DNA of 64,000 nt, taken from IMG/VR virus record IMGVR_UViG_3300008107_000012. One strand, given 5' to 3'. The position numbers were made by a program, and so were the translations under genes. The notes beneath the pieces were generated by a model, which was not told the origin of the DNA, did not search any database, and saw only the letters and a program-made list of their open reading frames with translations. The stretch is from a virus. Positions 1 through 64,000 of the stretch are shown one piece after another; positions within the stretch are counted from its first letter, which is position 1, and every line of letters begins with the position of its first letter.

Positions 1-2
1 AA

Positions 3-1010
3 GTTCATAATTTTGCTGAAGTCGATGTAAATAATCATCCTATAGATCTCCATAGTTATTATATTAAGATTGATACAAGTGATACTGATTTTGATGGTGT
101 TGGCATAGGGTCAAATCGATCAAATAATCTATATTTTAAGAAAACTACTCAATCAGGAAGAGCTGGAACTATTTTATCAAATAATATTCAATATGAAGTT
201 CTAGCACCAAAGATTAATAGTATTACCCCAGCTGGATCTGATATGACTTCTAGAATAAGAACATTTACGGGGACGAGTATTGGTGGAAATGAAAAATCTT
301 TTGTTGATGCCGGATACCAAGATCTCCCATTAAATGCTAGACTTTATTTCCAATCTCCAAGGATTATTTGTTCAGATATTAATGAGCAAAAGTTTATTAC
401 AGAATCTCCAGAAAGAAGATCATTTAGTATGGATGTCATTATGACATCCACCGATGAAAGAATTTCTCCCGTAATTGATCTTGTTCCACCACCATCTTTA
501 ATATTAACTTCAAATTTACTGAATAACCCCGTTGGTTTAGAAGATGTCTCATTATATGCAACTGATGAAAAGGTAAGAGGAACTGAAAATGATCCGCATT
601 CTGCAGTTTATGTTTCAAAACCAATCAATTTAGCAATCCCAGCAAATTCCATTAAGGTTATTCTTTCTGCCAATAAAAATGAAACTAATGACATTAGAGT
701 TTTATATAAGATTTATAGACCAGACGCAACATTTGATGAAGAAAGTTATGAATTATTCCCAGGTTATTCAAATTATAAATTGAATGGAGTTGGAAATACT
801 GTAATTGATCTTTCATTAAGTGATGGATCTTCAGATTTGTTTGTTAAAGAATCAAATGATGGAGAATTTAAGGAATACAATTATACTATTGATGGATTGC
901 CAGACTTTACTGCATTTGCAATTAAAATTGTTATGATAGGAACAAATCAGGCTTCCCCACCTCTAGTTTCTCAATTGAGAGCAATTGCAACTGCACTACC
1001 TAGGATTTAA
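3..1010 (+). CDS. C-terminal part of a large virion structural protein (VrlC-like/baseplate-associated), truncated by the window start
   Basis: Frame is open from nt 3 into the 243..1010 ORF. C-terminus F.AFAIKIVM.GTNQA.PP....LRAIA and position just upstream of gp13 are typical of T4-like cyanophages. Confidence 0.7.
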   Translation, partial: VHNFAEVDVNNHPIDLHSYYIKIDTSDTDFDGVGIGSNRSNNLYFKKTTQSGRAGTILSNNIQYEVLAPKINSITPAGSDMTSRIRTFTGTSIGGNEKSFVDAGYQDLPLNARLYFQSPRIICSDINEQKFITESPERRSFSMDVIMTSTDERISPVIDLVPPPSLILTSNLLNNPVGLEDVSLYATDEKVRGTENDPHSAVYVSKPINLAIPANSIKVILSANKNETNDIRVLYKIYRPDATFDEESYELFPGYSNYKLNGVGNTVIDLSLSDGSSDLFVKESNDGEFKEYNYTIDGLPDFTAFAIKIVMIGTNQASPPLVSQLRAIATALPRI

Positions 1011-1015
1011 TTTTT

Positions 1016-1240
1016 ATGAATCATATAAAAGTAAAGGATAAAAATAACTTATCCAGAGATATCAGTACCAATGCTATTATTAGTACTGATATGAAAGGTT
1101 ATAATGAATACAAAGAAAATTACAAAAGACTGTATAATCAAAATCAAAGACTCAATGATCTTGAAAATAATGTGAATGAAATTAAAAGTGATTTGGGTGA
1201 AATTAAAAACTTACTGAGGAATTTGGCAAATGGATCCTGA
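1016..1240 (+). CDS. hypothetical coiled-coil protein
   Basis: 74-aa ORF tightly packed between neighbours. Confidence 0.7.
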   Translation: MNHIKVKDKNNLSRDISTNAIISTDMKGYNEYKENYKRLYNQNQRLNDLENNVNEIKSDLGEIKNLLRNLANGS

Positions 1241-1400
1241 TAAAATCTCTCTAGAAACAATGACAAAAATGTTTGAATATGAAAAACTATCTAGAGATAT
1301 AGATAGTATAAGTGATATTGAAACTTTGAGAGAACTTGCAAAATCATACATTAAACTATATTTTAGTCAACAAGAAGTAATTTCTAGTCTTAGAATCTAA
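1230..1400 (+). CDS. small helical hypothetical protein (56 aa, not in ORF track)
   Basis: MDPDKISLETMTKMFEYEKLSRDIDSISDIETLRELAKSYIKLYFSQQEVISSLRI*; stop overlaps the gp13 start (TAATG). Confidence 0.7.
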   Translation: MDPDKISLETMTKMFEYEKLSRDIDSISDIETLRELAKSYIKLYFSQQEVISSLRI

Positions 1401-2254
1401 TGGCACAACCATCTACCCGACAAGAATTAATTGATTACTGCAAGAGAAAACTTGGTGCTCCAGTTTTAGAAATAAATGTTGCAGATGAGCAAATTGAAGA
1501 TTTGGTAGATGATGCAATTCAATTTTTTCAAGAGAGACATTTTGATGGGGTATACCCAACTTTTTACAAATATAAAGTAACCCAGAATGATATTGATAGG
1601 GGTAGAGCAGGTTATGGAGGAAGTTCAACTACTTCTGCTGGAATTTCAACTACAACAGTGACATCAAATATAGTTGGAACTGCTACAACATTTACATACT
1701 ATGAAAATAGTAATTATTTGCAGATGCCTCCTAACATTATTGGGGTAAATAAAATTTTTACCTTTGACGGAGCAAATACAATTACCCATAATATGTTTAG
1801 TGTTAAATATCAGTTATTTTTGAATGATATTTACTATTGGGGAACTACAGAACTTTTAAGTTATGCTATGGTTAAAACATATTTGGAAGATTTGGATTTC
1901 CTTTTAAATACACATAAACAAATACGATTTAACAAAAGACAAGATAGATTATATTTAGATATAGACTGGGGATCTGTAACTAAAGATCAATATTTTGTAA
2001 TAGATTGTTATTCAACATTAGATCCAAATGATTATTCTAGAGTTTGGAATGATTCCTTTCTAAAACCATACTTAACTTCATTGATCAAGAAGCAATGGGG
2101 TCAGAATATGATGAAATTTACTGGAGTAAAACTTCCAGGTGGAGTTGAGCTAAACGGTAGACAAATGTACGATGATGCTCAAAGAGAAATTGACATTTTA
2201 ATGGAGAAAATGTCAAGCACTTACGAACTTCCACCTCTAGATATGATAGGTTAA
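1400..2254 (+). CDS. gp13: neck protein gp13
   Basis: N-term R.ELIDYC.R.LGAPVLEINV; C-term LPGGV.LNGRQ.YDDA. Confidence 0.92.
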   Translation: MAQPSTRQELIDYCKRKLGAPVLEINVADEQIEDLVDDAIQFFQERHFDGVYPTFYKYKVTQNDIDRGRAGYGGSSTTSAGISTTTVTSNIVGTATTFTYYENSNYLQMPPNIIGVNKIFTFDGANTITHNMFSVKYQLFLNDIYYWGTTELLSYAMVKTYLEDLDFLLNTHKQIRFNKRQDRLYLDIDWGSVTKDQYFVIDCYSTLDPNDYSRVWNDSFLKPYLTSLIKKQWGQNMMKFTGVKLPGGVELNGRQMYDDAQREIDILMEKMSSTYELPPLDMIG

Positions 2255-2258
2255 TCAT

Positions 2259-3680
2259 ATGCTTAATCCTTTTTTTCTTCAAGGATCAAAAACAGAGCAA
2301 AGTTTAATACAAGATCTTATCAACGAACAGTTGAGAATGTATGGCATTGAAGTTCATTATTTGCCAAGGCAATATATTACTGAAAAAACAGTTATAAGAG
2401 AAGTTATTGAATCCGAATTCAACAATGCATATCCAATAGAGGCATATGTAAATACTTATGAAGGTTATTCGGACAATCCAACTATTTTATCAAAATTTGG
2501 AATACAGGCTCTTAATGAAATAACACTAACGATATCTAGAGAAAGATTTAAAACTTATATTTCTCCATTACTTCAAAATCAACCAAATATTAAGTTATCG
2601 TCAAGACCTAAAGAAGGGGATTTAGTTTATTTTCCATTAGGAAAAAGATTGTTTGAAATAAAGTATGTAGAACACGAAAAACCTTTTTATCAACTTCAAG
2701 GTTTATATACTTATGAATTAAGATGCGAATTATTCCAATATGAAGATGAATTAATTGATACTGGAATTACTGACATTGATGACTTAGGTGATACTGATGA
2801 AAATGGAACTGGTATTTCTACATCATTTAATCCTTATGGAAATATTACAAATCTTACAATGGTCGGATTTGGTATTACTGCAACTGCAAGTTCTTCTATC
2901 GTAAATGGTGGTGTAAGATTTATAACAGTAACTAATAGAGGAGGAGGTTATACAAGCACTCCTTTAGTAGGATTGTCTTCCGCACCATCAGGTGGTCAAA
3001 CTGCAAGTGCAGTTGCTGAAATGATTGGGGGTATTGTTGTATGTAATGACAACGTAAATCCCCAAGCAAAATCAGTACAAAGAGTTCAAATTGTAAATGC
3101 TGGTTATGGATACACTGTAACTCCGGGTGTTAGATTTATTGGAGGTGGTGGCAGAGGAGCAACAGCTACTGCAACAATTGGTGATGGAATAGTTGGAATT
3201 ATCACGGTAACAAATTCAGGATCTGGTTATGTAATCCCCCCTTCAATCACATTTACTGGCATATCTTCAGTTTCTGCTGCCGCAACTGCATTAATATCTG
3301 CTTCAGGAAATATTAGTGCAATTTATATTACAAATGCAGGTCTTGGATATTCAGTGCCTCCAAGCATTACAATATCAGCACCATCATTAAATTCTACAGG
3401 AAACTTTATCTTTAATGAAGTGGTGACTGGTTCTCAGAGTGGTGTAACTGCGAGAGTTAAATCTTGGAACTCTGTAACTAATGTTTTACAAGTTTCTCAG
3501 GTTAATGGCAGTTTTATTCCTGGAGAAAATATAGTTGGATCTGCATCAAGTGCATCTCATTACTTGCGTTCTATAGATGTATATGCCGCAAGAGATGGTT
3601 ATAATGATAATGAAAATATTGAAGAAGAAGCAGATCAGATAATAGATTTTAGTGAGGTTAATCCATTTGGAATGCCATAG
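2259..3680 (+). CDS. gp14: neck protein gp14
   Basis: LNPFF...EQ.LIQDLINEQLRMYG, RP.EGDL.YFPL, EHEKPFYQL, DFSE.NPFG. Confidence 0.92.
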   Translation: MLNPFFLQGSKTEQSLIQDLINEQLRMYGIEVHYLPRQYITEKTVIREVIESEFNNAYPIEAYVNTYEGYSDNPTILSKFGIQALNEITLTISRERFKTYISPLLQNQPNIKLSSRPKEGDLVYFPLGKRLFEIKYVEHEKPFYQLQGLYTYELRCELFQYEDELIDTGITDIDDLGDTDENGTGISTSFNPYGNITNLTMVGFGITATASSSIVNGGVRFITVTNRGGGYTSTPLVGLSSAPSGGQTASAVAEMIGGIVVCNDNVNPQAKSVQRVQIVNAGYGYTVTPGVRFIGGGGRGATATATIGDGIVGIITVTNSGSGYVIPPSITFTGISSVSAAATALISASGNISAIYITNAGLGYSVPPSITISAPSLNSTGNFIFNEVVTGSQSGVTARVKSWNSVTNVLQVSQVNGSFIPGENIVGSASSASHYLRSIDVYAARDGYNDNENIEEEADQIIDFSEVNPFGMP

Positions 3681-3683
3681 ATA

Positions 3684-3691
3684 TATAAATA
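3684..3691 (+). promoter_or_regulatory. T4-type late promoter TATAAATA (others at 13607, 16725, 40534, 46563, 56287; many TAAATA variants)
   Basis: Exact gp55-dependent consensus in intergenic gaps before structural genes. Confidence 0.8.
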
Positions 3692-3716
3692 CTAATTAAG
3701 CAAATGAGTTAATTGT

Positions 3717-4718
3717 ATGTTTGAATACTTTTATCACGAAATTTTAAGAAAAACTGTTGTATCATTTGGATCTTTATTCAATAATATATCCATCAAACAT
3801 ACAAATAACTCTGACCAAGTTGTAAGTGTAATAAAAGTACCTCTTGCATATGGTCCAACGCAAAAATTTCTTGCTAGACTTAATCAATCTCCAAATTTAA
3901 GTAAACCAATTCAAATAACATTACCAAGAATGTCATTTGAATTTACTGGGTTAACATATGATGCATCAAGAAAAGCAACTACAACTCAATCTTTTTTAGT
4001 AAAGTCTGAAGTTGATGGAACTGATGTAAGAAAAGCATATCTTCCAGTTCCTTATAATATGCAATTTGAACTTAGTATAATGTCTAAGTTAAATGATGAT
4101 GCTCTTCAAATTGTAGAGCAAATTTTGCCATATTTTCAGCCCGCATATACATTGACTGTCGATTTGGTTGATACTATTCGGGAAAAAAGAGATATTCCAG
4201 TTGTATTAGAGAATATCACTATGCAAGATGATTATGAAGGTGATTTTACTACAAGAAGAGTTTTAATATACACTTTAAGATTTACTGCAAAGACTTATCT
4301 GTTTGGTCCAGTTTCTTCTGCCTCCAAAGATATTATCAAGAAGGCATCTGTTGGATTTATTGCTGGAGATGTTACAACCACTCCAACAAGAGAAGTTGTT
4401 TATTCAGCAGAACCAAGAGCTATCAGGAATTACACTGGAATTATACTTACTAATATATCAAATGACATAACAACATCAGATCAACTTATTACGGTAAATG
4501 ATGCCAGTTCCATTTCCGTCAATACTTATGTTGATCTAGATGGAGAAGAGTTACTTGTGTTATCTAAATCTGGAAATACATTAACAGTTGAGAGAGGAAA
4601 AGATGGCACAACAATAACTTCTCACTTGGCAGGAGCACCAATTAAATCTATTACTTCTGCAGATAATGATTTAATAGAAGTTGGTGATGATTTCGGATTT
4701 AGTGGAGAGTTTCTCTGA
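3717..4718 (+). CDS. gp15: tail sheath stabiliser/completion protein gp15
   Basis: YFYHEILRK....FG.LFN, VPLAYGP..KFL, TLPRMSFE, QIVEQILPYFQP. Confidence 0.92.
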   Translation: MFEYFYHEILRKTVVSFGSLFNNISIKHTNNSDQVVSVIKVPLAYGPTQKFLARLNQSPNLSKPIQITLPRMSFEFTGLTYDASRKATTTQSFLVKSEVDGTDVRKAYLPVPYNMQFELSIMSKLNDDALQIVEQILPYFQPAYTLTVDLVDTIREKRDIPVVLENITMQDDYEGDFTTRRVLIYTLRFTAKTYLFGPVSSASKDIIKKASVGFIAGDVTTTPTREVVYSAEPRAIRNYTGIILTNISNDITTSDQLITVNDASSISVNTYVDLDGEELLVLSKSGNTLTVERGKDGTTITSHLAGAPIKSITSADNDLIEVGDDFGFSGEFL

Positions 4719-4724
4719 TAAGTT

Positions 4725-5150
4725 ATGAAAATGACAAAAAAATTTGATAAACTTAATGACACTTTTAATGTAGAAAGTGAGATAGTCCCTGTTAAACCAG
4801 AAAAAGTTTCTGAAGAAATAGAAAAATATTCTGCAACTGCAGATGACATTAAAAAGGATTATGAATATGCAAGAGGAAACTTATATTCTCTAGTAGAAAA
4901 AGGTCAAGAGGCAATTAATGGTATTCTTGAATTAGCTCAAGAAAGTGAAATGCCCCGAGCATATGAAGTTGCAGGACAATTAATAAAAAATACCAGTGAA
5001 ATAGCAGAAAAGTTGATGGCACTTCATAAGATTAAAAAGGACGTTGAAGAAGAAAAACAAAAAGGACCAACTACAGTTAATAATGCTCTTTTTGTTGGTT
5101 CTACCGCAGAATTAGCAAAATTACTTAAACAGCAAACGCAAGAACAATAA
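4725..5150 (+). CDS. gp16: terminase small subunit gp16
   Basis: DYEYAR.NLY, PRAYEVAGQLIK, NNALFVGST.EL. Confidence 0.92.
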   Translation: MKMTKKFDKLNDTFNVESEIVPVKPEKVSEEIEKYSATADDIKKDYEYARGNLYSLVEKGQEAINGILELAQESEMPRAYEVAGQLIKNTSEIAEKLMALHKIKKDVEEEKQKGPTTVNNALFVGSTAELAKLLKQQTQEQ

Positions 5151-5175
5151 ATAAATAAAGGTTCTTTTTATATTA

Positions 5176-7092
5176 ATGGCAAAAATCAAGCCTCATAAAA
5201 CTGTTGAGCAAATTGCAAAGAAGCATCGTCTTGATGTTTCTTTCATACAGAAGCAACTTGATATGGGAGAACCTATTGAGCATGAGCATACTAAAGATCA
5301 TACATTAGCAATGGATATTGCTCTTCAGCATCTAGATGAAATTCCAGATTATTATACTCGTTTGAAGAAAATGGAAGCAGATGCTAAAAAACATCATAAA
5401 AAATTTAAGGATGTAAAAGAAGAAACCAAGTCTGGAGATGAAGGTCTTCATGATTGGTTTAATAAATCAAAGTCTTCTAATGGCAAAAAAGGGTGGGTTC
5501 AATTAGGTGGTAAATGGGCAGGAAAACCTTGTGCCCGTCAACCAGGTCAAACTTCCACACCAAAATGTGGAAGTTCTAAAATGTCTTCAAATTTATCAGA
5601 TTCTGAAGAAGAAAGGGCAAGACGTAGAAAAAATAGATTAGATCCAAATCAACCAGAAAAAACTGGTGGAGCAAAACCAACTAACGTAAGAACTGAAGAA
5701 ATGGAATTACAGGAAGTAAAAGACAGACCTGGAAAAGGTAGTGGTAAAAAAGATGCTTGCTACAAAAAAGTAAAATCACGTTATGACGTTTGGCCAAGTG
5801 CTTATGCATCTGGAGCACTAGTCAAATGCCGTAGAGTTGGTGCTGCAAACTGGGGAACTAAATCGGAGGCAACTATGCACGAAGAAGAAAGATATTGTCC
5901 TTTATGCGATAAAAGAGAAACTAGATCTGAGTGTTCTTACGGTGGAAAAGCTTGGGATAAAGTTTCAGTAAAAGATCACGAATATTCAATGGTTCGTTCT
6001 GAGTTAGAAACTCTTATGAATGCTGCAGAAAGACTTAAAGTAAAAGTAGAAAAAGGTGAAGGTAGTCTTGAAGCATGGGTTCAGTCAAAGATTACCAAAG
6101 CAGCAGATTATCTTGATACTGCAGCAGACTATGTTGCAAGTGGGGAAATGGAAGAAGAAATGAAGATAACGGTAAGAAGAGGAATATTAAAAGGTTCTCA
6201 AACTCAAATTAAAAAATCAAGTGGTGCATCTGCATTAACTCCCGATGCTGCACAACAACTTGGTCCTAAAGCACAAAAATTACAAAAGAAAGCAGCATCA
6301 AAAGTAGATATTCCTAGATTTGAAGAAAAATTGGTTGATAAAATTACAAAAGAAATCTTAGATGAAAAGTGTTGGACTGGATATAAAAGAAAAAAAGGAA
6401 CTACTCCATACGAAAAAGGTTCTTGTGTAAAAGCAGAAAATGTAACTATTGAAGATGTAGATGGTAATACATTTGCCGAAATAGTTGATATTATCAAACC
6501 AGAACCAATTAAGGGTTTTAAATCTCAAGTTAACGAGGCAACAAGATTGCAAGCACAAACAGGTAATGTAATTGGAGTTACTTTAAACTGGAGAGGAAAA
6601 TATTATTCACTTAAAATGTTTTTCCCGCAAGTAAAACTTCCAACTCGCAAAGAAATTAATGATGAACTTCAAAAAGTTTATCCTGGATGCAATGTAATTT
6701 ATCATTCAGTTTCCGAAATTCAACCAGGACAACCTTTAATTCAAGCATTTGGACCTCAAGGAGGAAGTTCTGCAAAACCGGGACCAAATAGAAATTATAT
6801 AAGACCGATGGGAGAAGAGTTTGAAGTTGATGAAGATTGGCAAAAAGTCAATCGTAAAGATAAGACTGATGGGTTAAGTCAAAAGGCAGTTAATACATAT
6901 CGGCGCGAGAATCCAGGTTCCAAACTACAAACTGCAGTGACTGAAAAAAATCCTACTGGCAAGAGAGCAGATCGACGTAAATCTTTTTGCAGCAGAATGA
7001 GTGGTATGAAAAAAAGATTAACATCCGCAGAAACTGCAAGAGATCCAGATTCAAGAATCAACAAAGCCCTTCGTCGTTGGAATTGTAACTAA
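5176..7092 (+). CDS. modular basic hypothetical protein, probable protease-processed internal head protein
   Basis: 638 aa of short modules separated by xxE/EE junctions; late promoter-like ATAAATA upstream. Confidence 0.65.
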   Translation: MAKIKPHKTVEQIAKKHRLDVSFIQKQLDMGEPIEHEHTKDHTLAMDIALQHLDEIPDYYTRLKKMEADAKKHHKKFKDVKEETKSGDEGLHDWFNKSKSSNGKKGWVQLGGKWAGKPCARQPGQTSTPKCGSSKMSSNLSDSEEERARRRKNRLDPNQPEKTGGAKPTNVRTEEMELQEVKDRPGKGSGKKDACYKKVKSRYDVWPSAYASGALVKCRRVGAANWGTKSEATMHEEERYCPLCDKRETRSECSYGGKAWDKVSVKDHEYSMVRSELETLMNAAERLKVKVEKGEGSLEAWVQSKITKAADYLDTAADYVASGEMEEEMKITVRRGILKGSQTQIKKSSGASALTPDAAQQLGPKAQKLQKKAASKVDIPRFEEKLVDKITKEILDEKCWTGYKRKKGTTPYEKGSCVKAENVTIEDVDGNTFAEIVDIIKPEPIKGFKSQVNEATRLQAQTGNVIGVTLNWRGKYYSLKMFFPQVKLPTRKEINDELQKVYPGCNVIYHSVSEIQPGQPLIQAFGPQGGSSAKPGPNRNYIRPMGEEFEVDEDWQKVNRKDKTDGLSQKAVNTYRRENPGSKLQTAVTEKNPTGKRADRRKSFCSRMSGMKKRLTSAETARDPDSRINKALRRWNCN

Positions 7093-7108
7093 TAGGTAGG
7101 TTTTTATT

Positions 7109-8758
7109 ATGTCAAATGATGTATATCTTGGTAATCCGTTACTAAAAAAGGCAAATACAACTCACGAATTTACAGAAGAACAAGTTATAGAGATCGTTAA
7201 GTGCATGAACGATCCTGTTTATTTCGCTAAAAATTATGTTAAAATTGTAACCCTTGATCATGGATTACAAACTTTTCAACCTTATCATTTCCAAGAAAAA
7301 TTAATTAATAATTTCCACAAGCATCGATTTAATATTTGTAAGATGCCTCGTCAGACTGGTAAGTCTACAACTGTGGTATCTTTTTTACTTCACTATGCAG
7401 TTTTTAACGACAATGTAAACATTGGTATTCTAGCAAACAAGGCGGCAACTGCTAGAGAACTTTTGGATAGATTACAAACTGCTTATGAGAATCTTCCTAA
7501 GTGGATGCAGCAGGGTATTATATCTTGGAACAAAGGTTCTCTTGAACTTGAAAACGGTTCTAAGATTTTAGCAGCATCAACATCTGCGTCTGCTGTTCGA
7601 GGAATGTCTTTTAACATTCTATTCTTAGACGAATTTGCTTTCGTTCCAAATCACATTGCAGATTCTTTCTTTGCGTCTGTTTATCCCACAATTACTTCAG
7701 GTAAACAAACAAAAGTAATTATAGTTTCTACCCCACATGGTATGAATCACTTCTACCGAATGTGGCATGATGCTGAGAAGGGTAAAAATGAATATATTTA
7801 CACAGATGTTCATTGGTCGGAAGTTCCAGGTCGTGATGAAGAGTGGAAAAAGCAAACTATTGCTAATACTTCAGAAAATCAATTTAAGGTTGAATTTGAA
7901 TGTGAGTTTTTAGGGTCTGTTGATACATTGATTGCACCTTCAAAACTTAGAGCACTCGTTTATGATCATCCACAAAAAAGTAGTGGCGGATTAGATGTTT
8001 ATGAAAATCCTACAAATAATCACGATTATTTAATTACGGTCGATGTTGCAAGAGGTGTTGGCAATGATTACTCTGCATTTACTGTAGTTGATATTACTAC
8101 TTTTCCACATCAAGTTGTAGCAAAGTATAGAAATAATGAAATAAAACCAATGCTTTTCCCTAATATTATTGTGGATATAGCAAAAAATTACAACAATGCT
8201 TATATTTTATGTGAAGTTAATGATGTTGGTGATCAAGTAGCATCGATTATTCATTATGATTTAGAATATAATAATCTTCTTATGTGTTCTATGAGAGGAA
8301 GAGCTGGTCAAATCGTAGGTCAAGGTTTTTCCGGAAAGAAAACACAACTTGGTGTCAAAATGTCTAAGACAGTAAAAAAAGTTGGATGCCTTAATTTGAA
8401 AACAATGATCGAAGAGAATAAACTTCTTTTTAAAGATTATGATATTATGAGTGAGTTAACTACCTTTATTCAAAAACACAATTCTTTTGAAGCAGAAGAG
8501 GGTTGTAATGATGATTTAGCAATGTGTTTGGTAATTTATGCTTGGTTAGTTGCACAAGATTACTTTAAAGAATTAACAGATCAAGATGTTAGAAAACGTT
8601 TATATGAAGAACAGAAGAATCAGATAGAGCAAGATATGTCTCCATTTGGATTTATATCAGATGGATTAGATGATAGTAGTTTTACTGATGAGGATGGGGA
8701 TAGATGGTTTGTGGATGAGTATGGAGATCGTGCATATATGTGGGAATACATACACTAA
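7109..8758 (+). CDS. gp17: terminase large subunit gp17
   Basis: Walker A PRQTGKST, Walker B LFLDEFAF, STP.G.NHFY, nuclease DVARG and DDLAM. Confidence 0.97.
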   Translation: MSNDVYLGNPLLKKANTTHEFTEEQVIEIVKCMNDPVYFAKNYVKIVTLDHGLQTFQPYHFQEKLINNFHKHRFNICKMPRQTGKSTTVVSFLLHYAVFNDNVNIGILANKAATARELLDRLQTAYENLPKWMQQGIISWNKGSLELENGSKILAASTSASAVRGMSFNILFLDEFAFVPNHIADSFFASVYPTITSGKQTKVIIVSTPHGMNHFYRMWHDAEKGKNEYIYTDVHWSEVPGRDEEWKKQTIANTSENQFKVEFECEFLGSVDTLIAPSKLRALVYDHPQKSSGGLDVYENPTNNHDYLITVDVARGVGNDYSAFTVVDITTFPHQVVAKYRNNEIKPMLFPNIIVDIAKNYNNAYILCEVNDVGDQVASIIHYDLEYNNLLMCSMRGRAGQIVGQGFSGKKTQLGVKMSKTVKKVGCLNLKTMIEENKLLFKDYDIMSELTTFIQKHNSFEAEEGCNDDLAMCLVIYAWLVAQDYFKELTDQDVRKRLYEEQKNQIEQDMSPFGFISDGLDDSSFTDEDGDRWFVDEYGDRAYMWEYIH

Positions 8759-8988
8759 TGGATTTAGATAAACAAATAAAATTAGGACATCTATTACTTA
8801 CTGATAGAAAGTGTAGGGTTTGTGGGGAAATGAAAAATTTGATCGATGGATTTTATAGAACAAGAAAAGATAGAGGTCCAGTTTCATCATCATATTCTTA
8901 TGAATGTAAAGAATGTACTGTAAAAAGGATTATTAGTTTAAAAAATAAAAAATTAATTTCATCTAAATGGGAGTATCCTGATTGGTAG
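8758..8988 (+). CDS. small zinc-ribbon hypothetical protein
   Basis: CRVC...FY...ECKEC; likely start at ATG 8758 overlapping the gp17 stop. Confidence 0.65.
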   Translation: MDLDKQIKLGHLLLTDRKCRVCGEMKNLIDGFYRTRKDRGPVSSSYSYECKECTVKRIISLKNKKLISSKWEYPDW

Positions 8989-9065
8989 TTCACGTCTTAT
9001 TTCCCCTACGTAAAGTCAGGTTTTAATAAATAATTTTTAGTTAAACTGAGATTACGGAGAAAAAC

Positions 9066-11264
9066 ATGGCGACTCCTCAATTATCTCCTGGTGTACTTAT
9101 CAGAGAGGTTGATTTAACTGTAGGAAGAGCTGATAATGTTTTAGATAACATTGGAGCTATTGCGGGTCCTTTTGCAATTGGTCCAGTCGATGAAGCAGTT
9201 GATATTACTACAGAAAGAGAACTTATTAATGTTTTCGGAAAACCAATTTCGACAGATGCTCAATATGAATATTGGATGAGTGCATCATCATTTCTTTCAT
9301 ATGGGGGTGTTCTTAAGGTTGCTAGAGTAGATGGATCTAATCTAGTAAACGCAAATGCCATTCGCAACTCTTCTGGTGTCTCTACAGCAGGAGAACCTTC
9401 ACTTAAGATCAAAAATTTTGATGACTATCAAGCAAATTATGCGGATGATATTGCAAACTATATTTTTGCAGCAAAAACTCCAGGCTCTTGGTCAAATGAT
9501 CTGAAAGTATGCGTAATTGATGATAAGGCAGACCAAATTCTTAATGTAGGAGCAGCAATTACTACTCAAGCAACAGTTGGTATGGCTGTCACAACAGCTC
9601 TTACAAATGTTGTTTCTGCAGGAGTAGGAACTACTTCCGTATTCAATGGATATCTAAAGAGTATTATTACTGGGATTGGAGCAAGCACTCTTGATGTAAA
9701 GATCACTTCCGTAGTTAGCACAGGTGGAGTAGAAACTCCAGTAACTTACGCACAAAAATCTAGACTAAGATCCTTTACTCCTGCAACTGGTGGTGGATCA
9801 ATAACAGTTGCTTTAATAGATTCTTCTGGTGCTGAAGTTGACACTGCAACCATTAATACCGGATCCAATCCAATTAGAGATTGGTACGATCAACAAGTCC
9901 TTACTTTAAGTAATACTGCAATTTATTGGAATTCTATTGCACCTAAACCAGGTACATCACAATACGCAGTACAAAGAAATGGGAAGAGTGATGAAATTCA
10001 CGTAGTTATTGTTGACGATACTGGCACAGTTACTGGTACTCAAGGAACACTTTTAGAAAAGCATATTGGTTTGTCAAAGGCAACTGATGCAATTTCTGCA
10101 GTCAATTCACCTCAAAAAATATGGTGGAAAGATTACTTAGCTCAGTACTCAAACTATGTTTACGTTGGAGATAATCCTTCAGACGAATTAAATGTTAATG
10201 AACCAGTTTCTGCAACTGGATTCTCAACTGCATTTACAGAATATACCAATTCCGAAGGTCTTTGGAATAAAGATGCTCAAGACAGAACATACAGTGCTCT
10301 TGGAAATGTAACTTATAATCTCAGTGGAGGTAAAGATTATTCAAATAGTGGTGGAATGACTGCTACTTTAGGGGATTTAATTACCGCTTATAATCTTTTC
10401 AATAATAGAGATGAAATTCAAGTTGATTATTTAATTATGGGTCCAGGACTTGGTAATAAATTTGAATCCCAAGCAAAAGCAAATCACTTAATTTCTCTTG
10501 CAAATCAAAGAAAAGATTGCGTCGCAGTAATTTCTCCACATCGTACTGATGTTGTAGATGTCACAAATACTGATACTCAAACTGATAATGTTTTAGAATT
10601 TTTCTCCCCACTTTCATCATCTTCTTATGCAATATTTGATGCTGGGTATAAGTACACTTATGATAGATTCAATAATAAGTTCCGTTATATTCCTTGTAAC
10701 GCGGACGTTGCAGGTCTTTGTGTAAGAACTTCAATCTTTGCATATCCTTGGTTTTCACCTGCAGGTCAGCAAAGAGGAATCCTGAATAATGCGATTAAAC
10801 TTGCGTACAATCCATCTAAGGCACAAAGGGATCAACTTTATCCACAGAGAATTAACGCAATTATAAATCAACCTGGAATTGGAATTCTTCTCTTTGGAGA
10901 TAAAACTGCTCTTGGTTATGCTTCTGCGTTTGACAGAATTAATGTTCGTCGTCTATTCCTAACTGTTGAGCAAGCTCTTGAGAGATCTGCACAAGCACAA
11001 CTCTTTGAACTGAACGATGCTATTACGAGAGCAAACTTTGTCAACATTGTAGAACCATATCTCCGTGATGTTCAGGCAAAGAGAGGTCTTTATGGTTTCC
11101 TAGTTGTTTGCGATGAATCAAATAACACCCCAGATGTTATTGATAATAATGAATTCAGAGCAGACATTTATCTGAAGCCTGCGAAGTCTATTAACTATGT
11201 AACTCTAACATTCGTGGCAACCAGAACTGGTGTTGCGTTTGAAGAAGTTGTTGGAACTGTTTGA
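9066..11264 (+). CDS. gp18: tail sheath protein gp18
   Basis: SPGV..REVDLT, PWFSPAG..RG, FDRINVRRLF, KPAKSINY. Confidence 0.97.
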   Translation: MATPQLSPGVLIREVDLTVGRADNVLDNIGAIAGPFAIGPVDEAVDITTERELINVFGKPISTDAQYEYWMSASSFLSYGGVLKVARVDGSNLVNANAIRNSSGVSTAGEPSLKIKNFDDYQANYADDIANYIFAAKTPGSWSNDLKVCVIDDKADQILNVGAAITTQATVGMAVTTALTNVVSAGVGTTSVFNGYLKSIITGIGASTLDVKITSVVSTGGVETPVTYAQKSRLRSFTPATGGGSITVALIDSSGAEVDTATINTGSNPIRDWYDQQVLTLSNTAIYWNSIAPKPGTSQYAVQRNGKSDEIHVVIVDDTGTVTGTQGTLLEKHIGLSKATDAISAVNSPQKIWWKDYLAQYSNYVYVGDNPSDELNVNEPVSATGFSTAFTEYTNSEGLWNKDAQDRTYSALGNVTYNLSGGKDYSNSGGMTATLGDLITAYNLFNNRDEIQVDYLIMGPGLGNKFESQAKANHLISLANQRKDCVAVISPHRTDVVDVTNTDTQTDNVLEFFSPLSSSSYAIFDAGYKYTYDRFNNKFRYIPCNADVAGLCVRTSIFAYPWFSPAGQQRGILNNAIKLAYNPSKAQRDQLYPQRINAIINQPGIGILLFGDKTALGYASAFDRINVRRLFLTVEQALERSAQAQLFELNDAITRANFVNIVEPYLRDVQAKRGLYGFLVVCDESNNTPDVIDNNEFRADIYLKPAKSINYVTLTFVATRTGVAFEEVVGTV

Positions 11265-11296
11265 TTATTATAAATTAACCTAGGAGGATCCAAAAA

Positions 11297-11887
11297 ATGG
11301 CACACTCAATTCAAGACTTCAAAAAGGCACTTATTGGTGGAGGTGCAAGACCTAATCTATTTGAAGTTGCTATTCCAACTCTCCCAAATGGAGTTGATTT
11401 TGGAGGCACTGAAGGTCAAGATAACTTTAGTATGTTATGTAAAGCAGCAGCACTTCCAGCATCTAATATTGCATCAATCGACGTTCCTTTTAGAGGACGT
11501 ATTATGAAAGTTGCTGGTGACAGAACATTTGATACTTGGACAGTAACTGTTATTAATGACGAAAACTTTGCCATTAGAAATGCGATGGAAATTTGGATGC
11601 AGAAAATTGGACAATATGGAGACGCAAGTGGTGATACCAACCCTGCAGATTATATGGTTGATGCATATGTTAAACAACTGAAAAGATCTGCATCTGCTAC
11701 TGGATTTAATTCTGCAACTGGTGGAGGACTACAGGCAGCTGCTCTGTATAAATTTTATTCAATCTTCCCAACTAATATTGCTGCAATTGATCTTTCTTAT
11801 GATACTTCTGATACGATTGAAGAGTTTACTGTAGAATTCCAAGTTCAGTACTGGACTCCACAAGGCCCACAAGAGGCTTGGCAATAA
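11297..11887 (+). CDS. gp19: tail tube protein gp19
   Basis: GGARPNLFEV, PFRGR..K.AGDRTF..W, IEEF.V.FQ. Confidence 0.96.
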   Translation: MAHSIQDFKKALIGGGARPNLFEVAIPTLPNGVDFGGTEGQDNFSMLCKAAALPASNIASIDVPFRGRIMKVAGDRTFDTWTVTVINDENFAIRNAMEIWMQKIGQYGDASGDTNPADYMVDAYVKQLKRSASATGFNSATGGGLQAAALYKFYSIFPTNIAAIDLSYDTSDTIEEFTVEFQVQYWTPQGPQEAWQ

Positions 11888-11922
11888 GGATAAATATATC
11901 AAGATACGTTTAGACTTTAATA

Positions 11923-13611
11923 ATGGCAAAGTTATTTGGATTTTCTATTGAAGATACAGAACCACTGTCTCCGGGTGTCGTTTCTCCTGTTCCAGAGAAT
12001 AGAGAGGACGAATCAGATTACTACCTGAGCAGTGGTTTTTTTGGCTCTTATGTAGATATTGAAGGGGTATATAGAACAGAATTTGATTTAATTAAAAGAT
12101 ATCGTGAAATGGCACTTCATCCAGAATGTGATAGTGCCATTGAAGATATTGTCAATGAAGCTATTGTCAGTGATACAAATGATTCACCTATAGAAATTGA
12201 GCTATCTAATTTAAATGCTAGTGATGGCATCAAAAATAAAATACGACAAGAATTTAAATATATTTTATCTTTGTTAGATTTTGATAAAAAATCTCACGAA
12301 ATTTATAGGAATTGGTATGTTGATGGAAGACTATATTATCATAAGGTTATTGACTTAAAAGATCCTCACGCAGGGATTCAAGAGTTGAGATATATTGATC
12401 CAATGAAAATGCGTTATGTGAGGCAGCAGAAAAAAACAGAAAAGCAAAATAAAGTTTACAGACTATCAGGATCAAATTCAGACGATCCTATGAATTATGA
12501 ATTTCCTCAAATTGAGGAATACTTTATCTATAACCCAAAAATGAATTATCCAACATCAAATCCTTCTTCTATGGGAGGAACTGGTGGGGTTAAATTTACT
12601 AGAGATTCTATTACTTATTGCACTTCAGGTTTAGTAGATAGAAATAAAGGTTCAACACTATCATATCTGCATAAGGCAATTAAATCTCTCAATCAACTAA
12701 GAATGATTGAGGACTCTCTTGTAATTTATAGACTTTCCAGAGCACCAGAACGTCGTATTTTCTACATCGATGTAGGTAATCTTCCAAAAGTAAAGGCAGA
12801 GCAATATCTTCGTGATGTTATGATGCGTTATCGTAATAAACTTGTGTATGATGCAAATACCGGAGAAATTCGTGATGATCGTAAGTTTATGGCAATGCTT
12901 GAGGACTTCTGGCTTCCTCGTCGTGAAGGGGGTAGAGGCACTGAGATCTCTACACTTCCTGGTGGTCAAAATCTTGGAGAAATTACTGATATTGAATACT
13001 TTAAAAAGAAACTTTATCGTTCTTTGAATGTTCCTCCATCAAGAATGGACGGAGAAGGTGGGTTTAATCTCGGTCGTTCTTCCGAAATTCTTCGGGATGA
13101 AGTTAAGTTCAGCAAATTTGTTGCTCGTTTAAGAAAAAGATTTTCTTATATGTTCCACGATATGCTAAAAACTCAACTAATTCTTAAAAATATTATTACT
13201 CCAGAAGACTGGAATACAATGGAGGAACATATTCAATATGACTTTTTATATGACAATCACTTTGCGGAACTTAAGGATGCTGAACTTCTAAATGAAAGAC
13301 TGAATATGGTTCAGATTGCCGAACCATATGTTGGCAAATATTTCTCTCAAGATTATCTGAGACGTAAAATTCTTCGTCAGACTGATGAAGAGATTCTTGA
13401 GCAAGATAAAATTATGAAAAAAGAAATTGAAGATGGAATCATTCCTGATCCTAATGCTCCAGTAGATCCTACAACTGGTATGCCTTTGGGACCAGAAACC
13501 GCACAAATGGATCTTGGTCAACCAGTAATGGAACCAAATCTTGATGCACAAGGAAAAGCAACTCAAGTAGATGCTAAAGTTGCAGAAATGCCCAAGGGTG
13601 GGGAAATATAA
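11923..13611 (+). CDS. gp20: portal protein gp20
   Basis: IYRLSRAPERRIFYIDVGNLPK.KAEQYL, EDFWLPRREGGRGTEI.TLPGG. Confidence 0.97.
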   Translation: MAKLFGFSIEDTEPLSPGVVSPVPENREDESDYYLSSGFFGSYVDIEGVYRTEFDLIKRYREMALHPECDSAIEDIVNEAIVSDTNDSPIEIELSNLNASDGIKNKIRQEFKYILSLLDFDKKSHEIYRNWYVDGRLYYHKVIDLKDPHAGIQELRYIDPMKMRYVRQQKKTEKQNKVYRLSGSNSDDPMNYEFPQIEEYFIYNPKMNYPTSNPSSMGGTGGVKFTRDSITYCTSGLVDRNKGSTLSYLHKAIKSLNQLRMIEDSLVIYRLSRAPERRIFYIDVGNLPKVKAEQYLRDVMMRYRNKLVYDANTGEIRDDRKFMAMLEDFWLPRREGGRGTEISTLPGGQNLGEITDIEYFKKKLYRSLNVPPSRMDGEGGFNLGRSSEILRDEVKFSKFVARLRKRFSYMFHDMLKTQLILKNIITPEDWNTMEEHIQYDFLYDNHFAELKDAELLNERLNMVQIAEPYVGKYFSQDYLRRKILRQTDEEILEQDKIMKKEIEDGIIPDPNAPVDPTTGMPLGPETAQMDLGQPVMEPNLDAQGKATQVDAKVAEMPKGGEI

Positions 13612-13639
13612 ATAGAAAAAATTACTTTAGGTATTAAAA

Positions 13640-13801
13640 ATGGATGATCTTTTAGATATGATTGCTGCTGATGAATCTCCTTCTCAGATCAGTGATAAAA
13701 TTAAAGAATTAATTTTTACACGAACTGCAGAAAAAATTGATGAATTAAGACCTACAGTAGCAATGAGTATGTTTGGGCAAGAAACACAAACCGAGGAATG
13801 A
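13640..13801 (+). CDS. small acidic protein, prohead-core-like position (53 aa, not in ORF track)
   Basis: MDDLLDMIAADESPSQISDKIKELIF...EE*; follows late promoter 13607. Confidence 0.65.
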   Translation: MDDLLDMIAADESPSQISDKIKELIFTRTAEKIDELRPTVAMSMFGQETQTEE

Positions 13802-13802
13802 T

Positions 13803-14123
13803 ATGAAATCTTTCAAGCAATTTATATCTGAATCAGTTAATATTGCTGGAGATTTTACAGGAAATCTTTATATCAACTCACAACCAGAACACCAACAACA
13901 AGTTGGTGAGGAATATGTTGCCGATGTAATGTGGCAAGGAAGTTTATATCGTTTAGAACTTATTACTAAAACAGGAATTCCTTCTCCAAGAGATCTTGGT
14001 GAACAACTGCAATCTGATTATCCCGGAGCAGTTGTTCACCAAATTTATCCAGTAACAGAAAAAAATTTAAACATCAAGAATGCACAAAGATACCACCCAT
14101 CAAAATTAGAATGGATTGATTGA
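13803..14123 (+). CDS. hypothetical protein with T4 internal-protein-like capsid-targeting N-terminus
   Basis: True start probably ATG 13803: MKSFKQFISE. Confidence 0.7.
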   Translation: MKSFKQFISESVNIAGDFTGNLYINSQPEHQQQVGEEYVADVMWQGSLYRLELITKTGIPSPRDLGEQLQSDYPGAVVHQIYPVTEKNLNIKNAQRYHPSKLEWID

Positions 14124-14126
14124 TAA

Positions 14127-15464
14127 ATGGCTCAGTGGAATATAACTACTCAAGATTATTTAAATCAAGAAAGATCCCTCTTTGAGGTTTATATGAGGGC
14201 TAATAAGTATGGGGAAATTTATGAAGATTTAGGACAAGGATTTTCTGGAGATGCTTTCGGAAGACTGAGAACATCAACTCCTTTCACTCTTGGAGATTAT
14301 AAGCATCTTTATTCTATTGATCCTGACTTTATAGATGTGAAGGTAGGAACTGGAGCAACTGTAACTTTTGATGGTAATCAGGCAGCAGCAATTTTAAGTT
14401 CTGGTATCAGTACTGATGGATATTGTATTCATCAGACAAAGAGATATCATCATTATATGCCTGGTAAATCTCAGGTCATTTATTCAACATTTAATTATGG
14501 TGCAGCACAACAAAATGTATATAAGAGAACTGGGTATTTTGATGATAGGGATGGGATCTTCTTTGAGCAAGCACCAGATGGCACTTTGAGTTTTGTGATC
14601 AGATCTTATGTAACTGGAATTGCTTCAGATAGGAGAGTTATTCAATCTGAATGGAATAAGGATACACTGGATGGAAATGGTCCTTCTGGATTTAATCTGG
14701 ACATTACCAAAACTCAATTATTCATGACTGATTTTGAGTGGTTGGGTGTTGGTAGAGTTCGTTGTGGATTTAGTATAGACGGATATAATATTATTGCTCA
14801 TGAATTTTATAATGCAAATCATCTTCCAACAGTTTATATGTCTAATCCAAACCTTCCAGTAAGGTGTGAGGTTAGAAATACTGGAGCCCAAGTAGGTGCT
14901 GGAGGATCTTTTATTCAAATTTGCTCTACTGTAATGAGTGAGGGTGGATATACAGAGTCTGGTAGAGAATATTCACATACATCAAATCTCAGAACTGTTG
15001 GGGTTGGCACTACTGTTCCTATTCTGGCAATTAAACTTAAAAATTCATTTAAGGGTTATCCAAATAGAGCAACGGTAAAACTTGAAGATGTTTCAGTATT
15101 TTCAAATGGTGCGAATGTAAAATATGAAGTCGTAAAGTTAAGAAGTTCTGCTGCACTTGCTGGAGTAGGAACTTGGATTTCTGAGAATGATGAGTCTGTT
15201 GTTGAATACAATCAATCTTTAACTGGAATTAGCACTGCATATTTTGAAGACTTTATGGGTGGTTTTGCTGTAGGAGAAAGTCAAAATTCACAAAAACCAT
15301 CTGCAACAACTGCGGATACTCAGTCAGGTCCAACTTCAAAAAAAAATTATCTCTCCCAAAATTATGATTCTACAGATTCTGAGATTTTTTCAGTTCGTGT
15401 AACAAATATAGGTGATGCTAGCACTAATGTTGGAGTATCTTTAAGGTGGAGGGAGATTTACTAA
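14127..15464 (+). CDS. hypothetical beta-rich virion protein
   Basis: DAFGRLR, Y.PGKSQ, D.EWLGVG.VR.GF; lies in the head operon. Confidence 0.6.
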   Translation: MAQWNITTQDYLNQERSLFEVYMRANKYGEIYEDLGQGFSGDAFGRLRTSTPFTLGDYKHLYSIDPDFIDVKVGTGATVTFDGNQAAAILSSGISTDGYCIHQTKRYHHYMPGKSQVIYSTFNYGAAQQNVYKRTGYFDDRDGIFFEQAPDGTLSFVIRSYVTGIASDRRVIQSEWNKDTLDGNGPSGFNLDITKTQLFMTDFEWLGVGRVRCGFSIDGYNIIAHEFYNANHLPTVYMSNPNLPVRCEVRNTGAQVGAGGSFIQICSTVMSEGGYTESGREYSHTSNLRTVGVGTTVPILAIKLKNSFKGYPNRATVKLEDVSVFSNGANVKYEVVKLRSSAALAGVGTWISENDESVVEYNQSLTGISTAYFEDFMGGFAVGESQNSQKPSATTADTQSGPTSKKNYLSQNYDSTDSEIFSVRVTNIGDASTNVGVSLRWREIY

Positions 15465-15498
15465 TTTAATAAATAACTAAAAGTTTATTATACGAATA

Positions 15499-16050
15499 AT
15501 GGCTCATAGACCAGTTGGATCTGGTGCATCAGTTGCATTTACTGCAGGGGCTGCATCAACATCATCCTCATTTTCAGTTCAATCAAGTGTTTTGAGAGTA
15601 GTTGCCGTTGGTGGTGGTGCTCATATTTCAGTTGGTGCAACTCCTACTGCAACAAATACAGATTATTATGTTCCCTCTGGAGGAACTGCAACTCTTGCAC
15701 TTTCAAAGGCATCAAACCGTGTTGTTGGAGTTACAACTGGTACTACTACAACAATTATTGTTCCAGAGGGAACTCAAGTTCCATTTGAAGTTGATGAGTA
15801 TGTTTCTCTGGTTGCAGTTGGGCAGTCTTATTATGACTTCACTCACCAAAAAGTTTTATCTGTAGATACAACTTCGGGAGTTAATGGATACCATCAAACT
15901 AGAATGACTGTTAATCATAACACGAGTGGTATTGCTACTGCATTTTCTGCAATTGATGCCACAATTATTAGATCAAATAAAGTTTCTGTATATGGCGTAG
16001 GTTCAGGAACACTTTATTATCAACAAGTTCAAATCTCAGGAGATGCCTAA
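15499..16050 (+). CDS. hypothetical virion structural protein
   Basis: 183-aa Gly/Thr/Ser-rich ORF directly upstream of gp21. Confidence 0.6.
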   Translation: MAHRPVGSGASVAFTAGAASTSSSFSVQSSVLRVVAVGGGAHISVGATPTATNTDYYVPSGGTATLALSKASNRVVGVTTGTTTTIIVPEGTQVPFEVDEYVSLVAVGQSYYDFTHQKVLSVDTTSGVNGYHQTRMTVNHNTSGIATAFSAIDATIIRSNKVSVYGVGSGTLYYQQVQISGDA

Positions 16051-16704
16051 ATGAAACTCATCACAGAAGAAATTGAAAAGGTAGAAGTAATTACCGAAGG
16101 TACAGGAAAGGACAAAAAACTTTTTATTCAAGGACCTTTTCTTCAAGCAGAATGCGTAAATCGTAATGGACGTATGTATCCAATGTCCATTATGGAACGT
16201 GAAGTAAAAAGATATACTGAGCAATATATTAATAAAGGTCGTGCTCTTGGTGAACTTGGACATCCAGATGGCCCTACTGTAAACCTGGATAGAGTTTCTC
16301 ATAAAATTATGGCTCTTACTCAAGAGGGAAATAATTTTATCGGTAAAGCACAAATTCTCTCTACCCCAATGGGTAAGATTGCAGAATCACTTCTAAAAGA
16401 AGGTGTTTGTCTAGGCGTTTCTTCTCGTGGAATTGGTTCTCTAAGAGAAAACATTAGGGGTGGATACAAAGAAGTAGGTGAAGATTTTATGCTTGCAACT
16501 GCTGCAGATATTGTTGCAGACCCTTCAGCTCCAGACGCATTTGTTCAGGGGATTATGGAAGGTAAAGAGTGGATTTGGGATGGTGGAGTACTAAGAGAAA
16601 AAGCAGCAGAAAATACAAAACATAGAATAAATACTCTAGTAGATCAAGGTATTTTGGAAGATTATAAATTATCCTTATTCAGTGAGTTTTTAAATAATCT
16701 TTAA
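16051..16704 (+). CDS. gp21: prohead protease gp21
   Basis: MKLITE, NRNGR.Y, RALGELGHP, GVSSRG.GS, D.VADPSAPDAFV. Confidence 0.96.
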   Translation: MKLITEEIEKVEVITEGTGKDKKLFIQGPFLQAECVNRNGRMYPMSIMEREVKRYTEQYINKGRALGELGHPDGPTVNLDRVSHKIMALTQEGNNFIGKAQILSTPMGKIAESLLKEGVCLGVSSRGIGSLRENIRGGYKEVGEDFMLATAADIVADPSAPDAFVQGIMEGKEWIWDGGVLREKAAENTKHRINTLVDQGILEDYKLSLFSEFLNNL

Positions 16705-16770
16705 TACACTGCAATTTATTAATTTATAAATAAATATAGTTTATAACTAAAGGTTAAACGGAGAGTTCAA

Positions 16771-17943
16771 ATGTCTCGTGGAGATTTACAAGAAATGGAA
16801 GTAGGCACTAAGCAATCCAAAACCGCTGTTAATGCTAATGCCAAAGCAGCGGAAGCGATGCCAAAACTAACTACAGGTATTCCCGATGGTCAAACTGCGG
16901 GATGGGAAGATCTTGGAGGTCCTGATCCTTCAAACTATCGTCCAGATGATGATTCAGCAAAATTAAAAACACCTGGAGCAACTCTTAAGCAAGTTAAAAA
17001 CGTTGTCAATAAAGGGGCAAGTGCTGCTGACGCAATGAAGGGTCTTCATAAGGAAGAAGAAGAACTAGAAGATGAAGATCTAATTGAAGAAGAGAATGAT
17101 GAAGAACTCTTAGAAGCTAAAGATAAGGAAGAAGAGGAAGAAGGCGAAGAGGAAGAGGAAGAAGAAGGCGAAGAGGAGGAAGAGGAAGAAGGTGGTAAGA
17201 AGAAGAAAATGGAAGAAGAGTTTGACATCGATGAAGATGTCAATGCTCTTCTAGAAGGTGAAGAGCTTTCTGAGGAATTCCAAGAGAAAGCAAAAATTAT
17301 TTTTGAAGCTGCTATTCGTTCAAGAGTTTTAGAAATTAAAGAATCTCTTGAAGAAGAATATGCTGTTGCTCTTGCTGAAGAAGTTGAAGAAATTAAGACA
17401 GTACTCGAAGAGCGTGTAGACGCTTATCTTGAGTATGTTGCTGAAGAATGGATGCAAGAGAATGAATTAGTCATTGAGCAAGGTCTTAAGTCAGAAATGA
17501 CTGAATCATTCCTTGCTGGAATGAAAAATCTTTTTGAAGAACATTATGTATCAATCCCTGAAGAGAAATATGATGTGTTAGAGAGTATGGTAGAAAAACT
17601 TGATGAAATGGAGACAAAACTCAACGAGCAAATCGAGAAGAATGTTTCCCTAAACAAACGTCTCGCAGAGGCAGTTGCTGAGGGAATTTTTGAACAAGTC
17701 TCTGATGGTCTTGCAGACACTCAGAAAGACAAGCTCGCTTCACTTGCTGAAAGTGTTGAGTTTGAAAGTGAAAAAGAATATCGTGAAAAACTGGAGACTT
17801 TGAAGGAATCATATTTTCCTTCAAGAGTAGTTTCTCCTTCGACTAAAACTGAAACTCTTTCAGAAAGCACTGAAGTAGTTCAAGAACCAGTTTCTGACTC
17901 AATGGCTGCTTATCTGAGAACTCTTTCAGCATTTAGTAAATAA
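16771..17943 (+). CDS. gp22: prohead core scaffold gp22
   Basis: Acidic coiled coil; A..IFEAA, YLEYV.EEW..EN; between gp21 and gp23. Confidence 0.92.
   Translation: MSRGDLQEMEVGTKQSKTAVNANAKAAEAMPKLTTGIPDGQTAGWEDLGGPDPSNYRPDDDSAKLKTPGATLKQVKNVVNKGASAADAMKGLHKEEEELEDEDLIEEENDEELLEAKDKEEEEEGEEEEEEEGEEEEEEEGGKKKKMEEEFDIDEDVNALLEGEELSEEFQEKAKIIFEAAIRSRVLEIKESLEEEYAVALAEEVEEIKTVLEERVDAYLEYVAEEWMQENELVIEQGLKSEMTESFLAGMKNLFEEHYVSIPEEKYDVLESMVEKLDEMETKLNEQIEKNVSLNKRLAEAVAEGIFEQVSDGLADTQKDKLASLAESVEFESEKEYREKLETLKESYFPSRVVSPSTKTETLSESTEVVQEPVSDSMAAYLRTLSAFSK
17128..17192 (+). repeat. GAR-rich tandem repeat encoding a poly-Glu tract (EEEEEG-type units) in gp22
   Basis: gaagaggaagaaggcgaagaggaagaggaagaagaaggcgaagagg... 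Confidence 0.8.
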
Positions 17944-17997
17944 TTGAATTTAATATAATTCAAACACAAAAACACAATTAGTAAAAGGTAAACGCAA

Positions 17998-19425
17998 ATG
18001 TTTCATTCAGAACATCTGCAGGAAAAGTGGGCACCTCTTTTAGACTATCAGGGTCTTGATCCAATCAAAGATTCTCATCGTAGAGCTGTTACCGCTGTCC
18101 TGCTCGAAAACCAAGAGAGATTTTTAAGAGAAGAAACAGCTTTTAATTCAGGTGGCATTGGCAACCTGATGGAAGCACCAAATATGAATACTGGTAGCAC
18201 CGTAAGTGCTGCTGGTTTCGGTGGTAGTGCTGCTGCTGGTGGTCCTACCGCAGGTTTCGATCCAGTTCTAATTTCACTCATCCGTCGTTCAATGCCTAAC
18301 CTGGTCGCATATGACCTGGCTGGCGTTCAACCAATGAGTGGTCCTACTGGACTCATCTTTGCGATGCGTTCACGTTACACCAACCAGTCCGGAACTGAAA
18401 CCTTCTATGATGAAGTAGATTCAGCATTCTCCGGTCAAAATGCAGGATTTGGTAACACTGCATTTACTGATGTTGGTGCTGGTATGGGTACTACTTCACA
18501 AAGTGGAACCAACCCATCAGTTCTAAACCCAGTTTCTGCTGGTACTTCAACATCTTATGATGTTGGTCAGGGTATGTATACCCAAGAGGCAGAAAACCTT
18601 GACGGTAATGCAGGAAGTGCCTTCAACCAGATGGCATTCTCCATCGAGAAGGTCACTGTTACTGCCAAGAGCCGTGCTCTGAAAGCAGAATACAGCCTTG
18701 AGCTTGCTCAGGACCTGAAGGCAATCCACGGTCTGAATGCAGAAGCTGAGTTGGCAAACATTCTGTCAACTGAGATTCTTGCTGAAATCAACCGTGAAGT
18801 CATCAGAACCATCTACAAGGTTGCTGAACAGGGTGCTGCTCAAAACGTAGCAACTGCTGGTGTATTCGACCTTGACGTTGACTCCAACGGTCGTTGGTCA
18901 GTTGAGAAGTTCAAGGGTCTTCTTTTCCAAATCGAGCGTGATGCAAACGCAATTGCACAAAGAACTCGTAGAGGAAAGGGTAACATCATCATGTGCTCTG
19001 CTGACGTTGCTTCAGCACTGACCATGGCTGGTGTTCTCGACTACACCCCTGCACTTAATGCAAACCTTTCAGTTGATGATACTGGCAACACTTTTGCTGG
19101 TACTCTGATGGGCAAATTCCGTGTCTATATTGATCCATATGCTGCTAACCTGACTTCAGGTAATGCCACTAGTGGTAATCAGTACTACGTTGTAGGTTAC
19201 AAGGGTTCCAGCCCATATGATGCTGGTCTCTTCTACTGCCCATATGTTCCTCTCCAAATGGTACGTGCCGTTGGTGAGAACTCCTTCCAGCCCAAGATTG
19301 GCTTTAAGACCCGTTATGGTCTTGTTGCTAACCCATTTGCTGAAGGCAAAACTCAAGGTCTCGGTGCTCTTACTGTTAATAGCAACCGTTATTACAGAAG
19401 AGTTGCTGTAAAAAATCTTATGTGA
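17998..19425 (+). CDS. gp23: major capsid protein gp23
   Basis: GVQPM.GPTGLIFAMRS, KSRALKAEYS.ELAQDLKAIHGL.AE.EL, FQPKIGFKTRYG. Confidence 0.98.
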   Translation: MFHSEHLQEKWAPLLDYQGLDPIKDSHRRAVTAVLLENQERFLREETAFNSGGIGNLMEAPNMNTGSTVSAAGFGGSAAAGGPTAGFDPVLISLIRRSMPNLVAYDLAGVQPMSGPTGLIFAMRSRYTNQSGTETFYDEVDSAFSGQNAGFGNTAFTDVGAGMGTTSQSGTNPSVLNPVSAGTSTSYDVGQGMYTQEAENLDGNAGSAFNQMAFSIEKVTVTAKSRALKAEYSLELAQDLKAIHGLNAEAELANILSTEILAEINREVIRTIYKVAEQGAAQNVATAGVFDLDVDSNGRWSVEKFKGLLFQIERDANAIAQRTRRGKGNIIMCSADVASALTMAGVLDYTPALNANLSVDDTGNTFAGTLMGKFRVYIDPYAANLTSGNATSGNQYYVVGYKGSSPYDAGLFYCPYVPLQMVRAVGENSFQPKIGFKTRYGLVANPFAEGKTQGLGALTVNSNRYYRRVAVKNLM

Positions 19426-19446
19426 ATTATTTCACATAAATTATTC

Positions 19447-19472
19447 AGAGACCCGAAAGGGTCTCTTTTTTT
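19447..19472 (+). terminator. intrinsic terminator after gp23
   Basis: agagaccc-gaaa-gggtctct followed by a T run. Confidence 0.9.
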
Positions 19473-19492
19473 ATCTAAATATTTAAAAAAAG

Positions 19493-20050
19493 ATGACTAA
19501 AGGACAAATTGAGAATAGAAATTATCTATCTCCAACAGGGTTTAAATTCTCTTTGGTAAGAGAACCCAAAGTTGCCTTTTTTTGTAATCAAGCAAACATA
19601 CCAGATCTAAATCTTGGGATTGCTATTCAACCCACATATACAAAAATGCTCCCAACTCCAGGAGATATTATTGAGTTTGGAGATTTAAATTTGCGTTTTC
19701 TTGTCGATGAAAATCTTGAAAACTATATGGCAATTCAAAATTGGATACGTGGTCTTGGATTTCCAGAAAGATTAGAGCAATTCGGTCAGTTAGAAAAGCA
19801 AGGTTCTGTATCAGGAAATTATGTAAAAGATCGGCAAAATGTTTACTCTGATGGAACTTTACAAGTTCTTACAAGTAGTCAAATACCAAATTTTAAAATA
19901 ATTTTTAGAGACTTATTTCCATATACATTATCTACACTAACTTTTGATGCCACAGATACTGACATTCAGTACTTTACGGCAGAGGTAAGTTTCAAGTATA
20001 CTATCTATGATATTGTAGATTTGAGTGGAAAACCACTATATGGATATTAG
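19493..20050 (+). CDS. gp3: tail tube terminator/completion protein gp3
   Basis: N.LSP.GFKF, F.VDE.LENY..I.NW, SD.TL..L, F.D.FP..LS. Confidence 0.88.
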   Translation: MTKGQIENRNYLSPTGFKFSLVREPKVAFFCNQANIPDLNLGIAIQPTYTKMLPTPGDIIEFGDLNLRFLVDENLENYMAIQNWIRGLGFPERLEQFGQLEKQGSVSGNYVKDRQNVYSDGTLQVLTSSQIPNFKIIFRDLFPYTLSTLTFDATDTDIQYFTAEVSFKYTIYDIVDLSGKPLYGY

Positions 20051-20477
20051 TCTAGATAAAATTCAAGAGATGTGGGAAAAAGATTCTAATATAGACATTG
20101 ACAATCTTCACACAGAATCTTTGAATATACCCATTCTTCATGCCAAGTATTTTGATTTATATAACACTATTTTTCTCCTAAGAAAAAAAGCAGAGCAGCA
20201 AAAAAGAAATATTAGACACGAAAGGTATGAATATTATTCAGGAAAAGCAGATCCTGATGTATATGTAGAAAATCCATTTCCTAAAAAAATTAGAGATAAA
20301 GATACGATGCAAAAGTACCTTGATGCCGATGAAAAACTTTCCACAGTTTGTTTAAAAATAGACTACTACGATACAATGTTAGTTTATATTGAGAGTATTC
20401 TTAAGATGATTCAGAATAGAACTTATCAGATTAAGAATTCAATTGAATTTATGCGATTTAATGCTGGATTAGGGTAA
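20040..20477 (+). CDS. uvsY: recombination mediator UvsY
   Basis: W..DS.ID...L..ESL.IP.LH.KY, YY.GKA, R..QIKN.IEF; probable start ATG 20040. Confidence 0.9.
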   Translation: MDISLDKIQEMWEKDSNIDIDNLHTESLNIPILHAKYFDLYNTIFLLRKKAEQQKRNIRHERYEYYSGKADPDVYVENPFPKKIRDKDTMQKYLDADEKLSTVCLKIDYYDTMLVYIESILKMIQNRTYQIKNSIEFMRFNAGLG

Positions 20478-20492
20478 ATAAATACTCATAGC

Positions 20493-21977
20493 ATGATGAA
20501 TGTTATGAGTGACGTAATTATTGAAAAGAAAAATGAAGTCTTCGTAAAACTTCATTGCGAGCCACATATCCTTTACGAACTTCAACCATATTTTACATTT
20601 GAGGTTGAGTCTGCGAAATTCATGTCCCAGTATAGAAGCAGACACTGGGATGGAAAGATCAGACTCTTAAGCACTCATACTGGAGAGATTTACGTCGGAC
20701 TACTTGATAAAGTAATCGACAAACTTTCTCTGCATAATTATACTTACGAATTTAGAGAAAATAAATTCTACGGGCAACCATATGAGATCAATGAAACCAT
20801 CTCATATGAAGGGGTCAAGGATTATATGAGCTCCATATGTTCTCATTCTCCCAGACAATACCAAATTGAGGGAGTATATGATGCTCTAAGACACAACCGA
20901 AAACTGCTGATATCACCAACTGCCTCAGGCAAATCTCTGATGATTTATTCAATAGTGAGATATTATGTAGATAAAGGGCAAAAAATTCTTTTAGTTGTTC
21001 CGACGACATCGCTAGTAGAGCAGATGTATAAGGATTTTCAGGATTATGGTTGGGATGCTGACTCATACTGCCACCGAATCTATTCTGGTAGAGAAAAAAC
21101 AAACGAACATCCCGTCACAATTACAACTTGGCAATCTGTCTATAAATTAGAACGTTCATTCTTTGAAGATTATGGTGTGATTATAGGTGATGAAGCTCAT
21201 TTATTCAAGAGTAAGTCACTTGTAGAAATCATGACAAAACTTCACCATGCAAAGTATCGTTTTGGATTTACTGGAACTCTGGATGGAACTCAGACACATA
21301 AGTGGGTTTTGGAAGGATTGTTTGGCCCATCTTATAAAGTTACAAAGACTGATGAACTGATGCGTCAAGGACATCTTTCTCAGTTGGATATTCAGTGTAT
21401 TGTTCTGAAACATCCTCCTCAGAAATTTGAGAAGTATGAAGATGAGATTCAATATCTAATTTCACATGAACAAAGAAATAAGTTCATTACAAATCTTTCC
21501 TTAGATTTAAAGGGAAATACTCTTGTACTGTTTTCCAGAGTAGAAGCACACGGAGCAATACTCTACGAAAAGATAAATAATATTAAGCGAAATGACCGTA
21601 AAGTATTTTTCATTCATGGTGGTGTGGATACTGAAGAGAGAGAATTAGTTAGAGAAATAACAGAAAGGGAAACTAATGCAATCATCGTTGCTTCTTACGG
21701 CACTTTTTCTACTGGTATTAACATTAGAAATCTACATAATGTCATCTTTGCTTCCCCTAGTAAATCAAGAATCCGAAACCTCCAATCAATCGGACGAGTA
21801 CTGAGAAAGGGAAAAAATAAAACAAAAGCAGTCCTTTATGATATTGCTGATGATTGCACATACAATTCAAGAAAAAATTATACACTCAATCACCTCATAG
21901 AAAGAATCAAAATCTATAATGAAGAAAACTTTAACTATGAAATAATCACTATACAACTTAAGAAAAATGGGAATTGA
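20493..21977 (+). CDS. uvsW: UvsW SF2 helicase
   Basis: SPTASGKS, DEAH, GFTGT, QSIGRVLR. Confidence 0.96.
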   Translation: MMNVMSDVIIEKKNEVFVKLHCEPHILYELQPYFTFEVESAKFMSQYRSRHWDGKIRLLSTHTGEIYVGLLDKVIDKLSLHNYTYEFRENKFYGQPYEINETISYEGVKDYMSSICSHSPRQYQIEGVYDALRHNRKLLISPTASGKSLMIYSIVRYYVDKGQKILLVVPTTSLVEQMYKDFQDYGWDADSYCHRIYSGREKTNEHPVTITTWQSVYKLERSFFEDYGVIIGDEAHLFKSKSLVEIMTKLHHAKYRFGFTGTLDGTQTHKWVLEGLFGPSYKVTKTDELMRQGHLSQLDIQCIVLKHPPQKFEKYEDEIQYLISHEQRNKFITNLSLDLKGNTLVLFSRVEAHGAILYEKINNIKRNDRKVFFIHGGVDTEERELVREITERETNAIIVASYGTFSTGINIRNLHNVIFASPSKSRIRNLQSIGRVLRKGKNKTKAVLYDIADDCTYNSRKNYTLNHLIERIKIYNEENFNYEIITIQLKKNGN

Positions 21978-22362
21978 AGAAGACTTTTATGCAACAGTAA
22001 AATTAAAAACTGGTGAAGAAATCTTTGCTAAAGTTGCAGCTTCTGAGGAGGAAGATAGGACAATATTAATTATTTCAAATCCAATCACTATAGGGGAACT
22101 TAAGGGAAGAAATGGAATAGTAGGATATAAAATAGAACCTTGGTTAAAAACAACCACAGAAGACATGTTTATCCTTAACTTAGATGATGTTTTAACTATG
22201 TCAGAATCTTCGGATATAGAAATGATAATGATGTATCAAAATTATATTAGACAATCATCCAAAGATAGAAACAATCATTCCCAGATTAATCGTAGAATGG
22301 GATATATTGCAAATGTTAATGATGCTAAAGAAATACTAGAGAAACTTTATAAGAATAGTTAG
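21967..22362 (+). CDS. conserved hypothetical protein (Sm-like fold suspected)
   Basis: KL.TGEEI.A motif; syntenic between uvsW and gp55. Confidence 0.65.
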   Translation: MGIEEDFYATVKLKTGEEIFAKVAASEEEDRTILIISNPITIGELKGRNGIVGYKIEPWLKTTTEDMFILNLDDVLTMSESSDIEMIMMYQNYIRQSSKDRNNHSQINRRMGYIANVNDAKEILEKLYKNS

Positions 22363-22467
22363 TACTAATCTTTTCAACCTCGACAAAGGTTATTGTACAG
22401 ACTTTGAGGTAGGTTGTCAAGTATTTATCGTAGTGTTATAATACCTACATATTAATGATAAAAACTA

Positions 22468-22962
22468 ATGATAAGCACCGCAGTCATGACCAAAAGAAAG
22501 AGGTCAGAGCATTACGTCAATAACAAAGAGTTTCTCGCTGCTCTCATTAAGTATCGTGAGGACATTGAAATTGCACAACTTCAAGATAAACCAAAACCAC
22601 CCATTCCTAGATACATTGGTGAGTGTTTTTTGAAGATCGCAAATCATCTCTCCTTTAAACCAAACTTCGTAAACTATATGTTTAAGGAAGATATGATTTC
22701 TGATGGAATTGAAAACTGCGTTCAGTACATTCATAATTTCAATCCCGAAAAGTCACAAAACCCATTTGCATACTTTACTCAAATCATTCATTATGCCTTT
22801 CTTCGTCGTATTCAAAGAGAAAAACGTCAATTAGAAATTAAAAATAAAATTCTTGAACGTTCTGGTTATTCAGAAGTATTTGAGGACAACTCTATTGACG
22901 GAAGTAACTATAGTGACTACAATTCTATCAAAGATAATATTCACTCTAAACTTAGATACTGA
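22468..22962 (+). CDS. gp55: late-transcription sigma factor gp55
   Basis: HYVNNKEF, F.NY...EDMI.DGIENC, NPFAYFTQI..AF.RRI..EK. Confidence 0.96.
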   Translation: MISTAVMTKRKRSEHYVNNKEFLAALIKYREDIEIAQLQDKPKPPIPRYIGECFLKIANHLSFKPNFVNYMFKEDMISDGIENCVQYIHNFNPEKSQNPFAYFTQIIHYAFLRRIQREKRQLEIKNKILERSGYSEVFEDNSIDGSNYSDYNSIKDNIHSKLRY

Positions 22963-23996
22963 TGCGTATTGCTTTGATTAACGACACACACTATGGTGCT
23001 CGTAAAGGTTCTAAATTATTTCATGATTACTTTGAACTCTTTTATAAGAATGTATTCTTCCCGACGCTGGAACAGTACGGGATTACAACAGTCATTCATA
23101 TGGGAGATGCTTTTGATAGTCGTAAATCAATCGATTATCAAAGCTTAGAGTGGGCAAAGAGAGTTGTATTTGATCCTCTTTCTAAGTATGAAGTTCATAT
23201 GATTATTGGTAATCATGATTCTTATTATAAAAATACCAATAATACCAATTCACCTCAACTTCTTCTTAAAGATTATCCAAACGTAAAAACATACTCCATT
23301 CCAACAGAAATTAATATAGAAAATCTTGATATATTACTTCTTCCTTGGATTTGTGCGGACAATCAAGATCAATCTTTGAAGATAATTCAAAAGACTAAAA
23401 CAAAAGTTGCTATGGGTCATTTGGAACTTCATGGATTTAGAGTAAATCGAAATATAATTATGGAGCACGGATTAGATTCGAAAATTTTTAATAAATTTGA
23501 TAAAGTATTTTCTGGACATTATCATACTCGTTCTAATAGGGGAAATGTATTTTATCCCGGAAATCCTTATGAAATTTATTGGACTGATGTAGAAGATACT
23601 CGTGGATTTACTATATTTGATACTCAAACTTTAGAACATCAATTTATTGATAATCCTTATAGAATGTTTTATAACATTTATTATGAAGATATTGATTATA
23701 AAACTTTTAATACTAAAGAATATGAGAATAAAATTGTAAAAGTAATTGTACGTAAAAAAACGGACACTAAACAGTTTGAAAAATTTATTGATAAATTATA
23801 CTCTTCTGGTATTGCAGAACTTAGTATCGTTGAAAACTTTCAAATTCAAGAAGCAACTGAATTTGAAGATTTTGAATCAGAAGATACACTTTCGATCTTG
23901 AATAGATATATTGAGGAGGCAGAAGTAAATCTTGACAAATTCGTAGTTCAAAGAATACTTCAGGAAGTTTATCAAGAAGCATGTGAATTAGTTTGA
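22962..23996 (+). CDS. gp47: recombination endonuclease subunit gp47 (Mre11/SbcD-like)
   Basis: DTHYG, GD.FD.R, GNHD, GH.E, SGHYH. Confidence 0.95.
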   Translation: MRIALINDTHYGARKGSKLFHDYFELFYKNVFFPTLEQYGITTVIHMGDAFDSRKSIDYQSLEWAKRVVFDPLSKYEVHMIIGNHDSYYKNTNNTNSPQLLLKDYPNVKTYSIPTEINIENLDILLLPWICADNQDQSLKIIQKTKTKVAMGHLELHGFRVNRNIIMEHGLDSKIFNKFDKVFSGHYHTRSNRGNVFYPGNPYEIYWTDVEDTRGFTIFDTQTLEHQFIDNPYRMFYNIYYEDIDYKTFNTKEYENKIVKVIVRKKTDTKQFEKFIDKLYSSGIAELSIVENFQIQEATEFEDFESEDTLSILNRYIEEAEVNLDKFVVQRILQEVYQEACELV

Positions 23997-24271
23997 TGTT
24001 TATTCTAACAATTAACGGCAGAGAAAAAGAAGGTGCATACTCCGTTATGAATGATGAAGGAGAACATATCCTTTATTTGTTCCAAGAGGAGGATGATGCA
24101 ACAAGATATGCTATGATGTTAGAAGATGATGGATATCCAGAAATGCACGTAATTGAGATTGAAGATGAAGTAATGATAAAGACTTGTGAACTTCACGATT
24201 ATCAATATACATTAATTACTCCCGATGACATTGTTATTCCTCCAAGTAATGTGACTCATGATTTTATTTAA
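23996..24271 (+). CDS. conserved acidic hypothetical protein
   Basis: F.EEDDA.RYA..L; between gp47 and gp46. Confidence 0.65.
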   Translation: MFILTINGREKEGAYSVMNDEGEHILYLFQEEDDATRYAMMLEDDGYPEMHVIEIEDEVMIKTCELHDYQYTLITPDDIVIPPSNVTHDFI

Positions 24272-25970
24272 AACTATTCGTTGGAAAAATTTTCTTTCTA
24301 CGGGAAACCAATTTACTGAAGTAGATTTTACAAAAAACTCAACGAATCTTATTATTGGGTCTAATGGTGCAGGAAAAAGTACAGTTCTCGATGCACTAAC
24401 TTTTTCTTTGTTCGGAAAACCATTTCGTAAAATTAATAAACCTCAACTAATCAATTCAGTAAACGATAGAGACTGTAGAGTTGAGGTTGAGTTTGATATT
24501 GGAAGTGCTTCTTGGAAAGTTGTTAGAGGTATCAAACCCAATATCTTTGAGATCTATCGTGATGGTTCACTCTTAGACCAATCTTCTGCTGCTTTGGATC
24601 AACAAAAGTGGATGGAACAAAATGTTCTTAAAATGAACTATAAGTCATTCACTCAGATTGTGATTCTGGGTTCAAGTACTTTTGTTCCTTTTATGCAACT
24701 TTCTGCTGCACATCGTCGAGAAGTGATTGAGGACTTGCTTGACATTAAAATCTTCTCTTCCATGAATACTGTAATTAAAGAAAAGATTCGTGCAGTTAAA
24801 GAAGAAATCAAAACTCTTGAACTGAAGAAAGAATCTCTTAACGATAAAGTTAAGATGCAGAAAGAGTTTATTGAAGAACTTGAGAATCGCGGAAAGGATA
24901 ATATTAATAATAATAATCGGAAAATTTCCGATTTAATGTCTGAAGTTGAACTTTATATGAAAGAAAACTCTCTGACTGAAGAGAAAGTATTTAAGTACAC
25001 TAAGGAACAGGAATATGTGACTGGTGCTTCCGATAAACTTCGTAAACTTGGAAACCTAAAAGGTAAAATCTCTCAGAAAGTATCTACGATTACAAAAGAG
25101 CATAAATTTTTTACTGAGAATACGGTTTGTCCTACTTGCACTCAAGAGATTGATGAGACCTTTAGAATAAATAGAATTACAGACGCTCAAAATAAAGCAA
25201 AAGAGTTGCAATCTGGTTATAAAGAACTGGAGGAGGCAATTAAAGAAGAAGAAGAGCGAGAGCGTCAATTCCTTGCTCTCTCTAAGGAGATTACAAAACT
25301 CACAAATGAAATTTCTCAAAATAATATTAAGATCAATGGATGTCAACGACAAATCCGAGATCTTGAATCGGAAGTTCAAACTATTACCACTCAACTTGAA
25401 AACAGAAATTCTGAACATGAGAAGTTAGAAAATTTCAGAAACAATCTCCAAACTACATACGAAGAACTAGCCTCTAAAAAGGATTCAGTTAACTACTACG
25501 ATTTCACTTATAGTTTGCTTAAGGACGGGGGAGTAAAAACTAAAATCATCAAGAAGTACCTACCGCTGATAAATCAGCAAGTAAACCGTTATCTTCAGAT
25601 GATGGATTTCTACATTAACTTTACACTTGATGAGGAGTTTAACGAAACCGTCCAATCACCTATTCACGAAGATTTCTCTTATGCATCTTTTAGTGAGGGT
25701 GAGAAAATGAGGATTGACCTTGCACTCCTTTTCACTTGGAGAGAAGTTGCAAGGTTTAAAAACTCAGTCAATACAAACCTTCTGATTATGGATGAGGTGT
25801 TTGATAGTTCACTTGATGGATTTGGTACAGAAGAGTTTCTCAAAATCATTCGTTATGTGATTAAGGATGCTAATATATTCGTCATCTCTCATAAGACTGG
25901 TTTAGAGGATAAATTTGAAAGTGTCATAAAGTTTGAGAAAGTCAAAGGTTTTTCTCGTATGGTGTTCTGA
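24258..25970 (+). CDS. gp46: recombination ATPase gp46 (Rad50/SbcC-like)
   Basis: G.NGAGKST, zinc hook CPTC, FSEGEK, MDEVFDSSLD, ISH. Confidence 0.96.
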   Translation: MILFKTIRWKNFLSTGNQFTEVDFTKNSTNLIIGSNGAGKSTVLDALTFSLFGKPFRKINKPQLINSVNDRDCRVEVEFDIGSASWKVVRGIKPNIFEIYRDGSLLDQSSAALDQQKWMEQNVLKMNYKSFTQIVILGSSTFVPFMQLSAAHRREVIEDLLDIKIFSSMNTVIKEKIRAVKEEIKTLELKKESLNDKVKMQKEFIEELENRGKDNINNNNRKISDLMSEVELYMKENSLTEEKVFKYTKEQEYVTGASDKLRKLGNLKGKISQKVSTITKEHKFFTENTVCPTCTQEIDETFRINRITDAQNKAKELQSGYKELEEAIKEEEERERQFLALSKEITKLTNEISQNNIKINGCQRQIRDLESEVQTITTQLENRNSEHEKLENFRNNLQTTYEELASKKDSVNYYDFTYSLLKDGGVKTKIIKKYLPLINQQVNRYLQMMDFYINFTLDEEFNETVQSPIHEDFSYASFSEGEKMRIDLALLFTWREVARFKNSVNTNLLIMDEVFDSSLDGFGTEEFLKIIRYVIKDANIFVISHKTGLEDKFESVIKFEKVKGFSRMVF

Positions 25971-25982
25971 TTTACTAAAAAA

Positions 25983-26204
25983 ATGCAAGTCCCAAACTGG
26001 AAGCATCATTCCAAAAAAGAACAAAAACGAAAACTTAAACCACAAGCATTACGGCAAGCAAAAGAACGATTGAAACAATTTAAAAAGCGTCACATAGGTC
26101 GTCCAAAAGACGACCTTTTGTTTTATGATTCATTCATACGAAACAAAACCGATGCCTGTTCGACACGAAATCAAATCCCAACTTGCGAAACTGCTTGCCA
26201 CTGA
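25983..26204 (+). CDS. small basic hypothetical protein
   Basis: PNW.HHSKK..KR.LKPQALRQ; the 3' part runs through a terminator hairpin at about 26096-26120. Confidence 0.55.
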   Translation: MQVPNWKHHSKKEQKRKLKPQALRQAKERLKQFKKRHIGRPKDDLLFYDSFIRNKTDACSTRNQIPTCETACH

Positions 26205-28344
26205 GGACCTGGTTGTTGAGCATAAGAAAGTAGAGACTGCTTGCTTCAACGTTCATACTCGTGTTCTTACTCTTCCTCTGTGGGAGAAGGCTAGCGGGAC
26301 CGTCTACGACCTTCTGGTGGGTCACGAAGTGGGTCACGCACTCTTCACTCCCGATGAAGACTGGACAAAGACTGTCAAAGTCCCCCCACAGTTTGTGAAT
26401 GTGGTGGAAGATGCCCGTATTGAAAAATTGATGAAACGTAAGTATGCTGGTCTTGCTAAAACGTTCTTCAATGGTTATAAAGAACTGAATGAAGAGGATT
26501 TCTTTCAACTAGAAGACGAAGATATTTCTACCTTTAATCTTGCAGATAAAGCAAATCTTTACTATAAAATTGGCAATTTTCTTCCTCTGGATTTCACTCC
26601 AGAAGAGAAAGAGATTGTTGACCTGATTGGTTCTACTGAATCTTTTGCAGATGTTCTAATTGCTGCTGAAGAACTTTATAAGTATTGTAAGAAAGGGCAA
26701 GAGCAACAGCAAAAAGTTGCTGATTTTGATTCTCACGAAACTCAAGATTCTTCTAAATCTCCTAATGGAGAAGATGTAGAAATGGAGCAACCTCAAGATG
26801 AAGAGGAAGGACAATCTAATGAGTCAGAATCTACTCAAAGTGAATCTGTAGAAAATAGTGATGGAAATGCTCAAAATGAGCAAAATACTATTGCACCTTC
26901 CAACACTCAAGAAGAACCTGAAGTTCGTACTGTAGATTCTCTGGAGGATAAACTTCGCAATCTTGTGAATCGAGATGGTGCTGATAATGTTTATGTGGAG
27001 ATTCCTAAAGTAAATCTTGACACCATTATTGCTAAAAATTCTGAGATTCACGAAGACATTGACAAGTGCTTTAATCTCCAACAAAAGACTATTGATGGTA
27101 TTAATTCTTCAAACAATAAATCTTCAATGAATCTATTTGAAAAAGTAGATTTTGAATTTCAGAAGTTCAAACTGTCTGCACAAAAAGAAGTCAACTATCT
27201 TGTGAAAGAGTTTGAGTGCCGTAAAGCAGCAGATGCTTATTCCCGTGCTTCTACTGCCCGTACAGGTGTTCTTGATACTGGTCGTCTTCATTCTTATAAG
27301 TTTAGTGAAGACATTTTCAAGAAAGTAACTGTTCTTCCTGATGGTAAAAATCACGGTCTGATTTTTATTCTAGACTGGAGTGGTTCTATGCAGAATGTCC
27401 TTCTGGATACTTGCAAGCAACTCTTCAACCTTATTTGGTTCTGTAAGAAAGTCTCCATTCCTTTTGAAGTTTATGCTTTCACAAATGAATGGAACCGTCC
27501 TTACTATGACCCTACTGTGGGTGATTATAAAGCAGCAGATAGGGTTTCTCACTATGAGAAAAAAGAAGGGGTTCTTGTGATTGATGAATCTTTCTCTCTA
27601 ATGAATCTTCTTACCAGTAAAGTTTCTGGTAATAAACTAGAGCATCAGATGAAGAACATTTGGAGGATTGCAGCATATTTTGATAATGTGTATCGTATTC
27701 CTTACACTGTCTCCCCACGTTTGTCTCTTTCTGGAACTCCTTTGAATGAGTCTCTGGTCTGTCTTCACCAGATTATTCCCCAATTCCAAAGTCAAAATAA
27801 ACTACAGAAAGTTCAGTGTATTGTTCTGACTGATGGTGAAGCACCTCCTCTTCCTCATCACGTTGAAGTCAAACGTCACTGGGAAAAAGAACCTTATATG
27901 GGTGTTCGTCACGTTAATCCTGAGACTTCTTTTCTTCGTGATAGGAAAACTGGAATGACTTATAAGTTTAATTATAACTACAATGGATACACTGATACTC
28001 TTTTGAAGAATCTGAAGGACAAGTTTCCTTCTGTTAATCTGATTGGTATTCGTGTTCTTGCTAATCGTGATGCAAACCGATTCATTCAACTTTATCATTC
28101 TTGGAAGGATAAGAAGTATGATGTAATCCAGAGTGACTGGAAAAAGAACAAAAGTTTCACCATTACCAATTCTGGTTATGATGCTTACTTTGGTATTTCT
28201 TCCTCTGCTTTGTCTCAAGATTCTAACTTTGCGGTTTCTGATGATGCCACAAAAGCACAAATCAAAACTGCTTTTGTGAAATCTCTAAAGACTAAAAAAC
28301 TAAATAAAAAAGTTCTTGGTGAGTTTATTCAATTGGTTGCTTGA
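26152..28344 (+). CDS. CobT-like protein: N-terminal HExxH metallopeptidase-like domain, acidic linker, C-terminal VWA domain
   Basis: HEVGH, N..ED.RIE, MIDAS LDWSGSM, TP and TDG; adjacent to an AAA+ gene. Confidence 0.85.
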   Translation: MPVRHEIKSQLAKLLATEDLVVEHKKVETACFNVHTRVLTLPLWEKASGTVYDLLVGHEVGHALFTPDEDWTKTVKVPPQFVNVVEDARIEKLMKRKYAGLAKTFFNGYKELNEEDFFQLEDEDISTFNLADKANLYYKIGNFLPLDFTPEEKEIVDLIGSTESFADVLIAAEELYKYCKKGQEQQQKVADFDSHETQDSSKSPNGEDVEMEQPQDEEEGQSNESESTQSESVENSDGNAQNEQNTIAPSNTQEEPEVRTVDSLEDKLRNLVNRDGADNVYVEIPKVNLDTIIAKNSEIHEDIDKCFNLQQKTIDGINSSNNKSSMNLFEKVDFEFQKFKLSAQKEVNYLVKEFECRKAADAYSRASTARTGVLDTGRLHSYKFSEDIFKKVTVLPDGKNHGLIFILDWSGSMQNVLLDTCKQLFNLIWFCKKVSIPFEVYAFTNEWNRPYYDPTVGDYKAADRVSHYEKKEGVLVIDESFSLMNLLTSKVSGNKLEHQMKNIWRIAAYFDNVYRIPYTVSPRLSLSGTPLNESLVCLHQIIPQFQSQNKLQKVQCIVLTDGEAPPLPHHVEVKRHWEKEPYMGVRHVNPETSFLRDRKTGMTYKFNYNYNGYTDTLLKNLKDKFPSVNLIGIRVLANRDANRFIQLYHSWKDKKYDVIQSDWKKNKSFTITNSGYDAYFGISSSALSQDSNFAVSDDATKAQIKTAFVKSLKTKKLNKKVLGEFIQLVA

Positions 28345-28348
28345 TATT

Positions 28349-28534
28349 ATGAAAACAAAATTTCCCTACGAACACGTTATTAACTACGAAACCAAAGAAG
28401 TTTGGATTTCCTGCAACAGTGCCACTACTGCTTTAGGTATTCCTGCACTTATGAAAAAATATTATCCTGGATATATTGGTCGTATTGGTAGTAAAGAGTA
28501 TCTTGACACTCTTCGAAACCAGTTGGCACACTGA
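28349..28534 (+). CDS. hypothetical protein
   Basis: MKTKFPYEHV...; 61 aa. Confidence 0.5.
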   Translation: MKTKFPYEHVINYETKEVWISCNSATTALGIPALMKKYYPGYIGRIGSKEYLDTLRNQLAH

Positions 28535-28597
28535 CCACTGAGGGGTCATTGAGACCTCTTTTTGCCTTATAATTACTTCAGTTAAACAAACCACATT

Positions 28598-29716
28598 ATG
28601 TCCCGCATTGAAATGACCGACGACCAAATTCTCAACGACCTTAAATCTACATTTGGTAAAGAATTTACTGCTGCAGATGTTCGTGGATACTGCGCTTCTA
28701 AAAACATCTCTTATCAAACGGTCACAAAACGACTGGAGGATTTTAAAGTCGGTCGTGGTAAGTGGAATCTTGAAGTGACTCAAAAGAAAGTGGAGGAAAT
28801 CGAACGTTCTTTCAATAACGTTGCTGTTCTTCCTGAAGTTCATCAAAACCTTATTCCTGATAAAGATGATACCTTCGTCAAGTTTGGTAACTTTAACGAT
28901 ATTAAAAAGATTATTCAGTCCCGTCTTTTCTATCCTACGTTCATTACGGGTCTTTCGGGTAATGGTAAAACGTTCTCTGTGGAGCAAGCTTGTGCTCAAC
29001 TGAAACGTGAATTGATTCGTGTCAACATCACGATTGAGACTGACGAGGATGACCTAATTGGTGGTTTCCGTCTTGTGAATGGTGAGACTGCTTGGCACAA
29101 CGGTCCTGTGATTGAAGCACTTGAGCGTGGTGCAATTCTTCTTCTGGATGAGATTGACCTTGCTTCTAACAAAATCCTGTGCCTGCAATCTGTTCTGGAA
29201 GGTAAAGGTGTCTTCCTGAAGAAGATTGGTAAGTTCGTCAAACCTGCTGCTGGGTTCAATGTGATTGCCACGGCAAACACTAAGGGAAAGGGTAGTGATG
29301 ACGGTCGTTTCATCGGTACTAATGTCCTTAATGAAGCATTCCTGGAACGTTTCCCTGTGACCCTTGAGCAGTCCTATCCTGCCCCTACCACTGAGCAACG
29401 TATTCTTGAGGGGGTTGCTCTGGACCTTGGAGTAGAGGACCGTGACTTCTGCAAACGTCTGGTGGATTGGGGTGATATTATCCGCAAGACCTTCTATGAT
29501 GGTGGTATTGAGGAAATCATCAGCACCCGTCGTCTGGTTCATATCATCCGTGCCTACAGCATCTTCCAAGACAAGGCAAAGGCAATTCAAGTGTGCGTGA
29601 ATCGTTTTGATGACGAAACCAAGCAAGCATTCCTTGAACTCTATGATAAGGTTGATGCTGATTTCCAGATGCCTGTTCAAAACGAACTTAACGTTGACGA
29701 AAAGCAAGCAAACTGA
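28598..29716 (+). CDS. cobS: CobS/MoxR-like AAA+ ATPase
   Basis: GLSGNGKT, ETDEDDLIGG, LLLDEID, ATANTKG.G, NEAFLERF. Confidence 0.9.
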   Translation: MSRIEMTDDQILNDLKSTFGKEFTAADVRGYCASKNISYQTVTKRLEDFKVGRGKWNLEVTQKKVEEIERSFNNVAVLPEVHQNLIPDKDDTFVKFGNFNDIKKIIQSRLFYPTFITGLSGNGKTFSVEQACAQLKRELIRVNITIETDEDDLIGGFRLVNGETAWHNGPVIEALERGAILLLDEIDLASNKILCLQSVLEGKGVFLKKIGKFVKPAAGFNVIATANTKGKGSDDGRFIGTNVLNEAFLERFPVTLEQSYPAPTTEQRILEGVALDLGVEDRDFCKRLVDWGDIIRKTFYDGGIEEIISTRRLVHIIRAYSIFQDKAKAIQVCVNRFDDETKQAFLELYDKVDADFQMPVQNELNVDEKQAN

Positions 29717-29753
29717 TAGAATATGAGGAGGTAAAAAGTGCCTCCTCTTTTTA

Positions 29754-30106
29754 TGACTGAATCAACTTTTACTATTACTATGAGTGAAACAACAAATCAT
29801 CTTTGGAAATATAACGAAGATAAAATCCTAAAAGATATTCAAGACTATGTGACTAGCACCTATGGAAGTCACTATTGTGGGCATCAGCAAGAATATCAAA
29901 ATGTCCAGACTATTGATTTGATGGCAGCAAAAGAACTTGCATCTGCTTTCTGTCAAGCAAACATCATTAAATATGGTTCTCGTTATGGTGATAAGGATGG
30001 TCGTAGCAAACGTGATTTGATGAAGGTCATTCACTATGCTATGCTACTTCTTCATTTTGATGGGCATTACAATCGTCAAGAAAATGGTCTCTCTGAATTT
30101 CGTTGA
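29754..30106 (+). CDS. conserved hypothetical protein (DUF3310-like)
   Basis: TY..HY, F...N..KY..RYG.K.G....D..K..HY. Confidence 0.7.
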
Positions 30107-30111
30107 ATATT

Positions 30112-30777
30112 ATGAAACTTTCTGATAAAACTCTTTCGGTTCTCAAGAACTTCTCTGGCATTAATCAATCCATTCTGTTTAAGGAAGGAAATAAACTTCG
30201 CACAATCAGTGTGATGAAAAACATTCTTGCTGAAGCAACGATTACTGAAGAGTTTCCCCGTGACTTTGGTATCTATGACCTGAACCAGTTTCTGAATGGT
30301 CTTGGTCTTCACAAAGCACCTGAACTAGACTTTGGGAATGATGGTTATGTCGTCATTCGTGAAGGTAAAATGCGGTCCAAGTATTTCTTCGCAGACCCTA
30401 GTGTGATTGTTACTCCTCCAGACAAAGCAATCAATCTTCCCAGCGAAGATGTCTGTTTTGAACTCTCTACGGAGCAAATGGATAAACTTCTGAAAGCAGC
30501 AGCAGTTTATCAACTTCCTGACATTTCTGCTGTTGGTGAAGCAGGTGTTGTGAAACTGGTTGTTCGTGACAAGAAGAACGATACTTCCAACGATTTCTCT
30601 ATCGTTGTTGGTGAGACTGATAGTGAGTTTGTATTTAACTTTAAGGTAGAGAACATCAAGATTCTTCCTGGCACTTATGAGGTGGTTGTGTCGCAAAAAC
30701 TTTTGTCACGGTTCCAATCTAAGAACCACGACCTGTGCTATTATATTGCTCTGGAACCTGATTCAACATTCGGATGA
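30112..30777 (+). CDS. gp45: sliding clamp gp45
   Basis: MKLS..T...LKNFS.IN.SI, FGIYDL..FL, Y.IALE.DS. Confidence 0.95.
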   Translation: MKLSDKTLSVLKNFSGINQSILFKEGNKLRTISVMKNILAEATITEEFPRDFGIYDLNQFLNGLGLHKAPELDFGNDGYVVIREGKMRSKYFFADPSVIVTPPDKAINLPSEDVCFELSTEQMDKLLKAAAVYQLPDISAVGEAGVVKLVVRDKKNDTSNDFSIVVGETDSEFVFNFKVENIKILPGTYEVVVSQKLLSRFQSKNHDLCYYIALEPDSTFG

Positions 30778-31286
30778 ACATTTTTGTAACTTCTCCCTGG
30801 CCTGCCGAAAGTGCTATCTGCCTTCCCGACAAGCATATTGTTAAGATGCCCCTGGAGTGCTGTCAAATGCTCTCCATTGTTGCATCTGATAAATGGGGTC
30901 ACGGGTACGGTTATCTTTATAAATCTGATGAGACACCTTACAAAACTGAGAAGGGTGCGTTTCGTAATCATCCCTGCACCAAATGGGCACTGGAAAATAT
31001 CCATAATGCCTATTGGTTGATTAAACACGGATTGAACTTGTGTGATGAGTACACCTTGCGTTATAATAAAGTTCATTCGTGCTACAAGACACTTGTAGAT
31101 GCTTACTATCTTTTCCCAAAAGGTAAGATTACTGAAGTAACTCCATTTGCCCGTGCGATGCCAGATGAATTTAAACTGGACACAACTATTGACACTTTTA
31201 CTGCTTACAAGATGTACATTAGCAGCAAACCTTGGGTTGCATTTAATTATCTTCGTATGCCAGAACGAAAACCTGATTGGATTTGA
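30774..31286 (+). CDS. pyrimidine-dimer DNA glycosylase (DenV-related) family protein
   Basis: MNIF......SA..L.DKH.VKM.LE..QMLS, NHPCT.W, RY.K.H. Confidence 0.75.
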   Translation: MNIFVTSPWPAESAICLPDKHIVKMPLECCQMLSIVASDKWGHGYGYLYKSDETPYKTEKGAFRNHPCTKWALENIHNAYWLIKHGLNLCDEYTLRYNKVHSCYKTLVDAYYLFPKGKITEVTPFARAMPDEFKLDTTIDTFTAYKMYISSKPWVAFNYLRMPERKPDWI

Positions 31287-31288
31287 TT

Positions 31289-32233
31289 ATGACAAGTGAA
31301 TTTCTTTTTGTGGAGAAATACCGTCCTCAAGTAATTGATGACTGTATTCTTCCTGATGATACTAAAAAAACCTTTAAGGAGTTTGTGGAGAAGGGTGAGA
31401 TTCCGAATCTCCTTCTTGCTGGACCTCCTGGTATTGGTAAAACAACAATCGCAAAAGCATTATGTAATGAGTTAGGAGCAGACTTTTATGTCATCAACGG
31501 ATCCGACGAAGGACGTTTCTTGGATACTGTACGGAACCAAGCAAAGAACTTTGCTTCGACCGTCTCACTTACGGGATCTTCTAAACACAAAGTCATCATC
31601 ATCGATGAGGCTGATAACACAGGAAACGACGTACAACTCCTTCTACGGGCAAATATTGAGGCATTTTATAACAACTGTCGATTCATCTTCACCTGTAACT
31701 ACAAAAACAAGATTATTGAACCTCTTCACTCCCGATGTGCCGTCATCGACTTCACAATCAAAGGGAAGCAAAAAGTTCAACTTGCTGGAAGTTTCTTTCA
31801 ACGCCTTCAGACAATCTTGGATGTTGAAAAAATTGAGTATGAGCAAAAAGTCCTTGCAGAGTTGGTATCAAAGCACTTCCCAGACTTTCGTAGGGTCCTT
31901 AACGAGTGTCAGAGGTACGCTACGGGAGGAAAAATCGACTCGGGCATTCTTGCATCTTTCTCAGACATCTCTGTAAATGAACTCGTCAAGAACCTTAAGG
32001 ATAAGAACTTTACAGAAGTCCGTAAGTGGGTGGTCTCCAACTTGGACAACGATACTACTAGTATACTTCGCAGGATTTATGACGCCTGTTATGATTGCCT
32101 TTCACCCCAATCTATCCCTGCTGCCGTTCTTGTTATTGCTAAGTATCAATACCAAAGTGCGTTTGTGGCTGACCAGGAAATTAACCTATTAGCAGCATTA
32201 ACTGAAATTATGGTTGAATGTGAGTTTAATTGA
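31289..32233 (+). CDS. gp44: clamp loader large subunit gp44
   Basis: VEKYRP, GPPGIGKTT, IIDEAD, LHSRC. Confidence 0.96.
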   Translation: MTSEFLFVEKYRPQVIDDCILPDDTKKTFKEFVEKGEIPNLLLAGPPGIGKTTIAKALCNELGADFYVINGSDEGRFLDTVRNQAKNFASTVSLTGSSKHKVIIIDEADNTGNDVQLLLRANIEAFYNNCRFIFTCNYKNKIIEPLHSRCAVIDFTIKGKQKVQLAGSFFQRLQTILDVEKIEYEQKVLAELVSKHFPDFRRVLNECQRYATGGKIDSGILASFSDISVNELVKNLKDKNFTEVRKWVVSNLDNDTTSILRRIYDACYDCLSPQSIPAAVLVIAKYQYQSAFVADQEINLLAALTEIMVECEFN

Positions 32234-32234
32234 T

Positions 32235-32615
32235 ATGGAATTGTCTGATTGGTTGAGGTCTATTAACGAGACAAAGAAAAATTTAATAGAAGAGACTCCA
32301 GAAGTAATAAAAGAATATCCTCCGTATATTATTAATAAATCTTTATCTGGTTGTATTGATTCTGTTCTCTTTGCAAATGAGATGAATATGAATCATCATT
32401 TAAGTAAAGATATGCAATATTCGTTTTATCTAAATAGTCTAAGGAAAAGGAAGAGATTTTCTCCCTGGCTCCGTAAGGATAAAATCACGGACTTAGAATG
32501 TGTAAAACAATACTATGATTATAGTAATGAAAAAGCATCTCAAGCACTGAAAATCCTGACAAAAGAACAAATTAACTTTATTAAACAACGACTTGAAACT
32601 GGAGGATCAAAATGA
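32235..32615 (+). CDS. gp62: clamp loader small subunit gp62
   Basis: YPPYI.N..LS, NEMN, RKRFSPW, YY.YS.EKA. Confidence 0.92.
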   Translation: MELSDWLRSINETKKNLIEETPEVIKEYPPYIINKSLSGCIDSVLFANEMNMNHHLSKDMQYSFYLNSLRKRKRFSPWLRKDKITDLECVKQYYDYSNEKASQALKILTKEQINFIKQRLETGGSK

Positions 32616-33049
32616 CTACTACGGTAGAACCTACTGTTGAATGGTCTCAAGGCCAAATGGTAGAAGTAATTCTTAATGAACCTGATGACTTTTTGAAAGT
32701 TCGTGAAACTTTGACACGTATCGGAGTTGCATCAAGAAAGGAGAAAAAACTATATCAATCTTGCCATATTCTTCATAAGCAAGGTAGATATTTCATCGTT
32801 CATTTTAAGGAACTGTTTGCTCTTGATGGCAAACACGCAAATCTTACTGTGAATGATGTTCAACGTCGCAATCGTATCGCAAGACTTCTTGCTGATTGGG
32901 GACTAATTACTGTTGTAAAACCAGATTCTGTTGCTGATATTGCTCCCCTGAATCAAATCAAAGTTCTTTCCTATAAGGACAAGGGTGATTGGATTCTTGA
33001 ACAGAAATATAATATTGGCAAAAAAGGAAAGGGAGTAGAAACCGAATAA
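32612..33049 (+). CDS. regA: translational repressor RegA
   Basis: DDFLKVRETLTRIGVA, LYQSCHILHKQGRY.IVHFKELF. Confidence 0.97.
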   Translation: MTTTVEPTVEWSQGQMVEVILNEPDDFLKVRETLTRIGVASRKEKKLYQSCHILHKQGRYFIVHFKELFALDGKHANLTVNDVQRRNRIARLLADWGLITVVKPDSVADIAPLNQIKVLSYKDKGDWILEQKYNIGKKGKGVETE

Positions 33050-33097
33050 ATAAGTATGAGACCTTTCGTGCGGTCTCTACGAAAGTCGGAACACCCT

Positions 33098-33133
33098 AAA
33101 AAGAGGTTCGGTTTTGCCGATACCTCTTTTTTT
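33098..33133 (+). terminator. intrinsic terminator after regA and the small pseudoknotted RNA
   Basis: aagagg-tcgg / ccga-cctctt followed by a T run. Confidence 0.75.
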
Positions 33134-33208
33134 CGTATCTTATATAATTAATAATGGATGCCGAAAGGGTCCATAAAACACAAACTCGCTTTAAAAGGAG
33201 CTACCATA

Positions 33209-33643
33209 ATGACTAACCTTACAAGGTATACTGCTGCGGATCTTTCTACGTTGATGGATAAGATCACACGGAATAGTATTGGACTGGATGAATACTTTGA
33301 TCGTATCTTCAGTCTTCACGAAACGACTTCTAACTATCCCCCATATAATCTGGTTCAAGTTAGTAATGTAGAGTCCCGACTGGAACTTGCGCTTGCTGGA
33401 TTTAAGAAAGGTGAAGTTTATGTCTATACTCAAGACGGTAAACTCTTTATCGAAGGTCAAAAAGAAGATAAAGAGACAGAAACTAGGTATGTCCACAAAG
33501 GTTTGGCTCAACGGAGTTTTACACGTTCCTGGACACTCTCTGATGATACGGAAGTTAGATCAGTTGATTTTGAGGATGGGCTTTTGACTGTGACTCTTGG
33601 CAGGATTGTTCCTGAGCATCACAAGAGGAAAGATTACCTCTAA
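33209..33643 (+). CDS. hsp20: small heat-shock protein
   Basis: YPPYN, LELALAGF, H.GLA.R.F.R, F.DGLL.V.L; SD aggag upstream of ATG 33209. Confidence 0.93.
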   Translation: MTNLTRYTAADLSTLMDKITRNSIGLDEYFDRIFSLHETTSNYPPYNLVQVSNVESRLELALAGFKKGEVYVYTQDGKLFIEGQKEDKETETRYVHKGLAQRSFTRSWTLSDDTEVRSVDFEDGLLTVTLGRIVPEHHKRKDYL

Positions 33644-33656
33644 ATAAAAATAAAAA

Positions 33657-33845
33657 ATGAAATCTTTCGACGAGTTCAAAACAATTGCATATAAAAATGC
33701 AGTTCCTCACACTGTTTATTCTGGAGGAAAATCAAAACAAATTCCAAAAGGAAAATCAGTTCCTGTAAGAAGTCGTTCAAGTGCTGGTGGTAATGGAGAT
33801 TCTGGTGATGGTGGCGGTGGAGATGGTGGAGATGGTGGAGAATAA
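33657..33845 (+). CDS. small protein with MKSFDEF N-terminus and Gly/Asp-rich tail
   Basis: ORF track; TAAATA upstream. Confidence 0.6.
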   Translation: MKSFDEFKTIAYKNAVPHTVYSGGKSKQIPKGKSVPVRSRSSAGGNGDSGDGGGGDGGDGGE

Positions 33846-33943
33846 ATAGAATTGAATATCGTCGGCGCAGAGGAGCACCTGGCAAAATCCAGGTTGACTC
33901 CTCCTTTTTTTGTTGCTAAAATATTGAGAGGTATGAGAAAAAA

Positions 33944-34333
33944 ATGTCTGTCAAACTTATTCTATTGCAGTCTGGGGAAAGCATTGTTTCTGAAATAAAA
34001 GAGGGTTATTTTCAAGATAAACTAGTTTGTTATATTTTGGAAAATCCTTGTATTGTATTTGTTAATGGAACATATAAAATTCTTGATCAGGAGGATAATG
34101 CAGATACTGAAAACAAGGTAAGTGTTTCTCTTCGTCGTTGGCCATCTATGTTATCTCTGGCAAAAGAACAAATGACTACAATTGAACTGTCTCCAAACTC
34201 TATTGTAACTGTTTTGGATCCAATTGATAGTCTTAAAAAAATGTATGAAACTCAAGTATTAGGTATTAAAGAAGATGAATCCAATCAAAGTATTAGTATT
34301 AATGACCAGTCAGATTCTGATCAGTCAGATTGA
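33944..34333 (+). CDS. hypothetical protein
   Basis: KL..L.SGE.I motif; sigma70-like ttgact..taaaat upstream. Confidence 0.65.
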   Translation: MSVKLILLQSGESIVSEIKEGYFQDKLVCYILENPCIVFVNGTYKILDQEDNADTENKVSVSLRRWPSMLSLAKEQMTTIELSPNSIVTVLDPIDSLKKMYETQVLGIKEDESNQSISINDQSDSDQSD

Positions 34334-34550
34334 AGAAGTGGGAGCAGATATTGGAGAACCTGATTGTAAGTTAATTAAACCATTTGTCTTAAAAGAACCT
34401 CAAATTGAGGGACTTTCTAGAACACTTGAACCATTTTTAATGGGGATTACAAAACAAGATACATTTATGATGAGTTCGGATAAGATTCTTACACTTGCTG
34501 ATCCGACACCAACACTACTTGAAAAATATGAGGACTTGATTAAAGAATGA
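34275..34550 (+). CDS. conserved hypothetical protein upstream of gp43
   Basis: ADIGEPDC.L..P, SDKILT...P. Confidence 0.7.
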   Translation: MNPIKVLVLMTSQILISQIEEVGADIGEPDCKLIKPFVLKEPQIEGLSRTLEPFLMGITKQDTFMMSSDKILTLADPTPTLLEKYEDLIKE

Positions 34551-37042
34551 GATTTTACACTAATGTTCAGTTGATTGGAAATCAATTTTTGGTTCGTGGA
34601 GTAGAAAATGGCAAAAGATTTGAGACAAGGGATGAGTTCTTCCCAACTCTTTATGTGAAAACTAAAAAAGATTCTAAGTATAGAACATTGAGTGGAGAAG
34701 CAGTTGAACCAGTAAATCCTGGAACTGTTCGTGACTGTCGTGAGTTTTATAGTAAATATGAAAGTGTAGATGGGTTCGAGATTTATGGAAACGACCGTTA
34801 TATCTACCAATACATCTCAGAAAAGTATCCAGAGGATGAAATCAAGTTTGATATTAGTAAAATTAAACTTGTGACTCTAGATATTGAGGTTGCCTCTGAG
34901 GGAGGATTCCCTGATGTAGAATCTGCTTCGGAGGAAATTCTTTCTATTACAATTCAGGATTATACAACGAAGAAGATTGTTACTTGGGGAGTTAAACCTT
35001 TCAAGCATAATCGTAAAGATCTGACTTATCATCATTGTCCTTCTGAGTATGAACTTCTCAATCATTTTATTAACTATTGGATGATTGATGTTCCTGATGT
35101 GATTACTGGATGGAACATTCAGATGTATGACGTTCCCTATATCTGCAAGAGACTTAATCGGGTTCTTGGAGAGAAACTAATGAAGCGTTTCTCAAACTGG
35201 GGACTTGTGACTGAGGGTGAAGTATTCATCAATGGACGTAAGCACACCACGTTTGATGTTGGTGGTTTGACTCAACTTGACTATCTAGATCTTTATAAGA
35301 AATTCACTTATAAGGTTCAGGAATCTTATCGTCTGGATTATATTGCTGAGGTAGAACTTGGACAGAAAAAACTAGATCACTCTGAGTTTGATACGTTCAA
35401 AGATTTCTATACTAAGGGTTGGCAAAAGTTCATTGAATATAACATCATTGACGTAGAACTTGTTGACCGTCTGGAAGACAAGATGAAACTGATTGAACTT
35501 GCTCTGACGATGGCATATGACGCAAAAGTGAATTATGCTGATGTGTTTTATCAGGTTCGTATGTGGGATAATATCATCTACACTTATCTTAAGAAGAAGA
35601 ATATTGTAATCCCTCCAAAGAACAAGACAAAGAAAGATGAGAAGTATGAAGGTGCTTATGTAAAAGAACCGATTCCTGGAATGTATGATTGGGTGGTGAG
35701 TTTTGACTTGAACTCTCTATACCCTCACCTGATTATGCAATACAACATCTCACCAGAAACTCTGATGGAGGAACGTCATCCCACAGTTAATGTAGATAAA
35801 ATCCTCAATCAAGAACTTACGTTTGAGATGTATAAGGATTATGCGGTGTGTGCGAATGGTGCAATGTTCCGTAAGGATGTCCGTGGATTTCTTCCTGAGT
35901 TGATGGAGAAGATCTACAATGAACGTGTGATCTTCAAGAAGAAAATGCTTGCGGCAGAGCAAGAGTATGAGAAGACTAAGAATAAAGAATTAGTCAAAGA
36001 GATTGCCCGATGTAACAACATTCAGATGGCTCGTAAGATTCAACTCAACTCTGCTTATGGTGCAATTGGAAACCAGTATTTCCGTTACTATAAACTGGCA
36101 AATGCTGAGGCAATTACTCTTTCGGGTAAGGTTTCAATTCAGTGGATTATGAATAAGATGAATTCTTATGTAAATAAAATTCTTAAGACGGAAGGGGAAG
36201 ATTATGTTATTGCTTCTGATACTGATTCTATCTATCTCAATATGGGTCCTTTGGTTGAAACTATATTCAAAGGAAGAGAGAAAACTACTCAAGACGTTGT
36301 TTCGTTCCTTGATAAGATCTGTCAGGTGGAACTTGAAAAATATATTGAAGGTTCTTACCAAGAACTGGCGAATTATGTGAATGCTTACGATCAGAAGATG
36401 ATTATGAAGCGTGAATGTATTGCCGAACGTGGAATTTGGACTGCAAAGAAACGATACATTCTGAGTGTCTGGGATAGTGAAGGTGTTCGTTATGAATCTC
36501 CTAAACTAAAGATTAAAGGTATTGAAGCAATCAAATCTTCTACTCCTGCTCCTTGTCGTAAGATGCTAAAAGATGCATTTAATATTCTGATGAGTGGAAG
36601 TGAGGATGATATGATTAAATTTATTGATGATTTTCGTTTTAAATTTAAGAAGTTATCCCCCGAAGAAATTTCATTCCCACGTTCAGCATCCGATGTTCAA
36701 AAATATACATCACATTCTCAAATTTATGTTAAAGGAACACCAATTCACGTTCGTGGAGCACTTCTTTTCAATTATTATGTAAAACAAAATAATCTTGCTG
36801 GAAAATATTCTCTTATTCAAAATGGAGAAAAGATTAAATTTGTTTATCTGAAAAAACCAAATATTATTCACGAAAACGTAATTTCATTTATTCAAGAGTT
36901 TCCTAAGGAACTCAATCTTGACAAATACATAGATTATGAACTACAATTTGAGAAAGCATTTCTAGAACCACTTCGTGTTATTCTTGATATTATCGGGTGG
37001 AATGTAGAAAAGACAGCAAACCTTGAATCATTTTTTGCCTAA
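34547..37042 (+). CDS. gp43: family B DNA polymerase gp43
   Basis: Exo DIEV, SFDLNSLYP, K..LNSAYG, SDTDS, KKRY. Confidence 0.98.
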   Translation: MRFYTNVQLIGNQFLVRGVENGKRFETRDEFFPTLYVKTKKDSKYRTLSGEAVEPVNPGTVRDCREFYSKYESVDGFEIYGNDRYIYQYISEKYPEDEIKFDISKIKLVTLDIEVASEGGFPDVESASEEILSITIQDYTTKKIVTWGVKPFKHNRKDLTYHHCPSEYELLNHFINYWMIDVPDVITGWNIQMYDVPYICKRLNRVLGEKLMKRFSNWGLVTEGEVFINGRKHTTFDVGGLTQLDYLDLYKKFTYKVQESYRLDYIAEVELGQKKLDHSEFDTFKDFYTKGWQKFIEYNIIDVELVDRLEDKMKLIELALTMAYDAKVNYADVFYQVRMWDNIIYTYLKKKNIVIPPKNKTKKDEKYEGAYVKEPIPGMYDWVVSFDLNSLYPHLIMQYNISPETLMEERHPTVNVDKILNQELTFEMYKDYAVCANGAMFRKDVRGFLPELMEKIYNERVIFKKKMLAAEQEYEKTKNKELVKEIARCNNIQMARKIQLNSAYGAIGNQYFRYYKLANAEAITLSGKVSIQWIMNKMNSYVNKILKTEGEDYVIASDTDSIYLNMGPLVETIFKGREKTTQDVVSFLDKICQVELEKYIEGSYQELANYVNAYDQKMIMKRECIAERGIWTAKKRYILSVWDSEGVRYESPKLKIKGIEAIKSSTPAPCRKMLKDAFNILMSGSEDDMIKFIDDFRFKFKKLSPEEISFPRSASDVQKYTSHSQIYVKGTPIHVRGALLFNYYVKQNNLAGKYSLIQNGEKIKFVYLKKPNIIHENVISFIQEFPKELNLDKYIDYELQFEKAFLEPLRVILDIIGWNVEKTANLESFFA

Positions 37043-38049
37043 TGGACTTTTTAAAAGATATTGTAAAAGAAATTGGTGATGATTACACCAAACTTGCATC
37101 AGATATTGATGAGACTGAGACTTATGTTGACACAGGTTCGTATATTTTTAACGCACTGGTTTCAGGTAGTATTTTTGGCGGTGTCTCTGGGAATAAGATT
37201 ACTGCTATTGCTGGAGAGTCTTCTACTGGAAAGACTTTCTTCAGCCTCGCCGTGGTTAAGAATTTCCTTGATAATCATCCCGATGGTTATTGTCTCTACT
37301 TTGATACTGAGGCTGCCATTACAAAATCTCTTTTAGAGAGTCGTGGTATTGATACGGCAAGATTTGTTGTTATTAATGTTGTGACTGTAGAAGAGTTTCG
37401 TACCAAAGCACTTAAAGCAGTTGATCTTTATATGAAGAAACCTGAAGAAGAACGTAGTCCTTGTATGTTTGTTCTTGATTCTTTGGGAATGCTCTCTACA
37501 AGCAAAGAGATTACTGACGCACTAAATGAAAAGGAAGTTAGGGATATGACTAAATCTCAACTTATCAAAGGTGCTTTCCGAATGCTCACACTTAAATTAG
37601 GTCAAGCAAATGTTCCACTCATTGTCACAAATCATACATACGATGTCATCGGAGCTTATGTACCAACGAAAGAAATGGGGGGAGGTTCTGGACTCAAATA
37701 CGCAGCCTCTACAATCATTTATCTCTCAAAGAAGAAGGAAAAGGATGGAACAGAAGTGGTCGGAAATATTATCAAGGCTAAGACTGCTAAATCACGTCTA
37801 AGTAAGGAAAATAAAGATGTAGAGATTCGTCTTTTTTATGATGAACGTGGTCTTGATCGATATTACGGATTACTTGAACTCGGTGAAATTGGAGGACTTT
37901 GGAAGAATGTAGCAGGACGATATGAGATTGATGGTAAGAAGATTTATGCTAAACAAATTCTGAAAGAACCTGAAGTATATTTTACCGAAGAAGTAATGCA
38001 ACAGTTGGACGAAATCGCACGTAAGGAATTTAGTTATGGAGAAAGTTGA
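37042..38049 (+). CDS. uvsX: RecA-like recombinase UvsX
   Basis: GESSTGKT, DTE, DSLG, NHTY, MGGGSG. Confidence 0.96.
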   Translation: MDFLKDIVKEIGDDYTKLASDIDETETYVDTGSYIFNALVSGSIFGGVSGNKITAIAGESSTGKTFFSLAVVKNFLDNHPDGYCLYFDTEAAITKSLLESRGIDTARFVVINVVTVEEFRTKALKAVDLYMKKPEEERSPCMFVLDSLGMLSTSKEITDALNEKEVRDMTKSQLIKGAFRMLTLKLGQANVPLIVTNHTYDVIGAYVPTKEMGGGSGLKYAASTIIYLSKKKEKDGTEVVGNIIKAKTAKSRLSKENKDVEIRLFYDERGLDRYYGLLELGEIGGLWKNVAGRYEIDGKKIYAKQILKEPEVYFTEEVMQQLDEIARKEFSYGES

Positions 38050-39415
38050 GTTTCTAATTCTTAGAAACCTGTTACATAATGAAGAATACATTCGAAAAGT
38101 AATACCGTTTATCAAATCTGAATATTTTGTAGATACAAATCAAAAGATTGTATTTGAAGAAATGCTTTCTTTTGTTCAAGAATACAATCAACCCGCAACT
38201 AAAGAAGTTCTTTGTATTGAAGTAGAAAAACGTCAGGATATCAATGACACTTCTTTTAAGGAAATCATTCAATTAATTTCTTCTCTTGAAGATGTTCCTG
38301 TCGAGTTCAACTGGTTAGTTGACTGTACTGAAAAGTGGTGTCGTGATCGTGCCATTTATCTAGCACTTATGGAGTCTATTCATATTGCTGATGGAAAAGA
38401 TGAAAAGAAGAATCGTGACAGTATTCCTTCTATTCTTTCTGATGCTCTTGCTGTGAGTTTTGATACTCATATAGGTCACGATTATCTACAAGACTATGAG
38501 CAAAGATATGAGTCATACCACAAAAAGGAGGATAAAATTGAATTTGATCTTGAATACTTTAACAAAATTACCAAAGGCGGTCTCCCTAACAAGACTCTTA
38601 ATATCGCTCTTGCTGGTACGGGTGTCGGCAAGTCTTTATTCATGTGCCATGTTGCTAGCTCCGTCTTGCTCCAAGGACGGAACGTTCTGTACATTACGTT
38701 GGAAATGGCAGAAGAGCGCATTGCTGAAAGAATTGACGCAAACCTTTTGAATGTTCCTATCCAAGATATTGTTGACCTTCCTAAGCAAATGTTTGAGAAT
38801 AAGGTCAACAATCTTGCAAAGAAGACTCAAGGAACTCTTATAATTAAGGAATATCCTACTGCTTCCGCACATGCAGGACACTTTAAGTCACTTCTTAATG
38901 AACTTGCACTTAAGAAGTCATTTAGACCTGATATTATTTTTATTGATTACCTTAATATTTGTGCTTCCTCTAGGTATCGCGGAAACAGTAACATTAATTC
39001 TTATACTTTCGTCAAGGCAATTGCTGAGGAACTTAGGGGGCTCGCAGTTGAGTTTAATGTCCCGATTGTCTCCGCTACTCAGACCACTCGTTCAGGTTAT
39101 GGTAGTTCTGATGTTGAACTTACTGATACTTCTGAATCCTTTGGTCTTCCTGCTACTGCTGACCTTATGTTTGCCCTTATTAGCACTGAAGAGTTGGAAG
39201 GTCTTGGACAAATACTGGTGAAACAACTTAAGAATCGTTATAATGACCCAACCATTCATAAGAGGTTTGTGGTTGGTATCGATAGGGCAAAAATGCGTCT
39301 TTATGACTGCGAACAATCTGCTCAAAATGATATCCTTGACAATGGAAAGGAAGAAGAGTATGATTATCACGAAGAAAACAAACCTAAAAAATCATTTGAA
39401 GGATTTAAATTCTAA
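38036..39415 (+). CDS. gp41: replicative helicase gp41
   Basis: AGTGVGKS, TLEM, DYLN, SATQ, SESFGLP, KNRY. Confidence 0.97.
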   Translation: MEKVEFLILRNLLHNEEYIRKVIPFIKSEYFVDTNQKIVFEEMLSFVQEYNQPATKEVLCIEVEKRQDINDTSFKEIIQLISSLEDVPVEFNWLVDCTEKWCRDRAIYLALMESIHIADGKDEKKNRDSIPSILSDALAVSFDTHIGHDYLQDYEQRYESYHKKEDKIEFDLEYFNKITKGGLPNKTLNIALAGTGVGKSLFMCHVASSVLLQGRNVLYITLEMAEERIAERIDANLLNVPIQDIVDLPKQMFENKVNNLAKKTQGTLIIKEYPTASAHAGHFKSLLNELALKKSFRPDIIFIDYLNICASSRYRGNSNINSYTFVKAIAEELRGLAVEFNVPIVSATQTTRSGYGSSDVELTDTSESFGLPATADLMFALISTEELEGLGQILVKQLKNRYNDPTIHKRFVVGIDRAKMRLYDCEQSAQNDILDNGKEEEYDYHEENKPKKSFEGFKF

Positions 39416-39828
39416 TGACTAAAGTTATTGATACAAACAAATATATTGAATTCGTTCGTCAAACTACAAGTCCTGCAAGTAGTGATTTTGCACAACTTCT
39501 TGCACGTATGACTGAACTTGAAGCACAAGATGATGCTGATGTTCCTCGTCTTCTCACTGCTGCTCTGGGTATGAGTGCAGAAGCAGGTGAGTTTACTGAA
39601 GTTGTGAAGAAGATTGTTCTTCAAGGCAAACCATACAATGAAGAAAATGCTTTTCACCTGAAGCGTGAACTTGGTGATATCTGTTGGTATCTCTCTCAGG
39701 CATTTATGGCTCTTGATACTAACTTTGAGGAGATTCTTCAGATGAACTTTGAGAAACTGAGTGCTCGTTATCCTGAAGGTACTTTTGATGTTTATCGTTC
39801 CGAAAATCGTGTGGAGGGAGACCTGTGA
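39415..39828 (+). CDS. mazG: MazG-like nucleoside triphosphate pyrophosphohydrolase
   Basis: E.GEF.E.VKK, ELGD..WY, N..KL..RYP. Confidence 0.92.
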   Translation: MTKVIDTNKYIEFVRQTTSPASSDFAQLLARMTELEAQDDADVPRLLTAALGMSAEAGEFTEVVKKIVLQGKPYNEENAFHLKRELGDICWYLSQAFMALDTNFEEILQMNFEKLSARYPEGTFDVYRSENRVEGDL

Positions 39829-40001
39829 GTAAAGTAACTATTAAAATGGATGCTCGTCAAGCAGCAGCAATTCGTCAAATTCTTTTTGATGCACAAAAGG
39901 GATATACTTATGATGAGGTAAGTGTTCCTCCTCGTATCTCTGATGTTCGTGAAGTCATTCAACAACTTGATAATAGTATTGGTGCAGTTCTTGGTATCTG
40001 A
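39825..40001 (+). CDS. small hypothetical protein (58 aa, GTG start, not in ORF track)
   Basis: MSKVTIKMDARQAAAIRQILF...; GTGA overlap with the mazG stop. Confidence 0.55.
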   Translation: MSKVTIKMDARQAAAIRQILFDAQKGYTYDEVSVPPRISDVREVIQQLDNSIGAVLGI

Positions 40002-40021
40002 TAAATACTTAGAAAACAGCA

Positions 40022-40531
40022 ATGTACTTTTCTGAGTGGAGAAAACTTCAAAGAGACTGTGGGATGTTTAATATCTCGCAGTCTTTTGTTGCAGAAGGAA
40101 TATCAAGAAATGACTTTGAAAACGTAGTTCATACCTTTCTTCCCTTTGTAAAAAAAGAATTGAGAATTAAAGAACTTCCAAAAATTCATTTTGTTGATGA
40201 CCCAAAATTTGCAAGAAGAATCGCAGCATTTGGACAGATTAAAGATAATCGTATCGTAATTGATATTCAAGGTCGTCAGACGATGGATATTCTAAGAACA
40301 GTTGCACACGAACTTACTCATTATAGTCAACATAGAACTGGGGTACGTGGGAGTGGTAAAGCAGGAAGTCCTACTGAGAATGAAGCAAATAGACTTGCTG
40401 GAACAATTGTAAGAAAGTTTGGAGAAAAGAATCCTAATTTATTTGCACTCCCTTCAGTCAATGAAGCAAAAAAGAAGAAAAAGAAAACAATAAACATTGA
40501 TTCTGAGCATTATCCTATGGAACTTGTTTAG
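40022..40531 (+). CDS. putative zinc metallopeptidase
   Basis: LRT.AHELTH..Q and downstream E.EAN..AG. Confidence 0.75.
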   Translation: MYFSEWRKLQRDCGMFNISQSFVAEGISRNDFENVVHTFLPFVKKELRIKELPKIHFVDDPKFARRIAAFGQIKDNRIVIDIQGRQTMDILRTVAHELTHYSQHRTGVRGSGKAGSPTENEANRLAGTIVRKFGEKNPNLFALPSVNEAKKKKKKTINIDSEHYPMELV

Positions 40532-40563
40532 GTTATAAATAACTAAAAATATTAGAAAAAAAA

Positions 40564-41262
40564 ATGTCTAGAATTACTGGAAAAGATGCTCTTGAACTCT
40601 TCAAAGCATATCAAACTGTATATGCTCCTCAGGAAATGACCGAAGAGCAAATTTGGGAAGAAGTTGAGAATTGGGTAAATTCACTTCTAGAAGAAGGTTA
40701 TGACCTGAGTGATTATACTTGGGAAGATATGTATGAGGCTTATGTTGATGAAGAAAGAGCACCTGGTGTAAAACCATATCGTCCAGGACCAACTCAGGCA
40801 GAAGTAAGAGCAAATGCTGCAAAGGCAGCAAAGCAAAAGGCAGAATCTGGTAAGGGTAAGAGTGGTTATGGTCCTGACGAGAAGTTCAAGGATTGGAAGG
40901 ACAAAGCAACTCCCGCAAGTACTTTAAAGAGAAAAGGCGGAGAAACCGAAACAGTTTCTCAAAGAATGAATAGAGAAAAGCCCTATGCCAAGAGAATGAC
41001 TGGGCAGATGGCAAGAGAGTATGGAAGCCGTCATGCTGCTGAAGTCACCCGTGTTGTAAAAGGTGCTGGTGAACCACAAGCAGTTACCTATCCAAGAAAG
41101 GGTTCTAAAGTATCGAAAGAAGTCATTCGTAAAGAGCACGTAGATGTTTATGATGTAGTTCTTTCACATCTTCTCGATGAAGGATATGCTAACTCTGTAG
41201 ATGCTGCAGAAAAGATTATGGTTAATATGAGTGAGAAGTGGATTGAAAGTATTCTAGGTTGA
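40564..41262 (+). CDS. late hypothetical protein with acidic L.EGY end modules flanking a basic core
   Basis: LLEEGYDLSDYTWEDMYE ... YD.VL.HLLDEGYA....AE.IMVNMSE.W; TATAAATA at 40534. Confidence 0.7.
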   Translation: MSRITGKDALELFKAYQTVYAPQEMTEEQIWEEVENWVNSLLEEGYDLSDYTWEDMYEAYVDEERAPGVKPYRPGPTQAEVRANAAKAAKQKAESGKGKSGYGPDEKFKDWKDKATPASTLKRKGGETETVSQRMNREKPYAKRMTGQMAREYGSRHAAEVTRVVKGAGEPQAVTYPRKGSKVSKEVIRKEHVDVYDVVLSHLLDEGYANSVDAAEKIMVNMSEKWIESILG

Positions 41263-41322
41263 TATAAAATAAATTAAAATTATTCCCCCCCTTTTCTAAA
41301 TACAAGAAAGGGGGGATTTTTT

Positions 41323-42084
41323 ATGGCTTTAAATAAAGGACAACTATATGAAAGAAATCTCTTTAATGAGTTGAAAAAAAATGGTAAAGTTCCGCAAAAT
41401 ATTACTACTACAGAACAAATAGAGGGGCAAGATATTACTGTTTATAATAGGCGAGGAGAATCTGGAATTGAAATTAAGTCAACCTCTAGTGCTGCTTTTG
41501 GGTCTGGAACTTTAAAATTTGATTACTCTGACTCTATTAAACCTTGGAAACTTTTGAAAAAATCTAGTGAAGATGAGGATGGTGAAGAAATAACCCCCAC
41601 AGATATTATGGGTGATATTGCTAAAACTTATAAAATTGCGGAAAAAGTAAATAAAAAATGGTATACTGATAATGGAAACTATTATCCTCTTTATTTGGAA
41701 GAAGATAATAAAACCCCAGTTGCAAAAATAAAAGCAATTCCAAGGTCAAAGAGAGGACAAAGAGATTTTGAAGTTTTGCACGAATTTAAAATTCGTTGCA
41801 ATAAAAGTGATATTGAAGATTATTATACATCTAAAGGAGCTTACTATATCCAAATTAAAGGAAAAGGGTTATATTGGTTTGGCAAAAAAGACCCATTAAA
41901 TATATCGTCGATGATTACTCGATTTAATCCAACAGAAACTTATATTAGAGTTAGAGTTCATAATAAAGGTGGTGGGAAGTATAATTTTTCTTATGGATTA
42001 TACATAAGAAATCTTTCTGCATCCAAACTTGATTTGGATAATGATACTAATCCATCTTGGCTTGGTCCTTCAGGTAATCCATAA
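41323..42084 (+). CDS. putative PD-(D/E)xK nuclease
   Basis: G..YE helix, then QD and IEIK catalytic spacing. Confidence 0.55.
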   Translation: MALNKGQLYERNLFNELKKNGKVPQNITTTEQIEGQDITVYNRRGESGIEIKSTSSAAFGSGTLKFDYSDSIKPWKLLKKSSEDEDGEEITPTDIMGDIAKTYKIAEKVNKKWYTDNGNYYPLYLEEDNKTPVAKIKAIPRSKRGQRDFEVLHEFKIRCNKSDIEDYYTSKGAYYIQIKGKGLYWFGKKDPLNISSMITRFNPTETYIRVRVHNKGGGKYNFSYGLYIRNLSASKLDLDNDTNPSWLGPSGNP

Positions 42085-42104
42085 ATAATTAGAAAACCTA
42101 TAAG

Positions 42105-43406
42105 ATGAAAAGATTTACTCAATTTATTATAGAAGCAAAAGAAACTAGAGCATCTGAGCAAGCCAAAAAGCTTGGTCTAGTTGGTGACGGGCATGGAGAT
42201 TGGTATAATTCTCAGGGTGAATTTGTAGCAAAAACAGTAAGTGGAAAACTTGAGTTTTTCAATAAAGGACAAAGAGTAGGTCAAAGAGATATTCCCCCAA
42301 AAGCAGGAGCAGCAGGTGCTCAGGCAGCACCACAGGCACAAGCAGCACCATCTCAAGGTCAACCAGTCGCACCACAACCAGTGGGAGCAGACCAGCAGCA
42401 ACCAGTTCGTGGTGAAGATGAATTCTTGACTGTTGTATTTGCAAAGTTTAATCCTCCCACAAAAGAACATAAAAAATTATTCTCAACCGCACAAAGAGTT
42501 TCTGCTGGTGGTGAATTTAGAATTTATCCATCGAGAACACAAGATTCAAAACAAAATCCATTGAATCCAAATAGAAAAATTTCTTATTTGAGAAAGATGT
42601 TCCCAGAAATTGCGGAATTGATAGTTAATAACCCTGAGATGAAAACAATATTTGATGTATTAGTTGCAGCAAATGAAGATGGATATTCTAATATCAATAT
42701 TGTAGTTGGTTCTGATAGATTATCTGAAATGCAAAGTCTTTCTGCAAAACATAATGGAACTTTCTATCAATTTAATGAAATAAAAGTTATTCCTACTGGA
42801 AATTTTGATTCTGAAAAAGATTCTAGTGGGATTTCTTCTGGAATGCTAAGAAAAGCCGCAGCAGATAATAATATTCGTGAATTTAAACGTGGAATGCCTA
42901 AGGGTATGACTGAAAATGATGTAAAAAAACTTCTTAATGATGTAAGAAAGGGAATGGGATTAAAGCAAGAAGTTGCAGAAAATTATAATCTTTGGGAAAT
43001 TGCTCCGGATCTTGATTATAAAAATTTAAGAGAAAATTATGTAAGAAATAAAATTTTTAGAATTGGTGATATTGTTGAAAATATGAATACTGGTTTAGTT
43101 GGAAAAGTGATTCGTAGAGGCACAAATTATTTAATTTGCGTAACGGAAGATGATGTAATGTTCAAATCTTGGATTAAAGACTTGGCAGAATATACTGAAG
43201 TGAAAATGGATAGTCCTATGAGAGATGAAAAGCATCCAAATACTCTTGTTGGGACTTTAGGTGCTTTTAAACATTATGCTTCTTTAACTCCCGGTGCAAT
43301 TGGAACTAATAGTAAGAATCTGCAAAGGGGAGGTAAAGCATATGGAGTAAATTTCATAAATAAGTATAGAAAAATAAAAGAAAGCATTTATTCTAATGGA
43401 TACTAA
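42105..43406 (+). CDS. cytidylyltransferase-like (HxGH-fold) protein with capsid-targeting-like N-terminus
   Basis: FNPPT..H, NPL, VVGSDR, SS..LR.AA; the HxGH motif is degenerate (TKEH); starts MKRFTQFIIE. Confidence 0.75.
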   Translation: MKRFTQFIIEAKETRASEQAKKLGLVGDGHGDWYNSQGEFVAKTVSGKLEFFNKGQRVGQRDIPPKAGAAGAQAAPQAQAAPSQGQPVAPQPVGADQQQPVRGEDEFLTVVFAKFNPPTKEHKKLFSTAQRVSAGGEFRIYPSRTQDSKQNPLNPNRKISYLRKMFPEIAELIVNNPEMKTIFDVLVAANEDGYSNINIVVGSDRLSEMQSLSAKHNGTFYQFNEIKVIPTGNFDSEKDSSGISSGMLRKAAADNNIREFKRGMPKGMTENDVKKLLNDVRKGMGLKQEVAENYNLWEIAPDLDYKNLRENYVRNKIFRIGDIVENMNTGLVGKVIRRGTNYLICVTEDDVMFKSWIKDLAEYTEVKMDSPMRDEKHPNTLVGTLGAFKHYASLTPGAIGTNSKNLQRGGKAYGVNFINKYRKIKESIYSNGY

Positions 43407-46284
43407 TATTGTAAACGATATTACTGACATTTATTTTGGACAGATTGCTGAGGCATTTGTAGATCCAGAAGAAGAAATTCCAACAAGTAGTGGAAGACCT
43501 GGAAGAAAACCGATTGAAAATGTTGCTTCTCACCCAAATCCTAAGGTTAGAAAAAAAGCAGTTGCTGGTATGAAAAAGCAAATGGAAAAAGAATATGGTG
43601 GGAAATGGACTTCTAGATCTAATGATCCAGTAAAAGAAGCATTAGATTCAGTAGGAAAGGAAGATGCCGATATTGATAATGATGGAGATAATGATAAGAA
43701 TGATAAGTATCTTCATAGACGTAGAAAGGCAATTGGTAAAGCAATTGCAACTCGTAAGGAATCATTAGATCCAGTGGGGAAAGAAGATGATGATATTGAT
43801 AATGATGGGGATGTGGATAAGTCAGATTCATACTTGAAGAATCGTAGAAGAGTTCGTGCTAAAGCAATTCATAAAGAAGGTTTTTCAAACTGGAGAGAAG
43901 ACCTGATTGAAGTTGCTGCTAAGATTGAAAAACCAGAAAAAGTTAAGGAAAAGAAAGTAAACAATAAAATTTCTATAAATCCTTCATTAGATTTAGGTGA
44001 TGGTGTTAGAGAATCTGTAGAAAATCTTGGTGGAACTCTTTTAGAATTTAATGAGATTAAAAATTTTGAGGGAGTCTTTGATGAACTTTCAGAGTCTGAA
44101 ATATTTTTACTAAATGATAATTTAATCGAAGAGGTTGTTGAAGAAGTATTTTTAGAATGTATTAGTGAGGGATATGATATTCTTGATGTTGAAAATGTTT
44201 TAATCGAGTCACTTGAAACATCAGTTGCAATTTTAACTGAAGCAAAAGTTACTTTAGGTCACGATACTAAGATTAAGAGTGATAGACTTGAAAAAGTAAA
44301 GTCTGCAGTCAAGAAAGTAGGAAAGGGTCTTGCTCGTGGAGCAGGTTATGTTGCTGGTGCTGCAGTTAGAGGTGCAAAAGCAGTAGGAAGAGAATTAAAA
44401 GCAGGATATCAAAGAGGAAGACATGGTTCTGGGGGAGGATCTCAAGCATCATCTGGAACATCTTCATCCGGAGAATCAGATTCTGATAGTCAGTCAAGTG
44501 GTTCGCAAAGTGATGGAGGTTCTCAAGCATCTGGTTCTTCTAGACCAGGACTACTTGGCAGAATTGGTTCTGCACTTAAGAGTGGATTGAAGAGGGTAAT
44601 TGCTAAGGGAGCAAGAGCAGTTTCTAGAGGAGCAAGAAATGTTGCTCGTAGAATGGGTGACGGAGCACAGTCTTCACAAACAACTCAAAAGACTTCAACT
44701 CCAAAAGCAACATCAACTACTCAGTCATCTCCAAAAGTAACTACGACAAGAACAAAAACCACAAGCAGTGGCAGTAGTGTTAATTTAGATAAACCTGGTG
44801 GTTCTACAACATATCGTGGAACTGGTTATGATAAGGGGAGTGTTAGTTTAAAAGGTCCAACACAAAAACCACAAGCACAACAAGCAGCACCAAAACCACA
44901 AGCAAAGACAACAACAGTTTCTGCAAAACCTTCTTCCGCAGGAGATAAAAAGAAAAAAGCACAGGCATTACGTCTTGTTCGTAGAAATCCAAATATATCT
45001 CCAGAGGATATAAGAAGAGCTGTTGGTGAAGAATATGAAATTAATGAGAAAACTTTAACTGCTGCCGAGACTAAAGAAAAGGAAAGACTTGTAAAGTCAA
45101 TGAAAGATAAGGAAGCAGATTTTGAAAAGAGATATCCTGGTCGTGGTAAAGAAGTTATGTATGCCACTGCCACAAAAATGGCAAAAAAGATTGCAGAACA
45201 AAGTGAAGAATATATTGATGAAGCAAAATTATCTAAAGCAGAAAGAAGAGCAAAACAAGCACAAAAACCTGATACTCCAAAAAGACCAAAGCACGTAGTT
45301 CAACTTGATTTGGACCAAGCTGCATTGAGAGAAGTTGGATCTAAAAGATTAAAAGATCCAAAAACTGGAAAAAAGAAAACAACAAAAGTTGAACCTGCAA
45401 AGATTAATGTTAAAGGTGAAAAGGGAGATGTCGTAAGGACAGTATCTACTGGAGATTTTCATAAAGAAAAACTAGGAAAGGGAGAGACTATGGATTTCTC
45501 TCCACTAAGAGATCCTAAGAAGTTTACTCAAACTACCAAAGCAAATAAGAACGTAATTAACAAAGCAAGAGGTGCTGTTATAGAACCCAATACTGCTAGA
45601 GGTGCATTTAGAAAAGAAGAAGTTTCATTAGATGAAAAAGTTGATAACAAAAGTGTAATTCAACATTTAAAAAATCTTGGATATAATAAAAAACGTGGAA
45701 TGACTGTAAAACCAGGACATTTTACAGGTGATATGCCTGGATCAGGTTCTCCAGGAAAAAAGTTGATTGCAACTAAGCACGATATCAAAAAGTATCAACC
45801 ACAAAAAATGTCTCATATTGATGATGACCCAAAAAATTTAGAACCACTTGAAAAGCATAGAAAGTCTACTCAAGGATCTAAAGGAGAAACTAGAGGATCT
45901 GATCCAAAAATTCATACTCAACTAGTTGGTTCTTTTAGAAAAAGAGGTGAAAGTAGAGCAGAACCTAAAGAGCACGGTAGAGTGAGAAGATATAGTGGTG
46001 TTAGAGAACCTGGTTCAGTAACTGCTCCTAAAACAACCAAGCAAATTCAAAGAGCACGTAAAACTGCAAGAAAAGGTATGGGTGAAGCACTTGATGTGAA
46101 TGCACAGCAAACACAACAGTCTCAACAGACAAAACCACAAGTTCAGTCTCAGCAGTCTACTCAGGATGCAAAGGCAAAATCAGCAGCACAAAGAGCAAAG
46201 TCGGCAGCAGTAACTCTTAAAACTAAAGAATTACAAACCCTTAGACAGACTCCAGCTGGAACTTCAGTTTCTAGTTTTGGATAA
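43396..46284 (+). CDS. large modular hypothetical protein (probable internal head polyprotein) with DxDxDG repeats and a HAD-like segment
   Basis: Two LD.VGKED.DIDNDGD.DK.D.YL..RR repeats; LDLD...TAR...HIDDDPKNL. Confidence 0.65.
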   Translation: MDTNIVNDITDIYFGQIAEAFVDPEEEIPTSSGRPGRKPIENVASHPNPKVRKKAVAGMKKQMEKEYGGKWTSRSNDPVKEALDSVGKEDADIDNDGDNDKNDKYLHRRRKAIGKAIATRKESLDPVGKEDDDIDNDGDVDKSDSYLKNRRRVRAKAIHKEGFSNWREDLIEVAAKIEKPEKVKEKKVNNKISINPSLDLGDGVRESVENLGGTLLEFNEIKNFEGVFDELSESEIFLLNDNLIEEVVEEVFLECISEGYDILDVENVLIESLETSVAILTEAKVTLGHDTKIKSDRLEKVKSAVKKVGKGLARGAGYVAGAAVRGAKAVGRELKAGYQRGRHGSGGGSQASSGTSSSGESDSDSQSSGSQSDGGSQASGSSRPGLLGRIGSALKSGLKRVIAKGARAVSRGARNVARRMGDGAQSSQTTQKTSTPKATSTTQSSPKVTTTRTKTTSSGSSVNLDKPGGSTTYRGTGYDKGSVSLKGPTQKPQAQQAAPKPQAKTTTVSAKPSSAGDKKKKAQALRLVRRNPNISPEDIRRAVGEEYEINEKTLTAAETKEKERLVKSMKDKEADFEKRYPGRGKEVMYATATKMAKKIAEQSEEYIDEAKLSKAERRAKQAQKPDTPKRPKHVVQLDLDQAALREVGSKRLKDPKTGKKKTTKVEPAKINVKGEKGDVVRTVSTGDFHKEKLGKGETMDFSPLRDPKKFTQTTKANKNVINKARGAVIEPNTARGAFRKEEVSLDEKVDNKSVIQHLKNLGYNKKRGMTVKPGHFTGDMPGSGSPGKKLIATKHDIKKYQPQKMSHIDDDPKNLEPLEKHRKSTQGSKGETRGSDPKIHTQLVGSFRKRGESRAEPKEHGRVRRYSGVREPGSVTAPKTTKQIQRARKTARKGMGEALDVNAQQTQQSQQTKPQVQSQQSTQDAKAKSAAQRAKSAAVTLKTKELQTLRQTPAGTSVSSFG

Positions 46285-46325
46285 AAAATCCTAAATAGAT
46301 TTAGGTATACTTATAGGAGGTCATT

Positions 46326-46511
46326 ATGTCCATTGGAGCACTATTTGCTTTCTATAAAGCAAATGAAGCAGCAATTCTAACAATTCTGCTGATTATTTCT
46401 GAGTTTCTTGGTGCGAATCCAAAAATTAAGGCAAACGGATTAGTTTCATTTATCCTTCAGCAAATTCGACAAAAAGCAAAAGATGGTGGTGCAGTTGACC
46501 CGACTCCTTGA
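46326..46511 (+). CDS. small hydrophobic/membrane protein
   Basis: Strong SD ggagg; AAILTILLIISEFLG. Confidence 0.6.
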   Translation: MSIGALFAFYKANEAAILTILLIISEFLGANPKIKANGLVSFILQQIRQKAKDGGAVDPTP

Positions 46512-46603
46512 GTTTTCTTCATAAACTCTCAAAGAGACCTCATTTTTGGGGTCTCTATTTTTTATAAATATTTCTACGAATAAATTTAGAAAAGGTAAAA
46601 AGA

Positions 46604-47368
46604 ATGGCACTCTGGGGAAACAATGATAATGTAGGTTCTGATGGAACCGTATCTTTAAATTATACTACTCTTGAGGTTATTGGAACCGGAACTACTTTTG
46701 GGCAAGTTGGTGCAGCTGCAACTGGAGAAGTGATTAGATTTGGTATTCGTGGTGGTGGAGGAACTTACTTCGGAGATGCTGTAATCGTTGGAATTGCAAG
46801 CACAACTTCTTTAACAATTGGATCTACTGCTGGTCTGAGTGGTGCAGCAATTGCGGGAACATCTTTCTACATTAGTGAACTTCCTAGTTATACAGTTCTT
46901 GATAGTACTTTCAGTAATGCAAATGATTCTGCTCCATCTCTCATTACATTGTCGATCACAGGGACTGCAACTACAAATGCGGGGATAGGAACTAATATTA
47001 TTCCTGTTATTGCTCCATTTGGGTTAATTGTTGGGGATCTTCTTGTAAATAGTACGGATAATATTCGTATTTCTGTCATCGGTGGAAGTACAATTTCTCT
47101 TGCATCTACAATTTCAGCAGGGATTTCTACAGGTGATAATTTAACCTTCAAGAGATATGTTGACGGTTATGACCGTCAAGTATATGGTATTTCAACTTCA
47201 TCTGATTATGTTGCAATTGGTTATAGTGGATTTGCTCACCAGGGATGGGTTGGTGTAACCACATATATTGATTGTGATGGAAACTTAAGAGTTAAAACTG
47301 AGACATTAGTTGCAATGTCTGGTATTTCTACTGGTTCTAATGGAATTATCTATCCAACATCTGTATGA
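46604..47368 (+). CDS. virion structural protein (fibre/spike-like)
   Basis: MALWG..D start, H.GWVG...Y.D..GN.RVK.E.LVAM end; late promoter at 46563. Confidence 0.7.
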   Translation: MALWGNNDNVGSDGTVSLNYTTLEVIGTGTTFGQVGAAATGEVIRFGIRGGGGTYFGDAVIVGIASTTSLTIGSTAGLSGAAIAGTSFYISELPSYTVLDSTFSNANDSAPSLITLSITGTATTNAGIGTNIIPVIAPFGLIVGDLLVNSTDNIRISVIGGSTISLASTISAGISTGDNLTFKRYVDGYDRQVYGISTSSDYVAIGYSGFAHQGWVGVTTYIDCDGNLRVKTETLVAMSGISTGSNGIIYPTSV

Positions 47369-47374
47369 TAATAT

Positions 47375-47767
47375 ATGGTCTTTAATGAACTGAATGAGGA
47401 TAATTTCCTTTTATTTGCAATTAAAAATTATGAAAATCCTCAAGCAGTCACTAAAGAAGACTTTGAAAAGGATTTAAATCATTTTAAATATATTAAAAGA
47501 TTATTGAAAAGATATAAAAGAGAAGGTGAATTAAAAACTCATCTTCTCTTGAATCATTTTATAATTCTTTATAATATTTTTGGTGAAGCAGCAACACCAA
47601 TGCTGTTTTTTAAAATAGAAAAAGATTTGTGGTCTTTTGTAAAATCTTTTATCATATTTCTTGGAAGATTTCCAGAATATCCAAAAACAAAAATACACGA
47701 TATACCTGTTGATATAAATTGTTTAGCAGAACTTTATAAGATCTACAATGGAAAACAAGAAGATTGA
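47375..47767 (+). CDS. conserved hypothetical protein of T4-like phages
   Basis: FAIK.Y.NP, F..DL..FKYIKRLL, LNH.I.LYN.FG. Confidence 0.75.
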   Translation: MVFNELNEDNFLLFAIKNYENPQAVTKEDFEKDLNHFKYIKRLLKRYKREGELKTHLLLNHFIILYNIFGEAATPMLFFKIEKDLWSFVKSFIIFLGRFPEYPKTKIHDIPVDINCLAELYKIYNGKQED

Positions 47768-47993
47768 TAAAGTCATTGAAGCATTTCGAAATTATATACA
47801 TTTGAAAGAAGAAATGATGACTACCCAAAGTACACCAACTAAACCAGGATTTAGTGCGGATGCTGATGATGTAGGACCTGTTGCGGGTAGAAGTCCTAAA
47901 ATGTTTTTACTTGCTAGAAAGTTTGCTAAAACATATGCTAAAGGTGGTCCTGGGTCAAGAAAGAAATGGTTAGATTACTTAAAGAATAAATAG
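47748..47993 (+). CDS. hypothetical protein
   Basis: 81-aa ORF overlapping the upstream gene. Confidence 0.6.
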   Translation: MENKKIDKVIEAFRNYIHLKEEMMTTQSTPTKPGFSADADDVGPVAGRSPKMFLLARKFAKTYAKGGPGSRKKWLDYLKNK

Positions 47994-48057
47994 TTTTAAT
48001 ACTACTTGAGGTATTTGTTTCATAGGGGTAGTAGGAGAAATAATCACCTCAACGACA

Positions 48058-48468
48058 ATGTTTAATCAAAATACATCTGCAGACACTAAAATTGCTGTCC
48101 TTGAAGAAAGACTTTCTGCATATGAAGTTATGATGAACAAGATTGACGAAGCAATACAATTAATGGGTAAGACAAGTCAAAACATCAGTAAAATGCTGGC
48201 AGTTCATGAAGAAAAAATAGACCAGTGTAATAAAACTGATGATTTAATTTCAAAAATGCTTAATGATTTAAAAGATGAAAGTGAAAAGCATTGTGAAGCA
48301 GTAAATAATAGAATAGAGAAAATAGAAACAAAATTAGATGAATTTGTAAAATATCGTTGGATTATAGTTGGTGTTTTTGCAGTTGTTTCTTTTGCTTTTT
48401 CACAATCTCATATGGTGGTTGACTTTTTGACTCCAGATGTACCTCAAGTATATACGCAACAAAAATAA
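48058..48468 (+). CDS. coiled-coil protein with C-terminal transmembrane helix
   Basis: MLAVHEE motif; RWIIVGVFAVVSFAF. Confidence 0.65.
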   Translation: MFNQNTSADTKIAVLEERLSAYEVMMNKIDEAIQLMGKTSQNISKMLAVHEEKIDQCNKTDDLISKMLNDLKDESEKHCEAVNNRIEKIETKLDEFVKYRWIIVGVFAVVSFAFSQSHMVVDFLTPDVPQVYTQQK

Positions 48469-48637
48469 ATAGTTGAGTGTTGGCGTTAGAGCCAATGAAA
48501 ACTCAAAAGAAAGTCACTCTCTACACTCTACAAAAAACAACAAATTCTGTTGTGAAGTGGACTGGAATAATTACCTCTCATTGCCTTGACAAGTCCAAAT
48601 AAACTGGTAGAATACATCAACTGGATGCTGTTTGATT

Positions 48638-49606
48638 ATGGACTTTGTTGATGTAAAGTACATCAATTTGATTTCTGCACGATTTCAAAAGTTTAAGAAA
48701 GTAAAGCACAATCTCTACAACTTTCGTTGCCCTATTTGTGGAGATTCTCAAAAAAATAAAAATAAAGCAAGGGGATATCTATATCAAGTTAAAAATAATA
48801 CAAACTTTAAATGTCATAATTGTGGAGTAAATATTTCTTTTAATAATTTTCTCAAGCAATTAGACCCAGTAATCTATAAACAATACACTTTTGAGAAATT
48901 TAAGGATGGAAAAACAGGTAAAAACTTTACTGTAGATGAACCAAAATTTCATTTCGAAGCACCAAAATTTAGACCTAAACTTGATTTGCCAAAAGCATCT
49001 GAGAATCCAATATCAAAATTATATTTGGAAAAGAGAAAATTAAATCCGGATAAATTTTATTATACCGACAAATTTAAGGAGTGGACTAATTCTTTTCGAC
49101 AAACATTCGACAGTACAGATAAAGATGAACCAAGGATTATCATTCCTCTGTTTTATCAAAATATTTTAGTCGGATTTCAGGGAAGAGCACTTGGTCCAAA
49201 TAAGATTAAATATATTACTGTGATGTTAAATGACGATGCCCCAAAAATTTATGGTCTCGATGAGATACAAAAAACTGAAACTGTCTACATCACCGAAGGT
49301 CCATTTGACTCAACATTCATTCGCAATGCGATTGCTTTATGTGGAGCTGATGGTGATATTAGTAAGTGGGGTATTGACAGGTGTGTTTGGATTTACGATA
49401 ACGAACCACGTAATGCAGAAATCCATTCAAGAATCTCCCGTATCATCGATAGGGGAGAAAAAGTAGTCATCTGGCCTTCATCAATAAAAGAGAAGGACAT
49501 TAATGATATGGTTTTATCTGGACTAGATGTTCAGTCTGTGATAGAATCAAATGTATATTCTGGACTAGAAGCAAAATTAAAATTTACTACTTGGAAGAAA
49601 ATATGA
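48638..49606 (+). CDS. gp61: DNA primase gp61
   Basis: Zn finger RCPICGDS...CHNC; TOPRIM EGPFDS, DNE, KD.NDM. Confidence 0.96.
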   Translation: MDFVDVKYINLISARFQKFKKVKHNLYNFRCPICGDSQKNKNKARGYLYQVKNNTNFKCHNCGVNISFNNFLKQLDPVIYKQYTFEKFKDGKTGKNFTVDEPKFHFEAPKFRPKLDLPKASENPISKLYLEKRKLNPDKFYYTDKFKEWTNSFRQTFDSTDKDEPRIIIPLFYQNILVGFQGRALGPNKIKYITVMLNDDAPKIYGLDEIQKTETVYITEGPFDSTFIRNAIALCGADGDISKWGIDRCVWIYDNEPRNAEIHSRISRIIDRGEKVVIWPSSIKEKDINDMVLSGLDVQSVIESNVYSGLEAKLKFTTWKKI

Positions 49607-51810
49607 GCAACGGAACCAAAGTTAAAAAACGTGATGGACGTATTGAGTCTCTTGACCTAGACAAGATGCACTTGATGGTTGAAGAGGCTTGTAGGGGTCT
49701 TGCAGGGGTCTCTGCGAGTCAAGTTGAAATGACCTCTGGTATTCAATTTTATAATGGAATTACAACAGCAGAAATTCAAGAAATCTTGATTCGTTCTGCT
49801 TCTGATCTGATTGATTTGGATCATCCAAATTATCAGTATGTTGCTGCTCGTCTGCTTCTTTTTGCAGTTCGCAAGCAGTTGTATGGAAGAATGAAAGAAA
49901 TTCCTACTCTAGAGCAGCACATCTATACTTGTGTAAATGCGGAAGTCTATGACAGTGAAATTTTTAGCAAGTATTCTAAAGAAGAAATTCAACGTGCTGA
50001 TTCTTATATCGATCACGATCGTGATTATTTGTTTACTTATGCAGGTCTGCGTCAGGTAGTTGATAAGTATTTGGTTCAAGATCGTAGTAGTGGCGGAGTA
50101 TATGAAACTCCTCAGTTTATGTATATGATGATTGCTCTGACAATTTTTGCAGAGTATCCAAAAGAAACTAGAATGTCATATGTCAAGAGGTATTATGACG
50201 CAATCTCAAAGCACAAAATCAACATTCCCACACCTATCATGGCGGGAGTGCGAACTCCACTTCGACAGTTTGCTAGCTGTGTTCTTGTTGATGTTGATGA
50301 CACCCTCGATAGCATCTTTAGTTCTGATATGGCAATTGGCAGGTATGTTGCACAAAGGGCGGGAATCGGCATCAATGCAGGCAGAATCCGTGGCATCAAC
50401 AGTAAGATCCGAGGTGGAGAAGTTCAGCACACAGGTGTTGTCCCTTTCCTCAAGAAGTTTGAAGCAACTGTCCGATGCTGCACTCAAAATGGCATCAGAG
50501 GTGGATCAGCAACTGTCCACTTCCCAATCAGCAAACTCTTCTATGAGAGGTTCATTCAGGATGGTGAGATCACTCTTTTCTCCCCACACGATGTACCTGG
50601 ACTATATGATAGCTTCGGACTCCCTGGTTTTGATGATCTCTACGTTTCGTATGAAAAAGATCCGTCCGTTAAGAAAAAAACTGTTAAGGCGCAGGAACTT
50701 ATTCTTAACCTCCTTAAGGAACGTGCGGAAACGGGTCGTGTCTATATTATGAACATTGATCATTGCAATTCTCACAGTTCTTTTAAAGATAAGATTGAGA
50801 TGAGCAATCTTTGTCAGGAAATTACTCTTCCAACATATCCAATTCAACATATTGATGATACAAGTGGTGAGATTGCTCTATGTATTCTCTCTGCCATTAA
50901 TGTTGGTAAAGTAAAATCTGACGAAGAACTTGAAGAACTTTGCGATCTTTCTGTTCGTGGTCTTGATGAATTAATTGATTATCAAAAGTACCCAGTTCTT
51001 GCGGCAGAAGTTGCCACAAAGGCGCGTAGATCACTTGGAATTGGATACATTGGACTTGCACACTACCTTGCTAAACTTGGATTTAATTATGATTCTCAAG
51101 AATCCTGGGATGCAGTACACGGTCTTTCTGAGTCTTTCCAGTACTATCTTCTGAAAGCATCCAATCAACTTGCTAAAGAAAAAGGTCATTGCGAATACTT
51201 TGGTCGTACTAAGTATGCTGATGGTATTCTTCCAATTGATACCTATAAAAAAGATGTAGACGAAATTTCTTCTATTGCATATGAACACGATTGGGAATCT
51301 CTTAGGGCATCAATCCTACAGTACGGTCTCAGGCACTCAACACTGTCCGCACAGATGCCATCGGAGAGCAGTTCCGTTGTGTCAAATGCAACCAATGGGA
51401 TCGAACCACCTAGAGATTACTTGTCCGTTAAAAAATCGAAGAAAGGTCCTCTCAAGCAGATTGTTCCTCAGTATCAAACTCTTAAGAACAATTATACGCT
51501 TCTTTGGGATATGCCTAGCAATCGGGGGTATATTAACATTGTCTCTATTATGCAAAAATTCTTTGATCAAGCGATTTCTGGAAACTGGTCGTATAATCCA
51601 GAAAATTATGCCAATAATGAAGTTCCTACTTCAGTAATGGCAAATGATTTTCTGACTACATACAAGTACGGATGGAAAACTTCTTATTATCAAAATACTT
51701 ACGATATTAAGACAGATGAAGTGGTAGAAGAGAAGAAGTCCGAATTGGAAAGTCTTCTTAATGAGTTAAGTTCAGTAGAGGAGGGAGAGTGTGAATCCTG
51801 TGCAGTTTGA
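49603..51810 (+). CDS. nrdA: class Ia ribonucleotide reductase alpha subunit, with an apparent ~31-codon in-frame deletion near 50529
   Basis: ATP cone (KRDG), PTP.M, FASC, SNLCQEI, MPSESSS, C-term CESC. Confidence 0.95.
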   Translation: MSNGTKVKKRDGRIESLDLDKMHLMVEEACRGLAGVSASQVEMTSGIQFYNGITTAEIQEILIRSASDLIDLDHPNYQYVAARLLLFAVRKQLYGRMKEIPTLEQHIYTCVNAEVYDSEIFSKYSKEEIQRADSYIDHDRDYLFTYAGLRQVVDKYLVQDRSSGGVYETPQFMYMMIALTIFAEYPKETRMSYVKRYYDAISKHKINIPTPIMAGVRTPLRQFASCVLVDVDDTLDSIFSSDMAIGRYVAQRAGIGINAGRIRGINSKIRGGEVQHTGVVPFLKKFEATVRCCTQNGIRGGSATVHFPISKLFYERFIQDGEITLFSPHDVPGLYDSFGLPGFDDLYVSYEKDPSVKKKTVKAQELILNLLKERAETGRVYIMNIDHCNSHSSFKDKIEMSNLCQEITLPTYPIQHIDDTSGEIALCILSAINVGKVKSDEELEELCDLSVRGLDELIDYQKYPVLAAEVATKARRSLGIGYIGLAHYLAKLGFNYDSQESWDAVHGLSESFQYYLLKASNQLAKEKGHCEYFGRTKYADGILPIDTYKKDVDEISSIAYEHDWESLRASILQYGLRHSTLSAQMPSESSSVVSNATNGIEPPRDYLSVKKSKKGPLKQIVPQYQTLKNNYTLLWDMPSNRGYINIVSIMQKFFDQAISGNWSYNPENYANNEVPTSVMANDFLTTYKYGWKTSYYQNTYDIKTDEVVEEKKSELESLLNELSSVEEGECESCAV

Positions 51811-52987
51811 TTTCAAAGTTTCTTCTGAGGAAGACAAACAAACAAATATACAAGGAATGACTGTATTTAATACAGAAAAAGTGGACACTAAGAAACAACC
51901 TATGTTTTTTGGTAAACCCTTAGGAGTTCAAAGGTATGATTCGTACAAGTATCCTATTTTTGATAAACTAACTACTCAGCAACTTGGATACTTCTGGAGA
52001 CCTGAAGAGGTCTCCCTACAGAAAGATCGTGGGGATTATCAAACTCTTCGTCCTGAGCAGAAGCACATCTATACTTCTAATTTGAAGTATCAGATTATGC
52101 TTGACTCTGTTCAAGGTCGTGGACCTGGAATGGCATTTATTCCCTATTGCTCTCTTCCTGAACTGGAAGCGTGTATGGAAGTGTGGGGATTTATGGAAAT
52201 GATCCACTCACGATCTTACACTTATATCATCAAGAACGTTTATTCTGACCCTTCTGAGGTGTTTGATACTATCATCGGTGATGAACGCATTCTGGAACGT
52301 GCCAAGAGTGTTACAGAGTCATATGACGACTTCATCCAATCAGCACAAACTTATGGAACATCCAGTGACTGGATGTTCAGACTTGAAGGAGTGCAAAACG
52401 CAAAGGAATCTCTCAACGATGTCAAACGAAAACTGTACAGAGCAGTCGCAAACGTTAATATTCTTGAAGGTATTCGATTCTACGTTAGTTTTGCTTGCAG
52501 TTTCGCTTTTGGTGAACTTAAACTTATGGAAGGATCAGCCAAAATCATTTCTCTCATCGCAAGAGATGAAAATCAGCACTTAGCACTTACTCAGAACATT
52601 CTGAATAAGTGGAGAGAAGGTGATGATCCTGAAATGCAGCAGATTATGAAGGAAGAAGAAGAGTGGACGTATAAGATGTTTGATCGTGCTGTAAACGAAG
52701 AAAAGAAATGGGCAGATTATCTGTTCAAAGATGGCAGCATGATTGGACTCAACGATAAACTTCTTCAGCAATATGTTGAATGGATTGCAAATCGTAGATT
52801 GAAAGCAATTGGTCTTAAACCTCAATATGATATTTCTGCAAATAATAATCCTCTTCCTTGGACACAACACTGGATTTCTTCCAAAGGTCTTCAGGTTGCT
52901 CCACAAGAAACTGAGGTAGAATCATATGTCGTAGGGGGCATTAAGCAGGATGTTACCAAAAATACTTTTGCAGGATTCCAATTATGA
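51791..52987 (+). CDS. nrdB: class Ia ribonucleotide reductase beta subunit
   Basis: FWRPEE, LDS.QGR, E.IHSRSY, LEG.RFY.SF, RDE..H, APQETE. Confidence 0.96.
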   Translation: MNPVQFDFKVSSEEDKQTNIQGMTVFNTEKVDTKKQPMFFGKPLGVQRYDSYKYPIFDKLTTQQLGYFWRPEEVSLQKDRGDYQTLRPEQKHIYTSNLKYQIMLDSVQGRGPGMAFIPYCSLPELEACMEVWGFMEMIHSRSYTYIIKNVYSDPSEVFDTIIGDERILERAKSVTESYDDFIQSAQTYGTSSDWMFRLEGVQNAKESLNDVKRKLYRAVANVNILEGIRFYVSFACSFAFGELKLMEGSAKIISLIARDENQHLALTQNILNKWREGDDPEMQQIMKEEEEWTYKMFDRAVNEEKKWADYLFKDGSMIGLNDKLLQQYVEWIANRRLKAIGLKPQYDISANNNPLPWTQHWISSKGLQVAPQETEVESYVVGGIKQDVTKNTFAGFQL

Positions 52988-53099
52988 TGAATGGTGCGAA
53001 GAAGCAATTCTAAATGCCTATAAAGAGGCAGCAGAATGTGATGAGTTTATGTTTGGGGATTATGACTTTTGTAATGAATGGTTAGGTGTAAATGAATAG
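52950..53099 (+). CDS. small acidic hypothetical protein (49 aa)
   Basis: MLPKILLQDSNYDEWCEE...; overlaps the nrdB end; terminator follows at 53104-53126. Confidence 0.4.
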   Translation: MLPKILLQDSNYDEWCEEAILNAYKEAAECDEFMFGDYDFCNEWLGVNE

Positions 53100-53126
53100 A
53101 TATAGGAGGGTATACCTCCTTTTTTT

Positions 53127-53288
53127 ATGTCTAAGAATCAAGTTACAAAAGATGAGTTAAAAGTTCGTGTTTTAAAACTAAAAAATAATTTGTATAATGA
53201 ACATATTAGACATGATATGGATATGAAAGGACTTGCTCATAAATATCTGAATGAAGTTCTTGATATAATTGATGAGTATAGATATTGA
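53127..53288 (+). CDS. small hypothetical protein (53 aa)
   Basis: MSKNQVTKDELKVRVLKLKN...YLNEVLDIIDEYRY*. Confidence 0.55.
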   Translation: MSKNQVTKDELKVRVLKLKNNLYNEHIRHDMDMKGLAHKYLNEVLDIIDEYRY

Positions 53289-53715
53289 CTACGAAAACCC
53301 TTGGATTTATAATGGAAGTCCTTTTACTAGTTCTGATATTGGAGACTATTATGGGTTTGTTTATTTAATAGAGAACACCCAAAATGGTAGGCAGTACATT
53401 GGACGCAAATATTTGTGGCAGTTTAGGACTCCAAAAGGTAAAAAACGTAAAGTAAAATCAGAATCTAATTGGAAGGATTACTATGGGTCTTGTCCGGAAC
53501 TTAAAGAAGATTTGGAACATTATGGTAGAGGGGTATTTAGAAGGACTATCCTCTCCCTCCACAAAACAAAAGGGAAAACAAACTTTGAGGAGACCAGACA
53601 ACTCTTCTACCATAACGTTCTCACAGAATCCCTTGACGACGGAAGGCCAAGGTACTACAATAGCAACATCCTCAACCGATACTTCCGAAAAGATTATTAT
53701 GACAGCAACGACTGA
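53272..53715 (+). CDS. GIY-YIG family endonuclease
   Basis: GFVYLI.N...GR.YIGRK, Y.GS, E, YYN.NI. Confidence 0.85.
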   Translation: MSIDIDYENPWIYNGSPFTSSDIGDYYGFVYLIENTQNGRQYIGRKYLWQFRTPKGKKRKVKSESNWKDYYGSCPELKEDLEHYGRGVFRRTILSLHKTKGKTNFEETRQLFYHNVLTESLDDGRPRYYNSNILNRYFRKDYYDSND

Positions 53716-53911
53716 AGATATTGTTGCACACGTTCGTGATTGGGCAATTGATAAAATTGAACTTCTTCACGAATCGGATAGGCATCGAAATGCCCGTGCT
53801 CTTCTTGCAGAGTTTGAAGAGTGGATTGAACCCGAAGGAGATGAACTTGAAATTGTTTCTTTGGAACAAGAAGAAGATTGGACTGATGAGCAAGAAATTG
53901 ATGTTCGGTAA
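53699..53911 (+). CDS. small acidic hypothetical protein
   Basis: MTATTEDIVAHVRDW...EFEEWIEP; probable start ATG 53699. Confidence 0.6.
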   Translation: MTATTEDIVAHVRDWAIDKIELLHESDRHRNARALLAEFEEWIEPEGDELEIVSLEQEEDWTDEQEIDVR

Positions 53912-54079
53912 TCCAACATCTTGACAGACTCTAAATAAAAACTTATAATGTTAAAATCCCTGTTATGAGCAGGGTTTTTTATTATGAGATTTTGAGTGCG
54001 ATTTAGAGCCGTGGGATCTGCCTCTTGAGAAAGGGGATGTGCGCTTTTCCTATACGGATGTAGAGTTCAATTAATTTTA

Positions 54080-54703
54080 ATGCAAAACTTCTTTACTGTA
54101 GCCCTGCCCCTTCTGGCATCGGTTACAACCATTTCGGCAACACTGCCATCATCTGCTAGTGCTCCAAAATATTCTATTATTAAGGAGTTTGAACCAGAGA
54201 AGACAGCGATCCTAGAGGTTGCTCCCGAAAAGCCAAAAGAGAAAAGGCTAATTTGTAAAGGGTGTAATGAACATGAGAATGCTGCCCTGGCATATTTCCA
54301 GGACCGTGGTATTAAAGACAGAAACGCCCTCGCTACCATCATGGGCAATATTCGTCAGGAATCAACTTTTATTCCTAACATTTGTGAAGGTGGTAGTAGG
54401 ACCAGTTGGAATAACTGCGGACGCGGTTATGGACTGATCCAATGGACATCTGCCGATCGTTATTATGGATTGGGTGATTTTGCTAGGAAGTATGGTGGAT
54501 CTCCATCATCACTTCATACGCAACTTCGTTATCTAACAACTGAGATCCAGTGGCGACGTATAGAAGACCGAATGAAGACTCCTGGTAAGTCTATCAATCG
54601 TTACATGGATTATGCGTATAGTTGGATTGGTTGGGGTCATCATGGTGCTAGAACATCATATGCCCATGATTATGCTAACCGACTGATTCAGGTAGAAGTT
54701 TGA
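54080..54703 (+). CDS. phage-tail-lysozyme (CwlT/Phage_lysozyme2-like) peptidoglycan hydrolase with N-terminal signal/anchor
   Basis: A.IMGNI.QES, GYGLIQWT, TQL.Y; hydrophobic N-terminus. Confidence 0.8.
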   Translation: MQNFFTVALPLLASVTTISATLPSSASAPKYSIIKEFEPEKTAILEVAPEKPKEKRLICKGCNEHENAALAYFQDRGIKDRNALATIMGNIRQESTFIPNICEGGSRTSWNNCGRGYGLIQWTSADRYYGLGDFARKYGGSPSSLHTQLRYLTTEIQWRRIEDRMKTPGKSINRYMDYAYSWIGWGHHGARTSYAHDYANRLIQVEV

Positions 54704-54724
54704 TACAATAGAATACTAAATGTT

Positions 54725-54752
54725 AGGGGAAGTGTAAAAACTTCCCCTTTTT
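54725..54752 (+). terminator. intrinsic terminator
   Basis: aggggaagt / acttcccct followed by a T run. Confidence 0.8.
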
Positions 54753-54803
54753 AATATAAAAATGATATATATAATTAATCCTAATTATTTTTTGAGGAGT
54801 ATT

Positions 54804-55001
54804 ATGTCTGAAACTACACAACAAATTGCTGATGCATTTGCGACTTGGCAAACTGAAGATGCTAAGTTTGAGAAAGGAAACAGTGCTGCAGGCACCAGAG
54901 CCCGTAAAGCACTTCAAGAACTAACTAAACTTGCAAAATCACGTAGAGCAGAAATTTCGGAAGTAAAAACTTCACGGAAGGAAGCAAAAGTATCTGCTTG
55001 A
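54804..55001 (+). CDS. histone H1-like (Hc1-type) small nucleoid protein
   Basis: KF.KGN.AAGTRARKAL.EL.KL.K.RR.EI; SD gaggag. Confidence 0.8.
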   Translation: MSETTQQIADAFATWQTEDAKFEKGNSAAGTRARKALQELTKLAKSRRAEISEVKTSRKEAKVSA

Positions 55002-55038
55002 TAAAATAAATAGAGGGGAGTGTATGCTCCCCCCTTTT

Positions 55039-55332
55039 ATGTCTATCGACAATCTTCCACAAGAACCAGAAGACATAGTTAATATTGCTGCTAGAGCAGG
55101 ATATTTAAAAGTAGAAACTGATATAGGTGAAGTTAAATTAAACTCTTATAATCAGGTAGAGATACAACCAAAAGGAACTCCATTTGGAACAAAGTTAAAA
55201 GTAGAAGCAGACGGATCTATAACTCCTACTCTAACTTTTGATACGAAAAAGATGAGAGAACCTAGAAAGAATATTAATCCAGAACAAATATTAGATGATG
55301 CTCTAGAGGATTTTTTTAATGAGCAACAGTAA
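55039..55332 (+). CDS. hypothetical protein
   Basis: ORF track; TAAATA upstream. Confidence 0.55.
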   Translation: MSIDNLPQEPEDIVNIAARAGYLKVETDIGEVKLNSYNQVEIQPKGTPFGTKLKVEADGSITPTLTFDTKKMREPRKNINPEQILDDALEDFFNEQQ

Positions 55333-55600
55333 GTTTAATATTTTTGAATTTAAGTTTGGTAAAGAAAAAAAATCTCTAAAGGAATGGATAAAGATAGGTG
55401 CCATTATTCATGGATCTTTAGACTTGATTTCTTTGATTCCTGGAGTTGAGAAAAGAAAGGCTTTTAATTTAATGGATGAGATTCAATTGAGAATTGGGAC
55501 TATTGATATTATTAACGATTATATTATTCAAGATGAAGAGTTGTTAAAATATCGTATAGATAGAGTTATTGATAAGTCTCTGGAGGAATATAATGATTAA
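55319..55600 (+). CDS. hypothetical protein
   Basis: ORF track; overlaps neighbours. Confidence 0.55.
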   Translation: MSNSKFNIFEFKFGKEKKSLKEWIKIGAIIHGSLDLISLIPGVEKRKAFNLMDEIQLRIGTIDIINDYIIQDEELLKYRIDRVIDKSLEEYND

Positions 55601-56021
55601 ACTTTTCACTATCAAAGGTGGAAAAGTTAATGTACTAGGAATTACCAAAGCAATGGTAATTGCATTTATTACATCTAGTATTGTAGTTGCTATTGCAGGA
55701 TATTTTAAAATCTCTCAAGATGACCTTTGGAAATTTGTAGTTCTTATACAGCAGGAATTGGGAATTGAATTTGGAGAAGACCTGAATGAAAAATTCAGGA
55801 ATGATGAGAAGTTATTAGATTTTATCACAAAGAACAAAGTAGATCAAGCCATATATGACTATGAACGATTGACAGGAGACGATGGAACCCCTAGAATACC
55901 TTTGCCACGGTTGATAGAGAAGGCTCCAGATACTTCTAATTGTTATACTGAAGAGTGTAAGAAACTTGGAGGAGAAATGAGACTCTGTGCCCCATGGATT
56001 GACACCTGTAAACCAGAGTAG
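55593..56021 (+). CDS. hypothetical membrane-anchored protein with Cys-rich C-terminus
   Basis: TM segment; CYTEEC..LGGEMR.CAPW. Confidence 0.6.
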   Translation: MIKLFTIKGGKVNVLGITKAMVIAFITSSIVVAIAGYFKISQDDLWKFVVLIQQELGIEFGEDLNEKFRNDEKLLDFITKNKVDQAIYDYERLTGDDGTPRIPLPRLIEKAPDTSNCYTEECKKLGGEMRLCAPWIDTCKPE

Positions 56022-56027
56022 TATAAT
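55999..56027 (+). promoter_or_regulatory. consensus sigma70-type promoter heading the tRNA island
   Basis: TTGACA-17 nt-TATAAT (another perfect copy at 53921-53949). Confidence 0.85.
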
Positions 56028-56115
56028 ATTCTCACGGGTGTCGGGGGTCCAAACTCCGAGTAATTCCCAACCTTCCCATGCCTCTCAACGATGCACAAAC
56101 AGGGAGGTCTCTTAT

Positions 56116-56191
56116 GGGCAAGTAGCATAATGGATAATGCAGCATCCTTCTAAGATGTCGATTGGGGGTTCGAGTCCCTCCTTGCCTGCCA
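56116..56191 (+). tRNA. tRNA-Arg(TCT)
   Basis: Cloverleaf; loop cttctaa; encoded CCA. Confidence 0.92.
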
Positions 56192-56262
56192 GGGGAATTA
56201 GTTAAACGGTATAACGGGTGCTTTGCAAGCACTTATTAGCAGTTCGATTCTGCTATTCTCCA
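56192..56262 (+). tRNA. tRNA-Ala(TGC)
   Basis: Loop tttgcaa; G3:U70. Confidence 0.9.
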
Positions 56263-56315
56263 CTTGACTTTTTGAGAAAAAAGTCTTATAAATAAAAACA
56301 CTTAGGTCGAAAACA

Positions 56316-56417
56316 ATGTCTTATCCAATGCCCACCAAACAGTTTAGTATTCTCGATTGCCGCTATTGGCATATTGAGGGTACTCCCCTGTTTGCGGATA
56401 TGGAAAGACATATGTAA
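56316..56417 (+). CDS. 33-aa putative leader peptide MSYPMPTKQFSILDCRYWHIEGTPLFADMERHM
   Basis: TATAAATA at 56287-56294, SD-like aggt, overlaps an antiterminator hairpin. Confidence 0.6.
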   Translation: MSYPMPTKQFSILDCRYWHIEGTPLFADMERHM

Positions 56418-56444
56418 GATGTAATCCATAAAAGCAAAAAGACA

Positions 56445-56478
56445 GGGGAGAGAAACCAAAAGTTTCCTCCCCTTTTTT
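56445..56478 (+). terminator. intrinsic terminator, conditional (5' arm shared with antiterminator 56383-56450)
   Basis: ggggag-a-gaaac / gtttc-ctcccc followed by T6. Confidence 0.85.
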
Positions 56479-56611
56479 GTTGCCTGTGACAGTTTCCTAA
56501 GTGACCACCAACCTCCCCCCAGAGACAAAACGGTGGTATTCTAATCAAGTGGTTGAGGGATCACCCCTCTTCCAGAACCTAGACAACTGAATATTTATCC
56601 TTATTATGAAT

Positions 56612-56684
56612 GGGTCTGTTGCATAGTGGCTAATGCACCTGGCTTTTAACCAGTATATCGTGGGTTCGAGTCCCACCAGACCCA
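56612..56684 (+). tRNA. tRNA-Lys(TTT)
   Basis: Loop cttttaa. Confidence 0.92.
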
Positions 56685-56688
56685 TCGT

Positions 56689-56779
56689 GGGAGAGTGCCT
56701 ACTGTCGGCAATACGTGTAGGAGCGGTCTGTAAAACCGTCACATAGGAACCATCGGGGGTTCGATTCCCTTCTCTCCCA
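56689..56779 (+). tRNA. tRNA-Tyr(GTA) with enlarged D arm
   Basis: Loop ctgtaaa; D arm cctac-14 nt-gtagg. Confidence 0.85.
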
Positions 56780-56783
56780 CCTT

Positions 56784-56856
56784 GGCCTCTTAACTCAGCG
56801 GTTAGAGTGTCTGCCTGTCTAGCAGAAAGTCAGGGGTTCAAATCCCCTAGAGGTCG
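56784..56856 (+). tRNA. tRNA-Asp(GTC), U37
   Basis: Loop ctgtcta; G73. Confidence 0.88.
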
Positions 56857-56860
56857 TCGT

Positions 56861-56932
56861 GTTCCTGTCGTCTAATGGTTAGGACGCTGCCCTTTCAAGG
56901 CGGAAACGAGGGTTCAAATCTCTTCAGGAATA
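56861..56932 (+). tRNA. tRNA-Glu(TTC)
   Basis: Loop ctttcaa. Confidence 0.9.
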
Positions 56933-56936
56933 CTAT

Positions 56937-57008
56937 CTGGGAGTATGTCAGTGGTAGACAGCGCCGCCTGGAACGGTGAAGTCGTTGGTTCAAATCCAAC
57001 CTCTCAGA
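56937..57008 (+). tRNA. tRNA-Pro(TGG), atypical C33/A37
   Basis: Loop cctggaa; C1-G72, A73. Confidence 0.8.
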
Positions 57009-57011
57009 CTT

Positions 57012-57085
57012 GGGAACATAGCTCCAACTGGTAGAGCACAGGATTGAAGATCTTGGTGTTGTCGGTTCAAATCCGACTGTTCCCT
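57012..57085 (+). tRNA. tRNA-Phe(GAA)
   Basis: Loop ttgaaga. Confidence 0.88.
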
Positions 57086-57211
57086 CTTGACCTTTATGGT
57101 CACGGAGATTCACTTCCTCCGTTATGAAACTTCGGTTGGTTAGTGATAGGTTTTTCAGTCCGAAAACTGAAACTGGTAGGTTGTTGATATCGACTCCTAC
57201 CTTGATGGAAT

Positions 57212-57265
57212 TAGAACAAGAGATTCATACCCTCTATGTCGGTAGTTCAATTCTACCCACTGCCT
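57212..57265 (+). pseudogene. 3' two-thirds of a tRNA with CAT anticodon; 5' acceptor strand missing
   Basis: tagaac-a-agaga ttcatac cctct-atgtc-ggtag ttcaatt ctacc-cactgcc; no ggcagtg partner at the expected place. Confidence 0.7.
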
Positions 57266-57266
57266 T

Positions 57267-57338
57267 GTGTCGTTAGCCTAGTGGTTAAGGCAGTAGTTTG
57301 TGGAACTACCTAGATGGGTTCAATTCCCATACGACACC
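57267..57338 (+). tRNA. tRNA-His(GTG)
   Basis: Loop ttgtgga; C73. Confidence 0.9.
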
Positions 57339-57340
57339 CC

Positions 57341-57412
57341 GCCCTTATAGCTCAGTGGTAGAGCAACTCACTAGTAATGAGTAGGTCGTTGGTTCAAATC
57401 CGACTGGGGGAT
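57341..57412 (+). tRNA. tRNA-Thr(AGT)
   Basis: actca ctagtaa tgagt; G1:A72 mismatch. Confidence 0.8.
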
Positions 57413-57445
57413 CTCAACTATCTGGAATTTCCAGATAGTTCAAAT

Positions 57446-57523
57446 GTCTAGGTGGCAGAGTGGTCGAATGCGGTGGATTGCAAATCCACTATTATCGCGT
57501 GGGTTCAAATCCCACCCTAGACT
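57446..57523 (+). tRNA. tRNA-Cys(GCA)
   Basis: Loop ttgcaaa; U73. Confidence 0.9.
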
Positions 57524-57528
57524 CCTAC

Positions 57529-57600
57529 TCCAGAATCGACTAACTGGCAGGTCAACACACTTTGACTGTGTTTGTCTAGGTTCGAATCCTAGTTCTGGAA
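57529..57600 (+). tRNA. tRNA-Gln(TTG)
   Basis: Loop ctttgac; U1-A72. Confidence 0.88.
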
Positions 57601-57621
57601 TTGCTTCTTTTAGAAGCATCA

Positions 57622-57732
57622 ATCTTGTCTGGACAGCGGTTCGATTCCGCTCACTTCCATTCTTGGGGGTGCCATGGTTTTCGACAGGCAGGAGGGTTCT
57701 GAGAATAAATCTCAACAACATCGTATCTTTCC
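57622..57732 (+). ncRNA. ssrA: circularly permuted (two-piece), minimised tmRNA-like gene with truncated tag
   Basis: Acceptor piece (GAC-agcgg ttcgatt ccgct-cacttcc-A) precedes the 5' piece GGGGGTG-ccatGGtttTCGACagg; G3:U70 and A73; tag-like codons NNIVSF. Confidence 0.8.
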
Positions 57733-57804
57733 GGGATAGTGTAATTGGTAGCACGGAAATCTCCAAAATTTCTAGTTAGGGTTCAAGTCCCTATCCCTTC
57801 GCCA
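57730..57804 (+). tRNA. tRNA-Trp(CCA) with the three terminal acceptor pairs broken
   Basis: Loop ctccaaa; G73 and CCA intact; 5' tcc faces 3' ttc. Confidence 0.75.
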
Positions 57805-58147
57805 AATTATAATGCAATTTGAAATGACAATTAGCACATAAAATTTGACACTTATTAATTTCAGTCATTATTCTTTCTTTTGACCAACCTTGGTTTATTG
57901 TTTTAGAAATTTCTATCTCTTTTTCTTCTGGGTTTTTATGGTGAAATTGAATTGTTGCTGGGTGATTTTCTCCACACATTTCGCATTCTAATTGTTGTTT
58001 GTAATTGCTAAACCATTCTCGTAATTCTTGTTTTCTTTTTTTTACTTTATCGCAGGATTTTGGTTTGTTATTGGCATACCATTTTCTTCTTGCTTCCCTC
58101 CTTCTTTCTTGATTGTTGGGATCTGATAACCATTCTTTTGACGGCAT
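57791..58147 (-). CDS. HNH endonuclease, antisense to the tRNA array
   Basis: CEMC...FHH.NP..K...KC..LCANCH..LH; own TATAAATA on the minus strand at 58173-58180. Confidence 0.85.
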   Translation of the reverse strand: MPSKEWLSDPNNQERRREARRKWYANNKPKSCDKVKKRKQELREWFSNYKQQLECEMCGENHPATIQFHHKNPEEKEIEISKTINQGWSKERIMTEINKCQILCANCHFKLHYNLAKG

Positions 58148-58199
58148 TTTTATTATTCAAAGTCTCCTAAACTATTTATAAGTTTTGGATACTATACTT

Positions 58200-58274
58200 G
58201 CCCTGGTAACTCAGTGGAAGAGTGCTTCGCTACGAACGAAGAAGACGGGGGTTCAAATCCCTCTCAGGGTGCCA
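58200..58274 (+). tRNA. tRNA-Arg(ACG)
   Basis: Loop ctacgaa; encoded CCA. Confidence 0.92.
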
Positions 58275-58311
58275 TTTCAAATCTAAATATCAACAGAGGT
58301 GTGATAGGAAA

Positions 58312-58782
58312 ATGGAATTAGTAGAACCAAATTCAACTATACTAGTTCTGAACAGTTCTTACGAACCACTACACTTCACTAATTGGAAACGTGCAATTGT
58401 TTTGCTCTTCAAACAAAAAGCAAAACTCATCTCCAAGAGAATTATTCGTTTGGTAAATTATGTGAAAATTCCATTTTCCTATGGAAGATCCGATTACCCA
58501 ACGAGAGCACTCATCTATAAACGGGATGACCACGAATGTCAATATTGTGGGTCTAAAAATGATCTTACAATTGATCACGTAGTTCCTCGTTCTAAAGGTG
58601 GACAAGATACTTGGGAAAATCTAGTTGCTTGTTGTACTTCTTGTAATCTTAAAAAGGGGAATAGTCTTCTTAAAGAAACTAATATGGTTTTGAAGAGAAC
58701 ACCAGAATCTCCAATTAGCCGAATAGTTCTTGATCTTCAGAAAACAAAAGTTTCTGAATGGAAAGATTATTTGTTTCAGTAG
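58312..58782 (+). CDS. HNH endonuclease (McrA-like)
   Basis: LVLN.SYEPL, RD...CQYCG, LTIDHV.PRS.GG...WENLV..C..CN..KG. Confidence 0.9.
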   Translation: MELVEPNSTILVLNSSYEPLHFTNWKRAIVLLFKQKAKLISKRIIRLVNYVKIPFSYGRSDYPTRALIYKRDDHECQYCGSKNDLTIDHVVPRSKGGQDTWENLVACCTSCNLKKGNSLLKETNMVLKRTPESPISRIVLDLQKTKVSEWKDYLFQ

Positions 58783-58902
58783 GACAGATTCAGAATTGGT
58801 ACATAGGGCTTGACGTATTACGGAAAATGCTCTAATATATAAATTGTTAGAGGTTGAGTCCCTGTTACATCCTTATGAGGTGTACCACACTCAATCCATC
58901 AT

Positions 58903-58977
58903 CGTGGGGAAGTGTAGTGGTTGCACAGGAGTCTCATAAGCTCCAGGTTGGTGGTTCGATTCCACCCCCCGCCACCA
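58903..58977 (+). tRNA. tRNA-Met(CAT), initiator-like
   Basis: Loop ctcataa; C1:C72 mismatch; encoded CCA; lacks the three consecutive G-C anticodon-stem pairs. Confidence 0.8.
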
Positions 58978-59050
58978 GCCCTTGTACTCCAACGGTAGAG
59001 AGGGTGGACTTAGAATCCATACAGTGTAAGTTCAAATCTTACCAGGGGCA
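58978..59050 (+). tRNA. tRNA-Leu(TAG) with short variable loop
   Basis: gtgga cttagaa tccat; A73. Confidence 0.85.
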
Positions 59051-59088
59051 CTTGACAATCAAACTTAAATAGTTCATGATTGTCTCAT

Positions 59089-59160
59089 GCGGATTTAATT
59101 CAGTGGTAGAATGGCTGCCTTCCAAGCAGTTCGTCAGGGGTTCGAATCCCCTAATCCGCT
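59089..59160 (+). tRNA. tRNA-Gly(TCC)
   Basis: Loop cttccaa; U73. Confidence 0.92.
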
Positions 59161-59180
59161 CTGAACCTTCGGGTTCTTAT

Positions 59181-59252
59181 TCCCCAATAGTTCAGTGGTA
59201 GAACTCAAAACTGTTAATTTTGCTGTCCCTCGTTCGAATCGAGGTTGGGGAG
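59181..59252 (+). tRNA. tRNA-Asn(GTT)
   Basis: Loop ctgttaa; G73. Confidence 0.92.
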
Positions 59253-59473
59253 TTGAAAGGATTGGAAATGTCCGATTCTTTCAAATTGGTTCTGGGTGGA
59301 ATTCCCAGCAGTTCCGTTAGGGACTGTCCTTTGTAGGTTCGATACCTACATCTTCCTTATGGGAGATAAGAACGGCTACTGGAAACCTTCGTAGGTGCCA
59401 AATACCCCTTCTGGTTAAGGCTGGAAGAAGTAAAGAGTGGGAACATAGGTAAAGTTCTCAACACCTACCTCAT

Positions 59474-59545
59474 CTATCGGTAGTCTAGTGGTCAGGACAG
59501 GCAGACAATGCACTTGGAGTTCGGGTTCGATTCCCGACCGGTAGA
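59474..59545 (+). ncRNA. tRNA-like RNA lacking a canonical anticodon arm
   Basis: Acceptor ctatcgg/ccggtag, D arm and T arm intact; anticodon region cannot form a 5-bp stem with a 7-nt loop. Confidence 0.7.
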
Positions 59546-59549
59546 CCTA

Positions 59550-59621
59550 GGGCGATTAACTCAGCGGTAGAGTGCCTCCTTTACACGGAGATGGTCACTG
59601 GTTCGAACCCAGTATCGCCCA
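59550..59621 (+). tRNA. tRNA-Val(TAC)
   Basis: Loop tttacac. Confidence 0.92.
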
Positions 59622-59649
59622 CTTGATAAATACTTAGAAAAAGAGTATA

Positions 59650-60147
59650 ATGGAAAAACTGTTTAAACTCTTAAGTGATGCTCAGGCATCACTTTTTGTT
59701 CTATTTCATAAAACTTGGGTCTATCACTGGAATGTTGTTGGAAAAGATTTTCAACAACTTCATACTCTTTTTGGTGGTCAGTATGAGACTATCTTTGAAG
59801 AGATTGATAGACTCTCAGAACATATGAGATACTTGAATGTAAAACCTTTGAGTAGTTTAAATCGTGTTCTTGAGGTTTCTAAAATCAAAGAAGCATCAAG
59901 TTCTGCGAATGCCGAAGCAATGATTTCCGATCTTCTTCAATCAAATATTGATTTCTGCGATATGATGAGTAAAATATCTGAAGAAGCAGAGGAACAAAAG
60001 TCATATGCCACGGCAAATCTTGTTCAAGATTTAATGGAGTCTCATGGCAAGTTTGTTTGGATGCTCCGTTCATTTTCAGATACTGCATCAAAGAAAGTTC
60101 AAGAAGAAGTAGAACAAGAAATCGTTGAAGAAACAATTGAAGAATAA
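59650..60147 (+). CDS. dps: Dps/ferritin-like DNA-protection protein
   Basis: K...YHWNV.G..F..LH..F..QY......D...E, D.ME.H.K..WMLRS. Confidence 0.9.
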   Translation: MEKLFKLLSDAQASLFVLFHKTWVYHWNVVGKDFQQLHTLFGGQYETIFEEIDRLSEHMRYLNVKPLSSLNRVLEVSKIKEASSSANAEAMISDLLQSNIDFCDMMSKISEEAEEQKSYATANLVQDLMESHGKFVWMLRSFSDTASKKVQEEVEQEIVEETIEE

Positions 60148-60155
60148 TTGAAATT

Positions 60156-60413
60156 ATGGAAAACTTAAAAATTAGATGTCGTTCCTGTAATAGGGAATTA
60201 GAAGGACATCCAACAAAAACAATATCGTGTGGTTGCTCAAATATGGCAACAATTCGTGGAGATAAGATTTCAGCACTTGACTTATCTCAAATTGTTATGC
60301 TAAACTCATTAAAGAAAAATCAAAACAAAGGTGTGTTAACTTCTCAAGATATTGCTTGGCAAGAAGCACGTCGTCAACGTAAAGTAAGACGACTTGATTT
60401 TGAAGTCCGTTGA
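60156..60413 (+). CDS. small Cys-motif hypothetical protein
   Basis: CRSC...CGCSN. Confidence 0.65.
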
Positions 60414-60425
60414 GGACTTAATATT

Positions 60426-60510
60426 GGAAAGGTGGCCGAGTGGTTTAAGGCGTTTGTCTTGAAAACAAAAGAGGTGAAAGCCTCCGGAGGTTCGAATCCT
60501 CTCCTTTCCG
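60426..60510 (+). tRNA. tRNA-Ser(TGA)
   Basis: Loop cttgaaa; long variable arm; G73. Confidence 0.93.
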
Positions 60511-60617
60511 TTTTACTTAAGATTTAATAATTTCTTCAACAGTGTTACGTATTGAACACAAAATGTTGACGATGAAAGTTCCAGAACTAGTATATAGTAG
60601 TACTACGAATCAAAAAA

Positions 60618-60767
60618 ATGGATCAACACACCTATAATAATTGGGTGAAGATCAAAGAAACTTTTGAGACTTCTGGTAATACAGATAATATGTTCTATAA
60701 AAGAGCAGTTGAGATAGTCAAAACCCGTAGAGATCCTCTTGCAAAATTTCTTGGAGATGAGAAGTGA
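60618..60767 (+). CDS. small hypothetical protein (49 aa)
   Basis: MDQHTYNNWVKIKETFE.SGNT.N.FY.RA; sigma70-like promoter upstream. Confidence 0.6.
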   Translation: MDQHTYNNWVKIKETFETSGNTDNMFYKRAVEIVKTRRDPLAKFLGDEK

Positions 60768-60967
60768 TGGAACCTCAAGACGAATTTATTACTCGTTCAG
60801 AAGTTCAGGAGATGATTGATGCAGCAATACGACGACACAACCGTAATGCTTCTATCATTAGTATGTGCGTCGGTTGGGTGGTTCTTGCTTTATTTGCTGA
60901 AGGACTACTGAGACTGATTGGAGTCATTCCACCTTTACTGCCATGGCTCAAAATCACTTTGAACTAA
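60767..60967 (+). CDS. small membrane protein
   Basis: EMID.AIR.HNRNA followed by a TM helix. Confidence 0.6.
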   Translation: MEPQDEFITRSEVQEMIDAAIRRHNRNASIISMCVGWVVLALFAEGLLRLIGVIPPLLPWLKITLN

Positions 60968-61301
60968 TAGGTATAGTTTTTCTATTAGTCTTTGCTGCCA
61001 CGATGTTCTATCAGGGAACTTGTATCTTAAGAGGACAACGTGGATACTCTCTTCGTGATTATATGAAACAAGACAGCAACAATATGCGTAAAAGGATAGA
61101 AGAACTATTAAAGGACAAATGACAGAGGAAGATTTAGAGGAACTACTAAAAAGAGTTTTAGAACAAAAGATGAATGAACTTTTTGAAGAACCTTCTACAT
61201 ACGAGGACGAAGACGATGAATGACCGCATCTATACAGCACTCACAATTTTTGGTATAATAGGATTGTTAATCATTTGGTCCCTTAATCACGCATATCCAC
61301 A

Positions 61302-61982
61302 ATGAGTCAATCAAACATTAATTTAATAGTTGAAAAAATACTCAACAGACTAGGTAAAACTAATATTATTAGTTTGGGAGATTCTCATTCTTATTTCTAC
61401 AAAAATATAGATAAAATTGAAATAAAATGGATTGGACCTGCACTTGCGTATAATATTAATAAAGATGTTTCTAGTAATAATACCAAGTCAAAAATTCTTG
61501 ATATTTTAGACCAGAATGATCCATCCAAAACAGCAATTATACTTTCTTTGGGGGAAATAGATTTACGTGTTCATGTTATAAAAAGAGTAGAAATAGAAAA
61601 TATATCCATTGAAGAATCTTCTATACGAGTTGCAGGAAAATATATTGAAATGATTGAATATATAATTCGAAGAGGATATAAAGTTCTCATAAATGGTCCT
61701 CACGCTAGCGGTTCTGTTTATGATCCAGTTTTTCCAACTTATGGATCTATGGAAAATCGAAATATTGCAACTTTGGCATTTAATTCTCATTTAGAAAAAT
61801 ATTGTGAAACAAAAAAAATTCCATTTATTTCCTTATCTGATTTAGTTATAGATCCAAATACATATCAAACTAACCTTGATTTTATTTTAGATGGTTGTCA
61901 TTTAAATGCTGCTCCAGAATTACAAGAAATATGTCTTTCTAGATTTCTTAGTAAATTAGAAATTTATAACCCAGAATTATAA
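61302..61982 (+). CDS. SGNH/GDSL-like hydrolase
   Basis: GDSH, LGEID.R.H, DGCH. Confidence 0.75.
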   Translation: MSQSNINLIVEKILNRLGKTNIISLGDSHSYFYKNIDKIEIKWIGPALAYNINKDVSSNNTKSKILDILDQNDPSKTAIILSLGEIDLRVHVIKRVEIENISIEESSIRVAGKYIEMIEYIIRRGYKVLINGPHASGSVYDPVFPTYGSMENRNIATLAFNSHLEKYCETKKIPFISLSDLVIDPNTYQTNLDFILDGCHLNAAPELQEICLSRFLSKLEIYNPEL

Positions 61983-62000
61983 AATAATCAGTAAATAGTA

Positions 62001-62117
62001 ATGATTTTCCACATCGTAGAAGCACTCGCAGCAAATCCATTTTTCCTTTTCCTCTGCGGGTGCGGGTTGACAATCGTTCCTTTTGCTGGTATTATGTTTA
62101 TACACCGAACTAAATAA
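62001..62117 (+). CDS. 38-aa hydrophobic peptide
   Basis: MIFHIVEALAANPFFLFLCGCGLTIVPFAGIMFIHRTK*; TAAATA upstream. Confidence 0.45.
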   Translation: MIFHIVEALAANPFFLFLCGCGLTIVPFAGIMFIHRTK

Positions 62118-62125
62118 TGGTAAAC

Positions 62126-62197
62126 CGGGGTGTAAGTCAGAGGTAGACGGCTTGCTTTGGGAGCAAGAAGACACTGGTTCGATCCCAGTCACCCCGA
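62126..62197 (+). tRNA. tRNA-Pro(TGG), canonical
   Basis: Loop tttggga. Confidence 0.92.
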
Positions 62198-62213
62198 CTC
62201 ATAAAATCACTTT

Positions 62214-62447
62214 ATGAAAATGAACCAAGAAATCGAAAAACTTCCATCCTTTACAATTGAAGAGTTTCAAGCAGATTTTGATAATCTTATGAATAGAGTA
62301 GAAAACGGAGAAACCCTACTCATTAAAAGTCAACACGGAAATGCAGTAATGGTTCCTTACAAAGAAGTGGTTAGTATATGTAACGAAGCAAATGTGGATC
62401 TTGAAGAGATAGTTAAGATTCACACAGACCACGAAGAAGGGTCTTGA
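62214..62447 (+). CDS. Phd/YefM-like antitoxin-fold protein
   Basis: FTIEEFQADFDNLMNRVENGETLLI.....NAVMVP matches the Phd N-terminal pattern. Confidence 0.65.
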   Translation: MKMNQEIEKLPSFTIEEFQADFDNLMNRVENGETLLIKSQHGNAVMVPYKEVVSICNEANVDLEEIVKIHTDHEEGS

Positions 62448-62485
62448 CGAAGGGTTCCAAATCTCCTAAAATGATTTGGTCTTAA

Positions 62486-62557
62486 GGGACCGTTGCTTAT
62501 TGGTTAAAGCCGTCGCCTTATAAGCGGCAGAACCGAGTTCAATTCTCGGCGGTCCTA
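62486..62557 (+). tRNA. tRNA-Ile(TAT)
   Basis: gtcgc cttataa gcggc; A73. Confidence 0.88.
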
Positions 62558-62604
62558 CTTACTCATAACTTTAATAAATAGTTATGAGTTATATACAACT
62601 TAAT

Positions 62605-62991
62605 ATGCCACGAAAAAGAAAAACATCAGCAGATTGCGATTTAATACGAGAGTATCAACGCAACTGGCTAAGAGATAAACTTAAAAATGATCCAGAGTAC
62701 AAAGAAAGACACTATGCAAATAAACAAAAAAGAGCAGAAACAAATAGAAAACTTTTAAAAGAGTTAAAAGAAAATTCTCCTTGTTCTGCTTGTGGGGAGT
62801 ATCATCCAACTTGCTGTATGGATCATCATCATTTAGACCCTTCTGTAAAAGAAAAACAAGTTTCTAAAATGATTGAAGCAAACTCTTGGACTAAAATTCA
62901 ACAAGAGATTGAAAAGTGTATTTTAGTATGCTCTAACTGCCATCGTAAAATACACGCTGGTTTATTAACGCTCGTTTACCCATCTGGTTGA
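62605..62991 (+). CDS. HNH endonuclease (same family as 57791-58147)
   Basis: CSAC...DHHH.DP..K...EI.KC..VCSNCHR..H; 3' end overlaps a tRNA. Confidence 0.85.
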   Translation: MPRKRKTSADCDLIREYQRNWLRDKLKNDPEYKERHYANKQKRAETNRKLLKELKENSPCSACGEYHPTCCMDHHHLDPSVKEKQVSKMIEANSWTKIQQEIEKCILVCSNCHRKIHAGLLTLVYPSG

Positions 62992-63043
62992 AGGGACCGA
63001 TCTCATAAATCGGCAGAGGTCAGTTCAATCCTGACAACGAGCA
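62970..63043 (+). tRNA. tRNA with CAT anticodon (elongator Met or Ile2)
   Basis: ccgat ctcataa atcgg. Confidence 0.85.
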
Positions 63044-63119
63044 CTGGACACTTACCAAAGCGTCCTACTTGACTTTCAAACATCAACACACTATAATAAC
63101 AAGGTCAACAATCAAAACA

Positions 63120-63335
63120 ATGACTCTCACTTCTAAATTCAAGAAAGACGTTCAAACCCTTCGTGGTGCAGCAAATGGTGATTTCTACCTTGATGTAAAG
63201 AACCCGAAACTCTACAAAAAGGTTCGCCGTTACTATGAAAATGAAGGTGTAGTGTTCTCTGGTGATCCTCTTGATGACTACGAAATGCTTATGGAATATG
63301 TTCTTGCCGATCTTGAGTCTGTCGAGGTTGCATAA
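63120..63335 (+). CDS. conserved cyanophage hypothetical protein
   Basis: MTLT.KFKKD..TLR.AA.G.FYLDVKNPKL.KKVRR; sigma70 promoter ttgact-17-tataat upstream. Confidence 0.7.
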   Translation: MTLTSKFKKDVQTLRGAANGDFYLDVKNPKLYKKVRRYYENEGVVFSGDPLDDYEMLMEYVLADLESVEVA

Positions 63336-63390
63336 TTAGTTAAATAGTCACGGATGGACTTTAACAGCACTGGTCGGGAGCAAACCCCTA

Positions 63391-63627
63391 ATGTCAAAAA
63401 CAAGTATCTTGCGATATCTTGGAAACCTTCTCCTTATAATTGGTTATCAAACTATGTTGTGGGGAGATTTTAAATATGGTTTAATGTTAAAAGTTGTTGG
63501 GGGATTACTCACAGTACCTTTTGCGATTAAACTTAAACTTTGGGATGTATTATTTCTATGTGCTTTCTTTGGTATTTCCGAGATATCAAAGTTATCCCAA
63601 CTTTTCTTTAGTCCTGGAATGACTTAA
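63391..63627 (+). CDS. small multi-TM membrane protein
   Basis: 78 aa with three hydrophobic segments. Confidence 0.6.
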   Translation: MSKTSILRYLGNLLLIIGYQTMLWGDFKYGLMLKVVGGLLTVPFAIKLKLWDVLFLCAFFGISEISKLSQLFFSPGMT

Positions 63628-63754
63628 AACTTATACTGGTGGAGTCAAATATGACCCTGTTTGGTTTCTTGCTTCCTCAAAGAGCAAGTGGTGCGGATGG
63701 GACTCTCTCCCGCCTGGTTTCCAATTTCCAGTCAAAGAATTGGTGGCGTGCATG
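63609..63754 (+). ncRNA. manA-like structured RNA
   Basis: gtc..gac hairpin + ctggt module, then two TTTC(Y)NNNTTCC..AAAGANNNNGTGG units joined by GTGCGGATGGG..CCCGCC, ending GGCGTGCATG; recalled consensus only. Confidence 0.65.
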
Positions 63755-63764
63755 AAAGACCTAT

Positions 63765-63792
63765 AGGAGAGTTGCATAAACTCTCCTTTTTT
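63765..63792 (+). terminator. intrinsic terminator after the manA-like RNA
   Basis: aggagagtt / aactctcct followed by a T run. Confidence 0.85.
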
Positions 63793-63821
63793 AGTATAAT
63801 AAAATAATAATAAAAAAATTT

Positions 63822-64000
63822 ATGAAACCTACTATTGAAGAAGTAAAAACTTTTTGGGATAATAGACCTTGTAATGTAAATCATTCTAAAAAAAAATCGC
63901 ACTTCAAAAGAATACTTTGATGAAGTAGAGAATAAAAAGTTTTTTGTAGAACCTCATATAAAGTCTTTTTCTAAATTTAATGAATGGAATGGAAAAAAAG
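63822..64000 (+). pseudogene. 5' part of a probable class I SAM-dependent methyltransferase, frameshifted at an A9 run; runs off the window
   Basis: MKPTIEEVKTFWDNRPCN..HS in frame 0 continues as ..SKEYFDEVE.KKFFVEPHI..F..F.EW.GKK in the +1 frame. Confidence 0.6.

Follow-up and report, generated by a model that had tools for sequence, protein, structure and literature searches.

Phage tRNA arrays are now viewed as a response to codon mismatch and to defences that target tRNAs, while next to nothing, to our knowledge, has been described of their regulation. In the 64,000-nucleotide stretch of viral DNA analysed here (IMG/VR virus record IMGVR_UViG_3300008107_000012, hereafter the window), a short reading frame and a terminator lie inside such an array, which raises the question of what this element does among tRNA genes. 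We propose with moderate confidence, from its sequence, that it is a ribosome-mediated (leader-peptide) transcription attenuator heading the main tRNA block of a T4-like cyanophage. An arrangement of this kind suggests that the phage may adjust its own tRNA supply to the decoding performance of ribosomes.

The 5' side of the element comprises the following features:

56116..56263, plus strand: tRNA-Arg(tct) and tRNA-Ala(tgc), from ARAGORN and Rfam tRNA matches
56264..56294, plus strand: promoter TTGACT-N17-TATAAATA, read from the sequence (-35 at 56264-56269, spacer of 17 nt, TATAAATA at 56287-56294)
56295..56315, plus strand: short 5' UTR, read from the sequence, with a weak Shine-Dalgarno-like AGGT at 56304-56307, 8 nt before the ATG

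The first-pass annotation of this DNA missed that the element sits inside the tRNA array: the Arg-tct and Ala-tgc genes adjoin its 5' side and are outside the gated part of the array. Relatives have the same arrangement, with one to three tRNAs, mostly Arg-tct, about 50 nt 5' of the leader ORF among the loci listed. The annotation also placed a late promoter at 56287. TATAAATA is indeed found there, but the promoter is not purely late-type, a consensus -35 (TTGACT) being present as well, and from its sequence it reads both as sigma-70-type and as T4-type late. The T4 late motif has been applied to cyanophages before (PMC3037559). Among the distinct upstream flanks examined, ATAAATA is present in 72/72 (first base T; C in one) and TTGACT occupies the -35 position in 39/72. 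The 5' UTR block hardly varies in alignment A2 but is replaced in a few family members.

We found the element in phages S-PM2 and S-CREM1 and in over 140 IMG/VR contigs; tRNA-Lys nearly always follows it at a distance of about 180 nt. One scan gave at least 118 homologous IMG/VR loci, and a scan anchored on the 5' UTR added more variants. The homologous loci listed always lie within a tRNA array, with 1-3 tRNAs on the 5' side and 10-28 on the 3' side, and the next tRNA 3' of the element is tRNA-Lys(ttt) in about 110 of the 118. In S-PM2 the element occupies the corresponding position, with the leader ORF at LN828717 108824-108928. Phage B3/B23 (b3_0050) carries a module of unrelated sequence with a matching layout, antiterminator included; no tRNA lies upstream of the element in B3 or in S-CREM1. 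The module is absent at the tRNA-Lys of S-CRM01, and no other mini-ORF/terminator cassette was seen in the rest of the window's tRNA array. One locus (L126), on a rearranged or chimeric contig without tRNAs, was set aside.

The centre of the element is a reading frame that takes part in mutually exclusive RNA folds:

56316..56417, plus strand: leader ORF of 33 codons, ATG at 56316 and TAA at 56415-56417, core D-C-R-Y-W-H-I
56302..56424, plus strand: ORF-spanning hairpin "1:2", the minimum free energy (MFE) fold, about -47 kcal/mol
56379..56457, plus strand: antiterminator "2:3", from folding (-30.3 kcal/mol) and covariation
56434..56483, plus strand: intrinsic terminator "3:4", stem 56444-56456/56462-56473, T-run 56473-56478, with an A/U-pair extension

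The 33-codon ORF begins and ends exactly where the first-pass annotation had drawn it. Conservation of its length in related cyanophages had been proposed there as a check, and the frame is intact in 118 of the 119 complete copies among the matches listed, with the same start and stop and 31-34 amino acids; in 22 further copies with variants of the core the ORF is intact too. Insertions and deletions within the ORF are all multiples of three (3, 6 or 9 nt), among them the loss of one codon and the gain of two in the apical loop, while outside the ORF they measure 1, 2, 3, 4 or 7 nt. Two features speak against the attenuator reading, namely the weakness of the Shine-Dalgarno-like sequence and the position of the start codon inside helix 1:2.

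The antiterminator described earlier is present as drawn, with pairing of 56383-56391 to 56442-56450, of 56392-56395 to 56434-56437 (one wobble) and of 56399-56404 to 56425-56430. In this hairpin the last third of the ORF serves as the 5' arm (56379-56411), the 3' arm (56419-56457) takes in the terminator's own 5' arm, and the apical loop holds the stop codon. The terminator, which ends in TTTTTT (56473-56478), thus uses an arm of the antiterminator, and the two folds are mutually exclusive as previously claimed. Folded alone, segment 56375-56460 gives exactly the antiterminator hairpin at -30.3 kcal/mol, against about -18 kcal/mol for the terminator, which supplies the comparison of folding energies that the annotation had suggested. 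It had overlooked hairpin 1:2, which is the MFE state and completes the classical 1:2 / 2:3 / 3:4 attenuator layout. The start codon lies in the 5' arm of this hairpin (56302-56361) and the stop codon in the 3' arm (56368-56424), with an apical hairpin at 56346-56384. Region 56300-56500 as a whole folds at -73.3 kcal/mol, compared with -41.1 +/- 4.4 for shuffled sequences (z = -7.3).

Compensatory changes, also put forward as a check, were found for both mutually exclusive folds, and since the family consists mostly of close relatives the counts that follow overstate the number of independent events. In the closed state 90.8% is paired and 22 of the 69 pairs have changed on both sides; for the antiterminator the 79 sequences give 91.5% paired cells, and both sides have changed in 10 of 26 pairs. 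Neither score was reached in any of 500 shuffles, and both folds beat all slid controls, which for the antiterminator pairing gave 39-56%. The terminator helix (helix 9) has 20 pairs, nine of them changed on both sides, and is 93% paired; the T-run is present in all 79 unique homologues among the matches listed. S-PM2, S-CREM1 and three further loci (L012, L059 and L161) differ in sequence here and yet preserve the antiterminator fold, and all three helices survive in diverged sequences in S-CREM1 (SCREM1_59), L161, the L012 group and S-PM2. At both termini of the peptide, compensatory changes replace amino acids, and a Cys has become Met with the stem re-paired. These changes imply that RNA pairing and an open frame are selected, and not the identity of the peptide.

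A working model follows the logic of known attenuators. Transcripts would begin at TTGACT-N17-TATAAATA, or come from the upstream tRNAs, and then run into the 33-codon ORF. Untranslated RNA would form the 1:2 hairpin, leaving segment 3 free to build terminator 3:4. With a ribosome slowed or halted within roughly codons 1-19, segment 1 would stay covered, so that segment 2 pairs with segment 3; with this antiterminator formed, RNA polymerase would read through into the boxB/boxA-like leader and on to tRNA-Lys and the genes beyond. Smooth translation onto codons 20-33 would instead cover segment 2 and allow the terminator to form. The signal sensed would be general decoding speed or tRNA availability. 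Translation of the ORF, termination at this site, the direction of the switch and its signal are what we infer from this layout.

When the growing transcript of the window was modelled with a ribosome masking part of it, the stalling logic proposed in the annotation was reproduced: the terminator arm is tied up when the ribosome stalls on codons 1-18 and stays free when it occupies codons 20-30 or when no ribosome is present. In the same crude model, about half of ten relatives lack a state in which the absence of a ribosome means termination. An equilibrium ribosome-mask scan of the full transcript showed no switch, the terminator winning at almost every ribosome position, so that any switch must be kinetic. 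We know of no established leader-peptide attenuation in cyanobacteria, nor of what transcription-translation coupling is like there.

Between the terminator and the tRNAs that it would control lie further conserved features:

56534..56542, plus strand: extended -10-like element TGGTATTCT, conserved in alignments A1 and A3
56551..56586, plus strand: hairpin (56551-56573) followed by boxA-like GAACCTAGACAA (56575-56586), 24 nt before tRNA-Lys
56611..58274, plus strand: main tRNA block with Lys, Tyr-like, Asp, Glu, Pro, Phe, His, Thr, Cys, Gln, tmRNA-like RNA, Trp and Arg

The annotation had cautioned that a promoter element at about 56486-56545 may drive the array independently; in keeping with this caution, a conserved -10-like box lies at 56534..56542. 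Judged from its sequence, TGGTATTCT is a possible independent promoter for the array; in some relatives a TTGAYT box lies 17 nt upstream of it. Every subgroup has a conserved -10-like element 3' of the terminator, and then a boxA-like leader. The cyanobacterial ITS boxA is GAACCTTGAAAA (PMC8461337); the window matches it at 10/12 positions, which is chance level within the window alone, and S-PM2, B3 and a further locus (L031) match it at 11/12 in the corresponding place. Over the interval from terminator to tRNA-Lys, RNAalifold gives one short helix only, with little covariation. The claim that the element gates the array is uncertain given the -10-like element and boxA-like leader between terminator and tRNA-Lys. 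As for the 13 downstream tRNAs that had been counted, ARAGORN recovers 11; Tyr is a tRNA-like gene (56689-56778, anticodon GTA, odd D arm), but the supposed Met is only a remnant.

The same observations could be read in other ways. The element might be an independent micro-gene whose peptide of 31-35 amino acids is the product, with its own promoter and terminator and with folds that tune translation or mRNA stability, the array being driven by the downstream -10-like promoter. The conserved ORF, the annotation of the leader as a CDS in S-CREM1 and B3 and the -10-like element 3' of the terminator in all groups would suit it, as would the W-H-I-E-G and P-L residues, which are widely conserved, and a Gly codon that differs among relatives at the third position only. 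These conserved residues, however, coincide with the stems, and amino acids vary freely where pairing survives: at both termini, at the Cys that becomes Met, and in the core loop, where Arg is replaced by Gln, Leu or Gly and Tyr by Asp or Glu, or is deleted. A simple gene needs no covarying antiterminator that competes with its own terminator, and in B3 the RNA layout recurs with a peptide that is unrelated. Nor did the peptide match a protein family: PHROG gave no match, Pfam only a sub-threshold DUF6695 for the S-PM2 peptide (E 0.18, 12.6 bits against a 25-bit cut-off), and an exhaustive search of 1.8 billion proteins only three micro-ORF representatives. So few and tiny representatives, with no Pfam or PHROG match, also argue against a domain of a larger protein. 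On balance we consider a micro-gene unlikely. A type I toxin mRNA with 5'-3' fold-back would encode a small hydrophobic membrane peptide and was ruled out, since this peptide is polar and diverse and lacks any hydrophobic stretch.

A plain terminator or insulator would end the upstream tRNA transcripts and protect the promoter of the array itself, and no regulatory role would fall to the alternative fold. This would be in keeping with the position of the element directly 3' of a tRNA in most loci, with the -10-like element and boxA-like leader beyond the terminator and with the preference of equilibrium folding for the terminator, but it leaves unexplained the invariant promoter between tRNA and ORF, the conserved reading frame and the covariation in the competing 2:3 helix, and B3 and S-CREM1 have no upstream tRNA to insulate; we regard it as quite improbable. 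Even less probable in our view is that the ORF is incidental and the element yields a stable, structured non-coding RNA about 180 nt long, expressed together with the tRNAs as are the species 1/2 RNAs of the T4 tRNA cluster. The very stable fold, the extensive covariation and the paired start codon speak for such an RNA, and open frames can arise in this hairpin, as an ORF on the minus strand illustrates (window 56286-56528; annotated as S-PM2p160/d160), which is open over the core in 75 of 79 sequences. Against it, the leader has a fixed start and stop and at least seven independent in-frame indels, the apical loop included, compared with out-of-frame indels directly outside the ORF; the antisense frame lacks conserved ends or start, and Rfam has no match in 56264-56610 (E <= 1) or in five relatives. 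For the same lack of a conserved start and ends, the minus-strand ORF, which overruns a tRNA and the terminator, was rejected as a gene; the opposite-strand CDS annotated in S-PM2 is probably spurious, and the real feature of that phage unannotated.

If the element is an attenuator, what the leader senses can be asked of its codons. The first-pass annotation saw in it a sensor of all tRNAs at once, an idea that the sequence leaves possible. The first 22 residues do hold 17 different amino acids, and this is unusual: in the comparison proposed there, only 0.23% of 22-mers from the window's long ORFs reach 17. But the diversity is not demonstrably maintained, a column-shuffle test giving no sign of it (P = 0.37); codons in the core loop differ among relatives, and B3 alone shows more than a weak match between codons and tRNAs. 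In the window, the correspondence between leader residues and downstream tRNAs was not significant (P = 0.08), nor was rare-codon enrichment in the leader (16th percentile). The leaders of the main family have no runs of regulatory codons; their roughly 33 codons specify 18-20 different amino acids. In B3, the leader repeats Asn-Asp-Trp three times and the first tRNAs are Lys, Trp, Asp and a pseudo-Asn, a match with an enrichment P of about 0.002. We offer only tentatively the broader view that the leader is a general sensor of decoding capacity, in which shortage or cleavage of any one host tRNA would stall the pioneer ribosome and turn on the phage tRNA array. Its codons would sample nearly all amino acids or, as in B3, repeat those of the first tRNAs, and the shortage could come from anticodon nucleases or from silencing of host tRNA genes, which is described in Synechococcus WH5701 (PMC11726456). 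If this were true, the sensor would be a self-tuning countermeasure to tRNA-based resistance.

Among known systems, the attenuators of amino-acid operons are the closest in layout (trpL, hisL, pheL, thrL, leuL and the multivalent ilvGMEDA leader of E. coli/Salmonella). They share the short leader ORF, the 1:2/2:3/3:4 helices, the intrinsic terminator, the downstream unit on the same strand and, in the predicted logic, read-through upon early stalling in the ORF. They differ in that the regulated genes here would be viral tRNA genes and not biosynthetic enzymes, that the main family has no single-codon run (repeats occur in the B3 variant only), and that the ORF spans segment 2, with its start in helix 1:2 and its stop in the antiterminator's apical loop. 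The bmrB leader of B. subtilis bmrCD is a translation-stress sensing leader ORF of a resistance gene (PMC4191407). As in the bmrB, erm, cat and ABC-F leaders, stalling is predicted here to remodel the RNA and relieve termination, sensing slowed translation and not one amino acid, whereas those leaders answer ribosome-targeting drugs and control resistance proteins, many of them translationally, and show no sequence relationship to the phage leader. T-box riboswitches also link tRNA charging to transcription read-through, but they bind the tRNA directly and have no ORF; a T-box was ruled out here, with no T-box sequence and no Rfam match. The hairpin followed by a 10-11/12 boxA match, at a position conserved in the family and in B3, resembles the boxB-boxA leaders of cyanobacterial rrn operons (PMC8461337), but this candidate leader lies in a phage tRNA array, 3' of the putative attenuator. 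In Sinorhizobium, the attenuator-derived RNA rnTrpL and peptide peTrpL have functions in trans (PMC6614838, PMC7298713); similarly, a further function could belong here to the peptide and to the transcript of 100-200 nt that ends within the leader.

We found no description of leader-peptide attenuation of tRNA genes in the literature. If our reading is correct, this would be the first attenuator known for tRNA genes, and its use of a leader peptide would be a rarity both for a virus and for a cyanobacterial host. The hypothesis is directly testable, as the element occurs in cultured phages with laboratory hosts, namely S-PM2 on Synechococcus WH7803, S-CREM1 on CB0101, and B3.

The window derives from a T4-like cyanomyovirus with AT-rich DNA (36% GC), and ARAGORN finds 23 tRNA genes in it between 56116 and 63044. 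The element occupies a 347-nt gap between the end of tRNA-Ala (56263) and the start of tRNA-Lys (56611); since two tRNA genes precede it, it lies inside the array and not in front of it. Its closest named relative is the Synechococcus phage S-PM2, with 72% identity over the element. The first-pass annotation had proposed here an "all-tRNA-sensing" attenuator gating the phage tRNA array, built from a TATAAATA promoter, a 33-codon ORF, a hairpin and a terminator. We found every one of these parts in the window, as well as a -35 box that had been overlooked. The features of the gap are as follows:

56264-56269, -35 box TTGACT, consensus, 17 nt 5' of TATAAATA
56287-56294, promoter box TATAAATA
56316-56417, leader ORF of 33 codons
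56379-56411 with 56419-56457, antiterminator hairpin, -30.3 kcal/mol folded alone
56444-56473, terminator followed by T6, its 5' arm shared with the antiterminator hairpin
56534-56542, extended -10-like box TGGTATTCT, joined by a -35 box in some relatives
56551-56573, hairpin
56575-56586, boxA-like element

In the minimum-energy fold, also overlooked before, a single long hairpin takes in the entire ORF and pairs the region of the start codon with that of the stop codon, and region 56300-56500 reaches -73.3 kcal/mol (z = -7.3). The predicted layout is the textbook four-segment one, where 1:2 is the ORF hairpin, 2:3 the antiterminator already proposed and 3:4 the terminator. The ORF hairpin has a mean energy of about -40 kcal/mol (-47 in the window), with -24 to -35 kcal/mol for the antiterminator and -18 to -22 kcal/mol for the terminator.

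S-PM2 carries a 34-codon ORF at the equivalent position, flanked by tRNA-Arg(tct) and tRNA-Lys(ttt), and the alignment matches start, stop, promoter and terminator alike. IMG/VR was scanned for the peptide core D-C-R-Y-W-H-I with a codon-degenerate pattern, which retrieved at least 120 loci, 118 of them homologous and two chance matches. Among the matches listed, the nearest upstream tRNA, about 50 nt away, is Arg-tct in 67 loci, Ala in 14, Asn in 7 and Gly in 3; tRNA-Lys(ttt) follows about 180 nt downstream in a nearly constant context, and 1-3 tRNAs flank the element upstream and 10-28 downstream. A second scan used promoter and 5' UTR as its sole anchor, which leaves it unbiased for the ORF, and showed core variants in 25 of 120 loci. 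Further members were sought in cultured phages upstream of related tRNA-Lys genes: S-CREM1 carries a divergent one annotated as CDS SCREM1_59, phages B3 and B23 a module of unrelated sequence (b3_0050), and in S-CRM01 the module is absent at this position. No Rfam, Pfam or PHROG family reached or approached threshold for the element or its peptide, the single Pfam match (DUF6695, to the S-PM2 peptide) being far below cut-off; micro-ORF representatives number only 3 among 1.8 billion proteins. A published description of such an element was not found in the literature searched. One contig, L126 (6990-7370), holds the promoter and the first 17 leader codons, beyond which its sequence is unrelated and free of tRNAs; a rearrangement or a chimeric assembly is the likely cause.

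Of 119 complete copies, 118 have an intact ORF of 31-34 codons, as do 22 of 23 complete core variants; the exceptions are one frameshifted and one chimeric contig. Indels inside the ORF measure 3, 6 or 9 nt, among them a deletion of one codon and an insertion of two codons in the apical loop, and those within 60 nt 3' of the stop measure 1, 2, 3, 4 or 7 nt. Comparison across the family thus indicates that the leader reading frame is under selection. The opposite-strand frame is mostly open too, as expected for a hairpin; as a gene it was rejected, its start and ends not being conserved and its frame crossing the terminator and a tRNA. In S-PM2, a hypothetical CDS is annotated on that strand (L001 2864-3220, equal to LN828717 108647-109003 and to S-PM2p160 in AJ630128), overlapping tRNA-Arg, leader ORF and terminator. 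This CDS, whose frame lacks conserved ends across the family, has probably been annotated in error. The 34-codon leader ORF itself (LN828717 108824-108928) is unannotated.

Both folds were evaluated on a MAFFT alignment of 79 distinct family sequences. The closed state (ORF hairpin plus terminator) is 90.8% paired, with both-side changes in 22 of 69 pairs, and the antiterminator 91.5%, with such changes in 10 of 26, most sequences being close relatives, so that independent events are far fewer than the cell counts suggest. None of 500 shuffles matched the observed values in either fold, and slid controls gave only 39-56% pairing. Codon 2 and the third-last codon change jointly, keeping the start-stop helix while altering the amino acids at both ends, and covariation is also seen in the hairpin that encloses the stop codon. 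The basal helix of the antiterminator is C-rich/G-rich, its register and sequence differing among the main group, S-PM2, S-CREM1 and the loci L012, L059 and L161. In one variant Met replaces Cys and the apical stem is re-paired, and loop codons are free to vary: Arg is replaced by Gln, Leu or Gly, and Tyr is either lost or replaced by Asp or Glu. From this pattern we infer that both alternative folds are under selection. The relatives bear out the earlier expectation of a kept ORF length and compensatory changes in both folds. Open frame and RNA pairing are conserved here and peptide identity is not, a combination characteristic of a translated leader that acts in cis, and one that speaks against a plain microprotein gene as well as against a plain non-coding RNA.

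The comparative evidence makes it rather probable that the element is a leader-peptide transcription attenuator. Its anatomy shows the four structural features of this class, and candidate regulatory codons are seen in B3 only. Equilibrium folding of the complete transcript yields the terminator wherever the ribosome is placed, with few exceptions, and therefore any switch must be kinetic, as in classical attenuators. We modelled the nascent transcript at the point immediately preceding synthesis of segment 4, assumed a ribosome footprint of 30 nt, and read out sequestration of the terminator 5' arm. In the window this was 0.6-0.7 with the ribosomal A site at codons 1-18, 0.1-0.3 at codons 20-30, and 0.12 with no ribosome, the last state not being reproduced in about half of ten relatives. 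In this model, which is only indicative, an early stall in the ORF would give read-through, and smooth translation or none would give termination. The modelled switch boundary coincides with the end of the conserved core, and the codon 20-30 phase is similar in S-PM2 and the loci L006 and L033.

The amino-acid diversity of the leader, central to the first-pass annotation, is real when compared with the window's proteins: the first 22 residues hold 14-18 different amino acids against 12.1 +/- 1.7, and whole peptides a mean of 18.7 of 20 against 14.5 +/- 1.8, with at least 19 in only 0.45% of 33-mers. The divergent member L161 has 19, S-PM2 only 15 and B3 only 14. The two low counts weaken the all-tRNA-sensing idea, as do further results. 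Column-shuffled residues give the same mean (P = 0.37), with no sign of selection to keep diversity as such, and some members have lost single "sensor" codons (Tyr, Cys, Arg). Leader residues overlap only weakly with the tRNAs that follow (P = 0.08 in the window, 0.04 in S-PM2, 0.16 in S-CREM1), a match being nearly trivial with at least 20 tRNAs. The strongest hint toward a sensor is the B3 leader, whose three Asn-Asp-Trp repeats and three Lys precede tRNA-Lys, Trp, Asp and pseudo-Asn as first tRNAs (P about 0.002). A sensor of tRNA supply or decoding speed is therefore plausible, as a tentative reading.

The B3 module (L157 1195-1500, equal to Synechococcus phage B3, MN695334 45550-45855) has the same layout in unrelated sequence. 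In order, it comprises ATAAATA, the 30-codon ORF b3_0050 with its stop codon in the loop of a hairpin, an antiterminator of -22.4 kcal/mol, a terminator of -18.4 kcal/mol, the boxA-like GAACCTTGACAA, and tRNA-Lys, Trp and Asp. Its only carriers are B3, B23 and one IMG/VR contig.

This element differs from known attenuators in that it acts on tRNA genes, belongs to a virus, has a diverse and not a repetitive leader in the main family, and carries its stop codon within the antiterminator loop. Its family is large, well sampled and represented in cultured cyanophages. By analogy, the multivalent ilv leader and the translation-stress leaders of resistance genes (PMC4191407) would be among the closest in working.

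The main uncertainty over "gating" is a possible separate array promoter. Between terminator and tRNA-Lys, 130 nt show conservation chiefly at the sequence level, and a TATGAT-like box lies directly 3' of the T-run in the S-PM2-like, S-CREM1 and B3 groups. Given the conserved -10-like box 3' of the terminator, the array may have its own host-type promoter; the attenuator would then supply an additional, regulated input from the TATAAATA promoter, which could matter late in infection. The boxA-like element agrees with the cyanobacterial ITS boxA at 10 of 12 positions (11 of 12 in S-PM2, B3 and L031), a match at chance level in the window alone for which conserved position is the sole support. 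In relatives L022, L055 and L097, the -10-like box and hairpin are duplicated 3' of the terminator, adding about 90-100 nt.

Other features of the window were also observed:

55999-56027, perfect sigma-70-type promoter, TTGACA-N17-TATAAT
56072-56108, Rfam abiF RNA motif (49 bits, gathering score 37) just 5' of the first tRNA, Arg-tct; in L022 it again lies 5' of the first tRNA (5782-5818)
56689-56778, tRNA-like gene whose anticodon is GTA (Tyr) and whose D-arm region is enlarged and irregular, syntenic with S-PM2 tRNA-Tyr, missed by ARAGORN and with only a weak tRNA-Sec-like match in Rfam
57586-57792, tmRNA-like RNA within the array, adjoining tRNA-Trp (cyano_tmRNA 56.6 bits, short of its gathering score of 70), with a tmRNA_permuted match at 57626-57690 (48.5 bits, gathering score 47)
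57791-58147 (-), HNH-endonuclease-like ORF inserted in the array, weak match, with TATAAATA at 58173-58180 on the same strand
58222-58782 (+), second inserted ORF, clearly HNH (E = 4e-16), its start overlapping tRNA-Arg(acg)
63660-63757, strong wcaG RNA motif match (102.5 bits), with a terminator-like hairpin 3' of it at 63765-63787

Follow-up and report, generated by a model that had tools for sequence, protein, structure and literature searches.

The tmRNA of mycobacteriophage DS6A consists of the tRNA-like domain only (PMC4131195, PMC11915505). Two-piece tmRNAs are carried by Melnitz and by pelagimyophages, with 53 two-piece calls made in phage genomes (PMC9004378). The Rfam model available for rearranged genes of this kind, RF04321 (tmRNA_permuted), spans the tRNA-like domain alone (PMC11915505). 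By means of Rfam and ARAGORN, we find complete permuted tmRNA genes of 300–350 nt in S-CAM3, S-CAM1 and S-SSM7, with tags such as ANTSDSAANNIVAFSRSTVAA*, and a further full gene is present in S-CRM01. Their positions are as follows:

L001 (S-CAM3), 1443-1757: full permuted tmRNA gene
L002 (S-CAM1), 1441-1755: full permuted tmRNA gene
L003 (S-SSM7), 1443-1794: full permuted tmRNA gene
L094 (S-CRM01), 1765-2074, minus strand: full permuted tmRNA gene

The records of these four phages show hypothetical-protein CDSs, or nothing at all, over the tmRNA genes. A degenerate pattern of the core retrieves 42 IMG/VR contigs, nearly all of which hold full genes located in tRNA arrays. The full-size type closest to the locus studied here (L013, L018, L029 and L034) has the tag ANNIVSFRRTAVAV*. 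We describe here a far smaller permuted tmRNA, found in the virus record IMGVR_UViG_3300008107_000012; the stretch of 64,000 nt that was analyzed is referred to below as the window.

A miniature permuted tmRNA in the tRNA array of a cyanomyovirus

The best DNA matches of the window, about 79% identical, are the freshwater Synechococcus phages DSL-LC03 and S-SRM01. ARAGORN predicts 23 tRNA genes between 56116 and 63044, of which tRNA-Gln ends at 57600. The source is a freshwater cyanomyovirus, and the tmRNA lies within its tRNA array. The parts of the tmRNA, all of them on the plus strand, are the following:

57602-57618, +: hairpin between tRNA-Gln and the tmRNA (MFE fold; aligns with the first hairpin of RF01851)
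57623-57631, +: 5' strand of P2a (RF04321 alignment, MFE fold), followed by the linker GAC that leads to the T arm and is part of the acceptor piece, 57623-57659
57635-57651, +: T arm (5/5 pairs, structural parsing)
57652-57658, +: acceptor 3' strand (7/7 pairs with 57665-57671)
57659, +: discriminator A73, which closes the acceptor piece 57623-57659
57660-57664, +: spacer TTCTT of 5 nt, to be removed (5-6 nt in the members of the mini family described below)
57665-57671, +: acceptor 5' strand and start of the coding piece, with G3:U70 plus G4:U69
57672-57684, +: D-loop-like segment of 13 nt (RF04321 alignment, MFE fold, parsing)
57685-57693, +: 3' strand of P2a (9/9 pairs with 57623-57631)
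57700-57714, +: small hairpin tgaga/ataaa/tctca in the place of PK1 (folds; RNAalifold columns 86-89/95-98)
57711-57713, +: presumed resume codon CTC, inside the hairpin 57700-57714
57711-57734, +: tag codons 1-8, L N N I V S F R (alignments to intact relatives)

The acceptor half precedes the 5' half, from which it is separated by the 5-nt spacer, and the 9-bp P2a links both pieces, as corresponds to a circular permutation. The tRNA-like domain is complete, with a T loop of the GGUUCGAUUCC type, G3:U70 and A73, and an MFE fold of the region recovers P2a, the T arm and the acceptor stem. The preliminary description of this DNA had noted a P2-like pairing of 6 bp; the pairing is real and extends over 9 bp. 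No CCA is encoded at the 3' end of the acceptor piece. PK1 is absent between P2 and the resume codon, with a hairpin of 4–5 bp instead, and the resume codon is CTC versus the usual GCN of tmRNA. The hairpin upstream of the acceptor piece (57602-57618) has counterparts of other sequence at the same place in contig L091 and in further members of the family. After CTC, the frame reads AAC AAC ATC GTA TCT TTC CGG and then enters the body of a tRNA-Trp, where it ends at TAG 57777-57779, giving RDSVIGSTEISKISS*. It has no stop of its own: codons 9-14, TGA, helix 5 and the terminal hairpin are gone.

Model searches gave a divided answer. Over the whole window, RF04321 scores 48.5 bits versus a gathering cut-off of 47 (E 1.7e-6), a match that rests on model positions 27-111. 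With RF01851 (cyano_tmRNA) the score of 56.6 bits lies under the cut-off of 70, and ARAGORN called no tmRNA at 57622-57804. The Rfam check that had been proposed came out positive for the permuted model, and negative for the cyanobacterial model as well as for ARAGORN. The two negative outcomes are what a chance tRNA-like sequence, or a tRNA pseudogene, would lead one to expect. Against such an origin stand the permuted order together with G3:U70, A73 and P2a, the sequence identity to full permuted tmRNAs of the S-CAM3 and L013 type, and the NNIVSF tag frame, common to the window and its full-length relatives. Both full-size and mini-family relatives refute it, and we give this origin practically no weight. 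The claim that the locus holds a permuted, much-reduced, phage-borne tmRNA therefore stands: the sequence is as had been described, and its core occurs in dozens of phage contigs.

The tRNA-like core of the window matches those of S-CAM3, S-CAM1 and S-SSM7. As in full-size cyanomyovirus and cyanobacterial tmRNA, the locus has an NNIVSF core and sits in a tRNA array, with T arm and acceptor stem identical or nearly so to those of L013 and S-CAM3. Unlike them, its D-like loop is 1 nt longer and the 3' half is absent. Compared with the L013 type, the outer P2 and about 24 nt of the PK1 hairpin region are missing, CTC stands where L013 has GCA, and homology disappears after codon 8. We considered the extra U in the D-like loop as a possible lesion and rejected it, since 12–13 nt are normal in the mini family.

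A family of two-piece tmRNAs without PK1

Besides the window, 32 metagenomic cyanophage contigs contain a two-piece tmRNA of about 175 nt that lacks PK1. The set is made up of L091, 29 contigs from an IMG/VR search with a motif of hairpin plus resume codon, and L110 and L122, which came from a search with the tag end. The intact gene is organized in two pieces:

Acceptor piece: P2a 5' strand, T arm, acceptor 3' strand, A73
Coding piece: acceptor 5' strand with G3:U70, D-like loop, P2a 3' strand, hairpin, 14-codon tag

A complete 14-codon tag with TGA is present in 32/32 of these contigs (LNNIVSFRRTAVAV, in one case ANNIV...), and the tag of the intact family ends RTAVAV. The presence of a full tag and stop in relatives, which the preliminary description had proposed to check, is thus established. 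All 32 likewise have a terminal hairpin and a helix 5 whose loop contains the stop codon, both of them missing from the window. In L091, 114 nt are identical to window positions 57620-57733, after which the tag continues with CGC AGG ACT GCT GTT GCC GTT TGA, followed by a long helix and then the terminal hairpin. The GAGA-loop-UCUC hairpin, with CUC right after P2a, is identical in the window and present in 31 of the 32 others, with one loop change in L110, bearing in mind that for 29 of the 32 contigs the search pattern itself demanded the hairpin. The placing of the resume position at a CTC within a gaga/tctc hairpin, as initially proposed, is borne out by this comparison. L122 (3205-3387, minus strand) is of the mini type and lacks PK1; its resume codon is GCG (Ala) and its short linker is another one, which suggests that miniaturisation preceded the switch to CUC.

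G3:U70 and A73 are invariant throughout the family, and double changes preserve full pairing of the acceptor, the T stem and P2a. The acceptor, for instance, occurs as CACTTCC/GGGGGTG, CATCTCC/GGGGATG and ATACTCC/GGGGTAT. RNAalifold returns the same helices plus helix 5 and the terminal hairpin, with compensatory changes at 17 pairs, and helix 5 is among the helices that show them. Differences in the tag are nearly all synonymous. Because stem changes are compensatory, tag differences near-synonymous and tags complete, we consider the family to be under selection; to judge from its sequences, it is a real, selected, pseudoknot-free two-piece tmRNA.

ARAGORN misses these genes. None was found among the GenBank phages of the collection searched, nor is the family found in the literature searched. 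An exact 40-mer of the window's tRNA-like domain has no match in IMG/VR, and patterns combining a domain of the window type with a short linker retrieved nothing from IMG/VR or from genome contigs. In metagenome contigs, the same patterns gave L091 as the one true match; those in L089 and L090 fall in an AT-rich coding region and were discarded as chance. As phage-encoded permuted ssrA genes of aquatic myoviruses, the mini tmRNAs resemble the two-piece genes of marine phages (PMC9004378). Those marine genes are of the alphaproteobacterial type and were found by ARAGORN (PMC9004378), whereas the mini family is cyanobacterial and missed by ARAGORN.

The window copy compared with intact alleles of the locus

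With the mini genes of L091, L048, L099 and L135, the window copy shares the order of the pieces, P2a, the 13-nt D-like loop, the hairpin with CUC and tag codons 1-8. It differs from them in lacking the end of the tag and in being fused to tRNA-Trp. The following features are relevant to this comparison:

57733/57734: deletion junction, with 1-nt (G) microhomology; 144 nt of L135 missing
57730-57804, +: tRNA-Trp(CCA), nt 1-3 replaced by tag sequence (ARAGORN)
57791-58147, -: HNH endonuclease gene between tRNA-Trp and tRNA-Arg(ACG) (weak Pfam HNH match)
58312-58782, +: second HNH endonuclease gene, which flanks tRNA-Arg(ACG) together with the gene at 57791-58147

To compare alleles, we used the public assemblies containing the exact product of the HNH gene 57791-58147, which stem from many samples. 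L135 (GCA_031545195.1), taken as its reverse complement, agrees at 100% with two segments of the window, 57266-57733 and 57733-59162, and has 144 extra nt between them. These hold what the tag lacks in the window (codons 9-14 and the stop), followed by helix 5 and the terminal hairpin, the tRNA-Leu(AAG) gene and nt 1-3 of tRNA-Trp. The exact identity of L091 to the window also stops at 57733, with the full tag following in L091. Seven contigs (L132 and L134-L139) have the same tRNA-Trp allele after an intact mini-tmRNA, tRNA-Leu(AAG), a 2-nt spacer and GTT. The window junction was found in no other fetched contig, the fused form being 1/33 of the family copies. About 12 contigs share the tRNA-Trp allele and its HNH neighbor; the fused form is absent from them, and all keep tRNA-Leu(AAG) and the tRNA-Trp 5' end GTT upstream. 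Two ORFs that span the junction, 57440-57766 (minus strand) and 57444-57779 (plus strand), had no recorded match in an exact look-up and are taken as spurious.

A 144-bp deletion with 1-nt microhomology would thus have removed the tag end, tRNA-Leu(AAG) and nt 1-3 of tRNA-Trp. The earlier suggestion that the end of the tag had been lost by deletion finds direct support in L135, which is identical on both flanks and holds the missing sequence. As both flanks are letter-identical to intact alleles, the deletion, if real, must be very recent. We consider the window copy to be a recent, real deletion allele without selected function, either neutral or mildly harmful, with a probability of about 0.7.

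The locus is variable in other assemblies as well, among them sister contigs that share the HNH gene and the tRNA-Trp allele. In L133 (Ga0114346_1082209), an independent deletion has taken about 100 nt out of the tmRNA, so that the T arm and acceptor 3' strand adjoin the 3' untranslated part. In L140 and L141, tRNA-Gln directly precedes tRNA-Leu(AAG) with no tmRNA between them, and DSL-LC03 and S-SRM01, the nearest isolates, have no tmRNA. Most likely, the locus is often lost in phages of this group, and the window allele represents one such loss.

A second illegitimate junction lies 520 nt upstream of the tmRNA junction:

57206-57265, +: first 6 nt of tRNA-Ile(GAT) fused to tRNA-Met(CAT) from about nt 19; junction at 57211/57212

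By blastn, 607 nt are missing at 57211/57212 with respect to L091, and L134 is 100% identical to the window up to 57211 and then contains the missing 607 nt. The gap comprises Ile(GAT), Val(GAC), Ser(GCT), Ser(GGA) and the 5' part of Met. An earlier mention of a "beheaded" CAT tRNA is consistent with this tRNA-Ile(GAT)/Met(CAT) fusion.

These observations also bear on whether the phage itself carries the deletion. The real phage could be L135-like, with the 144-nt gap arising from a chimeric read or from the path of an assembler through a mixed population. An artefact of this sort would account for a junction that occurs only once, with flanks matching intact alleles letter for letter, and for a second deletion-like junction in the same array; a putative third one, in nrdA, had been flagged in an earlier reading of the sequence. 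Moreover, internally deleted, truncated tmRNA genes have been reported from older metagenome-assembled genomes (PMC11915505). Against it, a single nucleotide is shared at the junction and there is no repeat of k-mer length upon which an assembler would collapse. In addition, L133, L140 and L141 are other deletion alleles from independent assemblies, so real deletions do occur at this locus. We regard the artefact as rather unlikely and keep to the recent deletion as the preferred reading.

tRNA-Trp and its neighbors in the array

The tRNA-Trp body (57733-57804, 72 nt from G4 to CCA) is intact and is identical in L059 and L061 after GTT/GTC. The Rfam tRNA model matches it over model positions 4-67 with 47.9 bits. 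Nucleotides 1-3 of the window copy (57730-57732) are TCC versus GTT/GTC in relatives, and face a 3' TTC. G1-C72, which is conserved in all tRNA-Trp relatives and is the single terminal pair of this tRNA, is lost. Hence, the reported loss of the first three acceptor pairs holds as to the replacement of nt 1-3 and needs correcting as to the pairs, the sole pair lost being 1-72.

The cyanophage tRNA-Trp(CCA) family (L046-L088 and L099:3088-3162) has a 5' GT[TC]GG strand that faces 3' CCTTC. Positions 2-71 and 3-70 form a U-U or C-U mismatch in all relatives, and G1-C72 and the pairs 4-7 covary. Pairs 4-7 with 66-69, G73 and an encoded CCA are traits of the family. The acceptor-stem defect is conserved, and 5' repair or editing may be one idea to explain it. 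We also considered a remote 5' acceptor strand: in MFE folds of the window and of L099, the G-rich end of the P2a 3' strand and the start of the linker pair with the 3' end of the tRNA. As the tRNA-Trp family is also found far from any tmRNA (L059, L061), this pairing of a G-rich with a C/U-rich strand is treated as chance.

The HNH gene next to tRNA-Trp (57791-58147) is 43% identical to annotated HNH endonucleases (tblastn, E 9e-21). It is absent from L099 and L061, where tRNA-Trp and tRNA-Arg are adjacent. Breaks made by homing endonucleases may underlie the deletions in the array.

Identity to L091 alternates along the array between 99–100% (57079-57211, 57620-57733 and 58197-58247) and 75–85% (tRNA-Cys, tRNA-Gln). 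Such alignments show the array to be a mosaic, put together by fine-scale recombination among phages that co-occur. Other elements of the region were recorded. A tRNA called His, with anticodon ATG, at 59474-59547 scores 40.7 bits with the Rfam tRNA model and has a counterpart in L133 (71-144, minus strand). At 56689-56778, a long stretch resembling a tRNA matches the tRNA-Sec model only, with 32.7 bits, below the cut-off; its counterpart in L091 lies at 2481-2569. An abiF RNA motif (56072-56108, Rfam 49.1 bits) is located immediately before the array's first tRNA, and a wcaG RNA motif is present at 63660-63757 (Rfam 102.5 bits).

Predicted fate of the truncated RNA

As the tRNA-like domain is untouched, its processing, charging with alanine and binding by SmpB are probably still possible. 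With the domain and P2a preserved, an RNase P cut at G 57665 and 3' trimming with CCA addition are plausible, as are alanylation through G3:U70 and binding of the host SmpB. The message would fare differently. Were RNase P to cut before tRNA-Trp, the coding piece would end after about six codons and would itself be a non-stop template, with no 3' hairpin to protect it; otherwise, reading would continue into the tRNA body and stop at TAG 57777, which is there by chance. A message lacking its own stop would be expected to cripple tagging. In all, a single event would have damaged three RNA genes: the tmRNA, tRNA-Leu(AAG) and tRNA-Trp.

The preliminary description had read the fusion as a functional, reduced RNA, which would either rescue ribosomes by means of the tRNA-like domain plus a short message, adding the degron-less tag (A)LNNIVSFRDSVIGSTEISKISS, or serve as a decoy for SmpB and AlaRS and so weaken trans-translation in the host. 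In its favor, the deletion has spared the tRNA-like domain and P2a as well as the resume codon and the context upstream of it, and an in-frame TAG is available at 57777-57779. There is precedent in the TLD-only tmRNA of DS6A, and TLD-only RNAs have been reported to inhibit tmRNA (PMC4131195, PMC11915505). However, the fused form is conserved nowhere among relatives, and a strain identical on both flanks retains the whole gene. One and the same deletion also costs the phage tRNA-Leu(AAG) and the G1-C72 pair of tRNA-Trp, the read-through frame, stop included, arises by chance from the sequence of the tRNA body, and helix 5 and the 3' hairpin have been lost even though they are conserved in 32/32 relatives. 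We judge a functional RNA of this kind to be improbable. The idea of a degron-less fusion designed to spare phage proteins, or of a decoy, finds no support: the fused form is a singleton and young, with no signal of selection.

As in DS6A and in organellar tmRNAs devoid of a CDS, the domain is intact and the message is not a normal tag (PMC4131195, PMC11915505). Unlike the tmRNA of DS6A, which is one-piece and a stable feature, the window copy is a fresh deletion that keeps eight tag codons and has an intact sibling at strain level. The TLD-only class comprises stable, conserved genes that hold hardly anything beyond the tRNA-like domain, and the window copy, a singleton in which eight tag codons remain, falls outside of it. 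An intact tRNA-like domain transcribed from the tRNA operon could, by analogy, titrate SmpB. That the truncated allele is alive, with an operon-expressed, alanine-accepting domain that titrates SmpB or appends a non-degron tail running into the tRNA-Trp body, seems to us a slim prospect. If true, it would be a natural, freshly arisen degron-less tmRNA variant that segregates beside the intact allele.

Discussion

The fused form shows no sign of selection or of being maintained. The degron-less tag is best understood as one of several deletion alleles and not as a new device. The mini family is of more interest than the window copy: its members dispense with PK1, measure about 175 nt, have a leucine codon at the resume position and are missed by both ARAGORN and RF01851. 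The family is common in metagenomic cyanophage contigs, including those from lake and reservoir samples. In near-identical arrays the tmRNA may be intact, 3'-truncated, internally deleted or absent, and these states constitute a natural allelic series with which one can ask what a phage tmRNA is for and to what extent it can be dispensed with.
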